This document shows, one piece after another, positions 1 through 64,000 of a stretch of 64,000 bases of DNA (within the stretch, counting starts at the first letter, position 1; every line of letters starts with the position of its first letter). Below the pieces are notes generated by a model. That model searched no databases. It was not told where the DNA came from and was given only the letters and a program-made list of their open reading frames with translations. Position numbers and translations under genes: made by a program. Location of the stretch: positions 1-64,000 of the IMG/VR virus record IMGVR_UViG_3300047157_000243; one strand, 5' to 3'. The stretch comes from a virus.

Positions 1-1283
1 AGTGCAGCATTAGTAGCAGCGTCAGCAGCTTTATAAGCAGCATCCATTGCAGCCTCATCAGCAGCTTGTTTAGCAACTTGTGCAGCCAATCCGTCAGTTA
101 AGATTTTATCGGCAGCTTCAGCAGCAGCTTGATTAGCATCTGTGTCATCTTGAACAGCTTTAACAGCAGCATCATTTGAAATAACGTAAGCACCAAATAC
201 AGCATCGTTTTCAATATCAACAGAGTTGACTAAATTAACGATTTCATGAAATGTGTCAGTATCAGCAGTAGAAGCCTCTAAAATTGCATCAATTCTATCT
301 TTCTCAGTAGAAATCTTACCATCAAGTGCAGTATCAGCAGCTTTATAAGCAACATCCATAGCAGCTCTTTCGCTTTCTTGCTTAGATTCTTGTGCGTCTA
401 GTGCAGACTGTATACCAGCGTCAGCAGCAATTCTTGCAGCCTCTTCATTAGATATACTTAAAGCATTTGCAGCTTCAGCAGCTTGTGCTCTTGCAGTTTC
501 AGCAGCTCTTGCAGCAGCAGAAGCAGCTTTTTCAGCAGCAGCTTCATTTATGATTTCAGAAATCTCTACATCGTGAGCATCATCAGCAGCAACTCTGTTA
601 GCAGCTTCTTGCTCAATAGCAGCAGTTAATGCATCTTCAGCAGCTTTAGCTCTAGCCTCTTCAAGACCAAGTTCATAAGCGTTCAATTGTTCAGCAGCTT
701 TTGCTCTTGATTCTTCAGCAGATAAAGCAGCAGTTAATGCAACTTCAGCAGCTTTTGCTCTAGCCTCTTCAAGACCAAGTTCATAAGCATTTGCTTGTTC
801 AGCAGTTCTTGCTGTTGACGCTTCAGCGTTTAAAGCAGCAGTTAATGCAGCTTCAGCAGCTTTTGCTCTAGCCTCTTCAAGACCAAGTTCATAAGCATTT
901 GCTTGTTCAGCAGTTCTTGCTGTTGACGCTTCAGCGTTTAAAGCAGCAGTTAATGCATCTTCAGCAGCTTTAGCTCTAGCCTCTTCAAGACCAAGCTCAT
1001 AAGCGTTCAATTGTTCAGCAGCTTTTGCTCTTGATTCTTCAGCAGATAAAGCAGCAATTAAAGCTTTTTCAGCAGCTTCAGCTCTTCCTTGTTCAATACT
1101 AAGTTCGTAAGCAGCTTGCTCGAAATTCTCGTCAACTCCTTCAACGTCTCCTTGAACAATACCAACTGGTCTCAAGATTTGAGGGTCAATCAGGTTTTGG
1201 TCGGATTGCATAGCCAACTTAATTCTAGTCCCGCCTAGAGGAGAAGAGTCTTCTCCTTTGTTAAATAATAAAAATAAATCCAT
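1..1283 (-). CDS. Long alanine-rich coiled-coil virion/fibre protein (partial, runs off left edge; missing from ORF track)
   Basis: ATG at 1283 (MDLFLLFNKGEDSSPLGGTRIKLAMQ...), followed by repeated ELGLEEARAKAAE..LTAAL.AE units; ATAAATA (TATTTAT on - strand) copies upstream at 1369-1521. Confidence 0.8.
   Translation of the reverse strand, partial: MDLFLLFNKGEDSSPLGGTRIKLAMQSDQNLIDPQILRPVGIVQGDVEGVDENFEQAAYELSIEQGRAEAAEKALIAALSAEESRAKAAEQLNAYELGLEEARAKAAEDALTAALNAEASTARTAEQANAYELGLEEARAKAAEAALTAALNAEASTARTAEQANAYELGLEEARAKAAEVALTAALSAEESRAKAAEQLNAYELGLEEARAKAAEDALTAAIEQEAANRVAADDAHDVEISEIINEAAAEKAASAAARAAETARAQAAEAANALSISNEEAARIAADAGIQSALDAQESKQESERAAMDVAYKAADTALDGKISTEKDRIDAILEASTADTDTFHEIVNLVNSVDIENDAVFGAYVISNDAAVKAVQDDTDANQAAAEAADKILTDGLAAQVAKQAADEAAMDAAYKAADAATNAA
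620..1110. repeat. 108-bp (36-aa, 2x18-aa) tandem repeat, about 4.5 copies, inside the coiled-coil gene
   Basis: tcaagaccaag recurs at 661, 769, 877 and 985 (exact 108 spacing). Confidence 0.9.
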
Positions 1284-1614
1284 GTTTTTTTTTGATTTTT
1301 TTTAATTGAAACAGTACTCTTTCGTACAGAATTATAAAAAATTAAAAATTTAACTTTTTAAATTACCGATAAATATTAATATGTGATAAAGTAATTTGGG
1401 GTTAATAATAACAAAAATTAAAAAGCTACAGAATGTAAACTTTTAATTACCCATTAGATTTAAATATGTGTTATAAATATAAATATTTAATCAACTTTAC
1501 AGCCGATTACAATAATAAATAGAATGAAAAAATATAAAATCGTATTTTTATGAAAAAAAATTAAATTTTATTTACAAAAATATAACAACTACATGTATGC
1601 CAGTAGTTTAGAAT

Positions 1615-2355
1615 TCAAATATTTTTATTTTTTTTTAAAACTTCTAATCTATTCACTCTTTTAAGTATATAGAAACCTCTTATTTTAAAGAATTTTTCAG
1701 TACTTCTTAAAAAGCTATTATAGTTATGGTGCTTGTTAAAGACAGGTATGTCGTATGACTTTAGTGTTTCAAACTCTTTTTCTGCATCTACATTTTTATA
1801 TATTTCAATATCTATATTCATCATTTTTTTTGATATTGATTTATAGTTTATATATGAACTATCTAAAAAGTGATTCTCTAAAAATGAAGGTATTTCTAAT
1901 TTTGTACTATAGTAATACATCATAAGTATCTCGCTTAAATTGTTAAAAACACTAATTTCTTTAGATATTAATCTTGAAAAATCTTCAGTATATAATTGTT
2001 TAGCTTCTTTAGTGTCTTTTATGGGTCTGCCCTTATTTTTGAAAATACACCAATCTATATAAGCATGTTTTACTTCGTGTATTATTGCATCTATAGTTAG
2101 GTATGAAAAATTTAGATATAAATAAACTCTATATTTGTTATCAACAAATCCAGAATTACTATGGTCATAATGAATGGTTTCAGAATGTTGTATTATCCAT
2201 TCGTCTACTTTTATATCATCGTATTGACTTGTGTCTTTTCCTGGAATGGTTATTTTTAACACATCAAGTTTGACGTTGTTGTTTTCAAAGTGCTCTTGTA
2301 TAACTTTTACAATATCATTTGAAACTATATGTACAATTTCTGATATTCCTAACAT
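1615..2355 (-). CDS. Putative zinc metallopeptidase-like protein (HExxH)
   Basis: IIHEVKHAY motif; likely start ATG 2355 because the upstream ORF extension overlaps a terminator hairpin. Confidence 0.55.
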   Translation of the reverse strand: MLGISEIVHIVSNDIVKVIQEHFENNNVKLDVLKITIPGKDTSQYDDIKVDEWIIQHSETIHYDHSNSGFVDNKYRVYLYLNFSYLTIDAIIHEVKHAYIDWCIFKNKGRPIKDTKEAKQLYTEDFSRLISKEISVFNNLSEILMMYYYSTKLEIPSFLENHFLDSSYINYKSISKKMMNIDIEIYKNVDAEKEFETLKSYDIPVFNKHHNYNSFLRSTEKFFKIRGFYILKRVNRLEVLKKNKNI

Positions 2356-2363
2356 ATAATGGC

Positions 2364-2393
2364 AAAAAAAAAGAAGGTCATACAACCTTCTTT
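2364..2393 (-). terminator. Intrinsic terminator
   Basis: AAGAAGGT/ACCTTCTT stem with a T-run on the - strand, downstream of 2415..2642. Confidence 0.6.
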
Positions 2394-2414
2394 CTAATTT
2401 TAAAGCTGTTTTTC

Positions 2415-2642
2415 TTATCTATTATTATATAGAAAGTTTTTTAAATTTTTAATACTGTTTGCGTACCCAAGAGGTTCGCAAGAAGCATTTTCTGTTAAAT
2501 AGTCATTAACTAATTTTAATAACTCTGGTGTTTCTTCAAAAAGAAACATAGTTTTTTTGCCTAATTTCTCAACTTCGTATTTAAAACCCTTAAGTTTTAA
2601 AAAAGCTGATAAATAAAGGTCTGATGTCTTGTACTTGTTCAT
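2415..2642 (-). CDS. DUF5659-like small phage protein
   Basis: YKTSDLYLSAFL..KGF...FLFE...LVNDY......KNLK pattern. Confidence 0.65.
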   Translation of the reverse strand: MNKYKTSDLYLSAFLKLKGFKYEVEKLGKKTMFLFEETPELLKLVNDYLTENASCEPLGYANSIKNLKNFLYNNR

Positions 2643-2736
2643 TTTTCCTTGTTTATATTACTCGTTTTTTTTGTCAATAATAAATATTATAATTTTTTAA
2701 ATAATAGATTTAAAAATGAAAAAAAAAGATAAAATA

Positions 2737-3450
2737 TTAAAAAAATCTATAAGTACATTTTATCTTTGAACTCTCCAGGGGTGGATAATTAAATATGATT
2801 TTATTTTCAACCATCACATAGTCAGACATTTGACTTTCGTCTTGAAGTAGACCATTTAGGTAAACATGCTCAGAATCTAATTCAGGATAATGTTTTATAA
2901 AAAATTCTTTATTTATTCCATCAGCTACACCAGAAGGTATTTCTTTGTCTGATATTTTTAATTGTGGAGATATAGTGTCTACCATTCTATAAGAGCACCT
3001 AACCTTAGAACCTAGGAATGGAGGTTCATTAAAAGTTATTAAATTATCATTTATGGTATAGTCATATAGTTCTCCTGAGTCTTGTAGTAGACCATTTAGA
3101 TAAACATGTTCAGAGCCTACTTTTGGCTCTTGAAATAATGAGAATTCAGTATTCATCCCATCAGTTAATCCGTTTGGAGTTTCTCTATCATAAAAAAGTT
3201 TCTCATCTCTATGTTCTATAGAGAGAGGTTGCCAATCATTTATTGTAAACTCCCAATTTGAAGTCTTTAACACAAAAAAGTCATTAGTCTCTAATATGTA
3301 AGCCAACATACCAGGCTTTCTTCTTTCTGAAGGAAGATTGTTTAGTTGAAACAAATTGTTGAAAACACTATATGCTCCAACGTCCATTGGAGTGATGTAT
3401 GGGTTACTATTTATTACACTTTTACCGTTATATGTTATAAGTGCTGGCAT
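2737..3450 (-). CDS. Virion structural protein with two tandem beta-sandwich repeats
   Basis: Two copies of E.P.G..DG.N.EF......SEHVYLNGLLQD.....DY......I.FN.PP...SK..C.Y. Confidence 0.7.
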   Translation of the reverse strand: MPALITYNGKSVINSNPYITPMDVGAYSVFNNLFQLNNLPSERRKPGMLAYILETNDFFVLKTSNWEFTINDWQPLSIEHRDEKLFYDRETPNGLTDGMNTEFSLFQEPKVGSEHVYLNGLLQDSGELYDYTINDNLITFNEPPFLGSKVRCSYRMVDTISPQLKISDKEIPSGVADGINKEFFIKHYPELDSEHVYLNGLLQDESQMSDYVMVENKIIFNYPPLESSKIKCTYRFF

Positions 3451-3500
3451 AATTTACTTTTAATAATAAATAGTAATTATTTATAAATTATTGTTATTTT

Positions 3501-4550
3501 TTAGCTTCTAGCTATTCTAATCCAAACGTCATCATTAACAGCTGTAAACCAATAGTTCGCATTATAGTATGCCTGGCCTTGATATGTCCCAGAAATTGTA
3601 GAGCCTGTATATACTCCAGACGGGTTCCAGTTGCTAGAGTTATCTAACAGCGTAATTGTAGAGGCGGACAAAGTGTAGGACTCTAACATAGGTATTTCCT
3701 CTATGGTACCACCAGACTGAGTTGTAGTACCTATTACAGACCTGCCATCTAAATCTTGCATCTTATCAAACGTGACACTGTCGGGTTGAATTGTAGTATT
3801 TCCAGAGTAGTTTATTAAAATGTCACCTGTTAAATCAACTCCTTGAGGTGTGTTGGATAAGTTTCCAACAAAAACTCTACCTTGATTTAAAGAGTTTAGA
3901 GCAGCGCCATCCGTTGAAAATATGTCATAAAGGTCAGTTGAGCCAGATGTAAGAACGCCAGAAACTTCAAGGTCACCACTTATGGTTAATCCACTAAATT
4001 CATCTATAACAATATCTAAGGTTGAAGCATCACTTTTTGTTAGTGTTATTTTATTTGAATTATCATAAGATAAAGAATTGGTAAATATATCTGGTCCACC
4101 TACAGCACCTACTGGTGCAAATATGTTATACAAATTAGTCCCAGCTGAATATATTATTCCTGAGTTCTCTGCTAACCTTGCATTTTGAGTGTATAAAGAA
4201 TTGTTTTGAGATGCATTTACATTAATTCCTCCGACCACTACTGAGTTTTGTACTCCATTCAAAACATCATTTCCAACACCTCCTATTATTGCAGAATAGT
4301 CAGCATTTGTTGCCACGGTATTGTTGACGCCTCCTAAAACAATAGAAAAATCACCACCAGCATCACTACTCGAATCTTTTAGAACGGCAGAATTATTTCC
4401 TGAACCTTCCTCAAAAAGTCCAACAGTACTACCTGTCCCTATAACTATGCTTTCAACCTCTCGCTTTAGTGTCCTTAAGTTTACGGCATCTTTATCATAT
4501 TTGGGGTCTGATAAATTTAGTCCTCTACTATTTCTAAAATCTGTTCCCAT
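3501..4550 (-). CDS. Tail fibre protein
   Basis: N-terminal LSDP...KDAVNL; S.I.GG..N beta-roll repeats; structural cluster. Confidence 0.7.
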   Translation of the reverse strand: MGTDFRNSRGLNLSDPKYDKDAVNLRTLKREVESIVIGTGSTVGLFEEGSGNNSAVLKDSSSDAGGDFSIVLGGVNNTVATNADYSAIIGGVGNDVLNGVQNSVVVGGINVNASQNNSLYTQNARLAENSGIIYSAGTNLYNIFAPVGAVGGPDIFTNSLSYDNSNKITLTKSDASTLDIVIDEFSGLTISGDLEVSGVLTSGSTDLYDIFSTDGAALNSLNQGRVFVGNLSNTPQGVDLTGDILINYSGNTTIQPDSVTFDKMQDLDGRSVIGTTTQSGGTIEEIPMLESYTLSASTITLLDNSSNWNPSGVYTGSTISGTYQGQAYYNANYWFTAVNDDVWIRIARS

Positions 4551-4560
4551 ATTTTCCTAC

Positions 4561-5359
4561 TTATACACCAGTTCCAGTTACAGCAAACCATGGAGTAATA
4601 CCTCCTGTTATAGGGCCTAAATAAGTTACAGTTACATGCTGATAAAGGCCTGAACAAATTAATAGAGATTCATTTTGCACTCCATCATTTATGTAAAAGT
4701 CTGAATTATTAGTTCCTAAAAGAATCCCAGCAAGGAAACCACTGTTGTCAATCATTACTAACTCAACAGTCCTTCCTATTTGGTCATCACTAATCATAAA
4801 TCTAAAATCAAGAGAAAAATCAGTAGGTGTAGGGGTATCTGTAAATATTGAATTATCTGTAATTAACAAAATCTCATCATCTCTAGTAATTACAGGTATT
4901 TTACCCTTGTCTGGCTCGTAAGGTTCTAGTGTAAGATATCTAGTATTTCTCACTCTACTCCCCGAGCTTTCTAAATCTGGGACAAATGTTGTGTTGTCAG
5001 TCACACCAGTTATGTTTGAGCCTCCTACTATTACTGAATTTGAAGTTCCACTAAGAATGTTGTTTTCACCGCCTATTATCGCAGAATCTAAAGAGTTGTT
5101 TTCTATAGAATTATTTTCACCTCCAATTATAGTATTTTTACCGTCACCAATTAAACCTGTTATGCTATTGTTTTTACCTCCCAAAACAACAGAGTAATTC
5201 GAAGACGATGAATTTGTATCATCTCCACGAGAAACTATAGACTGAAACCCTGTACTTCCAGACCAAGTTTCAGTCCTCGCAGTATAAACATCGTTTATTT
5301 TTTTCTCTAGCAGTGTTTAAAGAATCTGTAATAAGTATTGGGTCAATTTTGCAGCTCAT
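4561..5359 (-). CDS. Tail fibre paralogue (one extra A at 5298-5304; ORF track shows only 4561..5184)
   Basis: Removing one base gives MSCKIDPILITDSLNTAREKINDVY...WSGSTG, 265 aa, colinear with the 267-aa neighbour. Confidence 0.75.
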
Positions 5360-5379
5360 ATATATAAATATTAATTAAT

Positions 5380-6183
5380 TTAAACGATTCCATAAATATA
5401 AATTTGCTTAGCTCCTGAGGCATTTTCTCCACCATGTAGTATGTTGACATAAGAAAGTGTGTTAGTCGCTCGGACCCAGAAGCTATCATCCAAAGGATTG
5501 TCATTAATCTGAAACCCAGCAGAACCCTTTCCGCCTCCAACGGCACCAATAAAAAGTCTCCCACCATTGAACGCAGTTACCCTCATTTCAACAGTACGAC
5601 CACTTTTACTATTTAAAAAACTTCCAATATCTAAAGCGTAGTCAGTAGGAGCAGGGGCTGGCGTTGCTCCTGGCACATTTATTTCAACAAAAATTATATC
5701 ATCGTCACCAAGTATGTTTTCATCCTGACCAGTAGTGTTATATCCTAATATTGTAGGAACTACTCTAGAGTTCCTCACTCTAGACTTTGTGGTCTTTAAC
5801 CCTTGAACCATAGTGCTTCTGTCTCCTATAGAAGATGTTATTGAATCGCCTCCTAAGGAAACTGAATACGACAAACCAGACAGAACAGTATTTTTACCTC
5901 CAATTATAGCAGAATTAAAGTCAACTCCAGATGATGGGGGGTTAATTGTATTGTTTTGACCTCCAACAATAGCAGAATACTGAGTTGAGCCAGAAATTAA
6001 ATTACCAGTTCCACCTAGAATGGATGAGTAGGTTGATTCTACTAAATTACCTGTACTATTATCTGCAATTATAGAATTACTACCAGTACTAGCCGACCAT
6101 AGATTTGTTGTTGCAGAGTAAGCATTGTTTATCTTAACTCTACCTTCATTTATCGTGTCACTACTTAATATTAATTCGCTCAT
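5380..6183 (-). CDS. Tail fibre paralogue
   Basis: SDTINEGRVKINNAY N-terminus; SAI.GG..N repeats; SRVRN..V..DD.I motif shared with neighbours. Confidence 0.75.
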   Translation of the reverse strand: MSELILSSDTINEGRVKINNAYSATTNLWSASTGSNSIIADNSTGNLVESTYSSILGGTGNLISGSTQYSAIVGGQNNTINPPSSGVDFNSAIIGGKNTVLSGLSYSVSLGGDSITSSIGDRSTMVQGLKTTKSRVRNSRVVPTILGYNTTGQDENILGDDDIIFVEINVPGATPAPAPTDYALDIGSFLNSKSGRTVEMRVTAFNGGRLFIGAVGGGKGSAGFQINDNPLDDSFWVRATNTLSYVNILHGGENASGAKQIYIYGIV

Positions 6184-6203
6184 AATTTTTTTATAATATT
6201 TTA

Positions 6204-7088
6204 TTACGCTCCTGTACCATACATTTCCACGTAAGTATTGATTCCAATTTTTTCTTTCACTACTAATCTAACTGACGTATGGTTTGTTGTACATATTTGC
6301 AAAGTGTTTGTTGAAAGATTAACGCCATTAACAAAAACGGCTCCAATAGTACTTCCCTGCCCAAGGTATACATTCTTATTCACGAATGGAAGTATATCAA
6401 CAACATGAATATCTACAACTCTACCTATGTCTGAAAAATAAAGTGAACTTACTTCTAAATTGAAGTAAGACGCACTAGGCCTGGCGGCAATATTAGCATT
6501 AACAACAAGACAATACTCATCGTCTAAACTTATACTCTCAACAGTCAAAGGAAAACTGCCTAGTAGTTGCCAGCTATTATTCTGTATCACATAGGTATTT
6601 AGATTTCTAATTCTACCACCAAAAGACTGTATGTTTTCAACGTAAACTCTATCAGAAGTGTCGCCAGTCAATCCTTGTCCTCCTATAATAACTGTGTTAC
6701 TAATGTCAGAAGTTCCTGTAATAGCATTGGCTTCCCCCCCAACAAGTACACAGTTTTCAATATCTACATTACTACTACTGTGAGTAATTAAATTTGTATT
6801 ACCTCCAACAATAGAAGAGTTTTTTATAGTTGTATCATTAGGGGCCTGTCCAAATATAACATTCCCTACACCAGCCAATATTGAACTATACTCTACTACA
6901 GAAGAATTTGTTGAACTGTCTCCACTTATTATATTGTTCCCATCATTATTGGTTATAATATTTTTTGTAATACCAGTAAAGTCACCAGTGCTACCAGTCC
7001 ATATACAGTCTTGGTTATAAGCATTATTTATAATAACCCTACCTTGCTCTGTTGTGTCTCCACTAAATAATAATTCTGTTACTGGCAT
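6204..7088 (-). CDS. Tail fibre paralogue
   Basis: GDTTEQGRVIINNAY N-terminus; SSI.GG..N repeats. Confidence 0.75.
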   Translation of the reverse strand: MPVTELLFSGDTTEQGRVIINNAYNQDCIWTGSTGDFTGITKNIITNNDGNNIISGDSSTNSSVVEYSSILAGVGNVIFGQAPNDTTIKNSSIVGGNTNLITHSSSNVDIENCVLVGGEANAITGTSDISNTVIIGGQGLTGDTSDRVYVENIQSFGGRIRNLNTYVIQNNSWQLLGSFPLTVESISLDDEYCLVVNANIAARPSASYFNLEVSSLYFSDIGRVVDIHVVDILPFVNKNVYLGQGSTIGAVFVNGVNLSTNTLQICTTNHTSVRLVVKEKIGINTYVEMYGTGA

Positions 7089-7097
7089 ATCTGTTTT

Positions 7098-8603
7098 TTA
7101 TATAAGTATTTGTCCTTGTACATCTTCTATCGTTAAGTCACTACCCCACTCTAATCTAACTGTATAGTCTTGTCCTGTTGTATCTACATTAAGTTCTATA
7201 GAATAAGTTTGAGTTACATACCCATCTTTTGAAATAACAATTGAAAGAGCTCCACCTTTTATGTTACTTAGTGAGTAGTTTCCATTAGAGTCTGTAATCG
7301 CAGAGAATGCGGCTCCAGTTCCACCACCTAACGGCTCATTAGTTCCTTCTGCTATAATTTCTTCAAAAGGTGCATCAACTCCAAGTTCCACATCTGATGT
7401 TGTACTCACTACTATAGCGGTAACTGTAGCTCCAGATACTGGACTTCCGAATAATTCATTTTGATAAATTGCACCAGAAATATCGTAAATACCATCTGTG
7501 GCTGTAAATGCATTTTCAGCTCTACCCCAAGTGGTAACATTTTGTTTAACTCCAAATATGTTTGTAATCTCTTTAGTGTTTCCAATTCTGTATAAAAAGT
7601 TAGAATCAGGAGTTAGTGGGGTTGAAAAGGTTCTTATAAAATCAGGTTCACCTTCTTGTTTTGGTATGTTAAAAATAGTAGATGAACTAAATATAACATC
7701 ATCAATATTATATGTTACTTGTAGTTTATAATAGTCTCCATCAGAAACGTTGTTAAAGCTAAAAATTGGAGAAAATGTATCTAACAAACCTTGTACACTA
7801 GGCTCATCACTTAGTACATCTATATTTGGCTTTTGAGGCGCAACAAAATAAGTAAATAGAGCTCCATTTACAGTAATACCAGAAAATAAACCTTTATCAA
7901 TAGTTTCTGAATTTTTACTTGTTTCAAGTAAAAAGTTTCCATCTTCACTAAGTCCTGATAGAGTTATTTCAGTTGCAACCCCCCCGCTTAAAATTTGATA
8001 TCCACCTAATGTTTTATCGCGTTCCAAAGGAAATTCGTATCTAGTATCAATAAAGTATTGAGATTTATCTACTAAAAGATTTTGAGCAAATTGACCTACT
8101 GGCTTTACAACAGTAGGCAAGTTTAAATCATAAGTGGGAAATGTTATTGTAGAACCTGTATCATACAGTGTTATTAAAGGGTTAGACAATATTTCAGCCA
8201 CACTTTCTTTAGTATAAGTTATAGCAGTTGAGCTAGCAGTTTCGGCAGTTGTAGGCAAAACTTCATCCCCCTCAAAATCAAAACTATTATAAACCTTATT
8301 GTAAATAGAGAAATCTAGTTTATATACGTCATATATAGTGTTAGTTATCGCACTAAAAGAAGAAGTGTTTGCACTGTAATTATATAGTATAGATTTTTCA
8401 TTATTTATATTTACAGATATTCCGTCTATGGCTTGTTCATAATAGTTAAAAGTAGCACCCTTTAAGCTAAACAGAGGAACTCGAAACGGATACGGCTCAG
8501 ATTCAGGCTCTACTATATTAGTTATGGTATTTTGTAAAAAAACTTGAGAAATACCGTTGTTCTCACCAATTGTTTTAGACACTATTTTTTTCTTTATTGA
8601 CAT
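7098..8603 (-). CDS. Virion structural protein with C-terminal carboxypeptidase-regulatory-like (prealbumin-fold) domain
   Basis: ISG..Y......PVSGATV ... TDSNGNYSLSNI..G...I.ISKDGY. Confidence 0.6.
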   Translation of the reverse strand: MSIKKKIVSKTIGENNGISQVFLQNTITNIVEPESEPYPFRVPLFSLKGATFNYYEQAIDGISVNINNEKSILYNYSANTSSFSAITNTIYDVYKLDFSIYNKVYNSFDFEGDEVLPTTAETASSTAITYTKESVAEILSNPLITLYDTGSTITFPTYDLNLPTVVKPVGQFAQNLLVDKSQYFIDTRYEFPLERDKTLGGYQILSGGVATEITLSGLSEDGNFLLETSKNSETIDKGLFSGITVNGALFTYFVAPQKPNIDVLSDEPSVQGLLDTFSPIFSFNNVSDGDYYKLQVTYNIDDVIFSSSTIFNIPKQEGEPDFIRTFSTPLTPDSNFLYRIGNTKEITNIFGVKQNVTTWGRAENAFTATDGIYDISGAIYQNELFGSPVSGATVTAIVVSTTSDVELGVDAPFEEIIAEGTNEPLGGGTGAAFSAITDSNGNYSLSNIKGGALSIVISKDGYVTQTYSIELNVDTTGQDYTVRLEWGSDLTIEDVQGQILI

Positions 8604-8604
8604 A

Positions 8605-9825
8605 TTAATCTGGATAAGTTACTGGCGTTAGGTTGCTTATAATTGGTTCGTATGGAGTTTCAATATTTTCTTCCTCATATATATTTGTATTTGTATTTGC
8701 CAAATTTGTACTTAAATTTACAGTTTTACCCAAGTTAATTTGAAAATCAGAAATGTCAATGTTACCACTCACTTTATTAGATACTTTTGCACAAAAATAG
8801 TTAGACTTTATTTGTGGGTCATATCTATTTGATATATCAACAGTAAAATCAGAAGCCTGTATATCAGGTTCAAAGACAGGAGGTATTTCAGCTTGAAATT
8901 CCGAACCATCATTTAGACCTGGTTTGTAAATAAATCTATGTCTATTAAATTCTGTATTCCCATATACTGTTCCATATGTTGATAATATGCTTGTAGACGG
9001 AACTAAAAATGGAACTAAATCCTGAAAATTTCTTTCTAAAAAGCTCAAAAACTTTTCTAAATTTTTAAATGTCAATCTATTAGACTTTTGATTATTAGTC
9101 CACAACATATAAGTAACATATATCTTTTTTAAGTCTCTATAAGTCCCCGTTGTTCCATTTTGCCACCCTTTTGTTTTTCTGTTTTTTGGGTCTACATTAT
9201 TTTGATATAGATAATTTATCCACTCATATATAGTCATCCCAGTTAAATTGTCTGGAACAACTGTATTTATGTCTTCAACTTGCCATTCGAAAGGTACTGT
9301 AAGTCCCGAAAAAACAGAAGATGATGAGCCCCATTTCCACCAGCCATAACCAAATTCATACCAATCCATAACGTCACACTCTATAGCTCTAGAAGGTCTT
9401 AGGTCTACGTTTACTTCTTTGCTGTTTACAATATGTCTAGTATTACCAGTTTTCGTCTTTAAGTTGTCAACTCTTTTAAATGGTTCATACTGACTTCCTA
9501 AGCCTTCAATAAAATCAGCTCCATTGCCTGTCCCGCTTCCTCCAATTTGAAATATTTGAGAATTTACATTAGGATATCCATCATTAATTATAATATTTCC
9601 ATTTAAATCTAAAGGACTTGAATCCTGTAATTCATCAGAGTTTAAATCATCAAAAAGATTTGCAGGTATGAACGACTCTGGGTTATTAATGTCTTCTGGA
9701 GAAAAAAGTTGACCATCAACTGGATTTACAGGGAATTGAATTGTGCCCCCGTCAGTTGTATCGATAAAAGTTCCTATTTGAGGAAAAAGACTCCACATTA
9801 AATGTTGAATTATCCCCTTCTGCAT
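8605..9825 (-). CDS. Baseplate wedge-like protein, C-terminal part (frameshifted from 9752..11263)
   Basis: Deleting one T of the run at 9784-9788 (VESFPQIG) joins it to the upstream ORF, 885 aa in total. Confidence 0.6.
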   Translation of the reverse strand: MQKGIIQHLMWSLFPQIGTFIDTTDGGTIQFPVNPVDGQLFSPEDINNPESFIPANLFDDLNSDELQDSSPLDLNGNIIINDGYPNVNSQIFQIGGSGTGNGADFIEGLGSQYEPFKRVDNLKTKTGNTRHIVNSKEVNVDLRPSRAIECDVMDWYEFGYGWWKWGSSSSVFSGLTVPFEWQVEDINTVVPDNLTGMTIYEWINYLYQNNVDPKNRKTKGWQNGTTGTYRDLKKIYVTYMLWTNNQKSNRLTFKNLEKFLSFLERNFQDLVPFLVPSTSILSTYGTVYGNTEFNRHRFIYKPGLNDGSEFQAEIPPVFEPDIQASDFTVDISNRYDPQIKSNYFCAKVSNKVSGNIDISDFQINLGKTVNLSTNLANTNTNIYEEENIETPYEPIISNLTPVTYPD

Positions 9826-11263
9826 CTAGGTTTAAATTAAAACTCCTTTGCACGTTTTTTACATCGTATACAAATTCTTCTAGATTAAAAAGGCATTTAG
9901 GAGCACCTATTAATTTAAAAACAAAACTTATAGCATCTCTAGTTCCTCTTTTTTTGTAAAGCCAAACTATGTTTACCATTATTCTCCTCCAAATTTCTAA
10001 GTTATACTCCTCAAAAGATTTGCCAGTTGAATCAAACTCACCAGCTAAATAATCTATAACATCGTCAGCATTAAAAGCGTTTGGAAGTTTCGCTCCCAAC
10101 ATATCTGCTAATCTTGATAAAAATTTATTAGGAACACTTTCTGAGCCACTATAAGTTACAGAGTGTGCATATGCTATACCATCTATATATTGTTTTATAG
10201 TATCAAACTGTTCAGCATAAACAGTTGTTATTTTTCTATAAGAGTCATCTTGAGAGTCTAAATCTGTAAAATTTTCAGGAAGCATAGTCCTGAGCATTAT
10301 ATTTGTTTTTTCTTCATCAATATTCTTAGCATTTTTTAATATCTTACTGGCATAGGTTTCAAAACTGTTTCCATAACTATCTGGTGCGAACCCGTCAATT
10401 GTTTTAGGCCAATCAAATTTTACTCTTGAATATGTGCCCGTATCAGAATTTGGCACCATTAGATTTCCATCATAAATTAATTGTGTTTCTAAGTTTGGCA
10501 AAGTCCTTTTAAATTGTCCCACCCTTTGTCTTGTTGGTCTTACGTAGATTGGATAGCTAAACGTGCTAGCACTCATAGCTTCTTCGGGCAATAAAATTCC
10601 ATTTATTTCAAACTCTAAATATTGACCATACAAGTAGTCGTATGAATTAATTTCATGAATTTCATTCATAAAAGTGCTACCAGTAATTGTACTTTGAGAT
10701 TCTCCGCTTAACTGTATTGCAAAAGAGCTAGTATCATTGTATAGGTCTATTTGCGATTCAGATTGTTCAGACCTTCCTGATACATATATAATATCACTTT
10801 GATTAGTTATTGAAGAAAGTGAAATTTTAAAAATTGATTTTTGTTGAACTAAGTCATGAGAATAATCATATATAGTTACACCGCTATTTATTGATTTTGA
10901 AAGTAATGCATATGGAAATGTGTCGACTATATTATTTATAGCATTAGCAACTTTAGTATAAAATGAGCCAAAATATGCATAACTACTAGCATCATCTGGC
11001 CTTAAGTTTAATTCATTTGATTTTGTGGTTATAATTTTTAAAACATCAAAATCATCAGATTTAGAACTTTCAATAGTTGAATAGGGCCCAAATGAAAGTG
11101 TAGAGTCTAAAGTGGTTTCTGTAAAATTGTCATTTGGTTTAGCATTGTCTATACGAAATGTGCCAAATGTAAATGCAGATTCTGCACTGGTTGCAGCGAA
11201 TCTAGTGTCTCTACCAGGGGCTGGTCTAATGTCTAAAGTTGTACCACTATCTATTGATGTCAT
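9752..11263 (-). CDS. Baseplate wedge-like protein (P2 gpI-like domain), N-terminal part
   Basis: VPNKFLSRLADMLG ... WRRI..N.VWLYKKRGTRDAI motif. Confidence 0.6.
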   Translation of the reverse strand: MTSIDSGTTLDIRPAPGRDTRFAATSAESAFTFGTFRIDNAKPNDNFTETTLDSTLSFGPYSTIESSKSDDFDVLKIITTKSNELNLRPDDASSYAYFGSFYTKVANAINNIVDTFPYALLSKSINSGVTIYDYSHDLVQQKSIFKISLSSITNQSDIIYVSGRSEQSESQIDLYNDTSSFAIQLSGESQSTITGSTFMNEIHEINSYDYLYGQYLEFEINGILLPEEAMSASTFSYPIYVRPTRQRVGQFKRTLPNLETQLIYDGNLMVPNSDTGTYSRVKFDWPKTIDGFAPDSYGNSFETYASKILKNAKNIDEEKTNIMLRTMLPENFTDLDSQDDSYRKITTVYAEQFDTIKQYIDGIAYAHSVTYSGSESVPNKFLSRLADMLGAKLPNAFNADDVIDYLAGEFDSTGKSFEEYNLEIWRRIMVNIVWLYKKRGTRDAISFVFKLIGAPKCLFNLEEFVYDVKNVQRSFNLNLDAEGDNSTFNVESFSSNRNFYRYN

Positions 11264-11444
11264 ATAAAATGCTTTAATTATAAATATTTAGTCAAAAAAA
11301 CTTATAGAAATAATTTATCTTTTTTTTTACTATAATATTTATTTCTAAGGAATGAAATATTTTTTAAAACTAAACAAATCAAAAGTTTACTTTAAAACTT
11401 TTAAAGTTATATTATAAAAAATTCCTAAAAAGAGTAAATAGAAA

Positions 11445-13472
11445 ATGGGATATATTTTAAATGAACCTAAAACTTTTATAAATGTCAAATTAACTGACGT
11501 TGGTAGAAGGCAGTTGTCTTTGGGTAACTTGGTGTTTGCAAATGCAGTATTTTCAGACAGAGAGATTAATTATGGCATTGACAGAAATGATAAATATAGT
11601 ATTGCAAATAATAGAGTACTATCTCCGCTAGACACGAATCCAACTTTTACCGTTAACTTTGACGGCACCTTACCGCTTCCGCTAGAGGGAAATCAAGTAA
11701 CTTCGGCAAAACAATTTGCAACAGGAGCTACCAGTAGTTATGGAATGTTTACAGGCACTACTATTTCTAGCGCATCTACTGCAATAGACACAACGAAATT
11801 GTTAGGGTCTAACACCATTACTTATAGTTCATCTCCATTAAGTGGAGGTTCTACGGTTATTTTAGATAGTGCAACACACTACCCAAACGCAGGAGAATTA
11901 GTTTTTATTCCATGGAAACCAATACAAAACAGTGGAGCAACATACGCAGCAAACATAGTTCCTTCAGGAAGTCCAACAGTTTCACTTTGGTATAGAGTTA
12001 CTACTGCCGACAGCCCAGGCACAGGAGAAATAACACTAGATAGACCAACTCCTGATTTTGGAGGGGAGTCTACTTCTCAAGTTGTTGATACTTATTTTTA
12101 TCCTTATGATGGAATAGAAAGTTATTACGGTACAGCATCCACAGTTAATCCTATGTTGTGGAATATGAATATAGTTAGAACTCAATCGGTAGAAGGGACA
12201 TCACTAAGTGTAAGTGGTTATACTTCTTATGGTTCTATAGAATATAATGGAACTAAACAATATCTTGGATTTACAGAAGGTGTAGAATCTATAGGAATTT
12301 TACATTACACTAACGAATTTACTGGCAACACTTATGCTGAACAACTTCTTGAGTCTACAGTAAAAGTTGATTTGCCATACGTCATGTGGCATGGAACTCA
12401 AGGTACAAATGGTCAAGTTTCTAATTATGGCTTATCACTATATGATGCGGACGGAAGGACTCAATCTGATATAATTTCAAATTCAACTTACAGACTTTTA
12501 AAAGATGGAGTTACAGATACTAGCAGAACTTTGGGTAGAGTTTATCATAAGTTAAAAATTATAGTAATAACAGACCAAGAATTATTGACTGCATTAACTT
12601 ATAAGTCAAATAGAAATTATACTTTACCACCATTAAACTTATCTACATCAAGTGTCCCAAAATACCCATTAACATCAGTGGAGGCTACAGGACTTGTGAA
12701 GTCTGGAAAAACTTATTTTGTTACATATGTAACAGAAAGCGAAACTAGCTACATTTCTGGGACAACTTTCGGATACCCAAAAACTTTGCATTGTGGATAT
12801 GTTCAAAAGTTAATTGGCGGTTTGGACGCCGATGGTAATAAACCATTTTTATCTGGAAACTTCACTACAAGCTCATTTCCTTATTTGAGAAATAGTCTAG
12901 ACATGACAAGTTTGTCTGGAACTGGATGGAGTGCAAATAAGGTTCAATTATTAATTTCGGAACAAGATGATACGACTGGAACTCTTGAAATTCAAGATGT
13001 TCCCTCTTATGAATGGAAATTAATATCTAACGGATATGGTAATGGAATATATTCAGGAGAAACTTCTGACACATCAATAGATGCGAGACGTTTAAATGGA
13101 TATCAATTTATTGTTTCACAAGAAGATTATGACAGTGGAACAACATATACTTTAGATAGTTTGTTTACTGAAAACAATGACCACTCTTTAACTGGATTAA
13201 CTTTTGGAGATGAATCTTTTGTTTTTGGAAATGTTAAATCAGACGTATTAGCTACGACATATAAAACGGTAATAACAACATTTGCAAAAAATGATTCATT
13301 AAATACTTCAACAAACTTTTCTTTTGACAATACATTAGATAGCACTACATACATAACAGAAGTGGGAATATTAGATGGAGAATCAAACTTGGTAGCAGTA
13401 GGAAAGCCAACTTATCCAATAACAAAAAATGAAGGAAGATTTTTAACCTTTCAATTACAAATAGACTTTTAA
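11445..13472 (+). CDS. Baseplate/tail structural protein
   Basis: N-term LTDVGRRQLS.G...FSD.EINY; C-term YITEVGILD....LVAVGK...PI.K. Confidence 0.65.
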   Translation: MGYILNEPKTFINVKLTDVGRRQLSLGNLVFANAVFSDREINYGIDRNDKYSIANNRVLSPLDTNPTFTVNFDGTLPLPLEGNQVTSAKQFATGATSSYGMFTGTTISSASTAIDTTKLLGSNTITYSSSPLSGGSTVILDSATHYPNAGELVFIPWKPIQNSGATYAANIVPSGSPTVSLWYRVTTADSPGTGEITLDRPTPDFGGESTSQVVDTYFYPYDGIESYYGTASTVNPMLWNMNIVRTQSVEGTSLSVSGYTSYGSIEYNGTKQYLGFTEGVESIGILHYTNEFTGNTYAEQLLESTVKVDLPYVMWHGTQGTNGQVSNYGLSLYDADGRTQSDIISNSTYRLLKDGVTDTSRTLGRVYHKLKIIVITDQELLTALTYKSNRNYTLPPLNLSTSSVPKYPLTSVEATGLVKSGKTYFVTYVTESETSYISGTTFGYPKTLHCGYVQKLIGGLDADGNKPFLSGNFTTSSFPYLRNSLDMTSLSGTGWSANKVQLLISEQDDTTGTLEIQDVPSYEWKLISNGYGNGIYSGETSDTSIDARRLNGYQFIVSQEDYDSGTTYTLDSLFTENNDHSLTGLTFGDESFVFGNVKSDVLATTYKTVITTFAKNDSLNTSTNFSFDNTLDSTTYITEVGILDGESNLVAVGKPTYPITKNEGRFLTFQLQIDF

Positions 13473-13489
13473 AAAATAAAAAATATAAC

Positions 13490-14185
13490 ATGGGAGCAAT
13501 AACATCAGCAGATACAATTTATGCAACAGCATATCTAACAGAGATTGGAAGGCAGTACTTATTTCAAGATAGCAATCACCCTAGGTTTGTAGAACTTAGC
13601 GATGGAACTAGAATAGATAGGTTAAAAATAGAAAGGTTTTCTCTAGGAGACCCAGACGTTAACTATAGGTTACCAAATCTGCCAACATCGGGAAATATAC
13701 CAGATTTATCTGGTGAAAATGAAAATAATATTACAGGAGCTAAAGGTAGAACTTTAAATAATTTAATATCTCCTTTTGAATCTGCCTTAGGAGATGGAGA
13801 TGATTCTTTGGAATATACCACAAGTCAAGGAGATATAGAGATAGATTTAAATAAAGATTTAGATAAGATACCAACCGTATATACTCAAGAGTTATTAACC
13901 TTATTGGACGAAGAGCCAACTTTAGAGTCTACATATGACTTATTACCAAAGAATTTTGGTGAAAATCAAGTAAAAGACGGAGAGTTAGTTATTACTCTGA
14001 GAATGGCAACAACTAACAACCCTGGGTATAGGATTAGAATATTATATCCTACAATTGAAGACGATAACAACATATGTACTATTCAATTTGAAACTGCAAA
14101 TATGTTACAAACAACTAAAAAAGAATATGACAAAATATCGTCAAAGATATCACCTGATGCATTCGGTAAAACTAGTTTAGGATAA
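13490..14185 (+). CDS. Baseplate/tail structural protein
   Basis: AYLTEIGRQYL...FSLGDPDVNY, paralogous to the N-terminus of 11445..13472. Confidence 0.6.
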   Translation: MGAITSADTIYATAYLTEIGRQYLFQDSNHPRFVELSDGTRIDRLKIERFSLGDPDVNYRLPNLPTSGNIPDLSGENENNITGAKGRTLNNLISPFESALGDGDDSLEYTTSQGDIEIDLNKDLDKIPTVYTQELLTLLDEEPTLESTYDLLPKNFGENQVKDGELVITLRMATTNNPGYRIRILYPTIEDDNNICTIQFETANMLQTTKKEYDKISSKISPDAFGKTSLG

Positions 14186-14225
14186 GCCCAGGCTTATCTA
14201 CTCAATAAAAATTAAAATTAAAATT

Positions 14226-14639
14226 ATGACTAATAAAAATATAAAACCAGCTAGAAAATTAGCAAAAAACTATAGTAAAACTCCACTTACAAGAAGATTA
14301 GGGCCAATAGTTAGAGACAAGTCTCCAATTCAACAGGTTGTCGATGAAGGTAGTGAAGAAGTTTCTTATAACGATTGGCAAGTTATGGATAACATGGATG
14401 AGGGGATGAGACAAGCTTTAATTAGGTGGATAGACACAACTAAAGAAGGCAAACAAGTTCTAAACCCAACAGGTTCAACAAGAACTAAAACTATAAATTT
14501 TCAATTTTATGGAAATCCTTCTAAGGACATTATTGGAGCTGCTGGCGACATTGGTGAGTTTAAATTAGAATTTAAATATACAAAGAAAATTATACAACCT
14601 TTAGCTATTGATGGTTCAAATACCATTATAGCCAGATAA
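14226..14639 (+). CDS. Hypothetical protein (structural cluster)
   Basis: ORF in operon. Confidence 0.6.
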   Translation: MTNKNIKPARKLAKNYSKTPLTRRLGPIVRDKSPIQQVVDEGSEEVSYNDWQVMDNMDEGMRQALIRWIDTTKEGKQVLNPTGSTRTKTINFQFYGNPSKDIIGAAGDIGEFKLEFKYTKKIIQPLAIDGSNTIIAR

Positions 14640-14659
14640 ATAAAATAAAATAAAATAAA

Positions 14660-15814
14660 ATGATTGCAGATTCAAGATTTACTAAAAAAGTAGATTCATA
14701 TGTAGCCCTTCAAAGAGAAAGTTCAACAATAAAAAGTCTTTCAGAAGAGACTTTGAAGTTTACTCTTTGCGATAGAGACAATTTGGCTGATAATAAAGGA
14801 AACTATTTTATGTCTTTTAATTTACCGTTTAAAACAAGCCAATTCCCTACAACAAGTAGAGTTTCTGAAGTTTTTCCCGAATTACAACAGTTAAATGTAG
14901 ACCAGATTATAATAACTCCAATATCAGCAAATGATTATAGTGAGTTTATAGACGGAAGAACAGTTAATATGACAGTACCAGTTTCGGGAAGTTCAAACCC
15001 TACACTATTATCAGGTGTGACTCTAGTTTCAAGTACTTATACAGCTGTAAAACCTTTAAAGTATGAGTCAAATGTATTGCTTGGTGATAACATTGTTTTT
15101 CTATTTTCAGACGACATAAATAAGCCTTATAGCGGAAAGACAAGAAATGAATTGGGAGACGGAATAGACAATTCAAACGTTACTTCTTGGGACCCAACAG
15201 GAGAATATAAAGATAGAGCAGGAGCAACGTCATATTCAGAGGTGAGAGATTTTTATGATACAGACCAAAGAACTGATGCTAGTTACGCTGTTTCAGTCGC
15301 ACCAGGATACCCAGAAAATAGAGATGGCTATAATTATGATGTGCCTTGTGGGTTTGCGGTTTTGGATAAGGGTTACGTGGTAATTACTCATCCTCAAATT
15401 GTAAACAATTTCCCATGGACATCTGGTTTTACAGAATCTGGAGCCGCTTATGTTGATGATTTCAATGTCACGAGTAAAACTGACATTCATTTTACGGGTA
15501 GTAGTTTTGCAGACATTTCTGCAGAAGGAGCTATTCTTTCGTATAAAGATATAGACACGTCTTTTAAAATGACATCAGTTTGCATAGCAATGCCACAAGA
15601 GTTTTATATATCAAACAATCCTACTTGGGACAAAGAGAAGGCTATTGCGCAAATGAACGAAGAGACTCAAATTGTTAATTATGATGATATATACATAACT
15701 GAAATCGGTCTGTATAATAGTTTAGGAGAATTAATAGCGGTAGCCAAAATGAGTGAACCCATTAAAAAAACATATGTAAATGCCCTTACTTTTGAAATTA
15801 ACCTAGAAATGTAA
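14660..15814 (+). CDS. Baseplate/tail structural protein
   Basis: C-term YITEIGLYN..GELIAVAKMSEPIKK, paralogous to the C-terminus of 11445..13472. Confidence 0.65.
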   Translation: MIADSRFTKKVDSYVALQRESSTIKSLSEETLKFTLCDRDNLADNKGNYFMSFNLPFKTSQFPTTSRVSEVFPELQQLNVDQIIITPISANDYSEFIDGRTVNMTVPVSGSSNPTLLSGVTLVSSTYTAVKPLKYESNVLLGDNIVFLFSDDINKPYSGKTRNELGDGIDNSNVTSWDPTGEYKDRAGATSYSEVRDFYDTDQRTDASYAVSVAPGYPENRDGYNYDVPCGFAVLDKGYVVITHPQIVNNFPWTSGFTESGAAYVDDFNVTSKTDIHFTGSSFADISAEGAILSYKDIDTSFKMTSVCIAMPQEFYISNNPTWDKEKAIAQMNEETQIVNYDDIYITEIGLYNSLGELIAVAKMSEPIKKTYVNALTFEINLEM

Positions 15815-15869
15815 AGCATAAACAAATAAGTTCTTAAAGTGAACATCAATATTTTTTTATATTTGCCCT

Positions 15870-15957
15870 AACAAAAAAGAAACTCTAGTACCACGAATGC
15901 CAGAGTTTCTACACTAATCGACAAAAAATCAGCTCTCATATCTTTGAGAGCTTTTTT
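15870..15957 (+). ncRNA. Candidate small RNA (promoter-hairpin-terminator, no ORF)
   Basis: TATATTTG at 15858; AGAAACTCT/AGAGTTTCT stem 15878-15910; AGCTCTCA/TGAGAGCT+T-run 15931-15957. Confidence 0.35.
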
Positions 15958-15998
15958 ATTTACTTTTTTTTAAAAAACATAATTTAGTTAAAAAAAAT

Positions 15999-16580
15999 AT
16001 GACTTTAGGACTAGATATTTCAACAACTGTAATAGGTATAGCACTTTTTGATTCAAACGATAAGCTTTGTAATTTAGAGTACATAAAATTTAAACCAAAA
16101 ACAAATTTATTTCAAAGGCTAGACGATTTCGTTGAGCACTTTGAAAAGTTGAGTTCAGCCATCAATTTAGACAAGGGAAAGAATAAGTTAAAACACATAT
16201 CAATAGAAGAGCCTTTAAAAGCATTTAAAGGTAAATTTTCTAATGCAGAGACCATACAGAAGCTTACAACCATGAATGCTTTTGTTAGTATTTATGTTTA
16301 CCAAAAATTTAAGATAGAGCCAAGGTATTATAATGTTCAAACTGCAAGAAAGACGGCTTTCCCAAACTTAACCATTCCTAAAGGTGCCCCCAATAAAAAG
16401 TATTTAATTTGGGAAAAGGTTGTAGAGAAAGAGCCTCAAATAAATTGGGTTTATTCTAAAAAAACACATAAACTTAGAGATGAAAACTTTGACATGTCTG
16501 ATGCTTATGTTGTTGGTTATGCAGATATTATTACCCGACAAATAACTCAAAAAAATATACTAAAAGAAACAGGTTCATAA
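15999..16580 (+). CDS. RuvC-like Holliday junction resolvase
   Basis: LGLDISTT.IG, IEEP, DMSDAY acidic RNase H-fold motifs. Confidence 0.8.
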   Translation: MTLGLDISTTVIGIALFDSNDKLCNLEYIKFKPKTNLFQRLDDFVEHFEKLSSAINLDKGKNKLKHISIEEPLKAFKGKFSNAETIQKLTTMNAFVSIYVYQKFKIEPRYYNVQTARKTAFPNLTIPKGAPNKKYLIWEKVVEKEPQINWVYSKKTHKLRDENFDMSDAYVVGYADIITRQITQKNILKETGS

Positions 16581-16605
16581 AATTGTTTAAAAACTCTTTT
16601 TAGTT

Positions 16606-16613
16606 TATATTTG
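16606..16613 (+). promoter_or_regulatory. Bacteroidota-type -7 promoter element (TATATTTG) for the primase operon
   Basis: TAnnTTTG with TTG 20 nt upstream. Confidence 0.6.
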
Positions 16614-16633
16614 TTTATTATAAAAAATCTTTA

Positions 16634-17689
16634 GTGGAAAATAATAAACAAATCATAATATCTATACTTGAAAAAATATTTGGCTCACCTAAAAAAAGTG
16701 GTGACATAAAAGAGTATGAATTCAACTGCAAAAGTAGGGTTTGCAGAAATGATGAAAACAAATTTAATCTCGCTTATAATTCTCAAAATAATATTTATCA
16801 TTGTTGGAAATGTAAATACAAAGGACACATACATAAGTTGGTTTCGGACTATGGAAATAATGATGATTTAAATAGAATATCTTTGGTTCTTCCCAAAACA
16901 AAACCTTTTAAAAAAGAAAAAAAATCAGAAGAATATAGTGACATGATTACCTGTTCGCTACCAGAAGGGTTTAAGTATATGTCTAAAAAAAGTAATTCAA
17001 AGTATTACAAGGCAGCAGCAAGGTATATGTTGTCTACAAGGGGTTGGAGTTGGGATAAAATTAAAAAACATAATTTAGGGTATACCGAAAATAAAGGAAA
17101 CAGAAAATATAGAATCATATTCCCCTCTTATAATGAGTATGGTCAAGTCAATTATTATGTAGGAAGAACTTATTATGACGTTGTTAAGCCCAATTATATG
17201 GGGCCTCCAAAAGAGGAAGTTGCTAGGACTGAAATTATATTTAATGTTAAAAGTGTAAATTTTGATATACCAGTTTTTTTAGTTGAAGGCGTTTTTGATG
17301 CTTCATGTATATATAATTCAATACCTATGCTAGGCAAGGAACCAGCTAATGTAATTATAAAAAAGCTAGTAGAGCACAACACTAGAGTTGTTTTATGTTT
17401 GGACGAGGACGCATTATATGATAGCATAGAAATATACAACAAACTAAGCTCTTATGGTTTAGATGTTTATTTTGTAGAAATACCAGATGATATAGATGAA
17501 TTCAATAAAGCAAACGGAAAACAAGCTACAATTGAACTTTTGAAAACTTGTAGAAAGTTAGATTTTCAATATATGTTTAAAAAGTTTGCACTTAATGAAA
17601 GTGTTAAAAAGAAGGATGTTATAGATGAGAAAAGTTTAAAAAATGAGTGGGAAAAAATGAAATCAGAAATACTAAAAGACCAAAAATGA
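16634..17689 (+). CDS. dnaG: DNA primase (Zn finger + TOPRIM)
   Basis: C-x4-C...YHCWKC zinc-binding domain; RIIFP..N..G....Y.GR; LVEGVFDA; LCLDED. Confidence 0.85.
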   Translation: MENNKQIIISILEKIFGSPKKSGDIKEYEFNCKSRVCRNDENKFNLAYNSQNNIYHCWKCKYKGHIHKLVSDYGNNDDLNRISLVLPKTKPFKKEKKSEEYSDMITCSLPEGFKYMSKKSNSKYYKAAARYMLSTRGWSWDKIKKHNLGYTENKGNRKYRIIFPSYNEYGQVNYYVGRTYYDVVKPNYMGPPKEEVARTEIIFNVKSVNFDIPVFLVEGVFDASCIYNSIPMLGKEPANVIIKKLVEHNTRVVLCLDEDALYDSIEIYNKLSSYGLDVYFVEIPDDIDEFNKANGKQATIELLKTCRKLDFQYMFKKFALNESVKKKDVIDEKSLKNEWEKMKSEILKDQK

Positions 17690-18414
17690 GTAAATCTAAA
17701 GATAAAAATTCAATAGCACATTTATCTGATATTCATATTAGATACGGAAGTAGACACAAAGAGTATAAAGATGTTTTTCAAAGAACTATAGATGATTTAA
17801 TTGAAAAGTGTCCTAAAAGAATCGCTATAACGGGAGATTTGTTTCATATTAAAATAAATCTATCCCCTAATGCTTTGGAGTTAGCGGGGTGGTTTTTAAA
17901 AGAGTTGTCTAAAATAGCACCAGTTGATTTAATTTTGGGAAATCACGATTTGAATCTACAGTCTCTAGAGCAAGGAAATTCAATCGAACCAATAATAAAA
18001 TTGATTAGCGATGGTTATATAATTGAAAAAGGTGCAAAGAAACTGCCAAGTCATAATGGTGATGGAAATGGAATATTCTTTTTTTTACATAGTGGTTTTT
18101 ATAATATAAATGATGATATAGTTTATGGTATATACTCTTGCTTGGATAATGAAATTTTAACGCTTAAAACAAAGGATAAAAAAAAAACATACATTGCAAT
18201 GTACCACGGCCCAGTATATGGCTCTAGAGGTAATAATGGATATGAATTACACGATAGTGAATATATGATGAAGCTTAGTACTTTTAATAATTTTGACATT
18301 GTTATGTTGGGAGATATACATGAGCATCAAGCATTTTCTTTAAAGGCATCAGCAACAGAAAATGTCGCATACCCAGGCTCACTTATACAGCAAGATTATG
18401 GAGAAAACTATTGA
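17686..18414 (+). CDS. sbcD: Mre11/SbcD metallophosphoesterase domain (N-terminal part of a probable SbcD-SbcC fusion)
   Basis: HLSDIH, GDLFH, GNHD, LGDIH, YPGSLIQQ motifs; frame breaks at A4 18404-18407. Confidence 0.85.
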   Translation: MSKSKDKNSIAHLSDIHIRYGSRHKEYKDVFQRTIDDLIEKCPKRIAITGDLFHIKINLSPNALELAGWFLKELSKIAPVDLILGNHDLNLQSLEQGNSIEPIIKLISDGYIIEKGAKKLPSHNGDGNGIFFFLHSGFYNINDDIVYGIYSCLDNEILTLKTKDKKKTYIAMYHGPVYGSRGNNGYELHDSEYMMKLSTFNNFDIVMLGDIHEHQAFSLKASATENVAYPGSLIQQDYGENY

Positions 18415-21187
18415 CAAAGGTTATATTGTTTGGGATTTAAAAAGCAAAAGTTTTTCTAGAAAATTTATACCTAATGATTTTGGTTTTTCAAGTCTTCACA
18501 TCTCTAAAGGTGAATTATTTGAAGATAGGATAGAAGATTTAAAACTTTCTCACAATCCTAAAAAAACAAAAGTTTCTGTTACTTGGGAAACGTTTCAAGA
18601 AGATTACTCTGTAGAAAAAGAGAAGCAGATAGAAAGGTTGATAAAAAATAGGTATGGATGCGAGGTGATAAACGTTAATTGTAAGCACATAAGTAAGGAA
18701 GGCGAGATAGATGACATTAACATTGATGAAGATAAAGATTACTCAAAAATAGAAGAATTTGAGACTTTGTTGAAGAATTTTGTTGACAACAGCGAATATG
18801 ATAACGAGGAAGAGGTTTTAAATTTATCCAGAAAAATAGATGAAGAATTAAACCATTCTTCCGAAAAGGGAAAAAAGTGGTTTTTAAATAGTTTAGAAGT
18901 TTGGAATTTATTCGGATTTCCAGAAAGTAAAACAACTTTTAATTTCAACGAACTTTCTGGAGTTACTGGTATTTTTGGGAAAAACTTTAGCGGAAAAACC
19001 AATATCATTAGAGCTTTTGTTTGGATTGCTTATAGAAAAATGTTAGGAGGAGGAGAGGCCTACAGGTTGACAAATATGTACACAGAAAGCGACAAGGCTG
19101 GTGGTCGTATTTATTTAACTATTGATTCTCAAAAGTATTATATAGAAAGGACGGTTAAAGTTAGGACTAAAAAAGATGGAAGTCCTGACGTTTCTTATGG
19201 TGTTGAATACAAAATTCTAAAAGAAAATTCTGAAGGCAAAAAGACTTGGGTTTCAATAGATTCAGATAAAGCAGCAACCGAGAAAACTGAAAGAAATAAT
19301 ATTATAGTAGAATCAATAGGTACATTTGATGATTTCACCAAAACAGTACTACAAGCACAAGGAGGCGAAGGCAACTTTTTAGACATGAGCCAGCAGCCCA
19401 AAAATGATTTAATAAATAAATATCTTGGCCTTGAAGTGTTTAGAGATAGATATGAGTATGCAAAACGAATTTTTAATGACATAAAATCGAAACAAAAGTT
19501 TTTAGGAAACTCAAAAGAACATCAGGAATCTATTAAAAAAGAAGACGACTTAATAGAAGAAAATAATGTTTTATTAAAGAAGTATCAAACTGAAAGGGTG
19601 GATACAGACAAGTTGGTTGAATCTCAAGAATACAAAATTAGAGACTTAACAAAATCTATAATAAAAGTAGAAAATACAAAATATTCTGATATAGAATCTG
19701 CTAAAAAATCAATTGATAGCACAGTGGAGGCGTTGAATGAAAAGTTGGAACTAGAGTCAGAACTGACTAAATGGGTATCATCCAACTTCAAAAAAGAACT
19801 TCCAAAAGATTCTGCTTTAGGGCTTGTTAAAATTCAAGACAATCTCAAAACAGAAAGAAGTTTATTTGAATCAGAAAAAAAGGAATATACTTCTTTGAGT
19901 TCTTGGATTGATAATAATCAATTACAAAAAGATGTAGATATTGAGCCTGTCAAACAAAAGGTTTTAAGTACTGAATCAGCCTTGTTGAAATTAAAAAATA
20001 AATTAGAAATATCTAAAGGAAAAAAATGTCCGACATGTGGAAATGTAGAGCAAAAACCAGATTTAAACCTAGAAAAACAGTGTAACAAAGATATTGAAAG
20101 AGGTGAGAAGTTTTTGTTAGAAAGGCAAGATGAAATTAAAAATGCCAACCAAATTAGTAAACATAACATATTTTTTGGAAAACAAGAAAATAAGTTAGGC
20201 TCTTTTAAAAACTCTCTAAAAGAGCGTAAAATTAAGATAGATAATTTGAAGAAAGATTTAGAATTGTCTCAAAAAATTGATGTAATTACCAAGCATAATG
20301 ATTTAGTAGAATCTAAAAGTAGGTCTCTAGAAAAAGTAAAAGAAGATATTTTAATATTGAAAAAAACGATTGAAGATGTAGAAAAAGAAATTGACATACT
20401 AAAGTCTAATAAAGAATCAATTGAAAAAAATAGTGAAATAAACACTCAAATAAAACTAAATGAAGATGAGAAAAAATCTTTGAAACTTATAATAAATCAA
20501 TTAAATGAAAAAGTAACTTCCATTAAATCTGATATAAAAGTTTCTACAAGCAACAAAGAGAATTTGAAAGACAAAATTGAAACAATTAAGAAAGCGGAGT
20601 CTTCATATAGCAAATATGCTATTTACCTACAGGCTGTTCATAGAGATGGTATACCTGCTAGGATAATAAGACAAAAACTGCCTATAATAAATTATAAAAT
20701 TAACTCTATATTAAAAAATTTAGTTGACTTTAAAGTTGAAATGATTATAAAAAACAATGGAGATATAAAAGAATTCTTTTATTTTAATTCTTTGGAAAAA
20801 GATGCTTTGCCAATAAGCATGGCTTCAGGTGCACAAAAGTTTATAGGAAGTGTAGCAATAAGAGACTCTCTTCATTTTGTTAGCTCACTAACCAAACCAT
20901 CTCTGTGTATAATAGATGAAGGGTTTGGGGCTTTGGATGACGAATTGACTATAGCTATACAGTCTGTATTCTATTATTTAAAGGCTAAATATAAAAACAC
21001 ATGGATTATAACTCATAAAAATGAAATTAAAGATTTTGTTGATAATATAATTCAAGTATCTAAAAACAAATCAACATTAACAGAAGAACAATTAAAAGAA
21101 AATCCTAGAGCTGGGGTATCTGTTTTCGATTTAAATAATAGACATCAAAACAAAAACAAAGATATTTCTAAGGAAGTTTCTTTTTAA
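18362..21187 (+). CDS. sbcC: Rad50/SbcC ATPase (C-terminal part of a probable fusion)
   Basis: Walker A GKNFSGKT, coiled coil with CPTCG zinc hook, signature ASGAQ, Walker B IIDEGFG, H-loop ITH; begins with the Mre11 tail (TIDKGYIVWDL). Confidence 0.88.
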   Translation: MSHTQAHLYSKIMEKTIDKGYIVWDLKSKSFSRKFIPNDFGFSSLHISKGELFEDRIEDLKLSHNPKKTKVSVTWETFQEDYSVEKEKQIERLIKNRYGCEVINVNCKHISKEGEIDDINIDEDKDYSKIEEFETLLKNFVDNSEYDNEEEVLNLSRKIDEELNHSSEKGKKWFLNSLEVWNLFGFPESKTTFNFNELSGVTGIFGKNFSGKTNIIRAFVWIAYRKMLGGGEAYRLTNMYTESDKAGGRIYLTIDSQKYYIERTVKVRTKKDGSPDVSYGVEYKILKENSEGKKTWVSIDSDKAATEKTERNNIIVESIGTFDDFTKTVLQAQGGEGNFLDMSQQPKNDLINKYLGLEVFRDRYEYAKRIFNDIKSKQKFLGNSKEHQESIKKEDDLIEENNVLLKKYQTERVDTDKLVESQEYKIRDLTKSIIKVENTKYSDIESAKKSIDSTVEALNEKLELESELTKWVSSNFKKELPKDSALGLVKIQDNLKTERSLFESEKKEYTSLSSWIDNNQLQKDVDIEPVKQKVLSTESALLKLKNKLEISKGKKCPTCGNVEQKPDLNLEKQCNKDIERGEKFLLERQDEIKNANQISKHNIFFGKQENKLGSFKNSLKERKIKIDNLKKDLELSQKIDVITKHNDLVESKSRSLEKVKEDILILKKTIEDVEKEIDILKSNKESIEKNSEINTQIKLNEDEKKSLKLIINQLNEKVTSIKSDIKVSTSNKENLKDKIETIKKAESSYSKYAIYLQAVHRDGIPARIIRQKLPIINYKINSILKNLVDFKVEMIIKNNGDIKEFFYFNSLEKDALPISMASGAQKFIGSVAIRDSLHFVSSLTKPSLCIIDEGFGALDDELTIAIQSVFYYLKAKYKNTWIITHKNEIKDFVDNIIQVSKNKSTLTEEQLKENPRAGVSVFDLNNRHQNKNKDISKEVSF

Positions 21188-21780
21188 ATTCTAGTCTCTG
21201 GATTTTCGTATGGTTGCTCTAAATCCCTAGCGCCAGCTTCTTTAAACCTTCTTACTTTAGACCTTAATTCTCCTGCTTCCTTTTGTTTTTCTAAAAATTG
21301 TTTTTGATACTGCTGCGCTTTAGTCAGTTTAAAACTTACTTCAACAGTGCTCATCCCTCTGTCGTTTGGGTTGTATTTTTCTGGGTTGAAGTCAAAGAAG
21401 TCCCCAGTAAACCACATGCCTCTAATGTTGCTAGCCTTAAAAAGTCTCCAAACATTTTTAGCTTCTGCACTACGAACATTTATAGACTTAGATTCAGATT
21501 CTGATTGACCAACCTTATGAACGGCTCTTATAACACGATTCCCAGCTTTAGACATTCCCATAGCAACAGGATATATTAGCCTATACTTACCAGAAGGTGC
21601 TATCATATCATCTCCTTTATATAATATTCCAACTTCTCTTCCTTGAAGTATTGCTTGAGTCATCAAATCTACATTAAAAGGAATCCTAGTGTTGCTTGCA
21701 GTAAAATTATCTACATTCTCTTTTATAGCTATACCAGCTAGTTTCTGAGCTCTTTTTATATAAGATTCAGATAAAATCAT
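21184..21780 (-). CDS. WYL-like domain protein with N-terminal LSESY..R..LAGI tag
   Basis: I.Y.......R.IYP..MG......IRA ... WRLFK pattern. Confidence 0.55.
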   Translation of the reverse strand: MILSESYIKRAQKLAGIAIKENVDNFTASNTRIPFNVDLMTQAILQGREVGILYKGDDMIAPSGKYRLIYPVAMGMSKAGNRVIRAVHKVGQSESESKSINVRSAEAKNVWRLFKASNIRGMWFTGDFFDFNPEKYNPNDRGMSTVEVSFKLTKAQQYQKQFLEKQKEAGELRSKVRRFKEAGARDLEQPYENPETRI

Positions 21781-22931
21781 TTTTTCTTTTTCTTGGCTTT
21801 CGATTTCTTTGCTTTAGCCCACAAATCGGCATCTGCTTTTCTAGCGCCTCCAGAGCCAGTAATAAAACTATTTACGCGACCCATAGCCCACTGATTTTGC
21901 GCAACCCCAGGCCTGTGACCAGTTCTCCACGCAGCCATACCTCTGTTATACACTTGCTTTAATATAGTAAAAGATATGCCAGAAGATTTGGCTTTACTCT
22001 TTAATCCTTTATCATTATTTTTAGATTCTTTTATAACATCTTGACTGCTTGGCATTATAGATATTCCATATTTTTTATTAAGAATCTTTTCTAATGCAAT
22101 AGGTATAGCCATTGAAACTGAGCCTAAAGCCATTACACCAATTATTTTACCTAAGTCTTTTGATTGTTCTTTTAAAAACTTTATTTCCTCTTTCGTAACA
22201 TCTTTTTTCGCAAGTATTTTTTTGCATATTTTAAATGCCTGAACAGTTTCCTTTTTCTCTCTTGAAGCAGCCTCTTTAAACTTATTAAAAGAATCAACCA
22301 GCTTATTTTTTTTATCTTTTATTAATTTGTTAAATCCTTCGCCATACATTTTTTTATAAGCCAAAGTCGCGTCACTTTTTTTTGTATTTTCACCCTTATC
22401 AGCTTTCCATTGCTTAGTGTATGCAGAAGGGTCAGATGACTTTTTGTGAGCAAACTTATCTATCTCTTTTTTCATTTGAGACCTTTTGTTCTTAGACTTA
22501 GATGTAAGATATTTGCCAGCTACTTTTCTTCCTTTTTTTGTTCTAGAGTCTTTACCTCTATTTTCTAAAAATAGACTTAATGTTTCTGATATAATTTTTT
22601 GTAAATTGATTTCAATATTAGATAAGTCCGTTTTATAAATTTTTACTTCCAAATCTCCACTACCTTTTATTAGTCTATGAAACTTTTCTGACTCTATAAA
22701 TATCGGTCTTTCAGGAGTTAAATTTTGCGGAATTTCGTTATCTATTTGTATTTGCCAATCACTTTCGTGCAAAGGGAATATAATTCTATCTTCCTTATCT
22801 CTATGCCAAACCAACTCGTTTTCATTTAATGAATTAGAAAAATTTCTAACAACAAACTTCCCATCTTTATTTTCATCAAACGGTAAGTTGTTTTTTTTAC
22901 TTTTATTACTTTCTTCCATTTCTACCACCAT
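21777..22931 (-). CDS. Multidomain protein: cupin-like N-terminus + DUF5824-like C-terminus
   Basis: ELVWHRD.EDR...WQIQIDNE.P...HRLIKG; LKQVYNRGMAAWRTGHRPG..Q.QWAMGRVNSF. Confidence 0.6.
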   Translation of the reverse strand: MVVEMEESNKSKKNNLPFDENKDGKFVVRNFSNSLNENELVWHRDKEDRIIFPLHESDWQIQIDNEIPQNLTPERPIFIESEKFHRLIKGSGDLEVKIYKTDLSNIEINLQKIISETLSLFLENRGKDSRTKKGRKVAGKYLTSKSKNKRSQMKKEIDKFAHKKSSDPSAYTKQWKADKGENTKKSDATLAYKKMYGEGFNKLIKDKKNKLVDSFNKFKEAASREKKETVQAFKICKKILAKKDVTKEEIKFLKEQSKDLGKIIGVMALGSVSMAIPIALEKILNKKYGISIMPSSQDVIKESKNNDKGLKSKAKSSGISFTILKQVYNRGMAAWRTGHRPGVAQNQWAMGRVNSFITGSGGARKADADLWAKAKKSKAKKKKK

Positions 22932-23542
22932 TTACCTTCTCCACTTAAGCCTAGCATTTTTGCATATCTAGGTAGTCTACAAGACCAGTAGCCAGGCATA
23001 GTTTTATCGTTCTTTGTTTTACAATTGTGCCTATCAGCAAATCTTTTTCTCGCATCAGAGTCTTTTAATTTAACTGCTAATTTACCCCCTCCATCTTTGG
23101 CTCCAAATGAAACTTTAACAACCTTTCCAGTAGAAGGGTCTTTTACAAATACATAAAACTTTTTGCTACCCCCTCTTTTAGGTTTGTTTAATTTTACTTT
23201 TTTGCCTTTGTATTTAGCTTCATCTAATTTAGAAAAATTTTCTTCAAATGGCAAATCTAAAATAACAACTTGACCTCTATATTCACCTGTTAGACCAGCA
23301 TCACTTTTAATAATACCCTCATCACACTCACAAAGTACAATAGAGTCCCTATTGTATAATGACCTAACTTCTTTTATTAAGTTCATGTGTTTATCTGAAG
23401 CATATCTATATATTGAGTTGTGAACGCTTATATCATTATCTATATGATATTTTAACTCATAACTTATATCGGATTTAGACTCTTTAATAATCATAATTTC
23501 CTTAAGCTCAGTTTCTAATATTTCTGATATAAATTTTTTCAT
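22922..23542 (-). CDS. DUF6321-like basic phage protein
   Basis: KVKLNKPKRGGSKKFYVFVKDP...KVSFG...ARKRFADRHNC.......YWSC. Confidence 0.6.
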   Translation of the reverse strand: MKKFISEILETELKEIMIIKESKSDISYELKYHIDNDISVHNSIYRYASDKHMNLIKEVRSLYNRDSIVLCECDEGIIKSDAGLTGEYRGQVVILDLPFEENFSKLDEAKYKGKKVKLNKPKRGGSKKFYVFVKDPSTGKVVKVSFGAKDGGGKLAVKLKDSDARKRFADRHNCKTKNDKTMPGYWSCRLPRYAKMLGLSGEGKWW

Positions 23543-23604
23543 TTACTTTATAAATAATCTATTAGATAAATAGTTGGAATTTTATAAAAATTTTGATATA
23601 TTGC

Positions 23605-24465
23605 ATGATTATAATGTCATCTTCTAAAATTACAAAAATAAGTTATTCTGCATACTCTTTATATAAGAATTGTGGACATAGGTATTATCTGGAGAATATA
23701 ATAGAAGCTCCTGATTTCATACCTTCTATATACGCCTACTTTGGAGATGCTATGCACGATTCATTAAGGAAGGGTGTAGAGCACAGTCTGAATGAAGAAG
23801 AGAGAATAAATAATTTTATTTATGTATTCAAAAAGTTGGTGATGGATAATTTACAAAACCACTCAGAATTTGCAAAATTAAAAGAGTTTACAGAACAAGG
23901 AATAGAGATACTTAAGATAGTACCTACCGAAAGGCTGTCTGAAAAATATATTTTTATAGGTGCGGAAGAGTTGGTTGTAGAGTCTATGTATAAAAATTAC
24001 TCTTTTATTGGATTTATAGATTTAATTCTAAAAAATAAACTAACTGGTAAATACGTAATAATAGATTGGAAGACATCAACATTCCCTTGGGATGTCAAGC
24101 AAAAAAAGTCTGATAAAACATTTATTTCTCAAATGATGTTTTACAAGTATTTTTATGCCTTGAAAAAAAATATACCACTACAAGATGTAGATTGTAAATA
24201 TGTTGTATTAAACAGACTTAAGAAATCAGGTGATAAAGGTGGATATGGTGCAATTCAAAATGTAGAAATAGACACCGATGAGTCAGCTATGGAAGAGGCG
24301 TTAGAAGATTTGGCTAAAATAACTAGAGATATTTTTATTAAAAAAGTTTTTACTAAAGCAAAATTGGAAAAGAGGAAAGACTCTTGCAAATACTGCCCTT
24401 TTAATAAAAATTATAAATTGTGTAATGACGAAAAAAAACAAGAGCTAGATTTAGTTACCGCCTAG
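23605..24465 (+). CDS. PD-(D/E)XK nuclease (RecB/Cas4-like)
   Basis: SYS.Y..Y..C, FG..MH, GFIDL, IDWKT, C-terminal CKYCPF....C. Confidence 0.8.
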   Translation: MIIMSSSKITKISYSAYSLYKNCGHRYYLENIIEAPDFIPSIYAYFGDAMHDSLRKGVEHSLNEEERINNFIYVFKKLVMDNLQNHSEFAKLKEFTEQGIEILKIVPTERLSEKYIFIGAEELVVESMYKNYSFIGFIDLILKNKLTGKYVIIDWKTSTFPWDVKQKKSDKTFISQMMFYKYFYALKKNIPLQDVDCKYVVLNRLKKSGDKGGYGAIQNVEIDTDESAMEEALEDLAKITRDIFIKKVFTKAKLEKRKDSCKYCPFNKNYKLCNDEKKQELDLVTA

Positions 24466-24987
24466 CTTTTGAAAGTTTTTCCAATTATAAGCTCTTTTCA
24501 ATTTTTGGTATTTTTTATCTATACCTTTCACCCCTTCTTTATCTAAGTCGCCCTCATCTGCGGTTTCGTCTTTTTTTTCTGAATACCCCTTTTGTACCTT
24601 TAGGTCATAATCACTTTGAAACCAAAAATCTTCATCATCTGGATTGTAACTTCTCTTAAAATCTTTAGGTACAAATATTTGATTAAAAATATCCATGTAT
24701 ATATCAGATGCTGGAGTTGTGTCATTTGGCCCTGGTCCAACATTTTCATTAATAGAATTTTTATATTTTTTATCCCAAGCAACTTCTAAGCTTCCGTATT
24801 TTTTAACCATCCACTCTTTAAGGTCTTCTATTCTAAATTGGCCTTGTTCAGAATCAAATCCACAGACATGACATAAATTAGGGTCTGCATCTTTCTTTTC
24901 CTTTTCCCAACTATGATAGCAATTGTCACAAACAAGCAACCCAGACAGTTTTTTTAATCTATTTTTATATGATTCACTTAATAGCAT
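24451..24987 (-). CDS. Zinc-ribbon protein with N-terminal LSESYKNRLKKLSG tag
   Basis: CDNC.HSW...LCHVCG. Confidence 0.6.
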   Translation of the reverse strand: MLLSESYKNRLKKLSGLLVCDNCYHSWEKEKKDADPNLCHVCGFDSEQGQFRIEDLKEWMVKKYGSLEVAWDKKYKNSINENVGPGPNDTTPASDIYMDIFNQIFVPKDFKRSYNPDDEDFWFQSDYDLKVQKGYSEKKDETADEGDLDKEGVKGIDKKYQKLKRAYNWKNFQKLGGN

Positions 24988-24989
24988 TT

Positions 24990-25367
24990 TTATAATTCTG
25001 AAATTTTAATACTATCTCCGCTTATCTCTACTTTAAAAGTAGAAGGACAAACGTTTTCTAAATATCTCTTATAAGTTTCTAAAGAATTATTTTTATAATT
25101 TAATTCTTGGTCTACTTCTATTTGTTTTATTTTAAAACTTTCTTTGTCTTTTGGCTTCTTCCAATTTATTACATTTTTAGTATTTGAATTTTTAAGAAAA
25201 TCTAATTCATCAGTAAAATGCCAAACCACCTCCCCAGAAGCCCTTTTGTAAAACACATCTCCTCCAATGTCTCTGACTTGGTATTCGTATTGAATCACAT
25301 TTGTTGCCTCCGACAAAATGCCAGACAGTTGCATCATTCTTCCTTTATAAGATTCAGATAAATTCAC
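24990..25367 (-). CDS. Hypothetical protein with N-terminal LSESYKGRMMQLSG tag
   Basis: Likely GTG start at 25367 downstream of TATTTAT (25390-25396). Confidence 0.6.
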   Translation of the reverse strand: MNLSESYKGRMMQLSGILSEATNVIQYEYQVRDIGGDVFYKRASGEVVWHFTDELDFLKNSNTKNVINWKKPKDKESFKIKQIEVDQELNYKNNSLETYKRYLENVCPSTFKVEISGDSIKISEL

Positions 25368-25442
25368 ACTATTTAAACTAAAGTTTATTATAAATATCAA
25401 TAAACTTTACTTTTATCATTCTTAAGTTAAATTGTTTTTATA

Positions 25443-25733
25443 ATGCACACAAGAAGTCAGATAATTAATAACCAAAAACACTTTTCATATGAGATAAAAA
25501 AGTGGTTAAAAAATGACTTTTCTAACTCAAGAAAAGAGTTGAAAAAAATAGACACATACGACCAAGACATTATAGAGGCAAAAAAAGAATTAGAAATAAA
25601 GTTTCAAAATATAAAACTAGAAAAAGAAATAAAAAATTTTTTTATAAACGAAACAAATATATACCCTAAATTTTACGCTTGGTGGGACGAGCATAGTGAA
25701 AAAGTAGAAATATTTTTATATGAAAGCAAATAG
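25443..25733 (+). CDS. Hypothetical protein
   Basis: ORF behind TAAATTG (25428). Confidence 0.6.
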   Translation: MHTRSQIINNQKHFSYEIKKWLKNDFSNSRKELKKIDTYDQDIIEAKKELEIKFQNIKLEKEIKNFFINETNIYPKFYAWWDEHSEKVEIFLYESK

Positions 25734-26058
25734 AAAAAATACCAACAATGTTTTAATAGATTTAGCATACAAAGGTTCAATAAATGAATTTGAAGAGTTT
25801 TATGGATTTTCAGTAACATATCAAGAGCTTGAACAGCAAAGTTATATTGAGTTCAAAGAAATTATGTTTGAAACAGTAAATTCTAAAATAAAATTTAGAA
25901 AATACGGAAGAATAGGTAAAGTGTTGACTGTTAGAGCTGAGATGTATGATGAAGAAATTGAATTATTTGAAAATTTAATACAAAATAATAAGATTAAGAC
26001 TATTTATGATTGGATAGTAAAAGATGTTACAATTATAAAAGAAGAAGAATATGAGTAA
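25720..26058 (+). CDS. Hypothetical protein
   Basis: Overlapping ORF in operon. Confidence 0.6.
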   Translation: MKANRKNTNNVLIDLAYKGSINEFEEFYGFSVTYQELEQQSYIEFKEIMFETVNSKIKFRKYGRIGKVLTVRAEMYDEEIELFENLIQNNKIKTIYDWIVKDVTIIKEEEYE

Positions 26059-26764
26059 TAAAGGAAATACAAAAAAAGAAATGCAACAAAGATTTGCAGA
26101 TATGGGCATACCAACACCAGTTAAGCCTATAACAAACCCAAAATCAGCACCAAAAAATTCTGAGTTAGCTTCTAAGATGGACCAAATAAGAAATGGCTCA
26201 CTAGCAGGAAATTTTAAGCAATTTATATCTAAGTCAGAAAAGACATCAAGCATGCCAACAAATATACCAGTTCCTAAAGTTGGTAAGAATCCGAATGAAA
26301 AAACTAAAGACGCACCAGCACTTAGTAGCTTTACCCCAAAATCAAGCTCAGAAGCGTCTATGTTAGAAAATATGATGTATGGAACAGGACCTACAACTTC
26401 TAGTGCGCCTAGCACATCCGCAGATGTGTCAGATTTTGGGCCACAAAATGTAGATATTAGAAGTAGGCTTCAACAAAGGTTGGCACAAAAGCAAGATGAA
26501 GTCAATGACGATTCTCATTTCGCTCAACCAACTCAAGTACATGGAATTTTAGAAAATCAATTAACTGATGCTGAGCTTACTGATAAAATCACAGAAGTAG
26601 CAAAAAAAGTTTCAAAAGATATGATTAAAAATGTTATTATGGAACTTTCTAAATCTAAGGGAGGATTGATAGTGGAAAGTAAAAGCGTAAAGAAAGCAGA
26701 AATTGTAGCAAGAAACAAAGTAAAAATAGACGGAAAAGTTTATAAATTAACTTTAGATAAATAA
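26051..26764 (+). CDS. Hypothetical low-complexity protein
   Basis: Pro/Ser-rich ORF in operon. Confidence 0.65.
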   Translation: MSNKGNTKKEMQQRFADMGIPTPVKPITNPKSAPKNSELASKMDQIRNGSLAGNFKQFISKSEKTSSMPTNIPVPKVGKNPNEKTKDAPALSSFTPKSSSEASMLENMMYGTGPTTSSAPSTSADVSDFGPQNVDIRSRLQQRLAQKQDEVNDDSHFAQPTQVHGILENQLTDAELTDKITEVAKKVSKDMIKNVIMELSKSKGGLIVESKSVKKAEIVARNKVKIDGKVYKLTLDK

Positions 26765-27189
26765 TGTCAAAATCTAACTACAAAATAAAAACTGAATTGA
26801 TAAAAGACAAGCCTTTTGTAACGGTTGAAATGTCATATAAGGATAGCTTTTCTAATGATAAATATATTTTATTTGGCAGCTTAAATGAAAGTAGGGTTAA
26901 TTTCACGTTTGTAAAAAATAAAGAACAAAAGATAAATGAAGCATCTTTCTATGCTACAAATGATTTAGGCTCTAATACATTTATTGAAGAACTTTCGAAA
27001 GGAGTTAATAACTATGATTTTATTGAAGATTTTAAGAAAAATAATTTAGAAGATTTTACAAAAGAATTATCTGAATTTATTGTAAAATGTGATTCGTCAA
27101 TGATTTCTGATGGAAAAATATTTGAAGGATACAAAGATAAATTAAGAGGTATGGCTGGTATAAGTGGAATAAATAAAAATTTAAGATAA
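26764..27189 (+). CDS. Hypothetical protein with C-terminal EGYKDKLRGMAGI tag
   Basis: Stop/start-coupled ORF. Confidence 0.65.
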   Translation: MSKSNYKIKTELIKDKPFVTVEMSYKDSFSNDKYILFGSLNESRVNFTFVKNKEQKINEASFYATNDLGSNTFIEELSKGVNNYDFIEDFKKNNLEDFTKELSEFIVKCDSSMISDGKIFEGYKDKLRGMAGISGINKNLR

Positions 27190-28160
27190 TGCTAATAAAA
27201 AAGGGAAGCAAAGGAAATGAGGTAAAAGAAATACAAAAAGCCTTAGGGTTAAATGCTGATGGAATATTTGGTGCTTACACTGAAGCTGCTGTAAAAAAAT
27301 ATCAAAAACTTCAAGGTTTGAAGGATGATGGAATTGTTGGTCCAAAAACTTATGAAAAACTAATAGGAGAAAATTTAGATGCAGACACTGACAGATTTGG
27401 ATATGATGAGGCAAACGACAAAGATGATAAATTAGAATACCTAGGCTCTTACACAACGGAGGATGGTTTAGATATTGATAAAGCTTATTTAGATTCTGAC
27501 GAATATGTTAGAACTTATGGAAAAATAGAGCCAGAAAACTTTTTTATACATCATACCGCAGGATGGAACAATCCGTACAATACCATTAACTCTTGGAATA
27601 GAGACAAAAGAGGTAGGGTTGCTACTCAATATTGTATTGGAGGAATTAGTATAAAAAAGGGAAAATATGGAGATGAAAAATATGACGGTGAAGTTGTAGA
27701 ATGTTTCCCAGACGATTATATAGGTTGGCACTTAGGTAAGGTTGGGAACTTTAACATGTCAAAATACTCATCTGCTGTTGAGGTAAATAATTTTGGCTAT
27801 GTAGTAAAAAAAGGAGACAAATATTATAACTATGTAAATGTAGAAGTTCCAGAAAGTATGGTTTGTGATTTGGGTTATAAATTTAGAGGACATCAATATT
27901 GGCACGCATATACGCCAAAACAAATTGAATCTTTAAGACTGTTAATTAAACATGTTGCTAGAATTTATCCAAAAATAGATGTAACAGCTGGAATACCTCA
28001 ACTCTTAAAAGATGGAGTTGACCCCAAGGATGCATTTGAATTTAACAAAGATGCTTACTACGGAAAGGTAAAGGGATTATGGAGCCACACGTCAGTCCGT
28101 AAAGACAAATTTGATATGTTTCCCCAAAAGGAATTAGTTGACATGCTTAAAAGCCTTTAG
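27189..28160 (+). CDS. Endolysin: peptidoglycan-binding domain + N-acetylmuramoyl-L-alanine amidase
   Basis: LG..ADGIFG..TE.AVK.YQ...GL..DGIVGP.T (PG_binding_1); IHHTAG, GWHLG, AVEV, SH..VRKDK.D (Amidase_2). Confidence 0.88.
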   Translation: MLIKKGSKGNEVKEIQKALGLNADGIFGAYTEAAVKKYQKLQGLKDDGIVGPKTYEKLIGENLDADTDRFGYDEANDKDDKLEYLGSYTTEDGLDIDKAYLDSDEYVRTYGKIEPENFFIHHTAGWNNPYNTINSWNRDKRGRVATQYCIGGISIKKGKYGDEKYDGEVVECFPDDYIGWHLGKVGNFNMSKYSSAVEVNNFGYVVKKGDKYYNYVNVEVPESMVCDLGYKFRGHQYWHAYTPKQIESLRLLIKHVARIYPKIDVTAGIPQLLKDGVDPKDAFEFNKDAYYGKVKGLWSHTSVRKDKFDMFPQKELVDMLKSL

Positions 28161-28194
28161 TCAATACTTAATTTTTGGTTCATATTTATTATAT

Positions 28195-28404
28195 ATGAAA
28201 GACTTTTATGTAATATCAGAATCTAACAATAAACCTCTTACTAAAACGGAAATCAAGAAGATTGTTAAAGCCGAAATAGAAAGAGCTTTAAATAAGGCTA
28301 AAATTTTAGACAAAGAAGATGTTAGAAAGGTTGTAAAAGATATGATGATAAAACAATACAAGTTTTTCTGGGAGAAAAAAAGTTTTTGGGTAAACAATAT
28401 TTAA
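28195..28404 (+). CDS. Small helical protein (tag-like EIKKIVKAEI)
   Basis: ATG 28195 is 5 nt after TATTTAT. Confidence 0.6.
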   Translation: MKDFYVISESNNKPLTKTEIKKIVKAEIERALNKAKILDKEDVRKVVKDMMIKQYKFFWEKKSFWVNNI

Positions 28405-28405
28405 A

Positions 28406-28600
28406 ATGAACAAAAAACAATTAAAGAATTTAATAGACACAGAAGTGTCAAAAGTTTTTTCTGATATGACATCAAAAGAACCAGAAAAAGAAATGAGAGA
28501 AACTAAAAAAGTTAAATCTTCACCAAAAAAAACAAGTCTAACAGAAGAAGAGTTAGATGATATATTGTTTTACGGAGGAAAAAAGAAAAAAGAAAATTAA
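28406..28600 (+). CDS. Small hypothetical protein (MNKKQLKNLIDTEV)
   Basis: ORF in operon. Confidence 0.55.
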   Translation: MNKKQLKNLIDTEVSKVFSDMTSKEPEKEMRETKKVKSSPKKTSLTEEELDDILFYGGKKKKEN

Positions 28601-28601
28601 A

Positions 28602-29120
28602 ATGGCAGCAGAAATTACAAAAGCAGAAATACAAGACTTGCAAAAACAATTTACTCAAAAAATTGGAGACTATGCAGTTAAGTTTAATGAACCATCTATT
28701 TACAAAGGATACAGTGGACAAGATGCAAATTGGTCTGGAACTGTCCTTTTAGAAAAGGACTACATGATATCTTGGGAATTTTCACTAATTAATGGCCTTA
28801 AAATATTGGATGCAAACTTTAATGTTAACGATAAAAATAAAAACATAATGCAAGACCTACAGGACATATATGAAATTTTTTACGACAAGTTAAATCAAGT
28901 CGTTAGAGATGTGGAATATCAGCCAGAAACTAAAGAAACAGGCGATGAAGTAATGTTAGGTACAGACGCTGATGAAACAGAGCAGTTAGGCGGACCTGCA
29001 GAGACTTCACCAGAAGGTGAAAGCATGCCAATAAACGAATCTAGAATGGTAAAAAATAGAAGAAAGACCATAAATTCCAACTATGAAAGAATGAAAAGGT
29101 TGGCTGGATATAATAAATAA
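28602..29120 (+). CDS. Hypothetical protein with C-terminal ERMKRLAG tag
   Basis: ATG 28602 directly after the previous stop. Confidence 0.65.
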   Translation: MAAEITKAEIQDLQKQFTQKIGDYAVKFNEPSIYKGYSGQDANWSGTVLLEKDYMISWEFSLINGLKILDANFNVNDKNKNIMQDLQDIYEIFYDKLNQVVRDVEYQPETKETGDEVMLGTDADETEQLGGPAETSPEGESMPINESRMVKNRRKTINSNYERMKRLAGYNK

Positions 29121-29134
29121 AAAAAACAAAAAAC

Positions 29135-29428
29135 ATGAAAACAATTATTAAAATTTTAAAATCTTGGTGGATTGACGCAGCTACAACTGGATTGTTGGGT
29201 GTAGTGCTTTTAATATATGGATACAAGCTATATGCTGGTATTGCACTGGGTTGGTCTATAAAAACTTTACTAAAATCATTAAAATCTATGGTTATTGCAG
29301 AAGAAGTTAAACCTGCAATACCTACTAAAAAGCCTGTAGCCAAGAAACCTGTAACTAAGAAACCTGCAACTAAGAAACCTGCAACTAAGAAACCTGCAAC
29401 TAAAAAGTCTTCTACTAAGAAAAAGTAG
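29135..29428 (+). CDS. Membrane protein with C-terminal histone H1-like KKPAT repeats
   Basis: Two hydrophobic segments followed by (TKKPA)n. Confidence 0.7.
   Translation: MKTIIKILKSWWIDAATTGLLGVVLLIYGYKLYAGIALGWSIKTLLKSLKSMVIAEEVKPAIPTKKPVAKKPVTKKPATKKPATKKPATKKSSTKKK
29325..29406. repeat. 15-bp tandem repeat (aagaaacctgcaact), about 5 copies
   Basis: Visible directly at 29342-29401. Confidence 0.85.
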
Positions 29429-29454
29429 ATTTTTTAACTTACTGAAAACTATTA

Positions 29455-29488
29455 ACCCATCAACATTATGTTGATGGGTATTTTATTT
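29455..29488 (+). terminator. Intrinsic terminator
   Basis: ACCCATCAACA/TGTTGATGGGT 11-bp stem + T-rich tail. Confidence 0.7.
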
Positions 29489-29505
29489 AATCAAAATTTA
29501 TAAAA

Positions 29506-29778
29506 ATGGAAAACAAAAAAAACCCCACATACCTCAAGTGGTTATTTACAGAACATAAAACAGGTAAATTAAAAGTGCTTTTAACTATAGTTGGTATAAT
29601 TCAATCAATTTATATTACACCCCTTCTTATAGAGGAATATAATTATGGCATGCCATTATATCCTGCTATAATGGGATTTGTAGCTTCTTATGGATTCACA
29701 ATAGGCATCACTCTACAGCCATATTCAATATATAAAAGATTGGTTGAATTAGATTGGTGGAATAAGTTTGGAAATTAG
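29506..29778 (+). CDS. Two-TM membrane protein
   Basis: Two hydrophobic segments. Confidence 0.6.
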   Translation: MENKKNPTYLKWLFTEHKTGKLKVLLTIVGIIQSIYITPLLIEEYNYGMPLYPAIMGFVASYGFTIGITLQPYSIYKRLVELDWWNKFGN

Positions 29779-30122
29779 TTTTTAATAATCTTCCAACTCT
29801 CTAATGGATTGGTTTCATATTTTAAAGGCGTTTCTCTATATATTAAAAATTTGAAACTCTTTCCAGATACAAGACTATCATTACCTTGAATTTTTACATA
29901 ATCACCATCTTTAAGCTTTTCACTTTCTGCAGCATCCACTATTTTAAATAAATCATCTAACTGTCTTTCCATTTTGACTGTAACACCTTCAAAGTTTAAT
30001 ATAACTGTTTCACCAGGCTTACTATCAAATATGCTTTCTGAAGCTTTAACATCTTCTTGAGCTGCCATTTCTTCGTAAGACTCTTTTATTAACTGTCTGA
30101 TAATTTCTTTTGTAATTTTCAT
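29775..30122 (-). CDS. Hypothetical protein with N-terminal MKITKEIIRQLIKE tag
   Basis: TATTTAT upstream at 30151-30157. Confidence 0.65.
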   Translation of the reverse strand: MKITKEIIRQLIKESYEEMAAQEDVKASESIFDSKPGETVILNFEGVTVKMERQLDDLFKIVDAAESEKLKDGDYVKIQGNDSLVSGKSFKFLIYRETPLKYETNPLESWKIIKN

Positions 30123-30194
30123 TTTTTTATTTTTGTAAAAATTGTTATCTATAAATATAGGAATTTTTCTTTTTTTCTTGTAAATTGCGATATT

Positions 30195-32090
30195 ATGAGT
30201 ACAAATCCAATAGTTATAACAAAACTTAAATCAAACTATAAGGTAGAATATAATTATAGAAAGAATTTAAGTGATTTCATCAAAGGATTCCCAGAAGACC
30301 AAAGGAGGATTAATGTTGATTACATACAAAATCCTGATGGTACTGGTTATGAAAGTTGGTACAGAGTTGTTTCTTCGGGATATATAGGCAAAGTTATTTC
30401 TTTTATAAAAGATAATGGAATGCCTTTTAAGTTTACAAACTTAACTCCCGAAGAGGTTGAATCATTAAGAAGAGAATTTGTCAAAAGACAAGAGTCTTTA
30501 CTAAAAGCACTGTCTATAAAGACTGAAAATATAAACACTTCTAAAGTTGATTTTTCATTCATGAATATAGAGCCTTATGATTATCAAAAACAGGCTGCTA
30601 TATTTTTTGATGCTTGTAATGGAAGGTCTTTGTTGGGCGACCAGCCAGGAGTTGGAAAGACTGCTGCTGCAATGACATATGCTTGCTGGAAGAATAAGAA
30701 AACCTTAATTGTATGTCCTGCAAACCTAAGGTTAAATTGGCGTAATGAAATACTTAAGTTTACAAAAGAGAAAGCTTTTGTATACAAATGGAAGCCAACC
30801 AAGAAATCCAAGAAAATTAACCACCCTAAGGATGATTCTATGTTTCATATTATGAGCTACAGTTCTCTGGATACATACATAACTATAGAAATGTCTCACA
30901 CATGTAAAAACGTATTTTGTGGTTGGAAAGGTAGAAATAGTAAAAAAAGATATAAAGACAAAGTTTGTCCTAATTGCGGAGTAAGAGGTATGGTTAATTC
31001 TAGGGCGACAAAAAACATAACATTCACACCAGACAAGATGGGAGAAGTGTTAAATGCGGAAGATTATGAAATATTGATAATGGATGAGGCTCATTATATT
31101 AAAAACAACTCAGCAGACAGAACTAAACTGGCAAAGAAGACGTTAAAAGATATACCTCAAAAATTGCTATTAACAGGTACTGCGATAAAAAGTAGACCTT
31201 ATGAATTTTTCTCTTTATTAAACTTCCTATACCCAGAAGAGTGGAGTAATGCTCACTCTTTTGGGGTGAAATACTGTGCTGCAGAAAAAAACAATTTTGG
31301 ATGGGACTATAGTGGAGCTTCTAATTTAGATGAGTTATTTGAAAAAATATCACCATTCTTTCTTAGGAGGTTGAAAAAAGATATATTAAAACACTTACCT
31401 CCAAAAACTTATACAGCTATACCTGTAGAGCTTACCCCTATAGAAACGAGAGAGTATAATAAGATTAAAAAAGGCATAAAAGAAGAGAGTTCTCAAGATG
31501 ACCAAGAGGCTGACAATAGAATGAATCACTTAACTAGAATTCAAAAGTTAAAACAATTCACCTCAGAAATAAAAATGAAAAGAGCATTTGAGTTTATTCA
31601 AGATATTATTGATGGAGACGAGAAGGTCGTAGTTTTTAGTCAATACAAAGGAGTTTCTTACGAAGTAGCTAATAAATTCGGAGATAAAGCAGTTGTATTT
31701 AATGGAGACATTAATGCAAACAAAAAAGAAGAGGCTGTAGAGGCTTTTATGACGGATGACAATGTCAAGGTGTTCTCTGGTACAATAGGTGCAGCAGGAG
31801 TCGGTATAACGCTTACATCGGCAAGTATTTCAATATTCATTGACCAACCATGGACTAGTGCAGATAGAGAACAGGCAGAAGATAGAATACACAGAGCGTC
31901 TTCCACGTCAGATAAAATACAAATTATAAGACTTATATGTCAAGATACAATTGATGAAGATATAGAAAAGCTTTTAAATCAAAAGTCCTCAATATTATCT
32001 AAAGTTTTAGATGGGAAAGAATTTGAGCAGACAGTTGAGGTTAAAGATGGTAATATATTCGGAGATTTAGTAAAATTATTATACAACTAA
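30195..32090 (+). CDS. SNF2-family (SMARCAL1/HARP-like) helicase with inserted zinc ribbon
   Basis: GDQPGVGKT, IVCPA.L..NW..E, DEAH, LLTGT, FLRRLK, VVFSQ, GVGITLT, QAEDRIHR. Confidence 0.9.
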   Translation: MSTNPIVITKLKSNYKVEYNYRKNLSDFIKGFPEDQRRINVDYIQNPDGTGYESWYRVVSSGYIGKVISFIKDNGMPFKFTNLTPEEVESLRREFVKRQESLLKALSIKTENINTSKVDFSFMNIEPYDYQKQAAIFFDACNGRSLLGDQPGVGKTAAAMTYACWKNKKTLIVCPANLRLNWRNEILKFTKEKAFVYKWKPTKKSKKINHPKDDSMFHIMSYSSLDTYITIEMSHTCKNVFCGWKGRNSKKRYKDKVCPNCGVRGMVNSRATKNITFTPDKMGEVLNAEDYEILIMDEAHYIKNNSADRTKLAKKTLKDIPQKLLLTGTAIKSRPYEFFSLLNFLYPEEWSNAHSFGVKYCAAEKNNFGWDYSGASNLDELFEKISPFFLRRLKKDILKHLPPKTYTAIPVELTPIETREYNKIKKGIKEESSQDDQEADNRMNHLTRIQKLKQFTSEIKMKRAFEFIQDIIDGDEKVVVFSQYKGVSYEVANKFGDKAVVFNGDINANKKEEAVEAFMTDDNVKVFSGTIGAAGVGITLTSASISIFIDQPWTSADREQAEDRIHRASSTSDKIQIIRLICQDTIDEDIEKLLNQKSSILSKVLDGKEFEQTVEVKDGNIFGDLVKLLYN

Positions 32091-32095
32091 AAAAC

Positions 32096-32368
32096 ATGAA
32101 AAAACTAAACACTATTTTATACATTCTGATTTTAAGCTTCTTAATTACAGGATGTGCAGACGTAAGCCCTAACGCAATCGATTGTGTTAATGAATCTTCT
32201 TATGGATTCTTTGGAGGCCTATGGCATGGACTAATATCAATATTTTCTTTTATAGGAAGTTTGTTTATGGATGATGTGGCGGTGTATGCTTATAACAACA
32301 ATGGAGCTTGGTATGATTTTGGTTTTTTACTGGGAGTTGGGGCTTTTGCTTCTCGTGCGACAAAGTAG
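32096..32368 (+). CDS. Lipoprotein / small membrane protein
   Basis: Lipobox LITGC; GFFGGLWHG...NNG.WYDFGFLLG. Confidence 0.7.
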   Translation: MKKLNTILYILILSFLITGCADVSPNAIDCVNESSYGFFGGLWHGLISIFSFIGSLFMDDVAVYAYNNNGAWYDFGFLLGVGAFASRATK

Positions 32369-32418
32369 TAATTTGACAATTAAAATAAATATATTTTTTA
32401 TCTAATGTAATATTTTTA

Positions 32419-32426
32419 TATATTTG
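32419..32426 (+). promoter_or_regulatory. Bacteroidota-type -7 element upstream of the tRNA/ncRNA cluster
   Basis: TATATTTG 50 nt before tRNA-Arg. Confidence 0.55.
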
Positions 32427-32475
32427 TCGTTAGATAAAAAAAGGTTCTTTGAAATGTTGGAAAAGTAATTTAAAT

Positions 32476-32552
32476 GGACGGGTAGCTCAGCTGGATAGAG
32501 CATCTGCCTTCTAAGCAGACGGTCGAAGGTTCGAATCCTTCTCCGTTCACCA
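32476..32552 (+). tRNA. tRNA-Arg (UCU)
   Basis: Cloverleaf; anticodon arm TCTGC-CTTCTAA-GCAGA; TTCGAAT T-loop; encoded CCA. Confidence 0.96.
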
Positions 32553-32559
32553 TTTAATA

Positions 32560-32633
32560 GGGCCTCTAGCTCAGCTGGTTAGAGCAACTGACTCATAATC
32601 AGTAGGTCACAGGTTCGAACCCTGTGGGGCCCA
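32560..32633 (+). tRNA. tRNA-CAU, most likely Ile2 (lysidine) rather than Met
   Basis: GGGCCTC/GGGGCCC acceptor; ACTGA-CTCATAA-TCAGT arm; lacks the initiator GGG/CCC anticodon stem; no encoded CCA. Confidence 0.9.
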
Positions 32634-32650
32634 CTCAAATATTTTATCAT

Positions 32651-33119
32651 TGCAAGCAGTTGTCACCTTCAACTTTAATAAGGAGAGTTTAATAGTCACT
32701 TCTTAGACACTGCTTGCATCTTATTAACCTGACACAGCAGATTAATAGAGGTTGTACGGTCCAAATTTACTCTTTAAAATATTAAGGGACCTATTCTGGT
32801 GACAATTCCAGACGCGGAGATGTGATGAAACTTTGGACATTTAGTTAGTGCATTAACTGATGTCTGTATGGGATTAAGCCGTGAAAAACGGGGCGGACTG
32901 TGAAAAAAACTGCCCCTTTTTATATTTTATTTTTTAAAAACATTTAAAATACGTGCTGTTTAATCTGCGGCTAGTCCAGTCCATAGGATGATGAGAAATG
33001 GTGTGATAACCATATGGAGATACTTCGACAGTAATTAAATTTACACAAGTGTATGAGGATAGGTGTGAGACTTTGAGGCTGTGCCGCCAGGTGCAGATTA
33101 GTCGTCCTTGAGATAGCAC
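32651..33119 (+). ncRNA. Structured non-coding tract (probably 2-3 ncRNAs) downstream of the tRNAs
   Basis: No credible ORF, raised GC, many stems (see findings). Confidence 0.55.
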
Positions 33120-33140
33120 CCGCTTGATGTCGGAATTAAA

Positions 33141-33851
33141 TTAAATAAGTTCTATTAATTCCTCAAATTGCTTTTCTGATAATCTATCAAAAGATATTTT
33201 TTTCTTGATATTTTTGGAGTATATTAATTCTTCGTTTGGCTCATCTACATACCAATCCTTTCCTCCAATTTTTACTTTAGGCAAATCTAGCTCCACCTTT
33301 TTTCTGCTGCCCCCCTTAGATTTTGCTTTTTCACTATTTAGCTTTGTGAAAAATAATTCGTTTTTAATAATTCTATCAACTCTTAACTTTTCTTTTGTTT
33401 GAGGAACATCATCTTTGGCAAAATATATTGTTTGTATTTCATTATTTCTAATGATAGCATATATTTTATTTCCGTTGCTTTTAGTTTTTCTGTCTAAAAA
33501 AAATAAATTTTTTCCAACTACATCTAATCTATCCTCCTCTGAATAGTAGTTTATTCTTTTTGGGTCTATCCTTATGTATGCTAATATTACTGCAAAATCT
33601 TCATTTTTTGGAAATTCGTAACCCTCTATAAGTCTATATTTTCTTTTTATACTTTCTCTTTCATCACTACTCAGGCTATATGTCCCTACTGACTTATAAT
33701 CTGGCTCAAAAACATTTGTTGAACCTCTCTCTTCATATCCAACTTGAATATTGTCTCTATCTATAAACCTTTCTGACAGTCTATCTAAAGAGTGTTCGGC
33801 AGAAAAGGCTTCTTCCAAAATTTCCTTAACAATTTTTCGAATAGAATTCAT
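33141..33851 (-). CDS. Hypothetical protein with N-terminal MNSIRKIVKEILEE tag
   Basis: ORF; H.LDRL.ER motif after the tag. Confidence 0.65.
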   Translation of the reverse strand: MNSIRKIVKEILEEAFSAEHSLDRLSERFIDRDNIQVGYEERGSTNVFEPDYKSVGTYSLSSDERESIKRKYRLIEGYEFPKNEDFAVILAYIRIDPKRINYYSEEDRLDVVGKNLFFLDRKTKSNGNKIYAIIRNNEIQTIYFAKDDVPQTKEKLRVDRIIKNELFFTKLNSEKAKSKGGSRKKVELDLPKVKIGGKDWYVDEPNEELIYSKNIKKKISFDRLSEKQFEELIELI

Positions 33852-33908
33852 ACTGTAATATTTTAATAAAATATACGTTTATTTGTAAATAGTCACATAT
33901 TTATTATT

Positions 33909-34604
33909 ATGAAGAGAAAAATGTTAGTTTTAGTTGGACCTCCTTCTGTGGGAAAGTCAACTTGGATAGCCTCAAACTACCCAGAAGCGTATATTATTAA
34001 TAGAGACGACATTGTAGAATCGGTAGCATCAAGCTACGGATGGACTTATGATGATATGTTTGCGACACCACCAGAATATGCAGAAGTAGGTGATGTTGAC
34101 GAAAAGTACGGTACAGTCAAAGAGTCTCCATCGTGGATGACCTGGACTGAAACTATATTTGACAAAGTTTTTGAAGCAAATGGAAAAGTTCAAAAACTAA
34201 TGAATGATAAAGTCTCTCAAGCACACCCTAGCAGCAAAGATGTTGTTGTTGATATGACAAATATGAACACAAACTCCAGAAAAAATGCAATGAAAGCAAT
34301 AGAGGGAAATGAGAGTGAATACCACAAAGTGGCTGTAGACTTTAAATTTCAAGGAGCAGAAGATGTGATAAAAAAAATGGCAGAAAAAAGAGCTGAATCA
34401 GCTAAGAGAATGGGTAAGTCTAAAACTATTCCTTCAGATGTTTTTAATAAAATGTTTTCATCATACTCCAAACCATCTACTTCAGAGGGTTTTGATGAAA
34501 TAGTGTCTGTTGATAATGTTGAAAACCTTAAATCTTCTTTAGACAAAGATGATTTAAAAGAATCAATTAGGAAAGAAATAAGAAAAGAGTTATGGAATTT
34601 ATAG
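33909..34604 (+). CDS. P-loop kinase (AAA_33/polynucleotide-kinase-like) with C-terminal LKESIRKEIRKE tag
   Basis: VLVGPPSVGKSTW, I.RD, VVDMTN....R, P...EGFDEI. Confidence 0.8.
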   Translation: MKRKMLVLVGPPSVGKSTWIASNYPEAYIINRDDIVESVASSYGWTYDDMFATPPEYAEVGDVDEKYGTVKESPSWMTWTETIFDKVFEANGKVQKLMNDKVSQAHPSSKDVVVDMTNMNTNSRKNAMKAIEGNESEYHKVAVDFKFQGAEDVIKKMAEKRAESAKRMGKSKTIPSDVFNKMFSSYSKPSTSEGFDEIVSVDNVENLKSSLDKDDLKESIRKEIRKELWNL

Positions 34605-34843
34605 GCAAATATGAAAATTGGTATAATCGACTTATGAAAGTTGGTTATGATGGAGCAGAGGATAAGGTTAAAAGTTTCATGGAGGCACATAATGATATTA
34701 TATGGGAACAAAAGTTAATGGACTTCGTAAATAAAGGAATGGAAACAAAAGATGCTATGTCAAAGGTTAGCATTTTAAGAGAAGCATTTGCTGGTGACCA
34801 TAAATGTGAAAAGTTTGTTCAGTCTATAGAGGATAAAAAATAA
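34592..34843 (+). CDS. Hypothetical protein
   Basis: Overlapping ORF. Confidence 0.55.
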   Translation: MEFIGKYENWYNRLMKVGYDGAEDKVKSFMEAHNDIIWEQKLMDFVNKGMETKDAMSKVSILREAFAGDHKCEKFVQSIEDKK

Positions 34844-34893
34844 TTATATTTTAATTAAAATCATATTTTATTAATATATTAAATAATAAACTT

Positions 34894-35106
34894 ATGACAA
34901 AGATAAGAATTAACGACTTGCCAAACGAGGAGAGAATGTTTTTTTTAAAAAAATTTAAAACAAAATATTTTGAAGAAAATTTTGATGACCTTTATTTTCA
35001 GCTTGAAGAAGAGTGTGTAAAAAGAGGCTATGTTGATAATGAAATAAAGTTCATAGTAGAAAACAAATATGTTAAAGCCTATGTTTTGGTTGATTTGATT
35101 AAATAG
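34894..35106 (+). CDS. Hypothetical protein
   Basis: ORF. Confidence 0.55.
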   Translation: MTKIRINDLPNEERMFFLKKFKTKYFEENFDDLYFQLEEECVKRGYVDNEIKFIVENKYVKAYVLVDLIK

Positions 35107-35145
35107 TTTAACTACTTTATAAAACTATTATATATTTATATTCAT

Positions 35146-35643
35146 ATGCAGCAAGTATTAGTATTAAACAGCACATACCAGCCCATAAATGTAACAAGCT
35201 TATCTAGAGGATTTAAGTTAGTTTTTAAAGGAAAGGCTGAAATACTAGAACACATCTCAAAAGAACCTATTGTAACAGAAAGAAAAAGCTTTAAAAGACC
35301 TACAGTTATTAGACTTTTAAAATACGTATCCGTTCCTTTTAGAAAAGTTTATTTATGCAGGCAGAATATATTTAGAAGAGATGATTTTCAATGCCTATAT
35401 TGTAATAGCGAAAAAGATTTAACCATAGACCACGTAATGCCCAGCTCTAGAGGAGGTAATAACACTTGGCAGAATTTGGCAACATGTTGTAAATCTTGTA
35501 ACGAAACAAAGGATAACAAAACCCCAGAAGAAGCAAATATGAATATGAGACACAAGCCTTTTAGGCCTTCCTATTTATATTATGTTCAGAAATTTAAAAG
35601 AATACATAAATCCTGGAATGTTTATGTTGGAATTAATAGTTAA
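35146..35643 (+). CDS. HNH endonuclease
   Basis: VLVLN..Y.P; RDDFQCLYC...LTIDHVMP.SRGG..TWQNL..CC..CN..K. Confidence 0.9.
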   Translation: MQQVLVLNSTYQPINVTSLSRGFKLVFKGKAEILEHISKEPIVTERKSFKRPTVIRLLKYVSVPFRKVYLCRQNIFRRDDFQCLYCNSEKDLTIDHVMPSSRGGNNTWQNLATCCKSCNETKDNKTPEEANMNMRHKPFRPSYLYYVQKFKRIHKSWNVYVGINS

Positions 35644-36506
35644 GACTTTTTATAAGCCCTGATATAATCTATTTCGTGATACGTTGGAAACGTGGCTTCA
35701 TCTAATTTTCTATCTTCACCCGCATCTATTTGATTTCCTATAATGATATGCATTGGATGTTTGAAGTCTTTTATGGCTTTTGGGTTACTAAAAACTCTAA
35801 TTAATATATTATCATAATATATTTTAAAACCTTTTTCATTCCACTCTACCGCATATGTGTGAAAGTCTGTTGATATATTATTAACATTATGTCCCATCGC
35901 TTTCATTTTTTTGTTTTCAGATGTTCCCCAATGAAAGTTAGACTCAAAATTAACTAAGCCCCTAACAGGCCTGCCAGTATATGCTTCATATATATCTATT
36001 TCTGGTGGCCAAGCATGTACAGATGCTAACCAAAAAGCAGGCCAATGCCCTGGTTCTGAAGGCATTTTACTTCTTATCTCAAAGAAACCATACTTTTGCT
36101 CAAAAGACTTAGAACTATCTAATTGACCCACTCTATATGGTATGGTGTACGAGCCGTAATCTTCTCCTTCCCAAGTTACATAGTTTATTTTTATGGGATT
36201 TTTTTCAGCTCTTTGTTTTATTGTAGAATCTGTAAATTCAAACATATTGTCTCCACAATATTGTTTTGGAGCTGTACTATCTTCAATAATACTCCCTGGA
36301 TGGTATCTTAGCCCAAAGTAATGGTCAGTTCTCCACTTTTTTTTATCTAATTTTTTATTGTTAAATTCATCTTGAAAAGTCAGATTCCAACCTTTTTTTT
36401 TAGAATTATTATTAACATTTTTAAATCTTTTAGAATCAAAAGCTAAATAGCACCATAACCTAATTTTTAAGAAAAAGTTGATTACAAAATCTCTCAATAC
36501 CCACAT
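35640..36506 (-). CDS. Glycoside hydrolase family 16 (beta-glucanase/laminarinase-like)
   Basis: F.DEF, YG.FEIR.KMP, WPAFW, EIDIYE catalytic motif, FHTYAVEW, IDYIRAY. Confidence 0.9.
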   Translation of the reverse strand: MWVLRDFVINFFLKIRLWCYLAFDSKRFKNVNNNSKKKGWNLTFQDEFNNKKLDKKKWRTDHYFGLRYHPGSIIEDSTAPKQYCGDNMFEFTDSTIKQRAEKNPIKINYVTWEGEDYGSYTIPYRVGQLDSSKSFEQKYGFFEIRSKMPSEPGHWPAFWLASVHAWPPEIDIYEAYTGRPVRGLVNFESNFHWGTSENKKMKAMGHNVNNISTDFHTYAVEWNEKGFKIYYDNILIRVFSNPKAIKDFKHPMHIIIGNQIDAGEDRKLDEATFPTYHEIDYIRAYKKS

Positions 36507-36524
36507 ATATATATGACTTATTTT

Positions 36525-36742
36525 TTACTTATTTTCGTTGCTAAATATGCCTCCAACAGTCCTTAGTCCAATCAAGGTACATCCAGCTACTAGAACAGAG
36601 TTAAACAATTCTTTTCCAACACCATAAAAGTGAAAGCCATCTAAAACGTAAGTTACAGCACATAGCGCTAAAAATATATTACCCCAAAACTTTTTACTTG
36701 ATACTTTTCCTCCTTTTTTTTTTCTGTGAATAAATCTTTCAT
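36525..36742 (-). CDS. Putative holin (frameshift in A10 run at 36714-36723; not in ORF track)
   Basis: Corrected: MKDLFTEKKGGKVSSKKFWGNIFLALCAVTYVLDGFHFYGVGKELFNSVLVAGCTLIGLRTVGGIFSNENK, two TM segments, close to the lysozyme. Confidence 0.6.
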
Positions 36743-36764
36743 AATTTTTAATTTTAATTAAATG

Positions 36765-36838
36765 TGGAGGATATCGGAGTCGAACCGATGACCTCCTGCG
36801 TGCAAGGCAGGCGCTCTAGCCAGCTGAGCTAATCCCCC
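36765..36838 (-). tRNA. tRNA-Ala (UGC)
   Basis: GGGGGATTAGCTCAGCTGGCTAGAGCGCCTGCCTTGCACGCAGG...TTCGACT; G3:U70 pair. Confidence 0.96.
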
Positions 36839-36875
36839 ATAAGTTTTATAATAAATATCATAAAAAAACAATATG

Positions 36876-37901
36876 CTACATTATACCAGCTAATTTTTTT
36901 AATCTTTTTTTATGGCTTTCAGATATTATGTTTTTTGATTTTTCAACATCAACAACTAAAGGGTTAGAGTCCAAAGATTTGCCAAACATTTCAGACTCTT
37001 TTTTTCTTCTTTTAATGTGGCCTGGATAACTTACGTTTGTGGATAATATCCTTTCTTTAGCTTCTTCGTAATTTCCTTTTTTGACTAGTTGTATGAAATC
37101 GCTACCTCTAAATCCACCTCTTCCCATGTTAAATGTCATGGAAACCATTGCATCGTACATGTTTTGGTCTACATAAAAAGGTATGTTTTTACCTTTCCAT
37201 TCTTCAAAAACACTTTTTACCGCTTTTTCAGCACTATTCAAATCTTGAAGCAAAAGTTCTTTAGCTTTTTCTAGTTTTATTGTATCTCCAACTTTAAATT
37301 GTGAATTACTTTTACTTTCAGCATGCCCCCATCCAATGGTTATCATATCGTCTCCCAAATCATAAGCAACCAAGACTGGTTCGCCTTTAAATTTTGCAGA
37401 ACCCTCTTCTATTTTCATGAAGTCAATCAAAGAATCTGATATAGAGCTGGGTATATGACTTAAAATCACTTCTTCATCTACACTTTCCTCCTCATCTTCT
37501 TTAGAGTCCAAGTCCATAACATCAGGAGAATCTTCTTCTGCGTTATTTGCTGTTAAATCTAACTTAATAATTTCAATTTCATCATCTAGCCCTGAATCAC
37601 TATTAGATGCATAATCATACAATTGAGAATAACTCATTATACCAGCCAAAGATATAAATGCGTATTTTAAAATTTTTAATTTTATTTTTTTGGGTAGATT
37701 TTTAATTTTTTTAAACAGTATATTTAAATATTGTTTTGCTTGCTCTATAGTTTTTACCCCCAAAGTAGAGTCTTTAACTTTTTTTTCTGTTAAATCCCAC
37801 TCGTAAGTTGGAGAAGGTTCTTCAGAGTTTTCTTTGTATACATTTTTTATAGCCTCAGATATAAGGTTTTCTATCTCTTTTATATTAGATTCTTTTAGCA
37901 T
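36876..37901 (-). CDS. Phage lysozyme (GH24) with long N-terminal extension and terminal tags
   Basis: EEG...AYDLGDDMITIGWGH, Q.MYDAMVS..FN.G, RR..E...F; ATG 37901 is 4 nt after TATTTAT. Confidence 0.85.
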   Translation of the reverse strand: MLKESNIKEIENLISEAIKNVYKENSEEPSPTYEWDLTEKKVKDSTLGVKTIEQAKQYLNILFKKIKNLPKKIKLKILKYAFISLAGIMSYSQLYDYASNSDSGLDDEIEIIKLDLTANNAEEDSPDVMDLDSKEDEEESVDEEVILSHIPSSISDSLIDFMKIEEGSAKFKGEPVLVAYDLGDDMITIGWGHAESKSNSQFKVGDTIKLEKAKELLLQDLNSAEKAVKSVFEEWKGKNIPFYVDQNMYDAMVSMTFNMGRGGFRGSDFIQLVKKGNYEEAKERILSTNVSYPGHIKRRKKESEMFGKSLDSNPLVVDVEKSKNIISESHKKRLKKLAGIM

Positions 37902-37925
37902 GTAAATAAATAGTTTTAAAAAATA

Positions 37926-37989
37926 AGACCACTTATAGTAGCGAACTTTAAGTGGTCTATGCAACCGAAGTTACAACGGTCCTAACCGT
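37926..37989 (-). other. Three-hairpin structured element (3' UTR/terminator or cis-RNA)
   Basis: ACGGT-TAGG-ACCGT, GTAAC-TTCG-GTTGC, AGACCACTTA/TAAGTGGTCT. Confidence 0.5.
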
Positions 37990-37999
37990 ATTTTAAATG

Positions 38000-38434
38000 T
38001 TATGGATATTGAAACTCAATATCAATAGATTTATAATCATTATTTATTGATACCTCTGTTGGATAAAAGCTGTTTGAATTTTCTTTTTTTTCTATATTCA
38101 ATTTCAAACCCTCAAAATCATCACCATCAATAATGCCTGAGCCAAAGTCATAAACTTTTTCAAAATTTTCTAATTCATCCTCCCAAGCATCTTCTGTTGC
38201 TCTATATATTTCAGAATTTAAAGTCAATTTATGAATCTTAGGTTTTAACATACTGAATCCATATGTCTTTTCGCTAGTAAGCACACTCCACTCTACCGTT
38301 GCAGTGCTATCGCCAAAATAATCATCTGGGCCTAATACGTCATTTATGTATAAGTGTAAATCTACTTTTGTCACATATGTTTCTGAGTCTACACCTAATG
38401 CTTCTCTTATTATTTTTCTTATTTCTTGACTCAT
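38000..38434 (-). CDS. Acidic hypothetical protein with MSQEIRKIIREAL tag
   Basis: ATG 4 nt after TATTTAT. Confidence 0.65.
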   Translation of the reverse strand: MSQEIRKIIREALGVDSETYVTKVDLHLYINDVLGPDDYFGDSTATVEWSVLTSEKTYGFSMLKPKIHKLTLNSEIYRATEDAWEDELENFEKVYDFGSGIIDGDDFEGLKLNIEKKENSNSFYPTEVSINNDYKSIDIEFQYP

Positions 38435-38503
38435 ACTAATAAATATAATTAATTTTTATTTAATTTGTAATTATTTATTGTATATTAGATTAGAAAAATA
38501 ATT

Positions 38504-38902
38504 ATGAGTAATTTAAAAGATAAAATATCAGAAGACTTCATGAAAGCTTTTAAAGCTAAAGACATGGATAAAAAGAATTTTCTTGGTGTAATTAAAGGAG
38601 AGATTCAATTGCAAGAAGGTAGGGGAATAGATTCTACTGATGAAAATGTTTTAAAAGTTTTGAAAAAAATAGAAAAATCTTTAAAACAAACAAATACTAA
38701 AGAGACAAAAAAGGAACTTAGTTATATTAAAAAATATCTACCAGAACAAATGGATGAAAAAAGAATAAAAGAAATTATTCTTGAATACACAAATTCTGGA
38801 TTGGGTAATGTTGGTCAAATAATGGGAAAATTTAACAAAGAACACAAAGGTAAGGCGGATAATAAGTTGGTATCTGAAATAGTTAAATCTATTCTAAATT
38901 AA
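38504..38902 (+). CDS. GatB/YqeY domain protein
   Basis: LKDKI..D...A.KAKD....L..IKGEI ... YLPEQM ... GQIM......GKAD.KLV. Confidence 0.85.
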   Translation: MSNLKDKISEDFMKAFKAKDMDKKNFLGVIKGEIQLQEGRGIDSTDENVLKVLKKIEKSLKQTNTKETKKELSYIKKYLPEQMDEKRIKEIILEYTNSGLGNVGQIMGKFNKEHKGKADNKLVSEIVKSILN

Positions 38903-38910
38903 AGTGAGTT

Positions 38911-39210
38911 ATGGCTTCTGATAATTATAGATATAATAAGTATAGCATGCCTGAACAAGATTGGGAAAAGAAACTTATTACATATTCTAACTTTATTTCA
39001 GATAGACTTAAGAGTTATTTGGCAAAAAAAAATATGACAACAGAAGTATTGTCTAAAAAGATTGGTATTTCAAACGATACAGCCAAATTGATGTTACACG
39101 ATATTTATGTTTATAATTATAGTATAGAAGAAATTTCTAAACTAGACCTTTTATTTGAAGGGCATTATGATGTTTATGAAAAAAAAGCTTTTGATAGAAA
39201 CAGTAAATAA
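38911..39210 (+). CDS. Possible XRE-type HTH protein
   Basis: L..KNMT...LSKKIGIS. Confidence 0.45.
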   Translation: MASDNYRYNKYSMPEQDWEKKLITYSNFISDRLKSYLAKKNMTTEVLSKKIGISNDTAKLMLHDIYVYNYSIEEISKLDLLFEGHYDVYEKKAFDRNSK

Positions 39211-39212
39211 TT

Positions 39213-39881
39213 TTAGTTAGAACCAGTGTAATCTTTACGTGGTTCCATCTTTTCGTAAAAGCCTTCTTTAGAACCCTTCCAGTCCCAGGGTAAACCGTGT
39301 TCTATGTTGTATTCTAATTGTGTATCAGATACTCCCTTTAGTTTTAATAAAGCTTTTTTCAATAAGGGTATATTATCCTTTGCCATGGATTCAGAGATAA
39401 CATCTCTTACAATCATTCTTACTGATTCATTTATTTTAAAATCTTCAGAATCAATAGCTTTTAAGTAAGATGTTGAATCTTTTTGATATCTAGCTAAAGT
39501 TTTTAGCTCATCTTTTAAGTCATCATCTAATTCCACCAAATCAGCTTGAGTGTTTTCATAATCTTCTAATCCTTTTCCTGTCGTTAAGTGCTCTAAATTA
39601 TCGTTTATATAATTTTCTATAACTTCTGAGTTAATATCCCAATCCCCCAATTCTTCGTCAGGCATTCCATCTTCATCAAAGTCAACACCTAAAATGCTCC
39701 TTGTTGCATAAGGCTCTAATTCATCTTTGTCTAAAAGATAAATGTTAAATATATATTTTTTACCAGATGATTTGTCTTGTAAAACAGCCATCTCACTATT
39801 GTCACTAAATATTACATCCATTTTATATTCTTTAGCTTCTTTTCCCACTTTTTGATTTTCACCATCTCTTATTTTTTTCAT
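39213..39881 (-). CDS. Acidic hypothetical protein with internal INESVRMIVRDVISE tag
   Basis: ORF. Confidence 0.65.
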   Translation of the reverse strand: MKKIRDGENQKVGKEAKEYKMDVIFSDNSEMAVLQDKSSGKKYIFNIYLLDKDELEPYATRSILGVDFDEDGMPDEELGDWDINSEVIENYINDNLEHLTTGKGLEDYENTQADLVELDDDLKDELKTLARYQKDSTSYLKAIDSEDFKINESVRMIVRDVISESMAKDNIPLLKKALLKLKGVSDTQLEYNIEHGLPWDWKGSKEGFYEKMEPRKDYTGSN

Positions 39882-39887
39882 AGTACT

Positions 39888-40022
39888 TTATTTTCCCTGG
39901 CCTCTGTATTTTTTTTTGTAATACTTTGCACCTTTAGAGTTAGAATGTTTGCTTTTAGCATGAATACCTGGTCTTTTCTTTTTCATTTCACCAGAATTGT
40001 TTTTACTAGAAGATTTTGCCAT
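39888..40022 (-). CDS. 44-aa basic phage protein ending YRGQGK (missed by ORF track)
   Basis: MAKSSSKNNSGEMKKKRPGIHAKSKHSNSKGAKYYKKKYRGQGK; TATTTAT at 40049-40055. Confidence 0.75.
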   Translation of the reverse strand: MAKSSSKNNSGEMKKKRPGIHAKSKHSNSKGAKYYKKKYRGQGK

Positions 40023-40095
40023 TTTAAATATGATTTTAATTGTTAATAATAAATATGAAAAAATTTCATTTATTGACTTTGGTGAATACTTTTCT

Positions 40096-40102
40096 TATCT
40101 TG
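40096..40102 (+). promoter_or_regulatory. Host-type promoter (TTGACT...TATCTTG) for the capsid/sheath-fragment operon
   Basis: TAnnTTG 5 nt before ATG 40108; TTG at 40073. Confidence 0.5.
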
Positions 40103-40107
40103 CATAA

Positions 40108-40422
40108 ATGACTAAAAGTCTTTTGATAGAAAAGTGCGGACACCTGTCTCTTAATTTAACTTCTGTTCAAGTGATGGGAGAGTTTAGGCCATTAAGAACA
40201 TGTTGGACTCCCGAGCTCTATCAAGACTCAGAATATTATACTAATAATTATGAGGCAGAAGAGCCTGAAAACATTTTTAAAAAGAAGTTAATAATTGAAA
40301 AATATATACCTTATAACTTTAAAGATGTCGAATCAGAGCTTTCTAATATTTTAGCTACAGAACTTGGAGCATCTATTGATGCAGAGATATTAGGTAGTTT
40401 AATTGATTTGGAAAATGAATGA
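40108..40422 (+). CDS. Mini-protein made of T4 gp23-like major capsid protein fragments
   Basis: RPLRTCWTPELYQD and DVESELSNILATELGASIDAEIL match the gp23-family R.LKA.WT.ELAQD / DAEAELS.IL.TEI..EI.REI segment. Confidence 0.75.
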   Translation: MTKSLLIEKCGHLSLNLTSVQVMGEFRPLRTCWTPELYQDSEYYTNNYEAEEPENIFKKKLIIEKYIPYNFKDVESELSNILATELGASIDAEILGSLIDLENE

Positions 40423-40687
40423 TTCTATAAAGTCACATTTAGAAGAGTGGACTAATTTAGTTTATCCTAAAAAAGAAAACGTATACAAAAGAAAACTTCT
40501 TGTTGAAAAGTGTGTTGAATATACTGTTCGACATTCAGAAACTGATTTCACTGTTTTAGGTTATGACTTAATCACATCTGGTTCAACTATAATCGGAATT
40601 AGCTCTAGAGCAGTCGGCGGTCCAATTAATTATCCTACACACATAACAAGCTCAGAAGAATTTAGAGAAATTTTTGGTGATGTGTAA
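40415..40687 (+). CDS. Mini-protein containing a tail sheath (gp18-like) N-terminal fragment
   Basis: SETDFT...G.T..G......GP...P..ITS.EEF..IFG; ATG 40415 overlaps the upstream ORF by 8 nt. Confidence 0.7.
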   Translation: MNDSIKSHLEEWTNLVYPKKENVYKRKLLVEKCVEYTVRHSETDFTVLGYDLITSGSTIIGISSRAVGGPINYPTHITSSEEFREIFGDV

Positions 40688-40737
40688 TATTTTTTAAAAA
40701 TTTACGTTTATATAACATAACAATTAAAAATTATATT

Positions 40738-41085
40738 ATGAGCTTAACACAAAAAGAGAAAGACGAAATTCACGAAAGAGTTGAAAGTATGACACCTAAA
40801 CAAAGAAGTCGTAGAATGGATAGGTTAGTAAATGAATCTATAATTAAGAGCGTAATTGTACATGCTGTTTTATTGTTATATGTACTTACATCTGTGTATA
40901 TAAAACAAAACTATGAAATTAATAGCCTTATATACATAGTTTTAATTGGGGTGGGTATTTTTTGGACTTACGGTTGTATGTTGACGTTTCAAGCATATCT
41001 GTTTTTTAAGAGCGCAAAAAATTTATCTAATTCATTTGGTTCAAGTATACAAGATGGTATTGATTTTTTAGATTTAAATGAATAA
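40738..41085 (+). CDS. Two-TM membrane protein
   Basis: Two hydrophobic helices. Confidence 0.65.
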   Translation: MSLTQKEKDEIHERVESMTPKQRSRRMDRLVNESIIKSVIVHAVLLLYVLTSVYIKQNYEINSLIYIVLIGVGIFWTYGCMLTFQAYLFFKSAKNLSNSFGSSIQDGIDFLDLNE

Positions 41086-41105
41086 TTTGATTTAAAAACA
41101 CAAAA

Positions 41106-41136
41106 AAAAAAGCGACTTATATAAAGTCGCTTTTTT
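41106..41136. terminator. Bidirectional intrinsic terminator
   Basis: AAAAAAGCGACTT-ATATA-AAGTCGCTTTTTT between convergent genes. Confidence 0.8.
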
Positions 41137-41160
41137 AAAATATATAATTATTTAACTATC

Positions 41161-41934
41161 CTATTTTTTTTCTATTTCTGAAATTATTTTATTAGCTTCT
41201 TTTTTTAATTTTTTGATTTCTTCAGATTTTCTAGCTTCTTCTCTAAAGATTTTTCTAATATCATTTTCATTAATAGATTCATTCTTACCACTTATACCAG
41301 CAAGTTTCCTGTCTTTATATGCTGCTGCCAATGTAGGCTTTCCTTTCAGGTCTACAATTCTAATATCTTGTTTACTAACATTTAATCCATCCCATTTATT
41401 TTTAGGAGTTAATACTTTATCAATAAAAGATTGAACTCTTGATTTTAAACCAGCTTTTTCTTCATCAGTCAATTCTCTAACAACTTTACCAGCGGTTAAG
41501 TTGTCTACACCTTTCCATTCTATCATTTCACCTTTGTCTATTTCAGCTTCAACAGCTTTCTTGGCAAGAGATATAGCTTCTTCAGCTTTCTTCGGGTCTT
41601 TTTTAAACATGTCCATTACACCTTCTTCACACCTTCGCCTTCGTTTTCTTCAACACCTTCGTTTTCTTCACACCTTCGTTTTCTTCAACACCTTCGTTTT
41701 CTTCAACGCCTTCGTTTTCTTCAACGCCTTCATTTTCTTCAACGCCTTCGTTTTCTTCAACGCCTTCGTTTTCTTCAACGCCTTCTTCGCAAGTATCATT
41801 CTCTTCCATTGAGTAGTTCTCGTTTAAACGCTTTTTGAATTTTCGCTTTCTCAGCCTCTAAAGATTGAATTGTTAAAAAATCTATCAGCTTCTTCTTTTA
41901 TTATTTGACTAAGCTCTTGTTTTGAAATTTTCAT
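41161..41934 (-). CDS. Acidic repeat protein, possible head core/scaffold component (four compensating 1-nt indels; ORF track splits it)
   Basis: ATG 41934 MKISKQELSQIIKEEA is in frame with 41161..41616; extra bases at 41875-80 and 41832-36, missing bases near 41670 and 41629; about 257 aa restored. Confidence 0.65.
41636..41788. repeat. 18-bp tandem repeat encoding (EENEGV)x8
   Basis: ttcgttttcttcaacgcc/acc units. Confidence 0.9.
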
Positions 41935-41936
41935 GA

Positions 41937-42737
41937 TTATTTGTTTTGTAATATTTCGTTTATTTCCTGACCTATTGTGCCACCATTAGACTCTATTTCT
42001 TCAGCTATAGTTCTTAGTCTATTAACTAAATCTTCTTTTTTAGAATTATCTTTATAAGACTTTACAGCTTTTTTAGCTTCTGATAAAATAAAAGTTTTTA
42101 ACTCTTTTTTAGTATAAGATTCTTTCAGCTCATTTTCAATGTTGCTACCATCTATCACGATTCCAGCAGCTATTCTTTCTGTTGGCTCTTCAGCATCTTC
42201 TTCTGGCATTCTTTCGTGAACTTCAGCCTTGGCTTGACCAGCAGTATGAGAACTTCCTTTCTTTTCTTCACCAGCAGAAACATAAGTCTTTGCCTTTTCA
42301 TCTACTAACTTGTCTTCAGAATTCATTTCTAAACCTTCAACTCTTTCGTCAAATGGGCCAGAAGCATCTGTTCCTTGAACATCTTTTTTAGATGTGAAGT
42401 TAGCTTTTGCTTGACCTTTAGTGTGACTATCACCACCTTTTTTGGCACCAGCATCTACTTTAACTGCTACAGCAGCTTTTTTGTCTGAACCTTCAACAGA
42501 GTCTTTTGAGTTCATTTTTGGCATCTTTTCATTTTCTCCTTCTTTTTCTACTTTCTTTGAAGGGTCTTTGTAAGTTAAAGCTTTATCAGAATCACCTAGC
42601 TCATCGTTTGCATTCATATCAACATCATAAACGTTAACTGAATCCGAAACAGCTTCTGACTCTTGAATCATAGCGCTTTTTATAGACTTTGCTTCAGTTC
42701 TAATCATGTCTATAAGTTCTTGTTTGCTAATTTTCAT
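41937..42737 (-). CDS. Charged low-complexity protein, possible head core component
   Basis: MKISKQELIDMIRTEA start (same as downstream gene); internal duplication SHT.GQAKA; TATTTAT at 42777-42783. Confidence 0.7.
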   Translation of the reverse strand: MKISKQELIDMIRTEAKSIKSAMIQESEAVSDSVNVYDVDMNANDELGDSDKALTYKDPSKKVEKEGENEKMPKMNSKDSVEGSDKKAAVAVKVDAGAKKGGDSHTKGQAKANFTSKKDVQGTDASGPFDERVEGLEMNSEDKLVDEKAKTYVSAGEEKKGSSHTAGQAKAEVHERMPEEDAEEPTERIAAGIVIDGSNIENELKESYTKKELKTFILSEAKKAVKSYKDNSKKEDLVNRLRTIAEEIESNGGTIGQEINEILQNK

Positions 42738-42848
42738 TTTTTTTGTTTTTAAAAGTTCATTATTATTATAATACCTATAAATATATATAAAAAACAAAAA
42801 TTCGTTTTTTAAAAACTATTTTTATTTGTTTGAAAATAAAAAGATTAT

Positions 42849-42856
42849 TATATTTG
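42849..42856 (+). promoter_or_regulatory. Canonical Bacteroidota promoter (TTTG 42825 - 20 nt - TATATTTG)
   Basis: Exact -33/-7 consensus and spacing. Confidence 0.65.
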
Positions 42857-42873
42857 TTATAATAATTTATCAT

Positions 42874-43428
42874 ATGAAAAATTTAGGAGAATTTATAGGT
42901 CACTTTACTGTTAAAAATGATAATGAAAAAAGCTTGTTTAAAGTTTATTTTTATGAAAAAGGAATATCTTTTGATGATGACTTTTTAAGAGGCATAATAG
43001 AGAGTGAAGATACTTATAAAGAATTTATTATTATAAACGATAAGTGGAAGTGTAAAAATGACAACAGAGATGAAGTTATGAAATGTATTATGGAAATGTT
43101 GGAAAGATATCAAGATTATCTTTCAAACTTTTTTATTAATGATGAAACAAAAAAAGAAGAAAAATACTTAAAAGATTCTAATTCACTATTTCTTGAATAT
43201 CTAGAAGAAAAAGATATGCTAGTTGAAATAGGCAGAAAGGACTTTGAGGCTAATATAATAGATGAAAAGGTAGGGGAGTTTTATGTTGATAATTTAAAAG
43301 AAACAAAAGATGATTCAAAATTTTATACATATACTTCAGAAACATCTGGTTTAGAATTTTATTTAATGGTAGTAAGTAATAAAATTAAAATAGGGTTTTC
43401 ATCAGGAAAGAAAGCTACTAACGTTTAG
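42874..43428 (+). CDS. Hypothetical protein
   Basis: ATG after the promoter. Confidence 0.6.
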   Translation: MKNLGEFIGHFTVKNDNEKSLFKVYFYEKGISFDDDFLRGIIESEDTYKEFIIINDKWKCKNDNRDEVMKCIMEMLERYQDYLSNFFINDETKKEEKYLKDSNSLFLEYLEEKDMLVEIGRKDFEANIIDEKVGEFYVDNLKETKDDSKFYTYTSETSGLEFYLMVVSNKIKIGFSSGKKATNV

Positions 43429-43439
43429 AGTTTATAAAA

Positions 43440-43946
43440 ATGAGTATTGTAAAAGAAGGTGTTGATATTAATTTAGAGGTATGCGAACCAGACAGGTTGT
43501 ACAGAGCTTATGTTGGCGAAGAGTCATGGTTAGATATGTTAAATTCTTCAATAAACAAATGCAATGGAGTATGTCAAGGCTGTGGATACAACCCGCCAGA
43601 TAAAAGTTTTTTAGAGATACATATTATATCAGGAAGCGTTAATGATTTAGAGACTTATTTATATACATTGTTATGTAAAACATGTCACACCTTAAAGCAT
43701 ATTGATATAGCTTCTGAAAAGGGATGGATAAAACTTTGTAACTCTATTTTTGACCAAAAGAAATTGATATCTATATGTCGTTCAGGAAAATCTAGGTTAC
43801 TAGAAAAGGTAAATTCAGGAGAAATAATGCTATTAAAAACAGATGCAACTCAATATTCAAAGTCCTTGTCTGAAGATGTTTTTAATAAGCGGAAGAAAAT
43901 AAAGGCTGTATTCGGAAAAAATTTTCCTAAAGAAAGATTAAAATAA
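43440..43946 (+). CDS. HNH-like zinc-binding protein
   Basis: CQGCG....LEIH......LCKTCH..KH. Confidence 0.55.
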   Translation: MSIVKEGVDINLEVCEPDRLYRAYVGEESWLDMLNSSINKCNGVCQGCGYNPPDKSFLEIHIISGSVNDLETYLYTLLCKTCHTLKHIDIASEKGWIKLCNSIFDQKKLISICRSGKSRLLEKVNSGEIMLLKTDATQYSKSLSEDVFNKRKKIKAVFGKNFPKERLK

Positions 43947-43950
43947 AAAC

Positions 43951-45879
43951 ATGAAATATAAAAATCTAAAAAATAAGTTTTGCTTTCATCACAAAGAAGA
44001 TAATAAAGAGCTTTACTTTTGCTCATGTGGCAAAAAAATAGACAATAACAATAACGAAGCAAATCCAGAAGAAATAGTTATGTCTGTAAATTCTAAAGAG
44101 CATGACGTAGACATAATGTCTAGATTTGATGATGTGGTTAATGTTGTTTGTCCTAAGTGTAAAAAAGATTATTCTAAACAAAAAAATTTACAATTTATAG
44201 TTGAGTCTAATAAGAATTTTTTTAGTGAGTTTTTATTTGAAAACAATGAAGAACTTTCTCTGCTTAGAAGAGTAAAAGTAAAATCATCATGCACAAGCAA
44301 ATCTAGATATGTAAGATTTAAAGATTCTGAATCATATATATCTGTTAATAAGAAAACTAAAAAATTATTTTATAAAAGTTATTCTAGTAAAAAAGAAATA
44401 GAATTTAGCTTAGATTCTATTATTCATGTTTTAAAAGAGTTTTATTTTGACAAAGAAGAATTGAATATAGTAGGCAATTTAATATCTGTACATAGATTTA
44501 TAAGTGAGGTGGCAAGTATTGTTGTAGACTCTAATAATATGGATATTGTTGAAGGTTTAATGAATCAAATGATTGGAAGGCCTGGAGTGGATGTTTTGTA
44601 TAAGATTAACTCTATATTTTTTGGGATAATTTGTTACTCAAACTTGTCAACAATAGCGCTAACCAAAGGCACTGTGTTTTTATTTGACATGATGAACAAT
44701 TGCAACATGCCTAACATTTCTACTTTATCTGATAGTGGGGTTACATCTCCTTTGAAAATATTTAATTTTTTAGTATCATTAGAGAATGAAAAAGCTCAAA
44801 AGGAAATAGAGTCAGAAAAAGAAGAAGATTCTGAATTTATATATAAAACCAAAGACAATAAACTTCACAATTTAAAATTTGACTTAAAAAGGTGGGGATT
44901 TGGCAACTCTAAGAAGAGTGCCATTGTTAAATCTGAAGGTAAAATAAATGTAAGAGAAGATTTAAAGGTGAAGTCTGTTTCAAAATTCATTTTTAATAAA
45001 ATAGATAAATTTAATGATTACAAAAGGTTGATTAGGTTTACAAAGTTTTTATCTTATGAAGAATTGGTTTCTCTAGTAATGAATTATGACATTCAATTTA
45101 TTGTCAACCTTTTTGATTTGATTGAATTTAGAGAAGACATAAACTCAGATAGTCTTAAGCAGATTATTCCTTTGACATTAGACTGGCTTGAAAATGGAAG
45201 AACTTCTTACACCTTTTCTTCAATTAGTTCAGATAGATTAGCTTCTAAAAATGGAGGTATTGAATTAAGAGAAGATGTTAAAGTTAATTATGCAGCAGTA
45301 TCTGCTTTTAGCTTTTATGAATATGATGATTGTGTAAGAATGATAAATGCTTTAGAATGGGACAGAAATAAAGAATTCAACAAAATAAAAAAAGTAAATG
45401 AATTAAAAGAATATCATGACAAATTAGTTAATCACTTTAATTTGCTAAGTGATAAAGCTAAAAACGAAAGGTTTGTTCAGTTTGCAAAAAAGTTTAAATA
45501 CCTAGAAGAATATGATGGAGATTATAAATTAACTCTTCTGTCTCAGCCAAAATTAGTTTTAGATGCCGCAAAAGACATGAAAAACTGTGCAGGCTCATAT
45601 GTCACAAGAATAAGTAGAGGTCAATATTTGCTATTGTTAGCAAATGACAAATCTGAAGAAAGGAACATTGATGAAAAGTCTAGATTTATGCTAGGTCTTA
45701 ACGTGTCAAATGAAGGGCTTATATTTGAACAATTTAAAGGTGATTGCAATTTCCCAGCCTCTAACAGACAAAGAGAGATGATGAAGCTATATTTAGAAGA
45801 CAAAGATATATCTTATAAAGATGTAGGAGATTTGAGAATAACTAGAGTTGAGGGTGAAAAGCCTGAATTATTTTTATGA
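43951..45879 (+). CDS. PcfJ-domain protein with N-terminal zinc ribbon
   Basis: CSCG...CPKC; LKEYHD.L ... MKNCAGSY...I..G ... Q.KG.CN. Confidence 0.7.
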   Translation: MKYKNLKNKFCFHHKEDNKELYFCSCGKKIDNNNNEANPEEIVMSVNSKEHDVDIMSRFDDVVNVVCPKCKKDYSKQKNLQFIVESNKNFFSEFLFENNEELSLLRRVKVKSSCTSKSRYVRFKDSESYISVNKKTKKLFYKSYSSKKEIEFSLDSIIHVLKEFYFDKEELNIVGNLISVHRFISEVASIVVDSNNMDIVEGLMNQMIGRPGVDVLYKINSIFFGIICYSNLSTIALTKGTVFLFDMMNNCNMPNISTLSDSGVTSPLKIFNFLVSLENEKAQKEIESEKEEDSEFIYKTKDNKLHNLKFDLKRWGFGNSKKSAIVKSEGKINVREDLKVKSVSKFIFNKIDKFNDYKRLIRFTKFLSYEELVSLVMNYDIQFIVNLFDLIEFREDINSDSLKQIIPLTLDWLENGRTSYTFSSISSDRLASKNGGIELREDVKVNYAAVSAFSFYEYDDCVRMINALEWDRNKEFNKIKKVNELKEYHDKLVNHFNLLSDKAKNERFVQFAKKFKYLEEYDGDYKLTLLSQPKLVLDAAKDMKNCAGSYVTRISRGQYLLLLANDKSEERNIDEKSRFMLGLNVSNEGLIFEQFKGDCNFPASNRQREMMKLYLEDKDISYKDVGDLRITRVEGEKPELFL

Positions 45880-46623
45880 TATAAATCTTGATTTTAACAC
45901 ATTATAGTTATGTTCAATTTCTGAATCTGACAAAGCTTTACCATATAATGTAATTGGCCCTATTTTTCCGCCAAAAAATCCATACCCCATCGAATTCCCT
46001 ATGTCTAATTTGTTTATAGTAATATCGCTATTATTAGTTCTTGTAGTCGATTCACATAGCTGACCATTATAGTAAATGGATTGTTTTAATGGTTCTACTA
46101 CAAAAGTTGCATTATGCCATGTATCGTAATAGTTTGGATTTATTTGACCTGGCAATTGTGTGTTTGTGGTTCCATTACTGGATTTAGTTCGAAGAGATAG
46201 TTGGTGAGCAAAACTATGGTGATTGCCAATAGAAAAACAAGCAAATTCAGTAGAATGCCATGCTCCCGTATTGCCTAAGTTCCTGAAGTGAGTATCTGTT
46301 GATGAAGGTCTATACCAAATGGAGTAAGTTAAATGTGACAGCGTAACACTTGTATTCAACCTGATGAAGTCATTCATTCCATCTAGATTCAAGGCGCCTT
46401 TGTTTTCCTCTGAAAACATTGTTCCATTACGCAATTCAGCATAAGCGGAACTTGGAGTAGAAATGCTCATTGGACCAGAACTGGCAATATTATTTGATGG
46501 CTTATATGCTCTAGATAAGCTGTTAATTTTTTGACTCACATCAATGTAAGACTTACTATTGCCTGCATCAAAACAGTCTATTAAACCATCTGTGATTAAT
46601 TTATTACTTTTATTTACGCTCAT
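45874..46623 (-). CDS. LamG/concanavalin A-like virion protein
   Basis: I.DGL...FDAGN.KSY; LDG.ND.I; WHN..F; YYNG; LY.KALS..EI..NYN....RF. Confidence 0.8.
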   Translation of the reverse strand: MSVNKSNKLITDGLIDCFDAGNSKSYIDVSQKINSLSRAYKPSNNIASSGPMSISTPSSAYAELRNGTMFSEENKGALNLDGMNDFIRLNTSVTLSHLTYSIWYRPSSTDTHFRNLGNTGAWHSTEFACFSIGNHHSFAHQLSLRTKSSNGTTNTQLPGQINPNYYDTWHNATFVVEPLKQSIYYNGQLCESTTRTNNSDITINKLDIGNSMGYGFFGGKIGPITLYGKALSDSEIEHNYNVLKSRFIS

Positions 46624-46632
46624 ATTATAAGT

Positions 46633-46896
46633 TTAAACATTTTCTTCTGAGCTTGTCCATTCCCTGCTAGTCATTATTTTCACCATTTCACTATGACTAT
46701 ATGGACCTTCTTTTGTCTGTAAGTCATTAATTGAGTCTGGTATTTTAGCACCTTCCCATTTGACGAATGTTTTTTGTTCATCAATGGATTTTCTAATTGT
46801 TTCTTGAGAATCTTCCATTACTTGACTAAAGTCAACAGAATTAATTTCAGACATATTAAAAATAATATAATTTCTATCTTCTACTTTTCTTATCAT
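46633..46896 (-). CDS. Conserved small phage protein of tail-fibre clusters
   Basis: VDFSQV.E.S..T.RKS.D..KTFVKW.G..P...GPY.H.E......EW. Confidence 0.65.
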   Translation of the reverse strand: MIRKVEDRNYIIFNMSEINSVDFSQVMEDSQETIRKSIDEQKTFVKWEGAKIPDSINDLQTKEGPYSHSEMVKIMTSREWTSSEENV

Positions 46897-46957
46897 AATT
46901 TATTGTTTTTGTTTATGTTCATATTTCTAACTTAATTTAGGGCTTAACCATTTCCTG

Positions 46958-47263
46958 TTATTCATTTGAATTTATATTGTTAGGTTGATAATTATTTGAA
47001 GGCCCTTGAAACTTTTCTGATTCAGTCTCTACCGCTTCTTTATAATAGCCTTCTCCTGCAATATTATCTAAATAAATTTCTAACTCATCTTCAGTGATAA
47101 AAGCTAAAATATTAGGTTGCCCTGTTGATAGTTCAAATTCATTAATTGCACCTACATAACCAAACACAATAAACCCTGCTTCACCTGCGTCATTGTCGTA
47201 AACTAAAAACCATCTGTTAGGATTTGTTTTAGTTATTTCATTTATACTATTCTTTAAAGCCAT
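46958..47263 (-). CDS. Hypothetical protein
   Basis: ORF in the fibre operon. Confidence 0.6.
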   Translation of the reverse strand: MALKNSINEITKTNPNRWFLVYDNDAGEAGFIVFGYVGAINEFELSTGQPNILAFITEDELEIYLDNIAGEGYYKEAVETESEKFQGPSNNYQPNNINSNE

Positions 47264-47272
47264 AGTTCATTT

Positions 47273-49339
47273 TTATATTTGTCCACCATCTGTTATAGTC
47301 CAACCTCTACTAACCATATTTGCTCTTGCCGTTGCAGGTGCTCCAGCATTATATTGTGCAGTTAGAGTGCTTAAAACAACATTGCTTGTTCCGTAGGCAT
47401 CCCAAGCAACTAATAATAAATCATAATTTGCTGTCCCAAAACCACTGTCTGTAAACATAAAAGTTGCAGTTCCTAAACTTGTAATGTCTAAACCGCTAAT
47501 ATCTTGGTCAAACACATACGCGTTATTAAACATGTAGGTCATACTAGTAACATTTGAAGTGCTTGAAATAGTTATGGGTGAATTTAACACAAAACAATTT
47601 CTAAACATTTGAGTCATTGTAGTTACGTTTGTTCCTATAAAATTAATTGTTTGGTCAAAAAGCCTACAATTATAAAACATACTTTGAAATGTTGTTGAAC
47701 TACTTGTATTAAAATTTATTGGTTGATTAAATACAAGACAACCACTAAACATATTTCTAAAAGTAGTAACATTTGAAGTATCTGTAAGTGTTACCGCAGA
47801 ATCAAAAGCTTGACAATTCAAGAACATAGAACTTGTACTATTTAATGAACTTGTATCAAATGTTAATGGTTGATTAAAATTAGTACAACCGTTAAACATA
47901 TCACTCATTGAAGTAACATTACTTGTATCGCTAAATGTTATAGAGCTATTTAAACTACTACAGTTTTGAAACATATTTAGACACAGAGTTAGGTTGGGAG
48001 TAGACCAATTAATTGTTTGATTAAAACTACCACAATTTTGAAACATTAAATAAAAGGTAGTTGCACCGCTTGTATCAAAATTAACGGGTTGATTAAAATT
48101 AGTACAACTTCTAAACATTTGTTGCCAAACTGAAACATTACTACTATTGTTTAAAGTTACAAGTGAATTAAAGTTTGTACAATTATAAAACATTTCTTGT
48201 ACAGAGGTACAATTAGTAGTGTCAAATGTGATAGGTTGATTAAAGCTACTACAATTACGAAACATTCTAAACATAATAGTAACATTGCCTGTATTTGTAA
48301 AATTTAAAGGTGAATTAAAATTTGTACACGCGTAAAACATATCATAAAAAGTACCGTTACTTGCACAATCAAAATTAAGTGTTTGATTAAAATTTGTGCA
48401 ATATGCAAACATAGTTTGCATATTGGTAACACTTGAAGTATCAAAGTTCAAAGGTTGGTTAAAATTAGTGTTATTTCTAAACATTGCCAGCATAGTAGTG
48501 ACGTTAGAAGTATCACTAAATGTAATTGGAGAATTAAGATTTGTATTATATTCAAACATTGAATTCATGCTTGTAACATTATCTGTGTCAAAAGTTACTG
48601 GTTGATTAAAATTAGTACATCTACTGAACATTCTAAACATGTTAGTTACACTTGAGGTATCAAAATTAACGGGTTTATTAAATACAGGACACCTTTCAAA
48701 CATTCTATCCATAGTAGTAACATTTGAAGTATCATCAATACTTACATTTCCATTAAATAAATCACAATTAGTAAACATTTGATAAGTTGATAAAACATTT
48801 GAAGAATTTGTAATTGTTATATCTGAATTTAAAGAATCACATAGACCAAATGTTTGTTGCAACGTAGTACATAATGGTACATCAATAGTTACAGGTGAAT
48901 TAAATAATGTGCAATTATAGAACATTGTATTCATTCCATTAATTTCTGAAAAATCTGGATTATCAGAGTAGTTACCTACCATATTTATGCAATTTCTAAA
49001 TGAACCTGTACCACTCTGCCACTTATTATCCCCCCAATTATCAATAGAAATTAATTTTTCAGAATCATTTTGATAAAACTTTAAAGAATCAAAACTCCCA
49101 TCTAAACTAACTTGGTAAGTACCGCTTGTAGCATATACATGAGTTAATTCTGCTTGGTCATATGCTGTAATAACATCTGAACTTCCATCACCCCAATCAA
49201 CAGTAAGGTTAACAGAACTTGAAGTTGCAAAAGCTAATTCAAAAGATTGATTGTTAGTGACACCAGGTTTTGTAGTGTCAATAGTCATTTTAAACAAAGG
49301 AGACGGCGGCCCTACTCTAGGTCCTATTACAGCACTCAT
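47273..49339 (-). CDS. BspA/DUF285-type repeat surface protein with PKD-like N-terminus
   Basis: TVDWGDG; about 20 repeats of DTS.VT.M..MF.NC..FNQP. Confidence 0.88.
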   Translation of the reverse strand: MSAVIGPRVGPPSPLFKMTIDTTKPGVTNNQSFELAFATSSSVNLTVDWGDGSSDVITAYDQAELTHVYATSGTYQVSLDGSFDSLKFYQNDSEKLISIDNWGDNKWQSGTGSFRNCINMVGNYSDNPDFSEINGMNTMFYNCTLFNSPVTIDVPLCTTLQQTFGLCDSLNSDITITNSSNVLSTYQMFTNCDLFNGNVSIDDTSNVTTMDRMFERCPVFNKPVNFDTSSVTNMFRMFSRCTNFNQPVTFDTDNVTSMNSMFEYNTNLNSPITFSDTSNVTTMLAMFRNNTNFNQPLNFDTSSVTNMQTMFAYCTNFNQTLNFDCASNGTFYDMFYACTNFNSPLNFTNTGNVTIMFRMFRNCSSFNQPITFDTTNCTSVQEMFYNCTNFNSLVTLNNSSNVSVWQQMFRSCTNFNQPVNFDTSGATTFYLMFQNCGSFNQTINWSTPNLTLCLNMFQNCSSLNSSITFSDTSNVTSMSDMFNGCTNFNQPLTFDTSSLNSTSSMFLNCQAFDSAVTLTDTSNVTTFRNMFSGCLVFNQPINFNTSSSTTFQSMFYNCRLFDQTINFIGTNVTTMTQMFRNCFVLNSPITISSTSNVTSMTYMFNNAYVFDQDISGLDITSLGTATFMFTDSGFGTANYDLLLVAWDAYGTSNVVLSTLTAQYNAGAPATARANMVSRGWTITDGGQI

Positions 49340-49340
49340 T

Positions 49341-49811
49341 TTAAGAGGTTGTTATTTTTGAACGCGAATCAGGACTTGTTATATTGATAGAGATTTGGTC
49401 TAACCTTACAAGTCTAACAGTAATTAAGCAACCTCTTAAGTATCTGCTTTCATTGACAGTAACTATAGACCCATTTCTTATCTCTAAATTACCATCAGAA
49501 CATGACGCCAATCCGTAAAAGGTAACCCCAGACACTCTTGGTCTAAAATCTAAAAAAGCACCAGTCAAAGTTCCGGGAGAATCACTTATATAAAACGTAT
49601 ATGTATTACCAATCAGATTTGCAGAAGTATCAAATCTAAAAGACAGTTCATTGCCTGATTGTAGATTAACATCAAACCAAGTATCTGACAAATAGTTTTT
49701 GCCTATATCTATGCTACCATTTCCAGAAATTGAATTTACTTCCTTTTTGCCAGAAACAATTCCTTCCGATATCACTCCTCCCCTAAAAATTGTTTTACCC
49801 TTTGTGTTCAT
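49341..49811 (-). CDS. Hypothetical structural protein
   Basis: ORF in the fibre operon. Confidence 0.55.
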   Translation of the reverse strand: MNTKGKTIFRGGVISEGIVSGKKEVNSISGNGSIDIGKNYLSDTWFDVNLQSGNELSFRFDTSANLIGNTYTFYISDSPGTLTGAFLDFRPRVSGVTFYGLASCSDGNLEIRNGSIVTVNESRYLRGCLITVRLVRLDQISINITSPDSRSKITTS

Positions 49812-49828
49812 ATTGATAAATTTTAATA

Positions 49829-50833
49829 TTATTTAAATCTTTCTTTTATTGCATTGTAATTTCTTAACACTTCGTCAGCATTTATTGCTCTATCATACAT
49901 CATTATTGAAGCAACTTGACCATTAATGGTATCAGAAAAGCTACTACCTCCTCTGCCTATAAAAAGAAGACCAGTGCTTGGATTATCCATCCAAGATGAA
50001 TTTAGCCAAGGAGTGTCAGCCGATAAACTAGACTTAACCAATTCTCCATTTATATACCATTTTCTATTTCCTTCAGTAAGCAACTTGCCTTCATCAGTGT
50101 ATGTGACTAAGTTCCACTCATTTGGTTCATTATCAGCTCTACTTATAGAATAAACCCCTTTAGTTTCATTGTTAGATAGAAATGCAGAAAAATTAGTCCC
50201 TAAAGTCATTCCCCATCTACTATTAGACGAACCAGCCACCCTGTATCTAAAATAAGCATCGTCCACAGGAGAAGTTCCTCCTAAATCAGAGCCTAAAATA
50301 AGTATAGTGTCACCACTTAAACTATTATGAGGTTGACTTAATGCTTTTACACTTGTAACAGTACCGCCAGAATCTATTGTTATTGTAAAGTTTGGTACCG
50401 TTCTAGCTCCATTTGTAACATTAGTCCCTGGTATATTTGAATAAATACCTTGAGAATAGCTAGTACCAGTTAATGGGGTATAGTCTAAAGTGTAATCTCT
50501 AGAGCCAGCAAACATGGCAACACCACCAGGGCCAGTAGTTCCTGATTTTATCCATGCAGAAAATGTAAAATCGCTTGGTTTATAATTTACAAAAGGCTGT
50601 CTTCTAACACCAGAGGTGAATTTCATATGGTCATCTGTTCCATCTACTTTTATAGATTTGTAATCTGATGAAATGCTTAATCCATTTTCTAAAGTAAACT
50701 CCCCTCCCTTTATAAGCTCGCTAGCTGTACCAGCACTGGCCGAAAAACTTCTGTCCCTACATTTAGGATTAAGTGTGTCTAAATAAAAACATAGACCATC
50801 TGTTACGATTTTAGGCGAATAAGAAAAGCTCAT
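49829..50833 (-). CDS. LamG/concanavalin A-like virion protein with inserted beta-rich segment
   Basis: PKIVTDGL..YLD; DG.DD; FTFSAWIK; YING; YDRA....EV.RNYNA.K.RF. Confidence 0.8.
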   Translation of the reverse strand: MSFSYSPKIVTDGLCFYLDTLNPKCRDRSFSASAGTASELIKGGEFTLENGLSISSDYKSIKVDGTDDHMKFTSGVRRQPFVNYKPSDFTFSAWIKSGTTGPGGVAMFAGSRDYTLDYTPLTGTSYSQGIYSNIPGTNVTNGARTVPNFTITIDSGGTVTSVKALSQPHNSLSGDTILILGSDLGGTSPVDDAYFRYRVAGSSNSRWGMTLGTNFSAFLSNNETKGVYSISRADNEPNEWNLVTYTDEGKLLTEGNRKWYINGELVKSSLSADTPWLNSSWMDNPSTGLLFIGRGGSSFSDTINGQVASIMMYDRAINADEVLRNYNAIKERFK

Positions 50834-50835
50834 AA

Positions 50836-53800
50836 TTATATACTTTTTATTATAGTTTTAATGTCCCAACTTTCAGCGCCTGTAATTGTAGCTGTTAAAT
50901 CTGCAGTGTTTCCTGTGGAAATAACTACACTCATAGTTACTGCAGTAGTTGAACCATTTATGTCATTAGTACTAACATCTGAATAGTCCACACTAGAACC
51001 ACTCCAAATAGATGAAATATTACCAGCTCTAGCACCACCTGAAGATGTTCCCACTATTGTATAATCATAAAAACCTCCTGTGTATGCACTTGTTGGTATA
51101 GAATATAAAACATTAGCACCAGTAGTTACTGTCGAATACGAACTTGTATTTAATGATGGAGATATATTATCACCCATCAGTATAGTGTTGTCAGAATAAA
51201 CCTCTAATACAGGCAGGCCTGATATGTCATTTACAGCGAATAATTGACCATCTAAATTGTCTGTTACAGTAAAAAGTTCTCCACTTGAGCCTTGAACACT
51301 AAATATAGGACTTGTATCTCCTGAGCCATATATGGTAAGTGCTGGGAGTGTTGTCCCTGAAATTGTTCCTCCCGTTAGCGGCAAGAAATCTCCGCCACCA
51401 CCAGCAGAACCTGTAACTACATTTCCACCAGAATCTATACCTAAATTATTAACGGATGTTCCTGTAGCTAAACTGTTTATGTTTAAATAAGGAACATAAA
51501 CTGTGTCATCAGTTGTTCCTGTAATATTTTGCCCACCTAAAACGGCACTTCTTACACCCGTAACCAAAGAGTCGGTAGAGTGTATAAAAGAAGTTAGGCC
51601 AGAAGCTATAGAGTTTCTACCAGCGGCATGAGTATAATTTCCAGAAGCTATTGTTTGGCTGTTTTGCGAGTGACTAAATGAACCAACAGATGTCGTTTGT
51701 CCCCCTTCAGCGTGAGAATATCCTGAAGCGAATGTTGTAAAACCTTCTGCATGAGAAGCAAACCCAGAAGCTGTAGTGCTTTCACCTTCTGCATGCGAAC
51801 CTAGACCACTTGCCACAGTAAATCTACCTTCAGCATGAGACCCCTGTCCAGAAGCTAAAGTGCTTAGACCCTCAGAGTGTGAAGAGTATGTTATTGCAGA
51901 TGTTGGCTGTGACAACGAGCCCTTACCAGTAAAATAAATACCCCCTTCAGCATGTGATGCTTCTCCGCTTGCTAAATTGTTATTACCTTCAGCGTGAGAA
52001 TAATCTCCGCTTGCTGTTGTTTGAGAACCTTCAGCGTGAGAATAGTCTCCACTAGCTACAGTATTATTGTTTTGAGCATGAGCCCCTCTACCAGAGGCTG
52101 TAGAAAGTTCACCTTCAGCATGAGAACCTGTACCTAAAGAAATTGAGCCAATACCCTCAGCGTGAGAAGTGTCGCCAGATGCTATCGTATTAGTACCTTC
52201 AGCATGTGATAGGCCACCACTCGCAGTAGTATTCCCTCCTTCAGCATGAGATGAAACGCCTGATGCAGTATTTGGGATAGTACCTTTTCCATCAAATCCA
52301 CCTTCAACATGAGAAGCGTGTCCACTAGCTATATTCGAAATTCCTTCAGCATGAGAATAGTCTCCACTTGCTGTTGTTTGAAAGCCTTCCGAGTGAGAAA
52401 CGACACCAAGAGACGTTGTCTGAAAACCTTCAGCATGAGAAGTGTCACCAGAAGCTACTGTAAGCTCTCCTTCAGCGTGACTGGCACTCCCGTAAGTAAT
52501 TGAGTCATTCCCTTCTGCGTGAGAGTTGGTTCCAAAAGTCTTAGTTCCAGTACCTTCAGCATGAGAATTGTTTGCAACGGCTGTGGTAAAAAATCCTTCA
52601 GCGTGAGCAGTTGCACCACTAGCTCTAGTGTTTGCCCCTTCTGCATGTGAAGCGAGTCCTGCAGCAATGTTAATATACCCCTTCCCTGGAAAACCTCCTT
52701 CAGCATGAGAAGCCTCTCCTACAGCTTGATTTCCAAATCCTGAAGCAAAAGAATAGTTACCTGTCGCATCTACACCTGAAGTATTTATGGCTTTTATAGA
52801 AAAAGAACCTGTTGAGCCTGTTGTGAAAACAGTCGTACCAGTTCCTCCGCCACCACCAGCAGAACCTGTAACTACATTTCCACCAGAATCTATACCTAAG
52901 TTATTAACAGATGTTCCTGTAGCTAAGCTGTTTATGTTTAAATAAGGAACATAAACTGTGTCATCAGTTGTTCCTGTAATGTTTTGCCCTCCTAAAATAG
53001 CACTTCTTTGACCAGTAACTAAAGAGTTTGTTGAATGTACAAAAGAAGTGGAACCAGATGCAATAGAGTCAGAACCTCCCGCATGCGAAAATGAACCGCT
53101 TGATATTGTTTCAAAACCTTCTGCATGTGAAGCTAGTCCACTAGCTGTTGAGCTATAACCTTCTGCATGAGCGGCATCATTACTAGCCGTTGTATCAAAA
53201 CCTTCCGTATGAGACGCTGTACCTGTAGATGTTGTATTAAAGCCTTCTGAATGAGAAGATGTACCGCTTGCTATTGTATTTAAACCTTCCGCATGAGAGT
53301 CGGCTCCACTTGCCACAGTACCAAATCCTTCAGAGTGAGAATCTTCACCACTAGACGTTGTGTTCCATCCTTCAGCATGAGCATAATCTCCACTTGCAAC
53401 CGTAAACAATCCTTGCGCATGAGAATCTTCACCAGATGCTGTTGTAAAATATCCTTCAGCATGAGCTTCCGCTCCAATGGCAGAAGTTCCCCATCCTTCA
53501 GCATGAGATTCACCACCCCCAGCAACTGTAACACGACCTTCTGCGTGTGCAGAGCTTCCACTTGCTAATGTCTGCCTACCTTCAGCATGAGAAGCTGGTC
53601 CAGAGGATATAGTCGTTGCACCTTCTGCGTGTGCATAATTTCCTGAAGCCGAAGTACTACCACCTTCAGCGTGTGAATAAGAACCACTAGCAACTGTGAA
53701 AAACCCTTCTGAGTGGTCACCAACATTAAGTGCTTTAGTGGATTGTCCCTCAGCGTGAGAATAGTTCCCAGCAGCCAAAGTGCCTACGCCTTCAGCGTGA

Positions 53801-54330
53801 GACGAAAAAGTTGTAGCAGATGTTGGGTCTGAAAATTTACCATTAAAACCACCTTCAGCGTGAGATGCTGTTCCGCTAGCTAAATTATCGTAACCTGAAG
53901 CGAATGCATAATCACCTGTTGCATCTATTGCAGTATCATTTAAGGCTTTTATTGAAAATAAGCCAGTTGAACCAGATGTGAAAACTGAAGTAGAGCCAGT
54001 TAAATAATCTAATAAAGGAGTATCTCCAATAAAGTATGTGTCTCCTGAAATAGTTGACCCACTTATGTTTTCAGCAGTAATACCTGTAAGATTTATACTT
54101 CCATTTAAATTAACTTCATAAGTTGATATTCCTAAAGTGGAGCCAGAAACAACATTTATGTTTGAACCTCCATCTGTGATTGAATGCCCACTTAAAATGC
54201 CATGTATGGCATCTCCAAAAACATCTTCGATAAGCTCAAAGTTGTCATTTATTTTAACTCTACCCTCGTTGGGCGTATCCGAAGGGAGTATATCTTTTAT
54301 TGTTGTTGTACCTGTAAAAAAATGTGACAC
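50836..54330 (-). CDS. Long tail fibre with YadA-head-like 14-aa (SHAEG..T.ASG) repeats
   Basis: Dozens of SHAEG repeats in two blocks; N-terminal SDTPNEGRVKINDNF shared with other fibres. Confidence 0.85.
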   Translation of the reverse strand: MSHFFTGTTTIKDILPSDTPNEGRVKINDNFELIEDVFGDAIHGILSGHSITDGGSNINVVSGSTLGISTYEVNLNGSINLTGITAENISGSTISGDTYFIGDTPLLDYLTGSTSVFTSGSTGLFSIKALNDTAIDATGDYAFASGYDNLASGTASHAEGGFNGKFSDPTSATTFSSHAEGVGTLAAGNYSHAEGQSTKALNVGDHSEGFFTVASGSYSHAEGGSTSASGNYAHAEGATTISSGPASHAEGRQTLASGSSAHAEGRVTVAGGGESHAEGWGTSAIGAEAHAEGYFTTASGEDSHAQGLFTVASGDYAHAEGWNTTSSGEDSHSEGFGTVASGADSHAEGLNTIASGTSSHSEGFNTTSTGTASHTEGFDTTASNDAAHAEGYSSTASGLASHAEGFETISSGSFSHAGGSDSIASGSTSFVHSTNSLVTGQRSAILGGQNITGTTDDTVYVPYLNINSLATGTSVNNLGIDSGGNVVTGSAGGGGGTGTTVFTTGSTGSFSIKAINTSGVDATGNYSFASGFGNQAVGEASHAEGGFPGKGYINIAAGLASHAEGANTRASGATAHAEGFFTTAVANNSHAEGTGTKTFGTNSHAEGNDSITYGSASHAEGELTVASGDTSHAEGFQTTSLGVVSHSEGFQTTASGDYSHAEGISNIASGHASHVEGGFDGKGTIPNTASGVSSHAEGGNTTASGGLSHAEGTNTIASGDTSHAEGIGSISLGTGSHAEGELSTASGRGAHAQNNNTVASGDYSHAEGSQTTASGDYSHAEGNNNLASGEASHAEGGIYFTGKGSLSQPTSAITYSSHSEGLSTLASGQGSHAEGRFTVASGLGSHAEGESTTASGFASHAEGFTTFASGYSHAEGGQTTSVGSFSHSQNSQTIASGNYTHAAGRNSIASGLTSFIHSTDSLVTGVRSAVLGGQNITGTTDDTVYVPYLNINSLATGTSVNNLGIDSGGNVVTGSAGGGGDFLPLTGGTISGTTLPALTIYGSGDTSPIFSVQGSSGELFTVTDNLDGQLFAVNDISGLPVLEVYSDNTILMGDNISPSLNTSSYSTVTTGANVLYSIPTSAYTGGFYDYTIVGTSSGGARAGNISSIWSGSSVDYSDVSTNDINGSTTAVTMSVVISTGNTADLTATITGAESWDIKTIIKSI
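51391..52996. repeat. About 150-bp near-identical direct repeat (51391-51541 and 52846-52996) inside the fibre gene
   Basis: Both encode LGGQNITGTTDDTVYVPYLNINSLATGTSVNNLGIDSGGNVVTGSAGGGG with about 5 synonymous differences. Confidence 0.9.
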
Positions 54331-54428
54331 TATTATATAATTTTATTTCTTTAATAAATAGAGATTAAAAACTCTTATAAAGTCAAAATACTATTTACAC
54401 AAAAGCTTTTTTTCTTTTAATTTGTTTT

Positions 54429-54923
54429 ATGTATTACTTTGAATATGATAAAAATGGATTTTTGGTAAAATATGCCGAAACTGAAGTGGATGTAGAATTT
54501 AGTGAAATATCTATAAACAATTCTATCTTTTACTGTATAGTAGATAATTTTTTAGTAAAGAAGTTTGAAGAGAATGGACTTTTTAAAACTGTAAGCAAAT
54601 ATGGAGGGCCAATAAAATTGACACATTCTTTCAGCGAAGGAGAAAGTTGGATAAAAGTTTTTAATAAAAAAGGCAGCAGTATTATTAAACATTATAATGA
54701 TTGTACAAAAGGTGTATCATCATACAAAGAAACAAACTACCCATGGTTTACATACAGTGCAGATACATCTTTAGAAAACTACATTGAAAAACATGTAGAA
54801 AATGTTAGTAAATATGCCATCCCCACCAGTGTAATTTCTTTGGAAGGAGAAAGTTTATCTCATTTAAATTTTAAAGTCAAAGATTCTTTTTTAGAAAAAT
54901 GGACTAATATAATTGATTTTTGA
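54429..54923 (+). CDS. Hypothetical protein
   Basis: ATG after TAATTTG. Confidence 0.6.
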   Translation: MYYFEYDKNGFLVKYAETEVDVEFSEISINNSIFYCIVDNFLVKKFEENGLFKTVSKYGGPIKLTHSFSEGESWIKVFNKKGSSIIKHYNDCTKGVSSYKETNYPWFTYSADTSLENYIEKHVENVSKYAIPTSVISLEGESLSHLNFKVKDSFLEKWTNIIDF

Positions 54924-54959
54924 AATTGTTATCTATTTATTTAATATACTAAATGTTAG

Positions 54960-55445
54960 ATGATGTATAACAAAAATAATAGATTAAGGAATATACTTTT
55001 TGAAAGCTTTCATGATAGAAATGAATCTTTTTATTACCTAGCCCCAGATATTGTAGGTTCAGTGTCAAATGCTAATATGGATATGAATAAAAATATATTC
55101 GTAATAGACTTTAATACTACTGATGGTAGAGTTTTAAATTTGAAAGTTAAAAATGATTGTTTTAACAACTGGTTAAATCAAGAAGAGTGTGAAAATTCTG
55201 GGGTTGTTGATTTTGTTAAACATTTTATATCAAACTCTAAATCAGAAGACGAATTAGAAACCGATACTTTAGAAGAAATAGTAGATGAATATGGTGACAT
55301 CATGAATAGTGATGATATGCCAAACAACTCTAATAACTCAATGATGGGTAAATCTAAGTTTGGTTCTGAAAAAGCAATAAAACAAACTATAGCAAAATCT
55401 AAAAGGTATTATGGAGATTTGGGCTTAGGAGTTGTTACTTGGTAA
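54960..55445 (+). CDS. Hypothetical protein (late-motif class)
   Basis: TATTTAT at 54934; LEEIVD..G motif. Confidence 0.65.
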   Translation: MMYNKNNRLRNILFESFHDRNESFYYLAPDIVGSVSNANMDMNKNIFVIDFNTTDGRVLNLKVKNDCFNNWLNQEECENSGVVDFVKHFISNSKSEDELETDTLEEIVDEYGDIMNSDDMPNNSNNSMMGKSKFGSEKAIKQTIAKSKRYYGDLGLGVVTW

Positions 55446-55464
55446 TTTTATAAAAATATAAGAT

Positions 55465-55989
55465 ATGTTTAAAATGAGAGAAATATTTGACTTTGACTCC
55501 GAAAAGGGAAAGGGTAAAAGTAAAAAAGGTAGTCAAATTGACAGAATGAAACAATTGAATGAAACATATCAAAAAAGAGGTGAGTTCATCAAAGAAAATA
55601 AAGGTAAGGAAGTTGATGAGAAAGTGTTACAAGAAGAGGCTGATAGGCTTAAGAAGCTTTCAAGTCACAGAACAACTCTAAAAGAAAACGGTGGTATCCC
55701 ATTCATGGGAATGAAGCAAGCGGGCCAGGGTGAAACTGTGAATACATTTTTGCCAACAATACCAGATTCTGCAAGAAACTCTTCCTTCTCTTATATAAAG
55801 CCAGAAGAAGCTTTAGATATATCTATAAAAAGAGCTATTGAATCAGGAACCCCTATTAACAATATGGGATTTTATGATGAGGTTAATTGGATTTTAAACA
55901 ACTTAGGCTTTGATTCTAAGAACCCAATGGACATTAAATCTGCAATGATAAAAATAGCTGGTGGTGACTTAAACACTTCTGTAGACTAA
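55465..55989 (+). CDS. Hypothetical protein with tag-like segments
   Basis: IDRMKQLNE and EEADRLKKLS. Confidence 0.65.
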   Translation: MFKMREIFDFDSEKGKGKSKKGSQIDRMKQLNETYQKRGEFIKENKGKEVDEKVLQEEADRLKKLSSHRTTLKENGGIPFMGMKQAGQGETVNTFLPTIPDSARNSSFSYIKPEEALDISIKRAIESGTPINNMGFYDEVNWILNNLGFDSKNPMDIKSAMIKIAGGDLNTSVD

Positions 55990-56481
55990 GTGGTGAATGA
56001 GGTAAGAAAAATAATTAGACAAGAAATAGAAAATCTTTTTGAGGATTTTCGATATAGATATGATGGAAGTTTTTACCCAAATGAATCCATGATTAAAAGT
56101 TGTTTAGAAGCATTAAATGCAGTTGAAGAAAATGATTTAACTAAAAACGTATCTAAAAAAAATGAAGGTTCTGGTAAAAGTAAAGCAAAAATCATAGTAA
56201 ATAAAGAGCCATTAAACCACTCTCAACTAAAAAGGATGAAAGCTTTTTTTGACAATAATGAATCTGAAGCATCATTAGAAAAGTCAAAAGGGGAAAATGT
56301 TTATACATCTGGATTGTTGCAAATTTGGAACCTGTGGGGTGGAGATGCTGGTAAGTCTTGGTGTAATACGCACATATCCCAAAGAAATAGTAGCAATGAT
56401 ACTAGCAAAACAATTAGAGGAGCTTCTGGTATCAGGTCTAAAAATTTAATGAACCCTCTCAACACAAGAATACATAGATAA
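55990..56481 (+). CDS. Hypothetical phage protein with NEVRKIIRQEIE tag
   Basis: LKRMKAFF ... LWGGDAG..W motif. Confidence 0.65.
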   Translation: MVNEVRKIIRQEIENLFEDFRYRYDGSFYPNESMIKSCLEALNAVEENDLTKNVSKKNEGSGKSKAKIIVNKEPLNHSQLKRMKAFFDNNESEASLEKSKGENVYTSGLLQIWNLWGGDAGKSWCNTHISQRNSSNDTSKTIRGASGIRSKNLMNPLNTRIHR

Positions 56482-56507
56482 CCTTTGATTCTTAAGTTTT
56501 AAATTCT

Positions 56508-56515
56508 TATATTTG
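56508..56515 (+). promoter_or_regulatory. Canonical Bacteroidota promoter (TTTG 56484 - 20 nt - TATATTTG)
   Basis: Exact -33/-7 consensus and spacing. Confidence 0.65.
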
Positions 56516-56541
56516 TTTTCTTATAAATTAATTTCATTTCA

Positions 56542-57489
56542 ATGAATGTTCTTAGCCTATTTGATGGTATGAGTTGCGGCCAGTTAGCACTAAAAAAAGC
56601 TGGCATTATCTATAACAACTATTATTCTTCTGAAATAGATGAGTACTCTATGAAAATTGCTCAGATTAATTTCCCTGAAACCATACAGTTAGGAAATGTA
56701 ACTGAATTAAATGCTAAAAAGCTGCCTAAAATAGATTTGCTAATTGGAGGGTCCCCATGCCAGGGTTTTAGTATGGCTGGAAAACAGCTTAATTTTGAAG
56801 ATGAAAGAAGTAAGTTGTTTTTTGAATTTGTAAGACTTCTAAATGAATTAAAGCCCAAATATTTCTTGTTAGAAAATGTAAAGATGAAAAAAGAATATAG
56901 AGACATAATAAGTTCTTATTTGGGTGTTGAGTGTATAGAGATAGACAGCAGTTTACTTTCTGCTCAAAATAGAAAAAGATTATACTGGACTAATATAGAA
57001 AACATTAAACAACCTAAAGATAAAAAAGTTTTTTTATCAAAAGTGCTGGAAAGGGGGGTGACACAAGAAAAGTATTTAATAAAAGAAGAAAGTGCTATTA
57101 AGCAAAATATTATTAAATATAGAGATGAGCGTCTAGCTAAACAAGCAGTTTTTACTGAACGTAGAACCGAAGAGGCAAAAAAGATAAGAAAAGAATATAG
57201 AGCTAAATACGGAAGAGATTTTTCGCCTAGAAGAGCTAAAGAAATGGTGCCTAGAACGGATGATAAGTGTAATTGCTTAACAACATCACTAACTAAAGAG
57301 CATGTGTTGATTGATGAAAATTATAATTTTAGAAAATTAACACCTACAGAATGTGAAAGGTTACAAACGGTCCCAGACAATTACACTAAACACATTAACA
57401 TTTCAGACACACAAAGATACAAAATGCTTGGAAATGGCTGGACAATTTCCGTAATTGCACATATATTTAAAAACATTAAAAATAAATAA
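56542..57489 (+). CDS. dcm: C5-cytosine DNA methyltransferase
   Basis: LSLFDG, GGSPCQGFS, LLENV, QNRKRLYW, RKLTP.ECERLQT.PD, LGNGW. Confidence 0.92.
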   Translation: MNVLSLFDGMSCGQLALKKAGIIYNNYYSSEIDEYSMKIAQINFPETIQLGNVTELNAKKLPKIDLLIGGSPCQGFSMAGKQLNFEDERSKLFFEFVRLLNELKPKYFLLENVKMKKEYRDIISSYLGVECIEIDSSLLSAQNRKRLYWTNIENIKQPKDKKVFLSKVLERGVTQEKYLIKEESAIKQNIIKYRDERLAKQAVFTERRTEEAKKIRKEYRAKYGRDFSPRRAKEMVPRTDDKCNCLTTSLTKEHVLIDENYNFRKLTPTECERLQTVPDNYTKHINISDTQRYKMLGNGWTISVIAHIFKNIKNK

Positions 57490-57510
57490 TAATAAATAAA
57501 TACAATTAAT

Positions 57511-58071
57511 ATGTCAGAAACATCAGAAACATCAGAAGCAACAGTTTCAAAATTTGAAATAACTCCAATATTACCGCAAGACTATGAGGGATATATGGAT
57601 GCAGATGAAGAGCTTGCAATAATTGCAAACCATGTAAAAAATTCAACGGTTCATAATGCAGATATTGAAACTAATAGAATTAAGTTTTTATATTCTACTT
57701 TAAACCCAAAAAAAGAAGGAGGAAGATATGTATTAACTTCTTTAACCAAAAGAAGTGATATAGACAAAATGGTTAATGATGATTATGATTACATAATTAC
57801 TGTATATTATGATGTCTGGAAGGATTTAGATGAATCTAACAAAATAATACAACTAGATAAAGCTTTGTGTGGTATTGATATGGGAACTTTAGAAAAGCCT
57901 GTTTTGAAAAAAAGCACACCAGACACAAGAGAATATAATGATAACTTAAGGTTTTATGGAGCTGAAAAAGTGCTAGACAGTTCTGAAATGGTAGACTTAG
58001 CATGTCAAAGAATTTCTGAAGAAAAAAGAGAAAAAAAGAAATTAGATAAAGAATTGAAAATAATAAAGTAA
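57511..58071 (+). CDS. Putative phage metallopeptidase-family protein lacking HExxH
   Basis: I.FL ... YDYII.V..D.W..L......LDKALCGI...L...D..E. Confidence 0.5.
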   Translation: MSETSETSEATVSKFEITPILPQDYEGYMDADEELAIIANHVKNSTVHNADIETNRIKFLYSTLNPKKEGGRYVLTSLTKRSDIDKMVNDDYDYIITVYYDVWKDLDESNKIIQLDKALCGIDMGTLEKPVLKKSTPDTREYNDNLRFYGAEKVLDSSEMVDLACQRISEEKREKKKLDKELKIIK

Positions 58072-58124
58072 ATATTTACTTTATTATTTTTTTTTATATA
58101 TTATAATTCTAAAATAAAACAAAA

Positions 58125-58364
58125 ATGGAAGATATTAAAATACAACTTAACAACTCTGTAAAAGCAGTAAGTTCACATTTTCAAGCAGAAAAAGATAGGG
58201 CTATTGCTGATTTAGAAATTTATTTAAATAGACCCGTAGGAGTGGGAGACCACTCAAGCGTTTTGGATGATACTATTAAAATATTTGAAAAATTAGAGCA
58301 TGCAAAATCTATGCTTGAAATGATTAACTCTATGACTTTAGGTTCTGATACAACAGCTAAATAA
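58125..58364 (+). CDS. Conserved small phage protein
   Basis: A.A.LEIYL..PVGVGDH motif. Confidence 0.7.
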   Translation: MEDIKIQLNNSVKAVSSHFQAEKDRAIADLEIYLNRPVGVGDHSSVLDDTIKIFEKLEHAKSMLEMINSMTLGSDTTAK

Positions 58365-58370
58365 ATAAAC

Positions 58371-58610
58371 ATGGAAATTTTATTAAAAATAATTTTAGGA
58401 ATGCTATTTGCTGCTTCTATCTTTTTTGGAAGGCTAGTATATACTGAGTATAAACTTTTTAACAAAGATATTGAAACAAAGAGCACTTCTTTATTGGAAA
58501 GAATATTAGTTAATGGTTTAATATTTATTATTTTTTCTATATTAGCTTTTTTAATGTCATTTTCTTTATATACTATTTTTGGAAAAATAACTTTTGAAAC
58601 ATACTTTTAA
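58371..58610 (+). CDS. Two-TM membrane protein
   Basis: Hydrophobicity. Confidence 0.6.
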   Translation: MEILLKIILGMLFAASIFFGRLVYTEYKLFNKDIETKSTSLLERILVNGLIFIIFSILAFLMSFSLYTIFGKITFETYF

Positions 58611-58613
58611 TAT

Positions 58614-58862
58614 ATGAAGCTGTTTAAGAAGATAAATTTTTATATAAGAAATTGTATTTGGAATTATAAATTTTGGCTTTTTTGTAAGCGAAAATATGTA
58701 GAATATAGCTTTGTTAAAAAAAATCCAATAAACGGAAATAGAGAAAAAGTAATCAAAAAAAGATTTCAAGGATACGAGTATAAAGGAAAAATATACCAAG
58801 ACAACCCAGGCATGCCCTTATCTACAGAACATGAATGGGATATTGTAAAGAAAAAAATATAA
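58614..58862 (+). CDS. Hypothetical protein
   Basis: ORF in operon. Confidence 0.55.
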   Translation: MKLFKKINFYIRNCIWNYKFWLFCKRKYVEYSFVKKNPINGNREKVIKKRFQGYEYKGKIYQDNPGMPLSTEHEWDIVKKKI

Positions 58863-58864
58863 AC

Positions 58865-58893
58865 AAAGCCCGCTTTTTAATAGCGGGCTTTTT
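58865..58893. terminator. Intrinsic terminator (possibly bidirectional)
   Basis: AAAGCCCGCT/AGCGGGCTTT stem. Confidence 0.75.
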
Positions 58894-59190
58894 ATTGGTC
58901 ATAATATAAAATTTGTTTGTTATGATAAGCTGTCCCCACCTTTCTCCCATTTGATATTCATGACCTTCCCAAACCATACGTTTATATATGTTTATTATTT
59001 TCTTGTTTATGAAAATTATATATAAACACAAAGTTATAAACATTTTTCAGTATTACACAAACCTTTATTGTAAAGGCTAATATGTATAAAAATGATATTA
59101 ATTTTTTATAAACAATAATCATTGCAAAATATAATGTTTTTTAAATTTTTGAGTATATTTATATGAAAAGTTACATTAAAAAGGTTTATT

Positions 59191-61008
59191 ATGGCCGACA
59201 TGAAAGATATAAAAAACGGAGAAGAGAAAAGTAATAAAGACTTTTCTAATTTGGAAGCAGAAACTCATAAGGTTTTTGAGATGATTAAAGAGTTACTTAA
59301 ATCAACTACTGAAAAAGAAATAGAAAAGCTTGGATTTACAAAAAACAATAAAATCGCTGGAGTTTATGGTGATGGAACAACATACGGAGCAGGAGTTGAA
59401 GAGGATGAATATAATGTCATCGTAACGTCAAGGCCTAGAAAGTTCAATAGTTCCAAAAATATGAGCCATGGATATGGGAATGGAACTTTTGAAAAACAAA
59501 TACTTATAGGAGCTAAAAGAGTTGAGTCTCAACTAGACTTTGAAATAAAAGGCAAAGTTCTACATGTACAATACAGAAGTCCAGAAGCTGGCTTTTTTAG
59601 AGGAGTTGAAGATGACGGTAGTACATTTATGGTAAGAAAAACAATAACAGTTCCATTAAAAGATGCTAAAAAAGCTCTAAAAGAAGATTTAGAAGACGCA
59701 GCAAGAAAAGAGGTGGGATATTTAACTCACACAAAATTAGGAGTAGAAGATAGGTTAGATGCCAGTACTACATCAATAGTTGAAAATTTAGATATGAAAA
59801 AACTAACACTTAAAAGCTTGTTTAAGGACGAGCTAGACTTTGAAACAAAAGAAGTCAATGAAGGATATGAAAAGCTTCCAGATGGAGAAGAAAACATAAA
59901 TGCATTTAAAAAACTTAACAAAGTTGAACTTCCAAACTCAAGTGATAGATTCTTGCTTTTTGATGACGAAGAACAATGCGAGGAATTAATCAAAGAATTA
60001 AACCTTGAAGAAGATGAAGAATTCAAAGAAAAACTTAAAGATGAATATGGAGTAGAAGATGGAAAGGTTTCCAAATTAACTCCTGCTGAAAAGACAGATT
60101 TTTTTAACTCACTAAAAAAAGAAGCAGAAAACTTAGAAGAAAACTTAGAAGAAATATCAATGTCAGGACCTTCCGTTGCAGGTGTTCAAGTTGGAGCTGG
60201 AGGTTATTTGCCAAAATTAGTTGCTTTAAGCAAAAAGAAGTTTTCTAAAGTCGGAGCCCCTTACAGCATCCCGGCTAATGACCCTATATATCAAGAGGCA
60301 GATGCTTTAAGTGAGTCTAAAAAAGCTTTTAAAAAGTCTTTTCAAAAAACAGCATATGCTAAAGGTCAAAAATCAAGACCTAAAGTTGATAAGAATTATA
60401 ATGTAATTCCTGAAACTAAAAACACTAACGCTAGTAAGCCTTATACTCAAGTGGTAAAAATAGACCCAAATACTCATCCGCTTGGAATGCCTTTCGTAAA
60501 GCCAAACAGCAAAGAAGAGTGGGAAAGAACTAGCGGTGTTGGTAGAGACCATGACAAGATGGAAAGAATGGGATTAAAAGAAGACAATTCTAACAAAACT
60601 TCTAGATTGGTTAAGAGAAAATTTATTTCTGAATCAGAAAACAAGTCTAAAGGTATAAATAAGAGATATATTGTTACAGAAAAAACAAATCAAGAATACG
60701 AATCTGACAGATGGAATAAACTTTCAAATTTTAAAAAGTTTGAAACAATAAAAGAGGCCGAAGAAATGAATTCTGTTCTTGAAAGTATAGAAGAATATAA
60801 TGATTTTTATCAAGAAAAGTCTAACATAATTAAAGAGTCAATTGCCCCAATTTCAAAAGATACTGAAAAAACTATAGAAGTAGAAAAGCCAGGAAGCGTT
60901 TTTGGAATTACTCAAAAGTTTTACGAAAAAGATTTTTTAAATGAAAACAAGCAATTTATATTAGATTTGAATTCTATGGTTTTTGTTTCGAATCCAAATT
61001 CAAAATAA
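59191..61008 (+). CDS. Large charged hypothetical protein (late-motif class, many L/I-x-E sites)
   Basis: TATTTAT at 59156-59162. Confidence 0.7.
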   Translation: MADMKDIKNGEEKSNKDFSNLEAETHKVFEMIKELLKSTTEKEIEKLGFTKNNKIAGVYGDGTTYGAGVEEDEYNVIVTSRPRKFNSSKNMSHGYGNGTFEKQILIGAKRVESQLDFEIKGKVLHVQYRSPEAGFFRGVEDDGSTFMVRKTITVPLKDAKKALKEDLEDAARKEVGYLTHTKLGVEDRLDASTTSIVENLDMKKLTLKSLFKDELDFETKEVNEGYEKLPDGEENINAFKKLNKVELPNSSDRFLLFDDEEQCEELIKELNLEEDEEFKEKLKDEYGVEDGKVSKLTPAEKTDFFNSLKKEAENLEENLEEISMSGPSVAGVQVGAGGYLPKLVALSKKKFSKVGAPYSIPANDPIYQEADALSESKKAFKKSFQKTAYAKGQKSRPKVDKNYNVIPETKNTNASKPYTQVVKIDPNTHPLGMPFVKPNSKEEWERTSGVGRDHDKMERMGLKEDNSNKTSRLVKRKFISESENKSKGINKRYIVTEKTNQEYESDRWNKLSNFKKFETIKEAEEMNSVLESIEEYNDFYQEKSNIIKESIAPISKDTEKTIEVEKPGSVFGITQKFYEKDFLNENKQFILDLNSMVFVSNPNSK

Positions 61009-61027
61009 GACTTCTAAACGAATTACT

Positions 61028-61058
61028 AAAAAGCTTAACTAATTGTTAGGCTTTTTTT
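61028..61058 (+). terminator. Intrinsic terminator
   Basis: AAAAAGCTTAAC/GTTAGGCTTTTT. Confidence 0.65.
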
Positions 61059-61119
61059 GTTTTTAATTATTTATTTTTAGTAAATATTCCTTATATTGCA
61101 TATTAATAAAACAATTTTT

Positions 61120-61629
61120 ATGAAAATAACAAACATTACAAAAGACTCATCTAAGTTATCACAACAGCTCAGATTACCACTTAGAAAAAGAGGTGGTTTA
61201 AATTTCACGGTAGTACTAGACCCAGGTGATTCTATTTTTTTAGAAGAAAGAAACAATAACAATGTTGTTAGAATATATGAAAAGAAAAAATTTCTATCAA
61301 TAAGCAATGAAAAACCTTCAGGTTCACAAGTGTATTACGTTGTATATACTGCAGCGGCACTCAATAGTTTAAAAGAGACTAAATCAACAAGTGTTAAAGT
61401 TGTTGTTAAAGAAGAAGATGTTTATACAGTTGAAAGTGCTAATAATATCATTTTGGAAAAAGAGTTAAGCGAGCCTGTAGAGGTAGAGGTAATTGTCCCA
61501 GAAAGTGCTTTTTCCAAACCAAAAGGAGGTAGGCCAAAAGGTGCTAAAAACAAATCTAAAAGAGGTAGGCCTAAGGCTAAAAAGTCGGTAGGAAGACCTT
61601 CTAAAAAAAGTAAAACAAAATCTAAATGA
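61120..61629 (+). CDS. Protein with C-terminal AT-hook-like motifs
   Basis: KGGRPKG, KRGRPKA, VGRPSKK. Confidence 0.65.
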   Translation: MKITNITKDSSKLSQQLRLPLRKRGGLNFTVVLDPGDSIFLEERNNNNVVRIYEKKKFLSISNEKPSGSQVYYVVYTAAALNSLKETKSTSVKVVVKEEDVYTVESANNIILEKELSEPVEVEVIVPESAFSKPKGGRPKGAKNKSKRGRPKAKKSVGRPSKKSKTKSK

Positions 61630-61904
61630 TAATCAAATCTTTTCAAATCTCAAAAAGAGAGGCTGAAAAAAGATTGTCTTCTACATTACAACATAAATTA
61701 AGAGTTGTGATGAAGTGTTATACTATAAATAACTTTTCTATAAATGAAGAAAATAGTACATTTTCTTTCAATAAAACAAATAGAATAAGAGGTATAGTAA
61801 TAAAAGATAAAAACACATTTTCAGGAACGTATGACTTGTTAAAGAGCGAAGAGCCAGAATATGACATGGAATATAACTTAACAATTAACGTAGGCAATTT
61901 ATAA
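61626..61904 (+). CDS. Hypothetical protein
   Basis: Coupled ORF. Confidence 0.55.
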   Translation: MIIKSFQISKREAEKRLSSTLQHKLRVVMKCYTINNFSINEENSTFSFNKTNRIRGIVIKDKNTFSGTYDLLKSEEPEYDMEYNLTINVGNL

Positions 61905-62578
61905 TGTCAAAAAAAGCCAGCAAAAGAGAGAAGCAGATAATGAAAACTATGGGCATAGATTTAGTTACAACTAAGTCTATAACTGAAATAGGTAGAATAT
62001 CTGGAACCCATAAGTATGATGTTTGGATTGGTAGAGAGGTTTCAAAAAATTTAGAGTTAATAAATCAACAAAGTGATTTTCAATTTATAATAGATTGGGC
62101 AACAAAAGATAGACCAGATATATTTTCACTAACTTTTGAGGAAGCAATGAGCTCGTCAGAGGAGTGGCACAACAATCTAAAAACAACAGGTAAGTACAGA
62201 ATTTTCGAGGAAGACAAGGATGAAAAAAGAGTCGTTTATGTCAGTAGGGATAAGAATTTCTTTTTTATGTTATTAAACGTTAATGAGCTGGATGCTGAAG
62301 GAGATATAATGCGTAACTGTATAAGTTCATACAAAAACAGAGTAATCAAAGGGCATTCGATTATAATTTCTATGAGAGACAGTAAGAATCAGCCTCACGT
62401 TACCATAGAGGTAGATGTTAGAACTAGTTCTGTAACTCAAGTTAGAGGAAAGGCAAACACCAGCCCATCTAAAGAATATATGAAAATAATAACTGAATTT
62501 GCATTACATGTTAGTGGTTTTGATGAACATTTAGATGAAGAAGTTGTAGACCTAATCAATTTAAAGTTTGAAGATTAG
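61904..62578 (+). CDS. PcfJ-domain protein
   Basis: S.EWH..L; ELDAEG..MRNCI.SY ... SMRD..N.PHVTIEV......QVRGKAN. Confidence 0.75.
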   Translation: MSKKASKREKQIMKTMGIDLVTTKSITEIGRISGTHKYDVWIGREVSKNLELINQQSDFQFIIDWATKDRPDIFSLTFEEAMSSSEEWHNNLKTTGKYRIFEEDKDEKRVVYVSRDKNFFFMLLNVNELDAEGDIMRNCISSYKNRVIKGHSIIISMRDSKNQPHVTIEVDVRTSSVTQVRGKANTSPSKEYMKIITEFALHVSGFDEHLDEEVVDLINLKFED

Positions 62579-62632
62579 TTTTTAAGTTGTTATTTTTTTT
62601 TTAAATTTGTTTTGAATCAAACAATTTTAATT

Positions 62633-63670
62633 ATGAGCAATAAAAACTGCAACATCACAAAATCAATAAGGGAAAAGATGGGTAGAAACATCCATAACAC
62701 CCAAAATCATCCAATTAAAATAATTAAAGATAAAATATACGAATATTTCGGTGAGTCTTTTGAAAAGTTTGATTCTTTTGAACCTAAAGTAAATGTTGTA
62801 GAAAATTTTGACAAATTACTAATACAAAAAGAACACCCAGCGAGAAGCTTGTCTGATACATATTATTTTGATGAAAACACTTGTTTAAGAACTCATACTT
62901 CAGCTCATCAAAACGAGTTATTATCTAAAGGTTGTGAAAAATTTCTTGTAACAGGAGATGTTTATAGAAAAGATGAGATAGACAGTTCTCATTATCCTGT
63001 ATTTCATCAAATGGAAGGAGTTTGTATTGTTGAAGATAATGAAAATGTTCAAGAAGAATTTAAAAACAAATTAATTGGGCTAGTTGATTATTTGTTTCCT
63101 GGGTGTGAGTATAGATTTAATGATGATTATTTTCCTTTTACAGACCCATCTCTTGAAATTGAGGTTAAGTTTAATGGAGAGTGGTTAGAGATAATGGGAG
63201 GGGGAATTGTTCAAGGTAAAATAATGGAAAACTGTGGACTCAAAAATAAGAAAGCTTGGGCTTTTGGTTTAGGGTTAGAAAGGTTGGCTATGATTTTATT
63301 TAACATACCTGATATAAGATATTTTTGGACAACAGACGAAAGATTCTTAAATCAGTTTAAGTCAGGTGAAATTGTAGATTTTAAAGAGTATTCCAAATAT
63401 CCACCTTGCTCAAAAGATGTAGCTTTTTGGCTAAATGATGAATACAATTATAATGACTTTTGTGAAATAGTTAGAGAAATGGGTGGAGATTTTGTTGAAG
63501 AAATATCTTTATTAGATAAGTTTACTAATCCAAAAACAAACAAAATCTCTCATTGTTACAGAATCACTTATCGTTCAAATGATAGAAGTTTAACAAATGA
63601 AGAAATTGACGAAGTTCAAATTAAGGTTAGAAATCTACTAAAAGAGCAAATGAAATTAGAGCTTAGATGA
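62633..63670 (+). CDS. pheS: Phenylalanine-tRNA ligase, monomeric organellar-type (alpha catalytic domain + ferredoxin-fold anticodon-binding domain)
   Basis: HPARS.SDTYY, LRTHTSAHQ, YRKDEID..HYPVFHQMEG, FPFT.PS.E, AFGLGLERLAM, DIRYFW; C-term SKYPP...DVAFW...SHCYRITYRS.DRSLT.EEI. Confidence 0.93.
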   Translation: MSNKNCNITKSIREKMGRNIHNTQNHPIKIIKDKIYEYFGESFEKFDSFEPKVNVVENFDKLLIQKEHPARSLSDTYYFDENTCLRTHTSAHQNELLSKGCEKFLVTGDVYRKDEIDSSHYPVFHQMEGVCIVEDNENVQEEFKNKLIGLVDYLFPGCEYRFNDDYFPFTDPSLEIEVKFNGEWLEIMGGGIVQGKIMENCGLKNKKAWAFGLGLERLAMILFNIPDIRYFWTTDERFLNQFKSGEIVDFKEYSKYPPCSKDVAFWLNDEYNYNDFCEIVREMGGDFVEEISLLDKFTNPKTNKISHCYRITYRSNDRSLTNEEIDEVQIKVRNLLKEQMKLELR

Positions 63671-63699
63671 CAATAGTCAAATAAGTAAACGTAACATTT

Positions 63700-63737
63700 A
63701 AAGCCTTTATCCTAATAAGTTAAAGGCTTTCTTTTTT
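63700..63737 (+). terminator. Intrinsic terminator
   Basis: AAAGCCTTTA/TAAAGGCTTT + T-run. Confidence 0.7.
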
Positions 63738-63782
63738 AAAAAAAAATACTATTTATAGATAGTAATTATATACCAAATAAAT

Positions 63783-64000
63783 ATGAAATTTAAATTAAAA
63801 GAATCATTAATAAAATACAACCTTTTAAAAGAAGGGTGGATGCAAGATTTGGAAGGGCAATACGATGAAGACCTGCTGATATTTGTGGGAAGAATGCTTC
63901 AGAAAATTTATGGAAGCGAAAATATAGAAAATCACAAATTAGCTCCATGGATTGCTGAAGTTACAAAAACATTAGGAAAAGCACCTTATGACATTGACGC
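63783..64000 (+). CDS. Hypothetical protein (partial, runs off right edge)
   Basis: MKFKLKESLIKYNLLKEGW...; TATTTAT at 63750. Confidence 0.6.
   Translation, partial: MKFKLKESLIKYNLLKEGWMQDLEGQYDEDLLIFVGRMLQKIYGSENIENHKLAPWIAEVTKTLGKAPYDID

Follow-up and report, generated by a model that had tools for sequence, protein, structure and literature searches.

Locus and gene layout

The locus described here raises the question of why a phage would keep two short genes whose products resemble fragments of a T4-type capsid protein and of a tail sheath, and what such fragments could do. The window, which is the whole stretch of DNA that was analysed (64,000 nt), was taken from a 75-kb viral contig from seawater with about 30% G+C. 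The contig is estimated to be 25% complete, so the phage genome would be about 300 kb. The cassette belongs to an uncultured marine giant phage.

An earlier note, made from this DNA alone, had described two short, intact and coupled ORFs of 104 aa and 90 aa. Both are present, and they overlap by 8 nt, with the ATG of ORF2 (40415) lying within the end of ORF1, in ATGAATGA (Table 1). In each ORF the remaining five frames are closed by many stops. The conserved box AATTTACGTTTAT, located between ORF2 and the next gene downstream, was also found with one mismatch at an equal distance ahead of the gene at 33909, and no overall enrichment of this box was seen when it was looked for.

The locus is present in sequencing runs from 18 studies, and the mini-gene family is widespread in seawater. 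When the locus was compared with cultured phages by blastn, no match was obtained.

Table 1. Positions of the features of the mini-gene operon in the window
Feature	Position	Strand	Remarks
Upstream control region	40068-40110	+	From six-locus DNA alignment and promoter scan
ATTTAT box	40068-40073	+	Invariant in six-locus alignment
TTGACT	40073-40078	+	Close clade only
Block T-T-T-T-C-Y-T-A-T-M-T-T-G-Y-A-W-A-A-ATG	40090-40110	+	Invariant; abuts the start codon
ORF1	40108-40422	+	104 aa, intact; order tag, capsid piece A, tag, capsid piece B
Tag copy 1	40114-40134	+	K-S-L-L-I-E-K, ORF1 residues 3-9; L6, E8, K9 invariant in 13 sequences
Capsid piece A	40138-40236	+	ORF1 residues 11-43, Gp23 profile 132-164; strand preceding E-L-A-Q-D-L in T4-type capsid proteins
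Tag copy 2	40267-40305	+	E-N-I-F-K-K-K-L-I-I-E-K-Y, ORF1 residues 54-66; K58, K59, L61, E64, K65, Y66 invariant in 13 ORF1s
Capsid piece B	40324-40407	+	ORF1 residues 73-100, Gp23 profile 169-196; long spine helix
ORF2	40415-40687	+	90 aa, intact; chimera of the N-terminus of a lost middle mini-gene and the body of a sheath-arm mini-gene
Capsid-propeptide-like leader (L-E-E-W...)	40415-40510	+	Like the middle ORF start of L003 and L005; aligns with capsid N-termini
Tag copy 3	40475-40510	+	E-N-V-Y-K-R-K-L-L-V-E-K; ends the leader; Y24, R26, L28, L29, E31 invariant in 12 ORF2-type sequences
Recombination junction	40510-40511	+	265 nt missing relative to L003 (6404-6668); repeat family D2, spacing 265
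Sheath N-terminal-arm-like body	40511-40684	+	ORF2 residues 33-90
Intergenic box AATTTACGTTTAT	40699-40711	+	Conserved; 39 nt ahead of the 115-aa membrane protein gene
115-aa membrane protein gene	40738-41085		Next gene downstream of ORF2

Relatives and operon forms

Several marine data sets contain the same locus in the same gene neighbourhood, on 13 contigs or more in total. ORF1 has at least 13 distinct intact homologues with 63-92% identity, and 12 sequences of the sheath-arm (ORF3) type were obtained. The operon occurs in several forms. In L003, L005 and L020 it consists of three genes, with a middle ORF of ~110 aa placed between ORF1 and the sheath-arm ORF. A four-gene form with an extra ORF of 89-92 aa is present in L018, L036 and L037, and no recognisable parent was found for this extra 89-aa ORF. 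In P0018 the middle gene and the sheath arm are fused into one 189-aa protein, in L006 the middle gene is a non-coding relic, and in L030 it is absent. In the window and in L034 the leader of the middle gene is joined to the body of the sheath-arm gene. Comparison of these relatives shows that the ancestral operon contained three or four mini-genes.

Capsid pieces in ORF1 and in the middle gene

ORF1 had first been read as capsid (gp23)-like, and profile and nucleotide searches agree with this. The window ORF1 matched Pfam Gp23 (PF07068) with an E-value of 2.9e-5 and 24.1 bits, just below the cut-off of 24.4, over residues 73-99 (profile 169-195), and a second, weaker match of residues 11-43 to profile 132-164 was collinear with the first. 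The two pieces are split by an insert of 25-30 residues that carries tag copy 2. A tblastn search with the window ORF1 gave 139 phage records, and among the matches listed nearly all were annotated major capsid protein genes. The signal was stronger in relatives: the ORF1 copy of L020 matched Gp23 with an E-value of 7.7e-13 and 49 bits, and that of L018 matched 326 records (best 1e-9), the annotated ones among the matches listed all being capsid genes. By BLASTP the L020 copy aligned to residues 191-249 of gp23 of Prochlorococcus phage P-HM1. The alignment shows a 25-residue gap in gp23 exactly at the insert of the mini-protein, so the real gp23 is without this insert.

The middle ORF of L003, L005, L018 and L020 corresponds to a capsid N-terminus (Gp23 profile 2-51, 26.5-29 bits). 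This is the part of the capsid protein equivalent to the Gol region of T4, and it is deleted in the window.

These matches do not add up to a capsid protein. The Gp23 profile spans 376 positions and includes the N-arm, E-loop, P-domain and A-domain of the HK97-type fold, and the window has only positions 132-164 and 169-196. In comparison with T4-type gp23 (PF07068, PHROG 138), significant collinear matches are shared in the propeptide and N-arm, the V-Q-P-M region, the strand before E-L-A-Q-D-L and the spine helix. However, the window holds only about 60 of about 450-520 residues, the A-domain and the sheet of the P-domain are absent, and the order of the pieces is scrambled and interrupted by the tag. 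The mini-proteins cannot form an HK97 fold or a shell. The description of the products as non-assembling fragments of T4-type capsid and sheath proteins was borne out.

A PDB sequence search with ORF1, ORF2 and the middle ORF gave chance matches only. When the fused form P0018 was used to look for longer homologues, no full-length protein was found at E-values up to 0.1; about 1,600 longer candidates were compared, and not one of them gave a score. Five partial contigs, with an estimated completeness of 27% or less, contained no full-length genes for capsid, sheath, prohead protease, portal or tube proteins.

The sheath arm in ORF2

The body of ORF2 was also proposed to be sheath-like in the earlier note. 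The window copy is eroded in this respect: the S-P-G-V-Y start has changed to V-E-Y-T-V, while G-G-P-I-N-Y-P...F-G is kept. No match to Pfam or PHROG was obtained with the window ORF2, and tblastn gave only three matches, with E-values of 5-7, all three of them tail-sheath genes. The assignment is clear in distant relatives, which retain S-P-G-V-Y-I-R-E-x-D-I-S. The sheath-arm copy of L018 matched 304 phage records, and the annotated ones among the matches listed were all tail-sheath genes. Its match in P-HM1 spans codons 1-59 of gp18, and the first 56 residues of a full-length sheath protein of 824 aa from a huge phage align to the sheath-arm mini-protein. Residues 26-89 of the relatives correspond to the arm of T4 gp18, with S-P-G-V-Y-x-x-E-x-D, G-P-x-x-x-P and F-G in common. 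In contrast to gp18, the mini-protein ends at F-G, where the sheath domains start, and it carries a capsid-type tag; no Pfam match to the sheath core domains (PF04984) was found. An HMM search of 1.84 billion representatives returned further mini-proteins and one 1076-aa repeat protein that was not sheath-like, and no recognisable full-length sheath. The family has therefore been distinct from real sheaths for a long time.

The exact end of the sheath-like alignment, at the F-G closing the first ~59 residues of gp18, would fit split structural genes, in which proteins encoded elsewhere lack the sheath arm, and perhaps the capsid segments, and receive them in trans from the mini-genes. The failure to find full-length genes on the five partial contigs would fit this as well. 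Essential virion parts should be far more conserved than these, however: S-P-G-V-Y has been lost and dN/dS is at least 0.6. The capsid pieces are scrambled, interrupted by the tag and partly dispensable, and the mini-proteins are predicted to be disordered. We consider split genes highly improbable.

The pieces found in the window are all interface elements of their parents, namely the strand before E-L-A-Q-D-L and the capsid spine helix in ORF1 and the sheath N-terminal arm in ORF2. A further interface piece, the capsid N-arm with the V-Q-P-M (Gol-like) region, is present in relatives.

The shared tag and its recombination

Every piece is headed by Y-K-[KR]-x-L-L-[IV]-E, and this tag is the most conserved feature of the family. 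The 64-kb window contains three copies, all within the operon, and shuffled sequence contained none. A regular-expression scan for helical N-terminal tags found two carriers in the window. The tag copies share 70-80% of their bases and encode the same residues with differing Leu, Ile and Val codons, which argues for constraint on the peptide; on the same ground a role of the repeat at the DNA level was ruled out.

All tag copies read [LI]-x-E, in agreement with the motif definition given for T4, where gp21 cleaves after L/I-x-E and short N-terminal propeptides or leaders with a terminal L/I-x-E direct proteins into the prohead (PMC9026906). The position of the tag was compared with that of real capsid proteins. 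PHROG 138 aligned residues 2-95 of P0018 to profile positions 27-106, and the tag within the middle-ORF part was collinear with the capsid propeptide. MAFFT placed the tag opposite ...L-I-S-E/A and V-L-T-E/A of real capsid proteins, where T4-type capsids undergo their maturation cut. Judged from these alignments, the tag appears to be derived from the end of a capsid propeptide; it fits the L/I-x-E site of a T4-type prohead protease and may be linked to such a protease.

The tag has also been the site of gene loss. Comparison with the three-gene operons shows that ORF2 of the window is a chimera: two tag copies recombined, and the third mini-gene (capsid N-terminal, Gol-like) was deleted. The crossover point is the end of two tag copies (...GAAAAG). 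The start of ORF2 with L-E-E-W, which had been recognised before as resembling a capsid N-terminus, has its source in the lost middle gene. The leader of the window is of the L003 type and that of L034 is of the L018 type, while L006 and L034 are otherwise nearly identical; therefore, the middle body was lost at least three times independently, in two cases (window and L034) by tag-to-tag crossover. In another seawater run, a contig was found in which L003-like sequence replaces the fused junction of the window (loose end at 40503).

Neither the likeness of the tag to a propeptide and protease site nor the chimeric nature of ORF2 had been noticed in the earlier note.

Selection and predicted structure

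We analysed selection by pairwise Nei-Gojobori dN/dS. The values for ORF1 were 0.19-0.8, with 0.19-0.39 for the window, L003 and L005 against L018 and L020 (dS about 0.9-1.9), and those for the middle ORF were 0.28-0.6. The sheath-arm ORF gave 0.56-0.70 between clades and at least 1 within the close clade. The flanking YqeY gene, used for comparison, gave 0.07-0.32. Within the close clade the dS of the sheath-arm ORF was unusually low, and between L003 and L005 there were 12 amino-acid changes but not a single synonymous one. Diversifying selection may act on the sheath-arm gene.

Between 5.5 and 6.5% of single substitutions would create a stop codon, and no stop was found in any copy. All length differences among copies were in-frame. 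The mini-ORFs are therefore genes, and the constraint on them ranges from moderate to weak. A check of the homologues for stops and neutral decay had been put forward together with the first description; ORF1 and the sheath-arm gene are open in all of ~13 loci, are kept so by selection and are not decaying relics.

These data also bear on the idea that the ORFs are what remains of an old structural module of the T4 type, having stayed open by chance or because their translation helps a neighbouring gene. Several features would fit such debris: the scrambled order, with capsid 130-196 ahead of capsid 2-51; the middle piece, which is a non-coding relic in L006 and deleted elsewhere; the dN/dS of the sheath-arm gene (0.6-0.7 or higher); and the eroded sheath hallmark of the window. 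However, ORF1 and the sheath-arm gene have stayed intact across dS values of ~2 and ~0.75, respectively, with only in-frame changes in length, the invariant tag residues persist while their codons vary, and the overlapping start and stop codons are conserved. Debris is very unlikely in our estimation.

The structure of ORF1 was predicted by AlphaFold2 using the 13-sequence alignment. The mean pLDDT was 53, and the sole confident element was a helix at residues 74-102 (pLDDT about 84), which is equivalent to the spine helix. The mini-proteins are thus predicted to be largely disordered, and independent folding of the pieces seems improbable. A complex prediction of ORF1 with ORF2 scored 0.01 and was counted neither way.

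The upstream region and expression

The operon had been placed behind a host-type promoter, and early expression had been claimed for it. Neither claim was supported. TTGACT-N17-TATCTT is a 9/12 match, and such matches are no commoner here than in shuffled sequence. Two distant relatives, L018 and L020, lack the -35 box and have TATTTATATTTAT (TATTTAT-type) at the position of TTGACT. Early expression is unsupported because the -35 box is not conserved, and the box of the distant relatives is of the type that the earlier note itself had assigned to structural genes. By a rough estimate from counts, TATTTAT is about five-fold enriched upstream of ORFs in the window.

In a motif scan, the conserved block abutting the start codon was found only at this locus. 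No Shine-Dalgarno sequence is visible ahead of ORF1, and the -10-like hexamer ends 6 nt from its ATG. The ORF1 transcript may be leaderless or have a very short leader. In one metatranscriptome run there was no RNA cover of ORF1 or ORF2; the only contig lay inside the neighbouring 222-aa gene, together with a short terminator-side piece.

Possible roles of the mini-proteins

The mini-proteins are real and fast-evolving, and they were assembled by the phage lineage from short pieces of a T4-type virion module. Each consists of pieces homologous to capsid or sheath proteins behind an invariant tag, in a frame that selection has kept open, and the modules have been gained and lost by tag-to-tag recombination. 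The reading that we prefer, with a probability of roughly 0.35, is that ORF1 and ORF2 encode mimics of assembly interfaces, marked with a protease tag, whose mode of action is docking. They could be head cargo, decoys or assembly modulators. The tag would be a handle for the head-assembly machinery of the phage, either its protease or its scaffold core; it would recruit the mini-proteins, which would be cut into peptides of 30-60 residues. The passenger peptides, unable to fold alone, would then bind by mimicry, docking by strand or helix complementation onto the usual partners of the parent proteins. Candidate partners are the phage's own assembly intermediates, those of a co-infecting phage, or a host sensor.

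The modular operons of two, three and four genes and the single fused 189-aa form are consistent with such tagged mimics. Other observations fit them less well. A prohead protease of the T4 type (PF03420, S77) was not found on the five contigs, each at most 27% complete, and the L/I-x-E motif is very short. If the tag were a general signal for targeting to the capsid, further cargo proteins should carry it, yet it is on no other protein of the window. Why a sheath piece would be placed inside a head is not obvious. The sheath-arm (ORF3-type) genes are nearly neutral within the close clade, with dN/dS of at least 1, and the loss of S-P-G-V-Y in the clade of the window fits poorly with strict mimicry.

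The closest parallel for the handling of the mini-proteins is provided by the capsid-targeting and prohead-core proteins of T4 (IPI, IPII, IPIII, Alt, gp67 and gp68), which are likewise small and have a short leader ending in L/I-x-E, a motif that the tag fits. To our knowledge, no T4 internal protein copies pieces of virion-protein interfaces, as the passengers here do. The mini-proteins also have no sequence homology to the IPs, gp67 or gp68, and their tag, in contrast to the T4 targeting sequence, is found at internal positions in addition to the N-terminus and can be repeated within one protein. Docking in the T4 prohead core is mediated by the leader, which gp21 then removes, and several peptides each are produced by cleavage of gp22, gp67 and gp68 (PMC9026906).

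The readings overlap, since that of the tag is about the handling of the proteins and the others are about the action of the passengers. In one of them the peptides are immune decoys. Copies of the most conserved capsid and sheath epitopes would occupy host sensors without triggering them, or would soak up a factor that the sensors need, e.g., EF-Tu, and head loading driven by the tag would bring the peptides in with the injected DNA. The pieces represent the best-conserved stretches of the families from which they come, the middle gene of the relatives covers the Gol-equivalent region (Gp23 profile 2-51), and fast evolution with gain and loss of modules fits an arms race. We know of no sheath sensor. 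Capsid sensors are common, capsid-sensing systems that use EF-Tu exist (Avs7), and the sheath is named in the same paper only as a possible target (PMC13581612). The Gol peptide of T4, of 29 residues, binds EF-Tu and activates Lit, and no other region of gp23 is reported to be as conserved (PMC3014915). However, a free Gol-like peptide would be expected to activate a Lit-type system rather than block it, the Gol-like piece is the very one that is missing from the window and from three or more further lineages, and early expression is unsupported. A decoy role is unlikely, though realistic.

The Gol/e14 Lit/EF-Tu system resembles the present one in that the T4 peptide is active when free (PMC3014915) and the middle gene of the relatives covers the equivalent region. 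In contrast, the T4 peptide is a part of gp23 that triggers host suicide, there is no separate phage gene for it, and the window is without the piece.

The passengers might instead be assembly modulators or poisons. Free pieces would cap subunit contacts or compete at them, and would either time the assembly of the phage's own capsid and sheath or sabotage co-infecting T4-like phages, e.g., cyanomyoviruses. Judged from solved T4 and pyocin structures, the pieces (sheath N-arm, capsid N-arm and E-loop strands, spine helix) are interface elements. Among full-length proteins, the closest matches come from marine cyanophages, a Flavobacterium phage and a huge phage, and are capsid and sheath proteins of the T4-like type. 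Some satellites also encode homologues of capsid proteins by which the assembly of the helper is redirected, as in SaPIbov5 Ccm. Proteins of this type are likewise capsid-derived and interfere with the assembly of another element, as proposed here; however, they are full HK97-fold proteins encoded by a satellite, whereas here there are pieces of 30-60 residues in the genome of a giant phage. The pieces share just 27-40% identity with full-length proteins, so the mimicry would be loose, and the invariant tag is left unexplained. We regard modulators or poisons as an unlikely, though realistic, answer.

A scheme that joins several of these elements ("bait plus handle") seems quite unlikely. Conserved contact pieces of the phage's own virion proteins, tagged with the propeptide and protease-site motif, would be loaded into the head and injected with the DNA. 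Before late proteins appear, they would blind host capsid or sheath sensors or put a T4-like phage out of action that is resident or co-infecting.

A literature search found no description of such mini-genes, and we know of nothing like mini-genes built from capsid and sheath pieces behind a shared tag. If the mimicry that we favour is real, these would be the first phage genes known to reuse capsid and sheath fragments as tools, directed at host sensors, rivals or the timing of assembly. The short peptides offer a concrete set for testing against capsid-sensing defences. The tag would extend the capsid-targeting idea of T4 to a portable handle that can occupy any position in a protein. In relatives, an HTH protein encoded ~1 kb upstream on the same strand has a tag-like C-terminal end, Y-E-K-K-L-L-I-E-K.

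Tag-like sequences and genes around the operon

The small HTH (HTH_26) protein encoded upstream of the operon (see table) ends, in related loci, in a C-terminal sequence, Y-E-K-[KI]-L-L-I-E-K, that resembles the tag heading each piece of the mini-genes, whereas the copy in the window has a different C-terminal end, Y-E-K-K-A-F-D... An additional tagged mini-gene was present in three related loci, L018, L036 and L037, and no parent for it was recognisable in Pfam, PHROGs or phage genomes.

The 44-aa peptide encoded next to the operon is extremely basic (K/R about 40%) and showed no family match. Its gene was kept in most of the related loci that were read, and was missing from L018, L037 and L020. 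A possible promoter element is the box AAT[TA]TACGTTTAT, which was found at two sites in the window; L018 and L020 retain it downstream of their operons.

In the related loci L003 and L005, the overlap of the middle ORF (the capsid N-terminus mini-gene) and the sheath-arm ORF is a (GAA)n tract. In the frame of the middle ORF it encodes a terminal poly-Arg stretch; in that of the sheath-arm ORF it encodes poly-Glu, at an upstream TTG that could serve as a start codon. The real start of the sheath-arm ORF in these loci is likely to be an internal ATG rather than the upstream TTG.

The acidic protein of the relatives has 256-295 aa; its leader reads M-K-I-S-K-x-E-L and its repeats E-N-E-G-[VI]-E. 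Its homologue in the window is split into two ORFs. A frameshift could account for this, as could decay to a pseudogene or an error in assembling the repeat.

Positions of the features in the window and in comparison loci
Feature	Position	Strand	Remarks
HTH_26 protein	window 38911-39210; L003 4745-5053; L020 8640-8924	+ (window)	same strand as operon, ~1 kb upstream
Basic 44-aa peptide gene	window 39888-40022	-	conserved; divergent from operon
Box AAT[TA]TACGTTTAT	window 40699-40711 and 33870-33882		39 nt 5' of start codons 40738 and 33909
Split acidic protein	window 41161-41809	-	151 aa + 60 aa, around repeat tract
1164-aa protein	window 50836-54330	-	12 repeats of PHROG 25468
PheRS	window 62612-63670	+	tRNA-synt_2d + FDX-ACB
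(GAA)n tract	L003 6556-6610; L005 5913-5975		overlap of middle and sheath-arm ORFs
Additional tagged mini-gene	L018 10308-10577; L036 4696-4965; L037 10314-10592		89-92 aa; tag K-R-N-L-I-I-E-[YC]...
Tandem sheath paralogues	L021, LR756508.1 202904-209122		674 + 824 aa

Other sheath matches and other genes

An HMM search of representatives with the sheath-arm profile also matched five stretches of P0015, a long repeat protein of 1076 aa, around G-G-L-D-Y-D-L-S-A-S-H (E=8.7e-13). The score probably reflects chance similarity inflated by the repeats. The huge-phage comparison locus L021, from an uncultured phage of 484 kb, carries two full-length sheath paralogues in tandem.

Elsewhere, the window encodes a single-chain, mitochondrial-type PheRS. 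The gene of the 1164-aa repeat protein lies within a G+C-rich island (38-44%, compared with about 30%) and adjoins genes for DUF285, PKD and laminin-G proteins, probably encoding fibres or adhesins.

What the first reader, a model, noticed from the sequence alone, without database searches (positions are those of the whole stretch)
40114..40510. A shared short motif (K/R-x-L-[LI]-[IV]-E-K) precedes each structural fragment
Seen: TKSLLIEKC (40111-), ENIFKKKLIIEKY (40267-) and ENVYKRKLLVEKC (40475-) sit immediately before capsid fragment A, capsid fragment B and the sheath fragment. The second copy lies in an insertion between two segments that are nearly adjacent in gp23. The copies are similar in protein but diverged in DNA, and I saw no other clear copy in the window. 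Inference: a modular tag+bait design in which the tag docks on a common partner (phage hub, chaperone, protease adaptor or membrane anchor). This argues against random decay.
Basis: partly seen in the sequence, partly recalled or inferred. Interest (0 to 1): 0.8.

Follow-up and report, generated by a model that had tools for sequence, protein, structure and literature searches.

The report
Shared peptide tag on giant-phage mini-proteins
The short K-x-L-L-I-E-K motif is real and is one copy of a roughly 15-residue peptide tag that a group of giant marine phages puts on small proteins (over 100 in one complete genome), including odd mini-proteins stitched from conserved pieces of capsid and tail-sheath proteins; it most likely acts as a signal that loads proteins into the head and lets them be clipped there, though this is untested.

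Summary
They are far above chance, conserved as protein and not as DNA. They precede true fragments of T4-type major capsid protein gp23 (Pfam positions 130-164 and 165-196) and of the tail-sheath N-terminus.

Relatives keep a cluster of three mini-genes, A, B and C. Window ORF2 is a B/C fusion made by a deletion between two tag copies.

An exhaustive HMMER search found at least 35 clusters (at 50% identity) of tagged mosaic mini-proteins. They carry pieces of gp23, the sheath N-terminus, a box like the prohead-protease serine loop, and possibly portal.

No full-length gp23 or sheath examined carries the tag. It is therefore not part of the structural proteins.

In a complete 518.8-kb phage (G007) the tag occurs 124 times, against about 8 expected. 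In a 212-kb relative it occurs 52 times, against about 4. The copies lie mostly near the N- or C-termini of small ORFan proteins.

The tag always contains L/I-x-E, the cleavage motif of the T4 prohead protease. In one mosaic it replaces the gp23 propeptide junction.

Best reading (about 45%): a signal for loading into the prohead and processing there, like the T4 capsid targeting sequence. The decoy idea is neither shown nor excluded. Decay is rejected.

The scan had noted this same stretch twice before.

The parts
40108..40422 (+). Mini-gene A (104 aa): tag, gp23 piece, tag, gp23 piece
   Evidence: ORF list. Twelve homologues of about 100 aa keep both tags. dN/dS is 0.18-0.8 with the frame intact at dS above 1.
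40111..40137 (+). Tag copy 1 (TKSLLIEKC), at the N-terminus
   Evidence: L6, E8 and K9 are invariant or nearly so across homologues.
40138..40236 (+). gp23 fragment, Pfam Gp23 positions 132-164 (P-domain strand, R-x-L-R-x-x-W-T-P-E-L)
   Evidence: weak in the window. The same segment scores 22-33 bits in relatives. BLASTP to full-length capsid proteins.
40267..40305 (+). Tag copy 2 (ENIFKKKLIIEKY), inserted between two adjacent gp23 segments
   Evidence: K58, K59, L61, E64, K65, Y66 and P68 are invariant.
40324..40407 (+). gp23 fragment, Pfam Gp23 positions 169-196 (spine-helix region)
   Evidence: This is the only confidently predicted element, a helix at residues 74-102.
40415..40687 (+). 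Mini-gene ORF2 (90 aa): N-terminus of gene B fused to gene C
40415..40474 (+). Short leader resembling the N-terminus of the gp23 propeptide (delta domain), with the conserved Trp
   Evidence: Alignment with the B family and with full-length gp23 N-termini. The homology is positional and of moderate confidence.
40475..40513 (+). Tag copy 3 (ENVYKRKLLVEKC)
40503..40510 (+). Deletion junction: TTGAAAAG microhomology shared by the tags of B and C
   Evidence: DNA comparison with L003.
40514..40684 (+). Fragment of the tail-sheath N-terminus (sheath residues about 5-60). It holds a G-I-S-S-R-A-x-G box that also resembles the serine loop of the prohead protease.
   Evidence: tblastn to sheath genes. 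hhalign E 2.9e-5. BLASTP to three real sheaths. Protease loops for comparison.
40738..41085 (+). Co-oriented membrane-like protein (115 aa), conserved after gene C in all close relatives
   Evidence: dN/dS is 0.15-0.27.
41106..41136 (.). Hairpin flanked by A and T runs, terminator-like on both strands; closes the A/ORF2/membrane-protein unit
38911..39210 (+). HTH (Cro/C1-type) protein. Its C-terminal tag is frameshifted in the window (cryptic LLIE at 39188-39199).
   Evidence: Pfam HTH_26. Relatives end in YEKKLLIEK. DNA comparison.

Best explanation
The motif is the core of a peptide tag of about 12-15 residues. Its consensus is E-[ND]-V-[YF]-[KT]-R-x-[VL]-[LI]-x-E-K-[YFH].

A group of AT-rich giant marine phages with T4-type head genes uses this tag in two ways. 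It sits near the N- or C-terminus of many small accessory proteins. It also acts as a spacer between segments of mosaic mini-proteins built from conserved pieces of the phage's own kind of major capsid protein (gp23), tail sheath and perhaps other virion proteins.

The tag is not part of the full-length capsid or sheath proteins. These points are shown.

Inferred: the tag is an address and processing signal for the prohead. It would work like the T4 capsid targeting sequence or an encapsulin cargo-loading peptide. It docks the protein on the scaffold or the inner shell during head assembly. Its embedded L/I-x-E site is then cut after the Glu by the T4-type (S77) prohead protease, releasing the cargo inside the head. 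From there the cargo could be injected with the DNA.

Genes B and C add a short leader like the gp23 propeptide in front of the tag, as expected for cargo that borrows the capsid protein's own targeting device. What the released capsid and sheath pieces do is not known.
For: Shown:
- Enrichment and clustering of the motif.
- Conservation of both tags in 14 homologues of gene A.
- A tag logo from 72 instances in mosaic proteins.
- 35 of the 150 best HMMER representatives are tagged mosaics, and no full-length gp23 carries a tag.
- Complete genome G007 has 124 tags against 8 in shuffles. Of these, 37 lie near an N-terminus and 55 near a C-terminus, and the median ORF is 117 aa.
- G008 has 52 tags against 3.8. 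Controls LR756508 and S-BM3 are at chance.
- Codon use at the conserved tag residues equals the genome-wide use, so selection acts on the peptide.

For the protease and targeting reading:
- All 124 tag matches in G007 (about 8 would be expected by chance) have [L/I/M]-x-E. The Glu was fixed by the pattern itself; the Lys that follows it in 118 of 124 was not.
- T4 gp21 cuts after L/I-x-E. The 10-residue T4 capsid targeting sequence uses an aromatic and a hydrophobic residue for targeting and I-x-E for cutting (PMC9026906; PMC12991175).
- G007 encodes an S77 prohead protease.
- In the G007 B-type mosaic the tag sits exactly where the genome's own capsid protein has its presumed propeptide junction...H-M-L-N-E/V....
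- The protease-scaffold protein of the 462-kb phage LR756500 starts with a tag-like K-K-S-L-L-I-I-E-R.
- Gene B ends in an Arg-rich tail directly after a tag, as expected of a DNA-binding internal head peptide.
- The proteins are predicted to be mostly disordered, that is, accessible to a protease.
Against: - No cleavage, virion association or binding has been shown for any member.
- The tag is much longer and more constrained than a minimal gp21 site (R at P6, V/L at P4, K at P1'). This also fits a pure docking motif.
- T4 targeting sequences are strictly N-terminal, whereas many tags here are C-terminal or internal.
- More than 100 packaged protein species would be without precedent.
- Phages with an S77 protease but no tags exist (LR756508).
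- In the 75 kb available for the window's own phage, tags outside the cluster are at chance level. Proteome-wide use in this phage is extrapolated from G007 and G008, whose kinship to the window rests on shared mosaic genes, one neighbouring gene and base composition.
- A sheath fragment has no obvious business inside a head.
Confidence: 0.45

Rival explanations
1. The tag is a docking motif (a short beta-strand or linear motif) for a common partner other than the capsid. Candidates are a chaperone, a host hub protein, or an AAA+ protease that uses it as a degradation signal to remove early proteins on time. The L/I-x-E match would then be coincidental.
For: The constrained stretch is long and prone to form a beta-strand. 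It sits at either terminus of many unrelated small proteins. It occurs at the C-terminus of an HTH regulator, a protein not expected in a head. AlphaFold2 gives a faint strand pairing of the two tags in P0016, at low confidence.
Against: It explains neither the invariant Glu with L/I two residues before it, nor the placement of the tag at the gp23 propeptide junction, nor the propeptide-like leader on B and C. No candidate partner has been identified.
Confidence: 0.25
2. One reading: tag plus bait. The capsid, sheath and other fragments would be decoys for host sensors of conserved virion proteins, or dominant-negative caps that poison the assembly of competing phages. The tag would dock them on a shared partner.
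For: Only the most conserved segments of gp23 are kept, and sheath residues 3-60. The gp23 segments include the N-terminal region that holds the Gol peptide sensed by the Lit protease in T4 (PMC3014915). A serine-loop box and a weak portal piece are also kept. Evolution is fast, with dN/dS 0.2-1 against 0.1-0.2 in flanking genes, and modules turn over. Bacterial sensors do target conserved cores of virion proteins (PMC13581612).
Against: The tag is carried mostly by proteins with no structural fragment. Known Avs sensors recognise whole folds over extended interfaces, not short peptides. A Gol-like peptide would be expected to trigger, not block, a Lit-type defence. No defence or exclusion phenotype is known.
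Confidence: 0.15
3. The mini-genes are decaying remnants of duplicated structural genes, and the motif is a recombination scar or a DNA- or RNA-level element.
For: The window's ORF2 arose by deletion at an 8-nt microhomology inside the tags. dN/dS is raised. The window has frameshift-type lesions nearby (against 14).
Against: Frames stay intact at dS above 1, and there are at least 35 diverged clusters. Tag copies differ in DNA, and their codon use equals the genome average. Tags are inserted at different places in orthologous fragments. Enrichment is 14-15-fold across whole genomes.
Confidence: 0.04

Closest known systems
[quoted passage not shown]
   Same: A short peptide is shared by otherwise unrelated small proteins. 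It has an aromatic and a hydrophobic residue upstream of L/I-x-E and a Glu at the cut position. The phage has a T4-type capsid protein and an S77 protease. The cargo genes are hypervariable accessory genes.
   Different: The tag here is longer and far more conserved. Lys follows the Glu. It sits at the N-terminus, the C-terminus or internally. It is carried by 50-120 proteins rather than a handful. No experimental evidence exists.
Encapsulin cargo-loading peptides
   Same: Short terminal peptides, at the C- or N-terminus, that address diverse cargo to the interior of an HK97-fold shell. This resemblance is from my own knowledge and was not tested here.
   Different: The consensus is different. 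Encapsulins use no protease step. Here the shell would be a phage head that also packages DNA.
Processed head and ejection proteins of phiKZ, 201phi2-1 and SPN3US
   Same: In giant phages many head proteins are cut after Glu at a short motif, and propeptides carry several sites (PMC9026906).
   Different: Those motifs are S/A-x-E, and the substrates are mostly large proteins. Mosaic proteins made of structural fragments are not described there.
Gol peptide of T4 gp23 (trigger of the Lit protease)
   Same: Gene B of relatives and the larger mosaics keep the conserved N-terminal quarter of gp23, in which Gol lies. The exact residue match is from my memory of the T4 sequence.
   Different: Gol is a region of the full-length capsid protein, not a separate gene. 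No Lit-like partner is known here.

Membership tests
Major capsid protein Gp23 (PF07068): fragments only | Significant match to the family profile | tested here: met
   Window ORF A scores 24.1 bits, just under the 24.4 cut-off. Orthologues score 38-49 bits and gene B 27-29 bits.
Major capsid protein Gp23 (PF07068): fragments only | Full HK97-type fold (profile positions 1-376) | tested here: not met
   Only positions 2-51, 130-196 or 309-348 are present in any one mini-protein. They are pieces, not capsid proteins.
Tail sheath | Match to the N-terminus of real sheath proteins (S-P-G-V-Y ... G-P-x-x-x-P ... F-G) | tested here: met
   hhalign E 2.9e-5 over sheath residues 3-60. BLASTP to the G007, NCTB and S-BM3 sheaths. 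Pfam and PDB profile searches gave nothing.
T4-type capsid targeting and prohead-protease signal | L/I-x-E with cleavage after Glu | tested here: met
   The sequence rule is met in all copies. Cleavage itself was not tested.
T4-type capsid targeting and prohead-protease signal | S77 (gp21-like) prohead protease encoded by the same phage | tested here: inconclusive
   Present in G007 at 109.9 bits. Absent from the 75-kb fragment of the window's phage and from four related fragments, none of which holds a structural module.
T4-type capsid targeting and prohead-protease signal | N-terminal position, about 10 residues | tested here: inconclusive
   True for copy 1 of gene A and for many G007 and G008 proteins. 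However, 55 of the 124 G007 tags are C-terminal and the mosaic tags are internal.
T4-type capsid targeting and prohead-protease signal | Tagged proteins found processed in virions | not testable with these tools
   There is no cultured member and no proteome.
Pseudogene or decaying duplicate | Broken frames, dN/dS near 1, no conservation across lineages | tested here: not met
DNA-level repeat or regulatory element | Conservation of nucleotides beyond what the peptide requires | tested here: not met

The most novel reading that the evidence does not exclude
The mosaics are 'polyepitope' proteins: strings of the most conserved peptides of the capsid protein, the sheath, the protease and the portal, separated by protease-cleavable loading tags. 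They would be packed into the head, cut into peptides and injected with the DNA. There they would jam host sensors of conserved virion proteins, or the assembly of rival phages, from the first second of infection. They would form one class within a very large repertoire of tag-addressed injected proteins in giant phages.
Probability: 0.12. Interest if true: 0.95.

Novelty: new variant of a known kind. Interest (0 to 1): 0.8.

Why it matters
If the tag is a head-loading and processing signal, it gives a one-line sequence rule. That rule predicts dozens to more than a hundred virion-delivered proteins in uncultured giant phages. This class is otherwise found only by proteomics. It is also where T4 keeps its anti-defence proteins.

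The finding also reveals a widespread family of mini-proteins, not described in the papers I found. They are assembled from the most conserved segments of virion proteins. These segments are conserved for reasons that are now testable: assembly interference, decoys, or control of the protease.

The tag could also serve as a tool for loading cargo into capsids.

Tried and rejected
The metagenome scan did not return it either.
- The word-based search for longer relatives of gene B found nothing.
- A PDB profile search with the C family gave only noise.
- AlphaFold2 models of ORF A and of the B-C fusion P0016 were of low confidence (pLDDT 57 and 53). No fold search was attempted on them.
- The hit in LR756500 that looked like a mosaic gene was that phage's full-length capsid protein.
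- LR756508 and S-BM3 have no tags above chance.
- The portal-like piece (P0023, P0042) matches S-BM3 gp20 residues 349-396 only weakly, E 0.05-0.35 in a nine-protein database. The genome search did not see it. It is a lead only.
- The G-[IV]-S-S-R-G box is identical to the serine loop of the G007 protease. In gene C, however, it also aligns with the sheath at G-x-x-G-x-x-x-K-G-P, so its origin is ambiguous.
- I guessed that one tagged 231-aa G007 protein is a terminase fragment. Pfam did not support this. Ten tagged G007 proteins have no convincing Pfam family.
- I first equated the tag with the L-L-E-N-Q box of the gp23 propeptide. Mosaics that carry both boxes (P0028 and others) show they are distinct. 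There the tag lies at the propeptide junction, downstream of L-L-E-N-Q.
- A full-text search for 'LLENQ' was useless.
- Promoter-like sites upstream of gene A are no more frequent than in shuffles.
- No earlier finding on other DNA resembles the mosaics.

Full report
**What is in the window.** Two overlapping small genes lie at 40108-40422 (ORF A, 104 aa) and 40415-40687 (ORF2, 90 aa; its ATG overlaps the stop codon of A). A 115-aa membrane-like gene follows, then a hairpin flanked by A and T runs.

The window is the first 64 kb of a 75-kb viral fragment, judged about 25% complete and 31% G+C. It has no close cultured relative. Related contigs come from marine samples, TARA among them.

**The cargo really is made of structural fragments.** ORF A matches Pfam Gp23 at positions 132-164 and 169-196. 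Its orthologues score 38-49 bits, above the curated cut-off. BLASTP of ORF A against full-length capsid proteins gives E 4e-10. The second tag therefore sits in an insertion between two segments that are contiguous in gp23.

ORF2 and its family align to residues 3-60 of real sheath proteins. hhalign gives E 2.9e-5 and 42% identity. BLASTP to three sheaths gives E down to 2.4e-8 in a small database. More distant family members read tag plus S-P-G-V-Y-I-R-E, the canonical start of a sheath.

**The motif is not chance and not a DNA element.** The extended pattern occurs 2-7 times per related contig, against 0.01-0.07 in shuffles. Copies within the window are 38-58% identical in DNA and use different codons for the same residues. 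In 124 copies from a complete genome, codon use at the conserved residues equals the genome average.

**The cluster is conserved but plastic.** Six related contigs keep the following order:
- an HTH gene with the tag at its C-terminus;
- divergently transcribed genes;
- gene A;
- gene B;
- gene C;
- a membrane protein.

Gene B is missing from the window. It consists of a short leader like the start of the gp23 propeptide, a tag, the N-terminal 'Gol' region of gp23 (Pfam positions 2-51, 27-29 bits), a second tag, and an Arg-rich tail.

The window's ORF2 is the head of B joined to the body of C. The crossover lies inside the tags, at the microhomology TTGAAAAG. One relative carries an extra tagged 89-aa gene between A and B.

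dN/dS is 0.18-0.8 for A, 0.28-0.64 for B, and about 0.5 to above 1 for C. Flanking genes give 0.1-0.2. Frames remain intact at dS above 1. These are real, fast-evolving genes.

**A large family of tagged mosaics.** An exhaustive HMMER search with the N-terminal part of B gave 894 hits. Among the 150 best representatives, 35 are short tagged mosaics, and none of the full-length gp23 proteins carries a tag.

- Type I proteins are B alone, or B and C fused in one ORF.
- Type II proteins read: tag, sometimes a piece resembling portal residues 349-396 (weak), tag, a genuine gp23 propeptide start with its L-L-E-[NS]-Q box, a G-[IV]-S-S-R-G box, a basic amphipathic stretch, the Gol region, and a final tag.

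The G-[IV]-S-S-R-G box is identical to the serine loop of the phages' own prohead protease. In gene C the box could equally be diverged sheath sequence.

The tag logo from 72 instances is E-[ND]-[VL]-[YF]-[KT]-R-x-[VL]-[LI]-x-E-K-[YHC]-[KI]-[PK].

**A complete genome settles two points.** A degenerate DNA pattern for the tag found clusters in G007 and G008. G007 is 518,809 bp with terminal repeats and is judged 100% complete. G008 is 212 kb.

First, the real capsid protein (519 aa), sheath (773 aa) and protease of G007 carry no tag. The sheath starts M-A-T-V-F-V-S-P-G-V-Y.

The same genome also holds three kinds of gp23 mini-gene at three separate loci:
- a B-type;
- an A-type;
- a 'tag plus gp23 C-terminus' mini-gene.

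For two of the three (the B-type and the C-terminus type) the best match is G007's own capsid protein, at 38-47% identity. The A-type scores slightly higher against the LR756508 capsid protein.

In the B-type protein the tag replaces the presumed propeptide junction of the capsid protein. In the A-type protein the second tag is inserted at a different place than in the window's ORF A. Tags were therefore acquired repeatedly.

Second, the tag is used across the proteome. G007 has 124 copies against about 8 in shuffles. Of these, 37 lie within 35 residues of an N-terminus and 55 within 25 residues of a C-terminus, and the median ORF is 117 aa. G008 has 52 against 3.8, with a crisp core L-T-R-K-V-L-T-E-K-F. 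Ten tagged proteins that I tested have no convincing Pfam family. Two giant or T4-like phages used as controls are at chance.

**Mechanism.** All 124 tag matches in G007 contain [L/I/M]-x-E. The search pattern itself fixed the Glu; the Lys that follows it in 118 of 124 copies was not fixed. T4 gp21 cuts after L/I-x-E. The T4 capsid targeting sequence is a 10-residue leader in which an aromatic and a hydrophobic residue target the protein, and I-x-E is cut (PMC9026906; PMC12991175; PMC3012670).

Four further observations point the same way:
- the placement of the tag at the gp23 propeptide junction;
- the propeptide-like leaders of B and C;
- the tag-like N-terminus of a protease-scaffold protein;
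- the Arg-rich tail of B.

Taken together, I read the tag as a loading and processing signal for the prohead (about 45%). This is inference; nothing was tested at the bench.

A docking or degradation motif for another partner is the main rival (about 25%). The decoy reading of the fragments is compatible with either and remains open (about 15% in the form stated). Decay or a nucleic-acid element is essentially excluded.

**Limits.**
- The window's own phage is known from only 75 kb, which holds no structural module. Outside the cluster its tags are at chance level.
- The AlphaFold2 models are of low confidence and suggest mostly disordered proteins, apart from the spine-helix piece.
- The exact match between gene B and the T4 Gol residues, and the encapsulin comparison, rest on my own knowledge.
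- The scan had noted this same stretch twice before. It holds no look-alike on other DNA.

Noticed in passing
window 39180-39210: The HTH gene 38911-39210 has one extra G after an A8 run compared with relatives. This throws its C-terminal tag (LLIE, 39188-39199) out of frame. It is either a real frameshift or a homopolymer assembly error.
   Followed up: yes
window 41161-41934 (minus strand): Relatives have one 256-295-aa gene here with an E-E-N-E-G-[VI] tandem repeat. In the window it is split into three ORFs (41851-41934, 41627-41809, 41161-41616). This is another frameshift-type lesion next to the cluster.
   Followed up: partly
window 39888-40022 (minus strand): A 44-aa, very basic ORF (Lys/Arg/Gly-rich, ending K-K-K-Y-R-G-Q-G-K) is conserved in all close relatives with dN/dS about 0.1. 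It has no Pfam family. Function unknown.
   Followed up: partly
L003:6540-6610 and L005:5890-5960: An (AGA/GAA)n run is read as poly-Arg at the end of gene B and as poly-Glu at the start of gene C in another frame. Slippage there would fuse B and C, and single-ORF B-C fusions exist elsewhere (P0016, P0017).
   Followed up: partly
L026:4308-4577: An extra 89-aa gene between A and B starts with a tag (M-S-K-R-N-L-I-I-E-Y). Its cargo matches no Pfam or PHROG family.
   Followed up: partly
G005:12398-12559 and G006:62362-62592: A small protein family (D-N-K-E-L-Y-H...) ends in the tag. Together with the HTH protein it is a non-structural tagged cargo in the window's lineage.
   Followed up: partly
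G008 (L125), about 25.9-38.8 kb; G007 (L121), about 505-508.6 kb: Long tandem arrays of paralogous small genes, each carrying the tag near its N-terminus (G008) or C-terminus (G007).
   Followed up: partly
L084:1222-2793 (LR756500.1): A 313-aa ORF is a truncated paralogue of that phage's capsid protein (C-terminal half), and the adjacent 209-aa ORF gives a weak Pfam Gp23 match. Neither carries a tag. Giant phages keep partial capsid-protein copies in other forms too.
   Followed up: no
window 59167-61005 and G008:152785-154650: A conserved protein of about 610-620 aa carries an internal tag-like K-R-Y-[IL]-V-T-E-K at the same position in both phages. It may be a chance match or a real internal site.
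   Followed up: no
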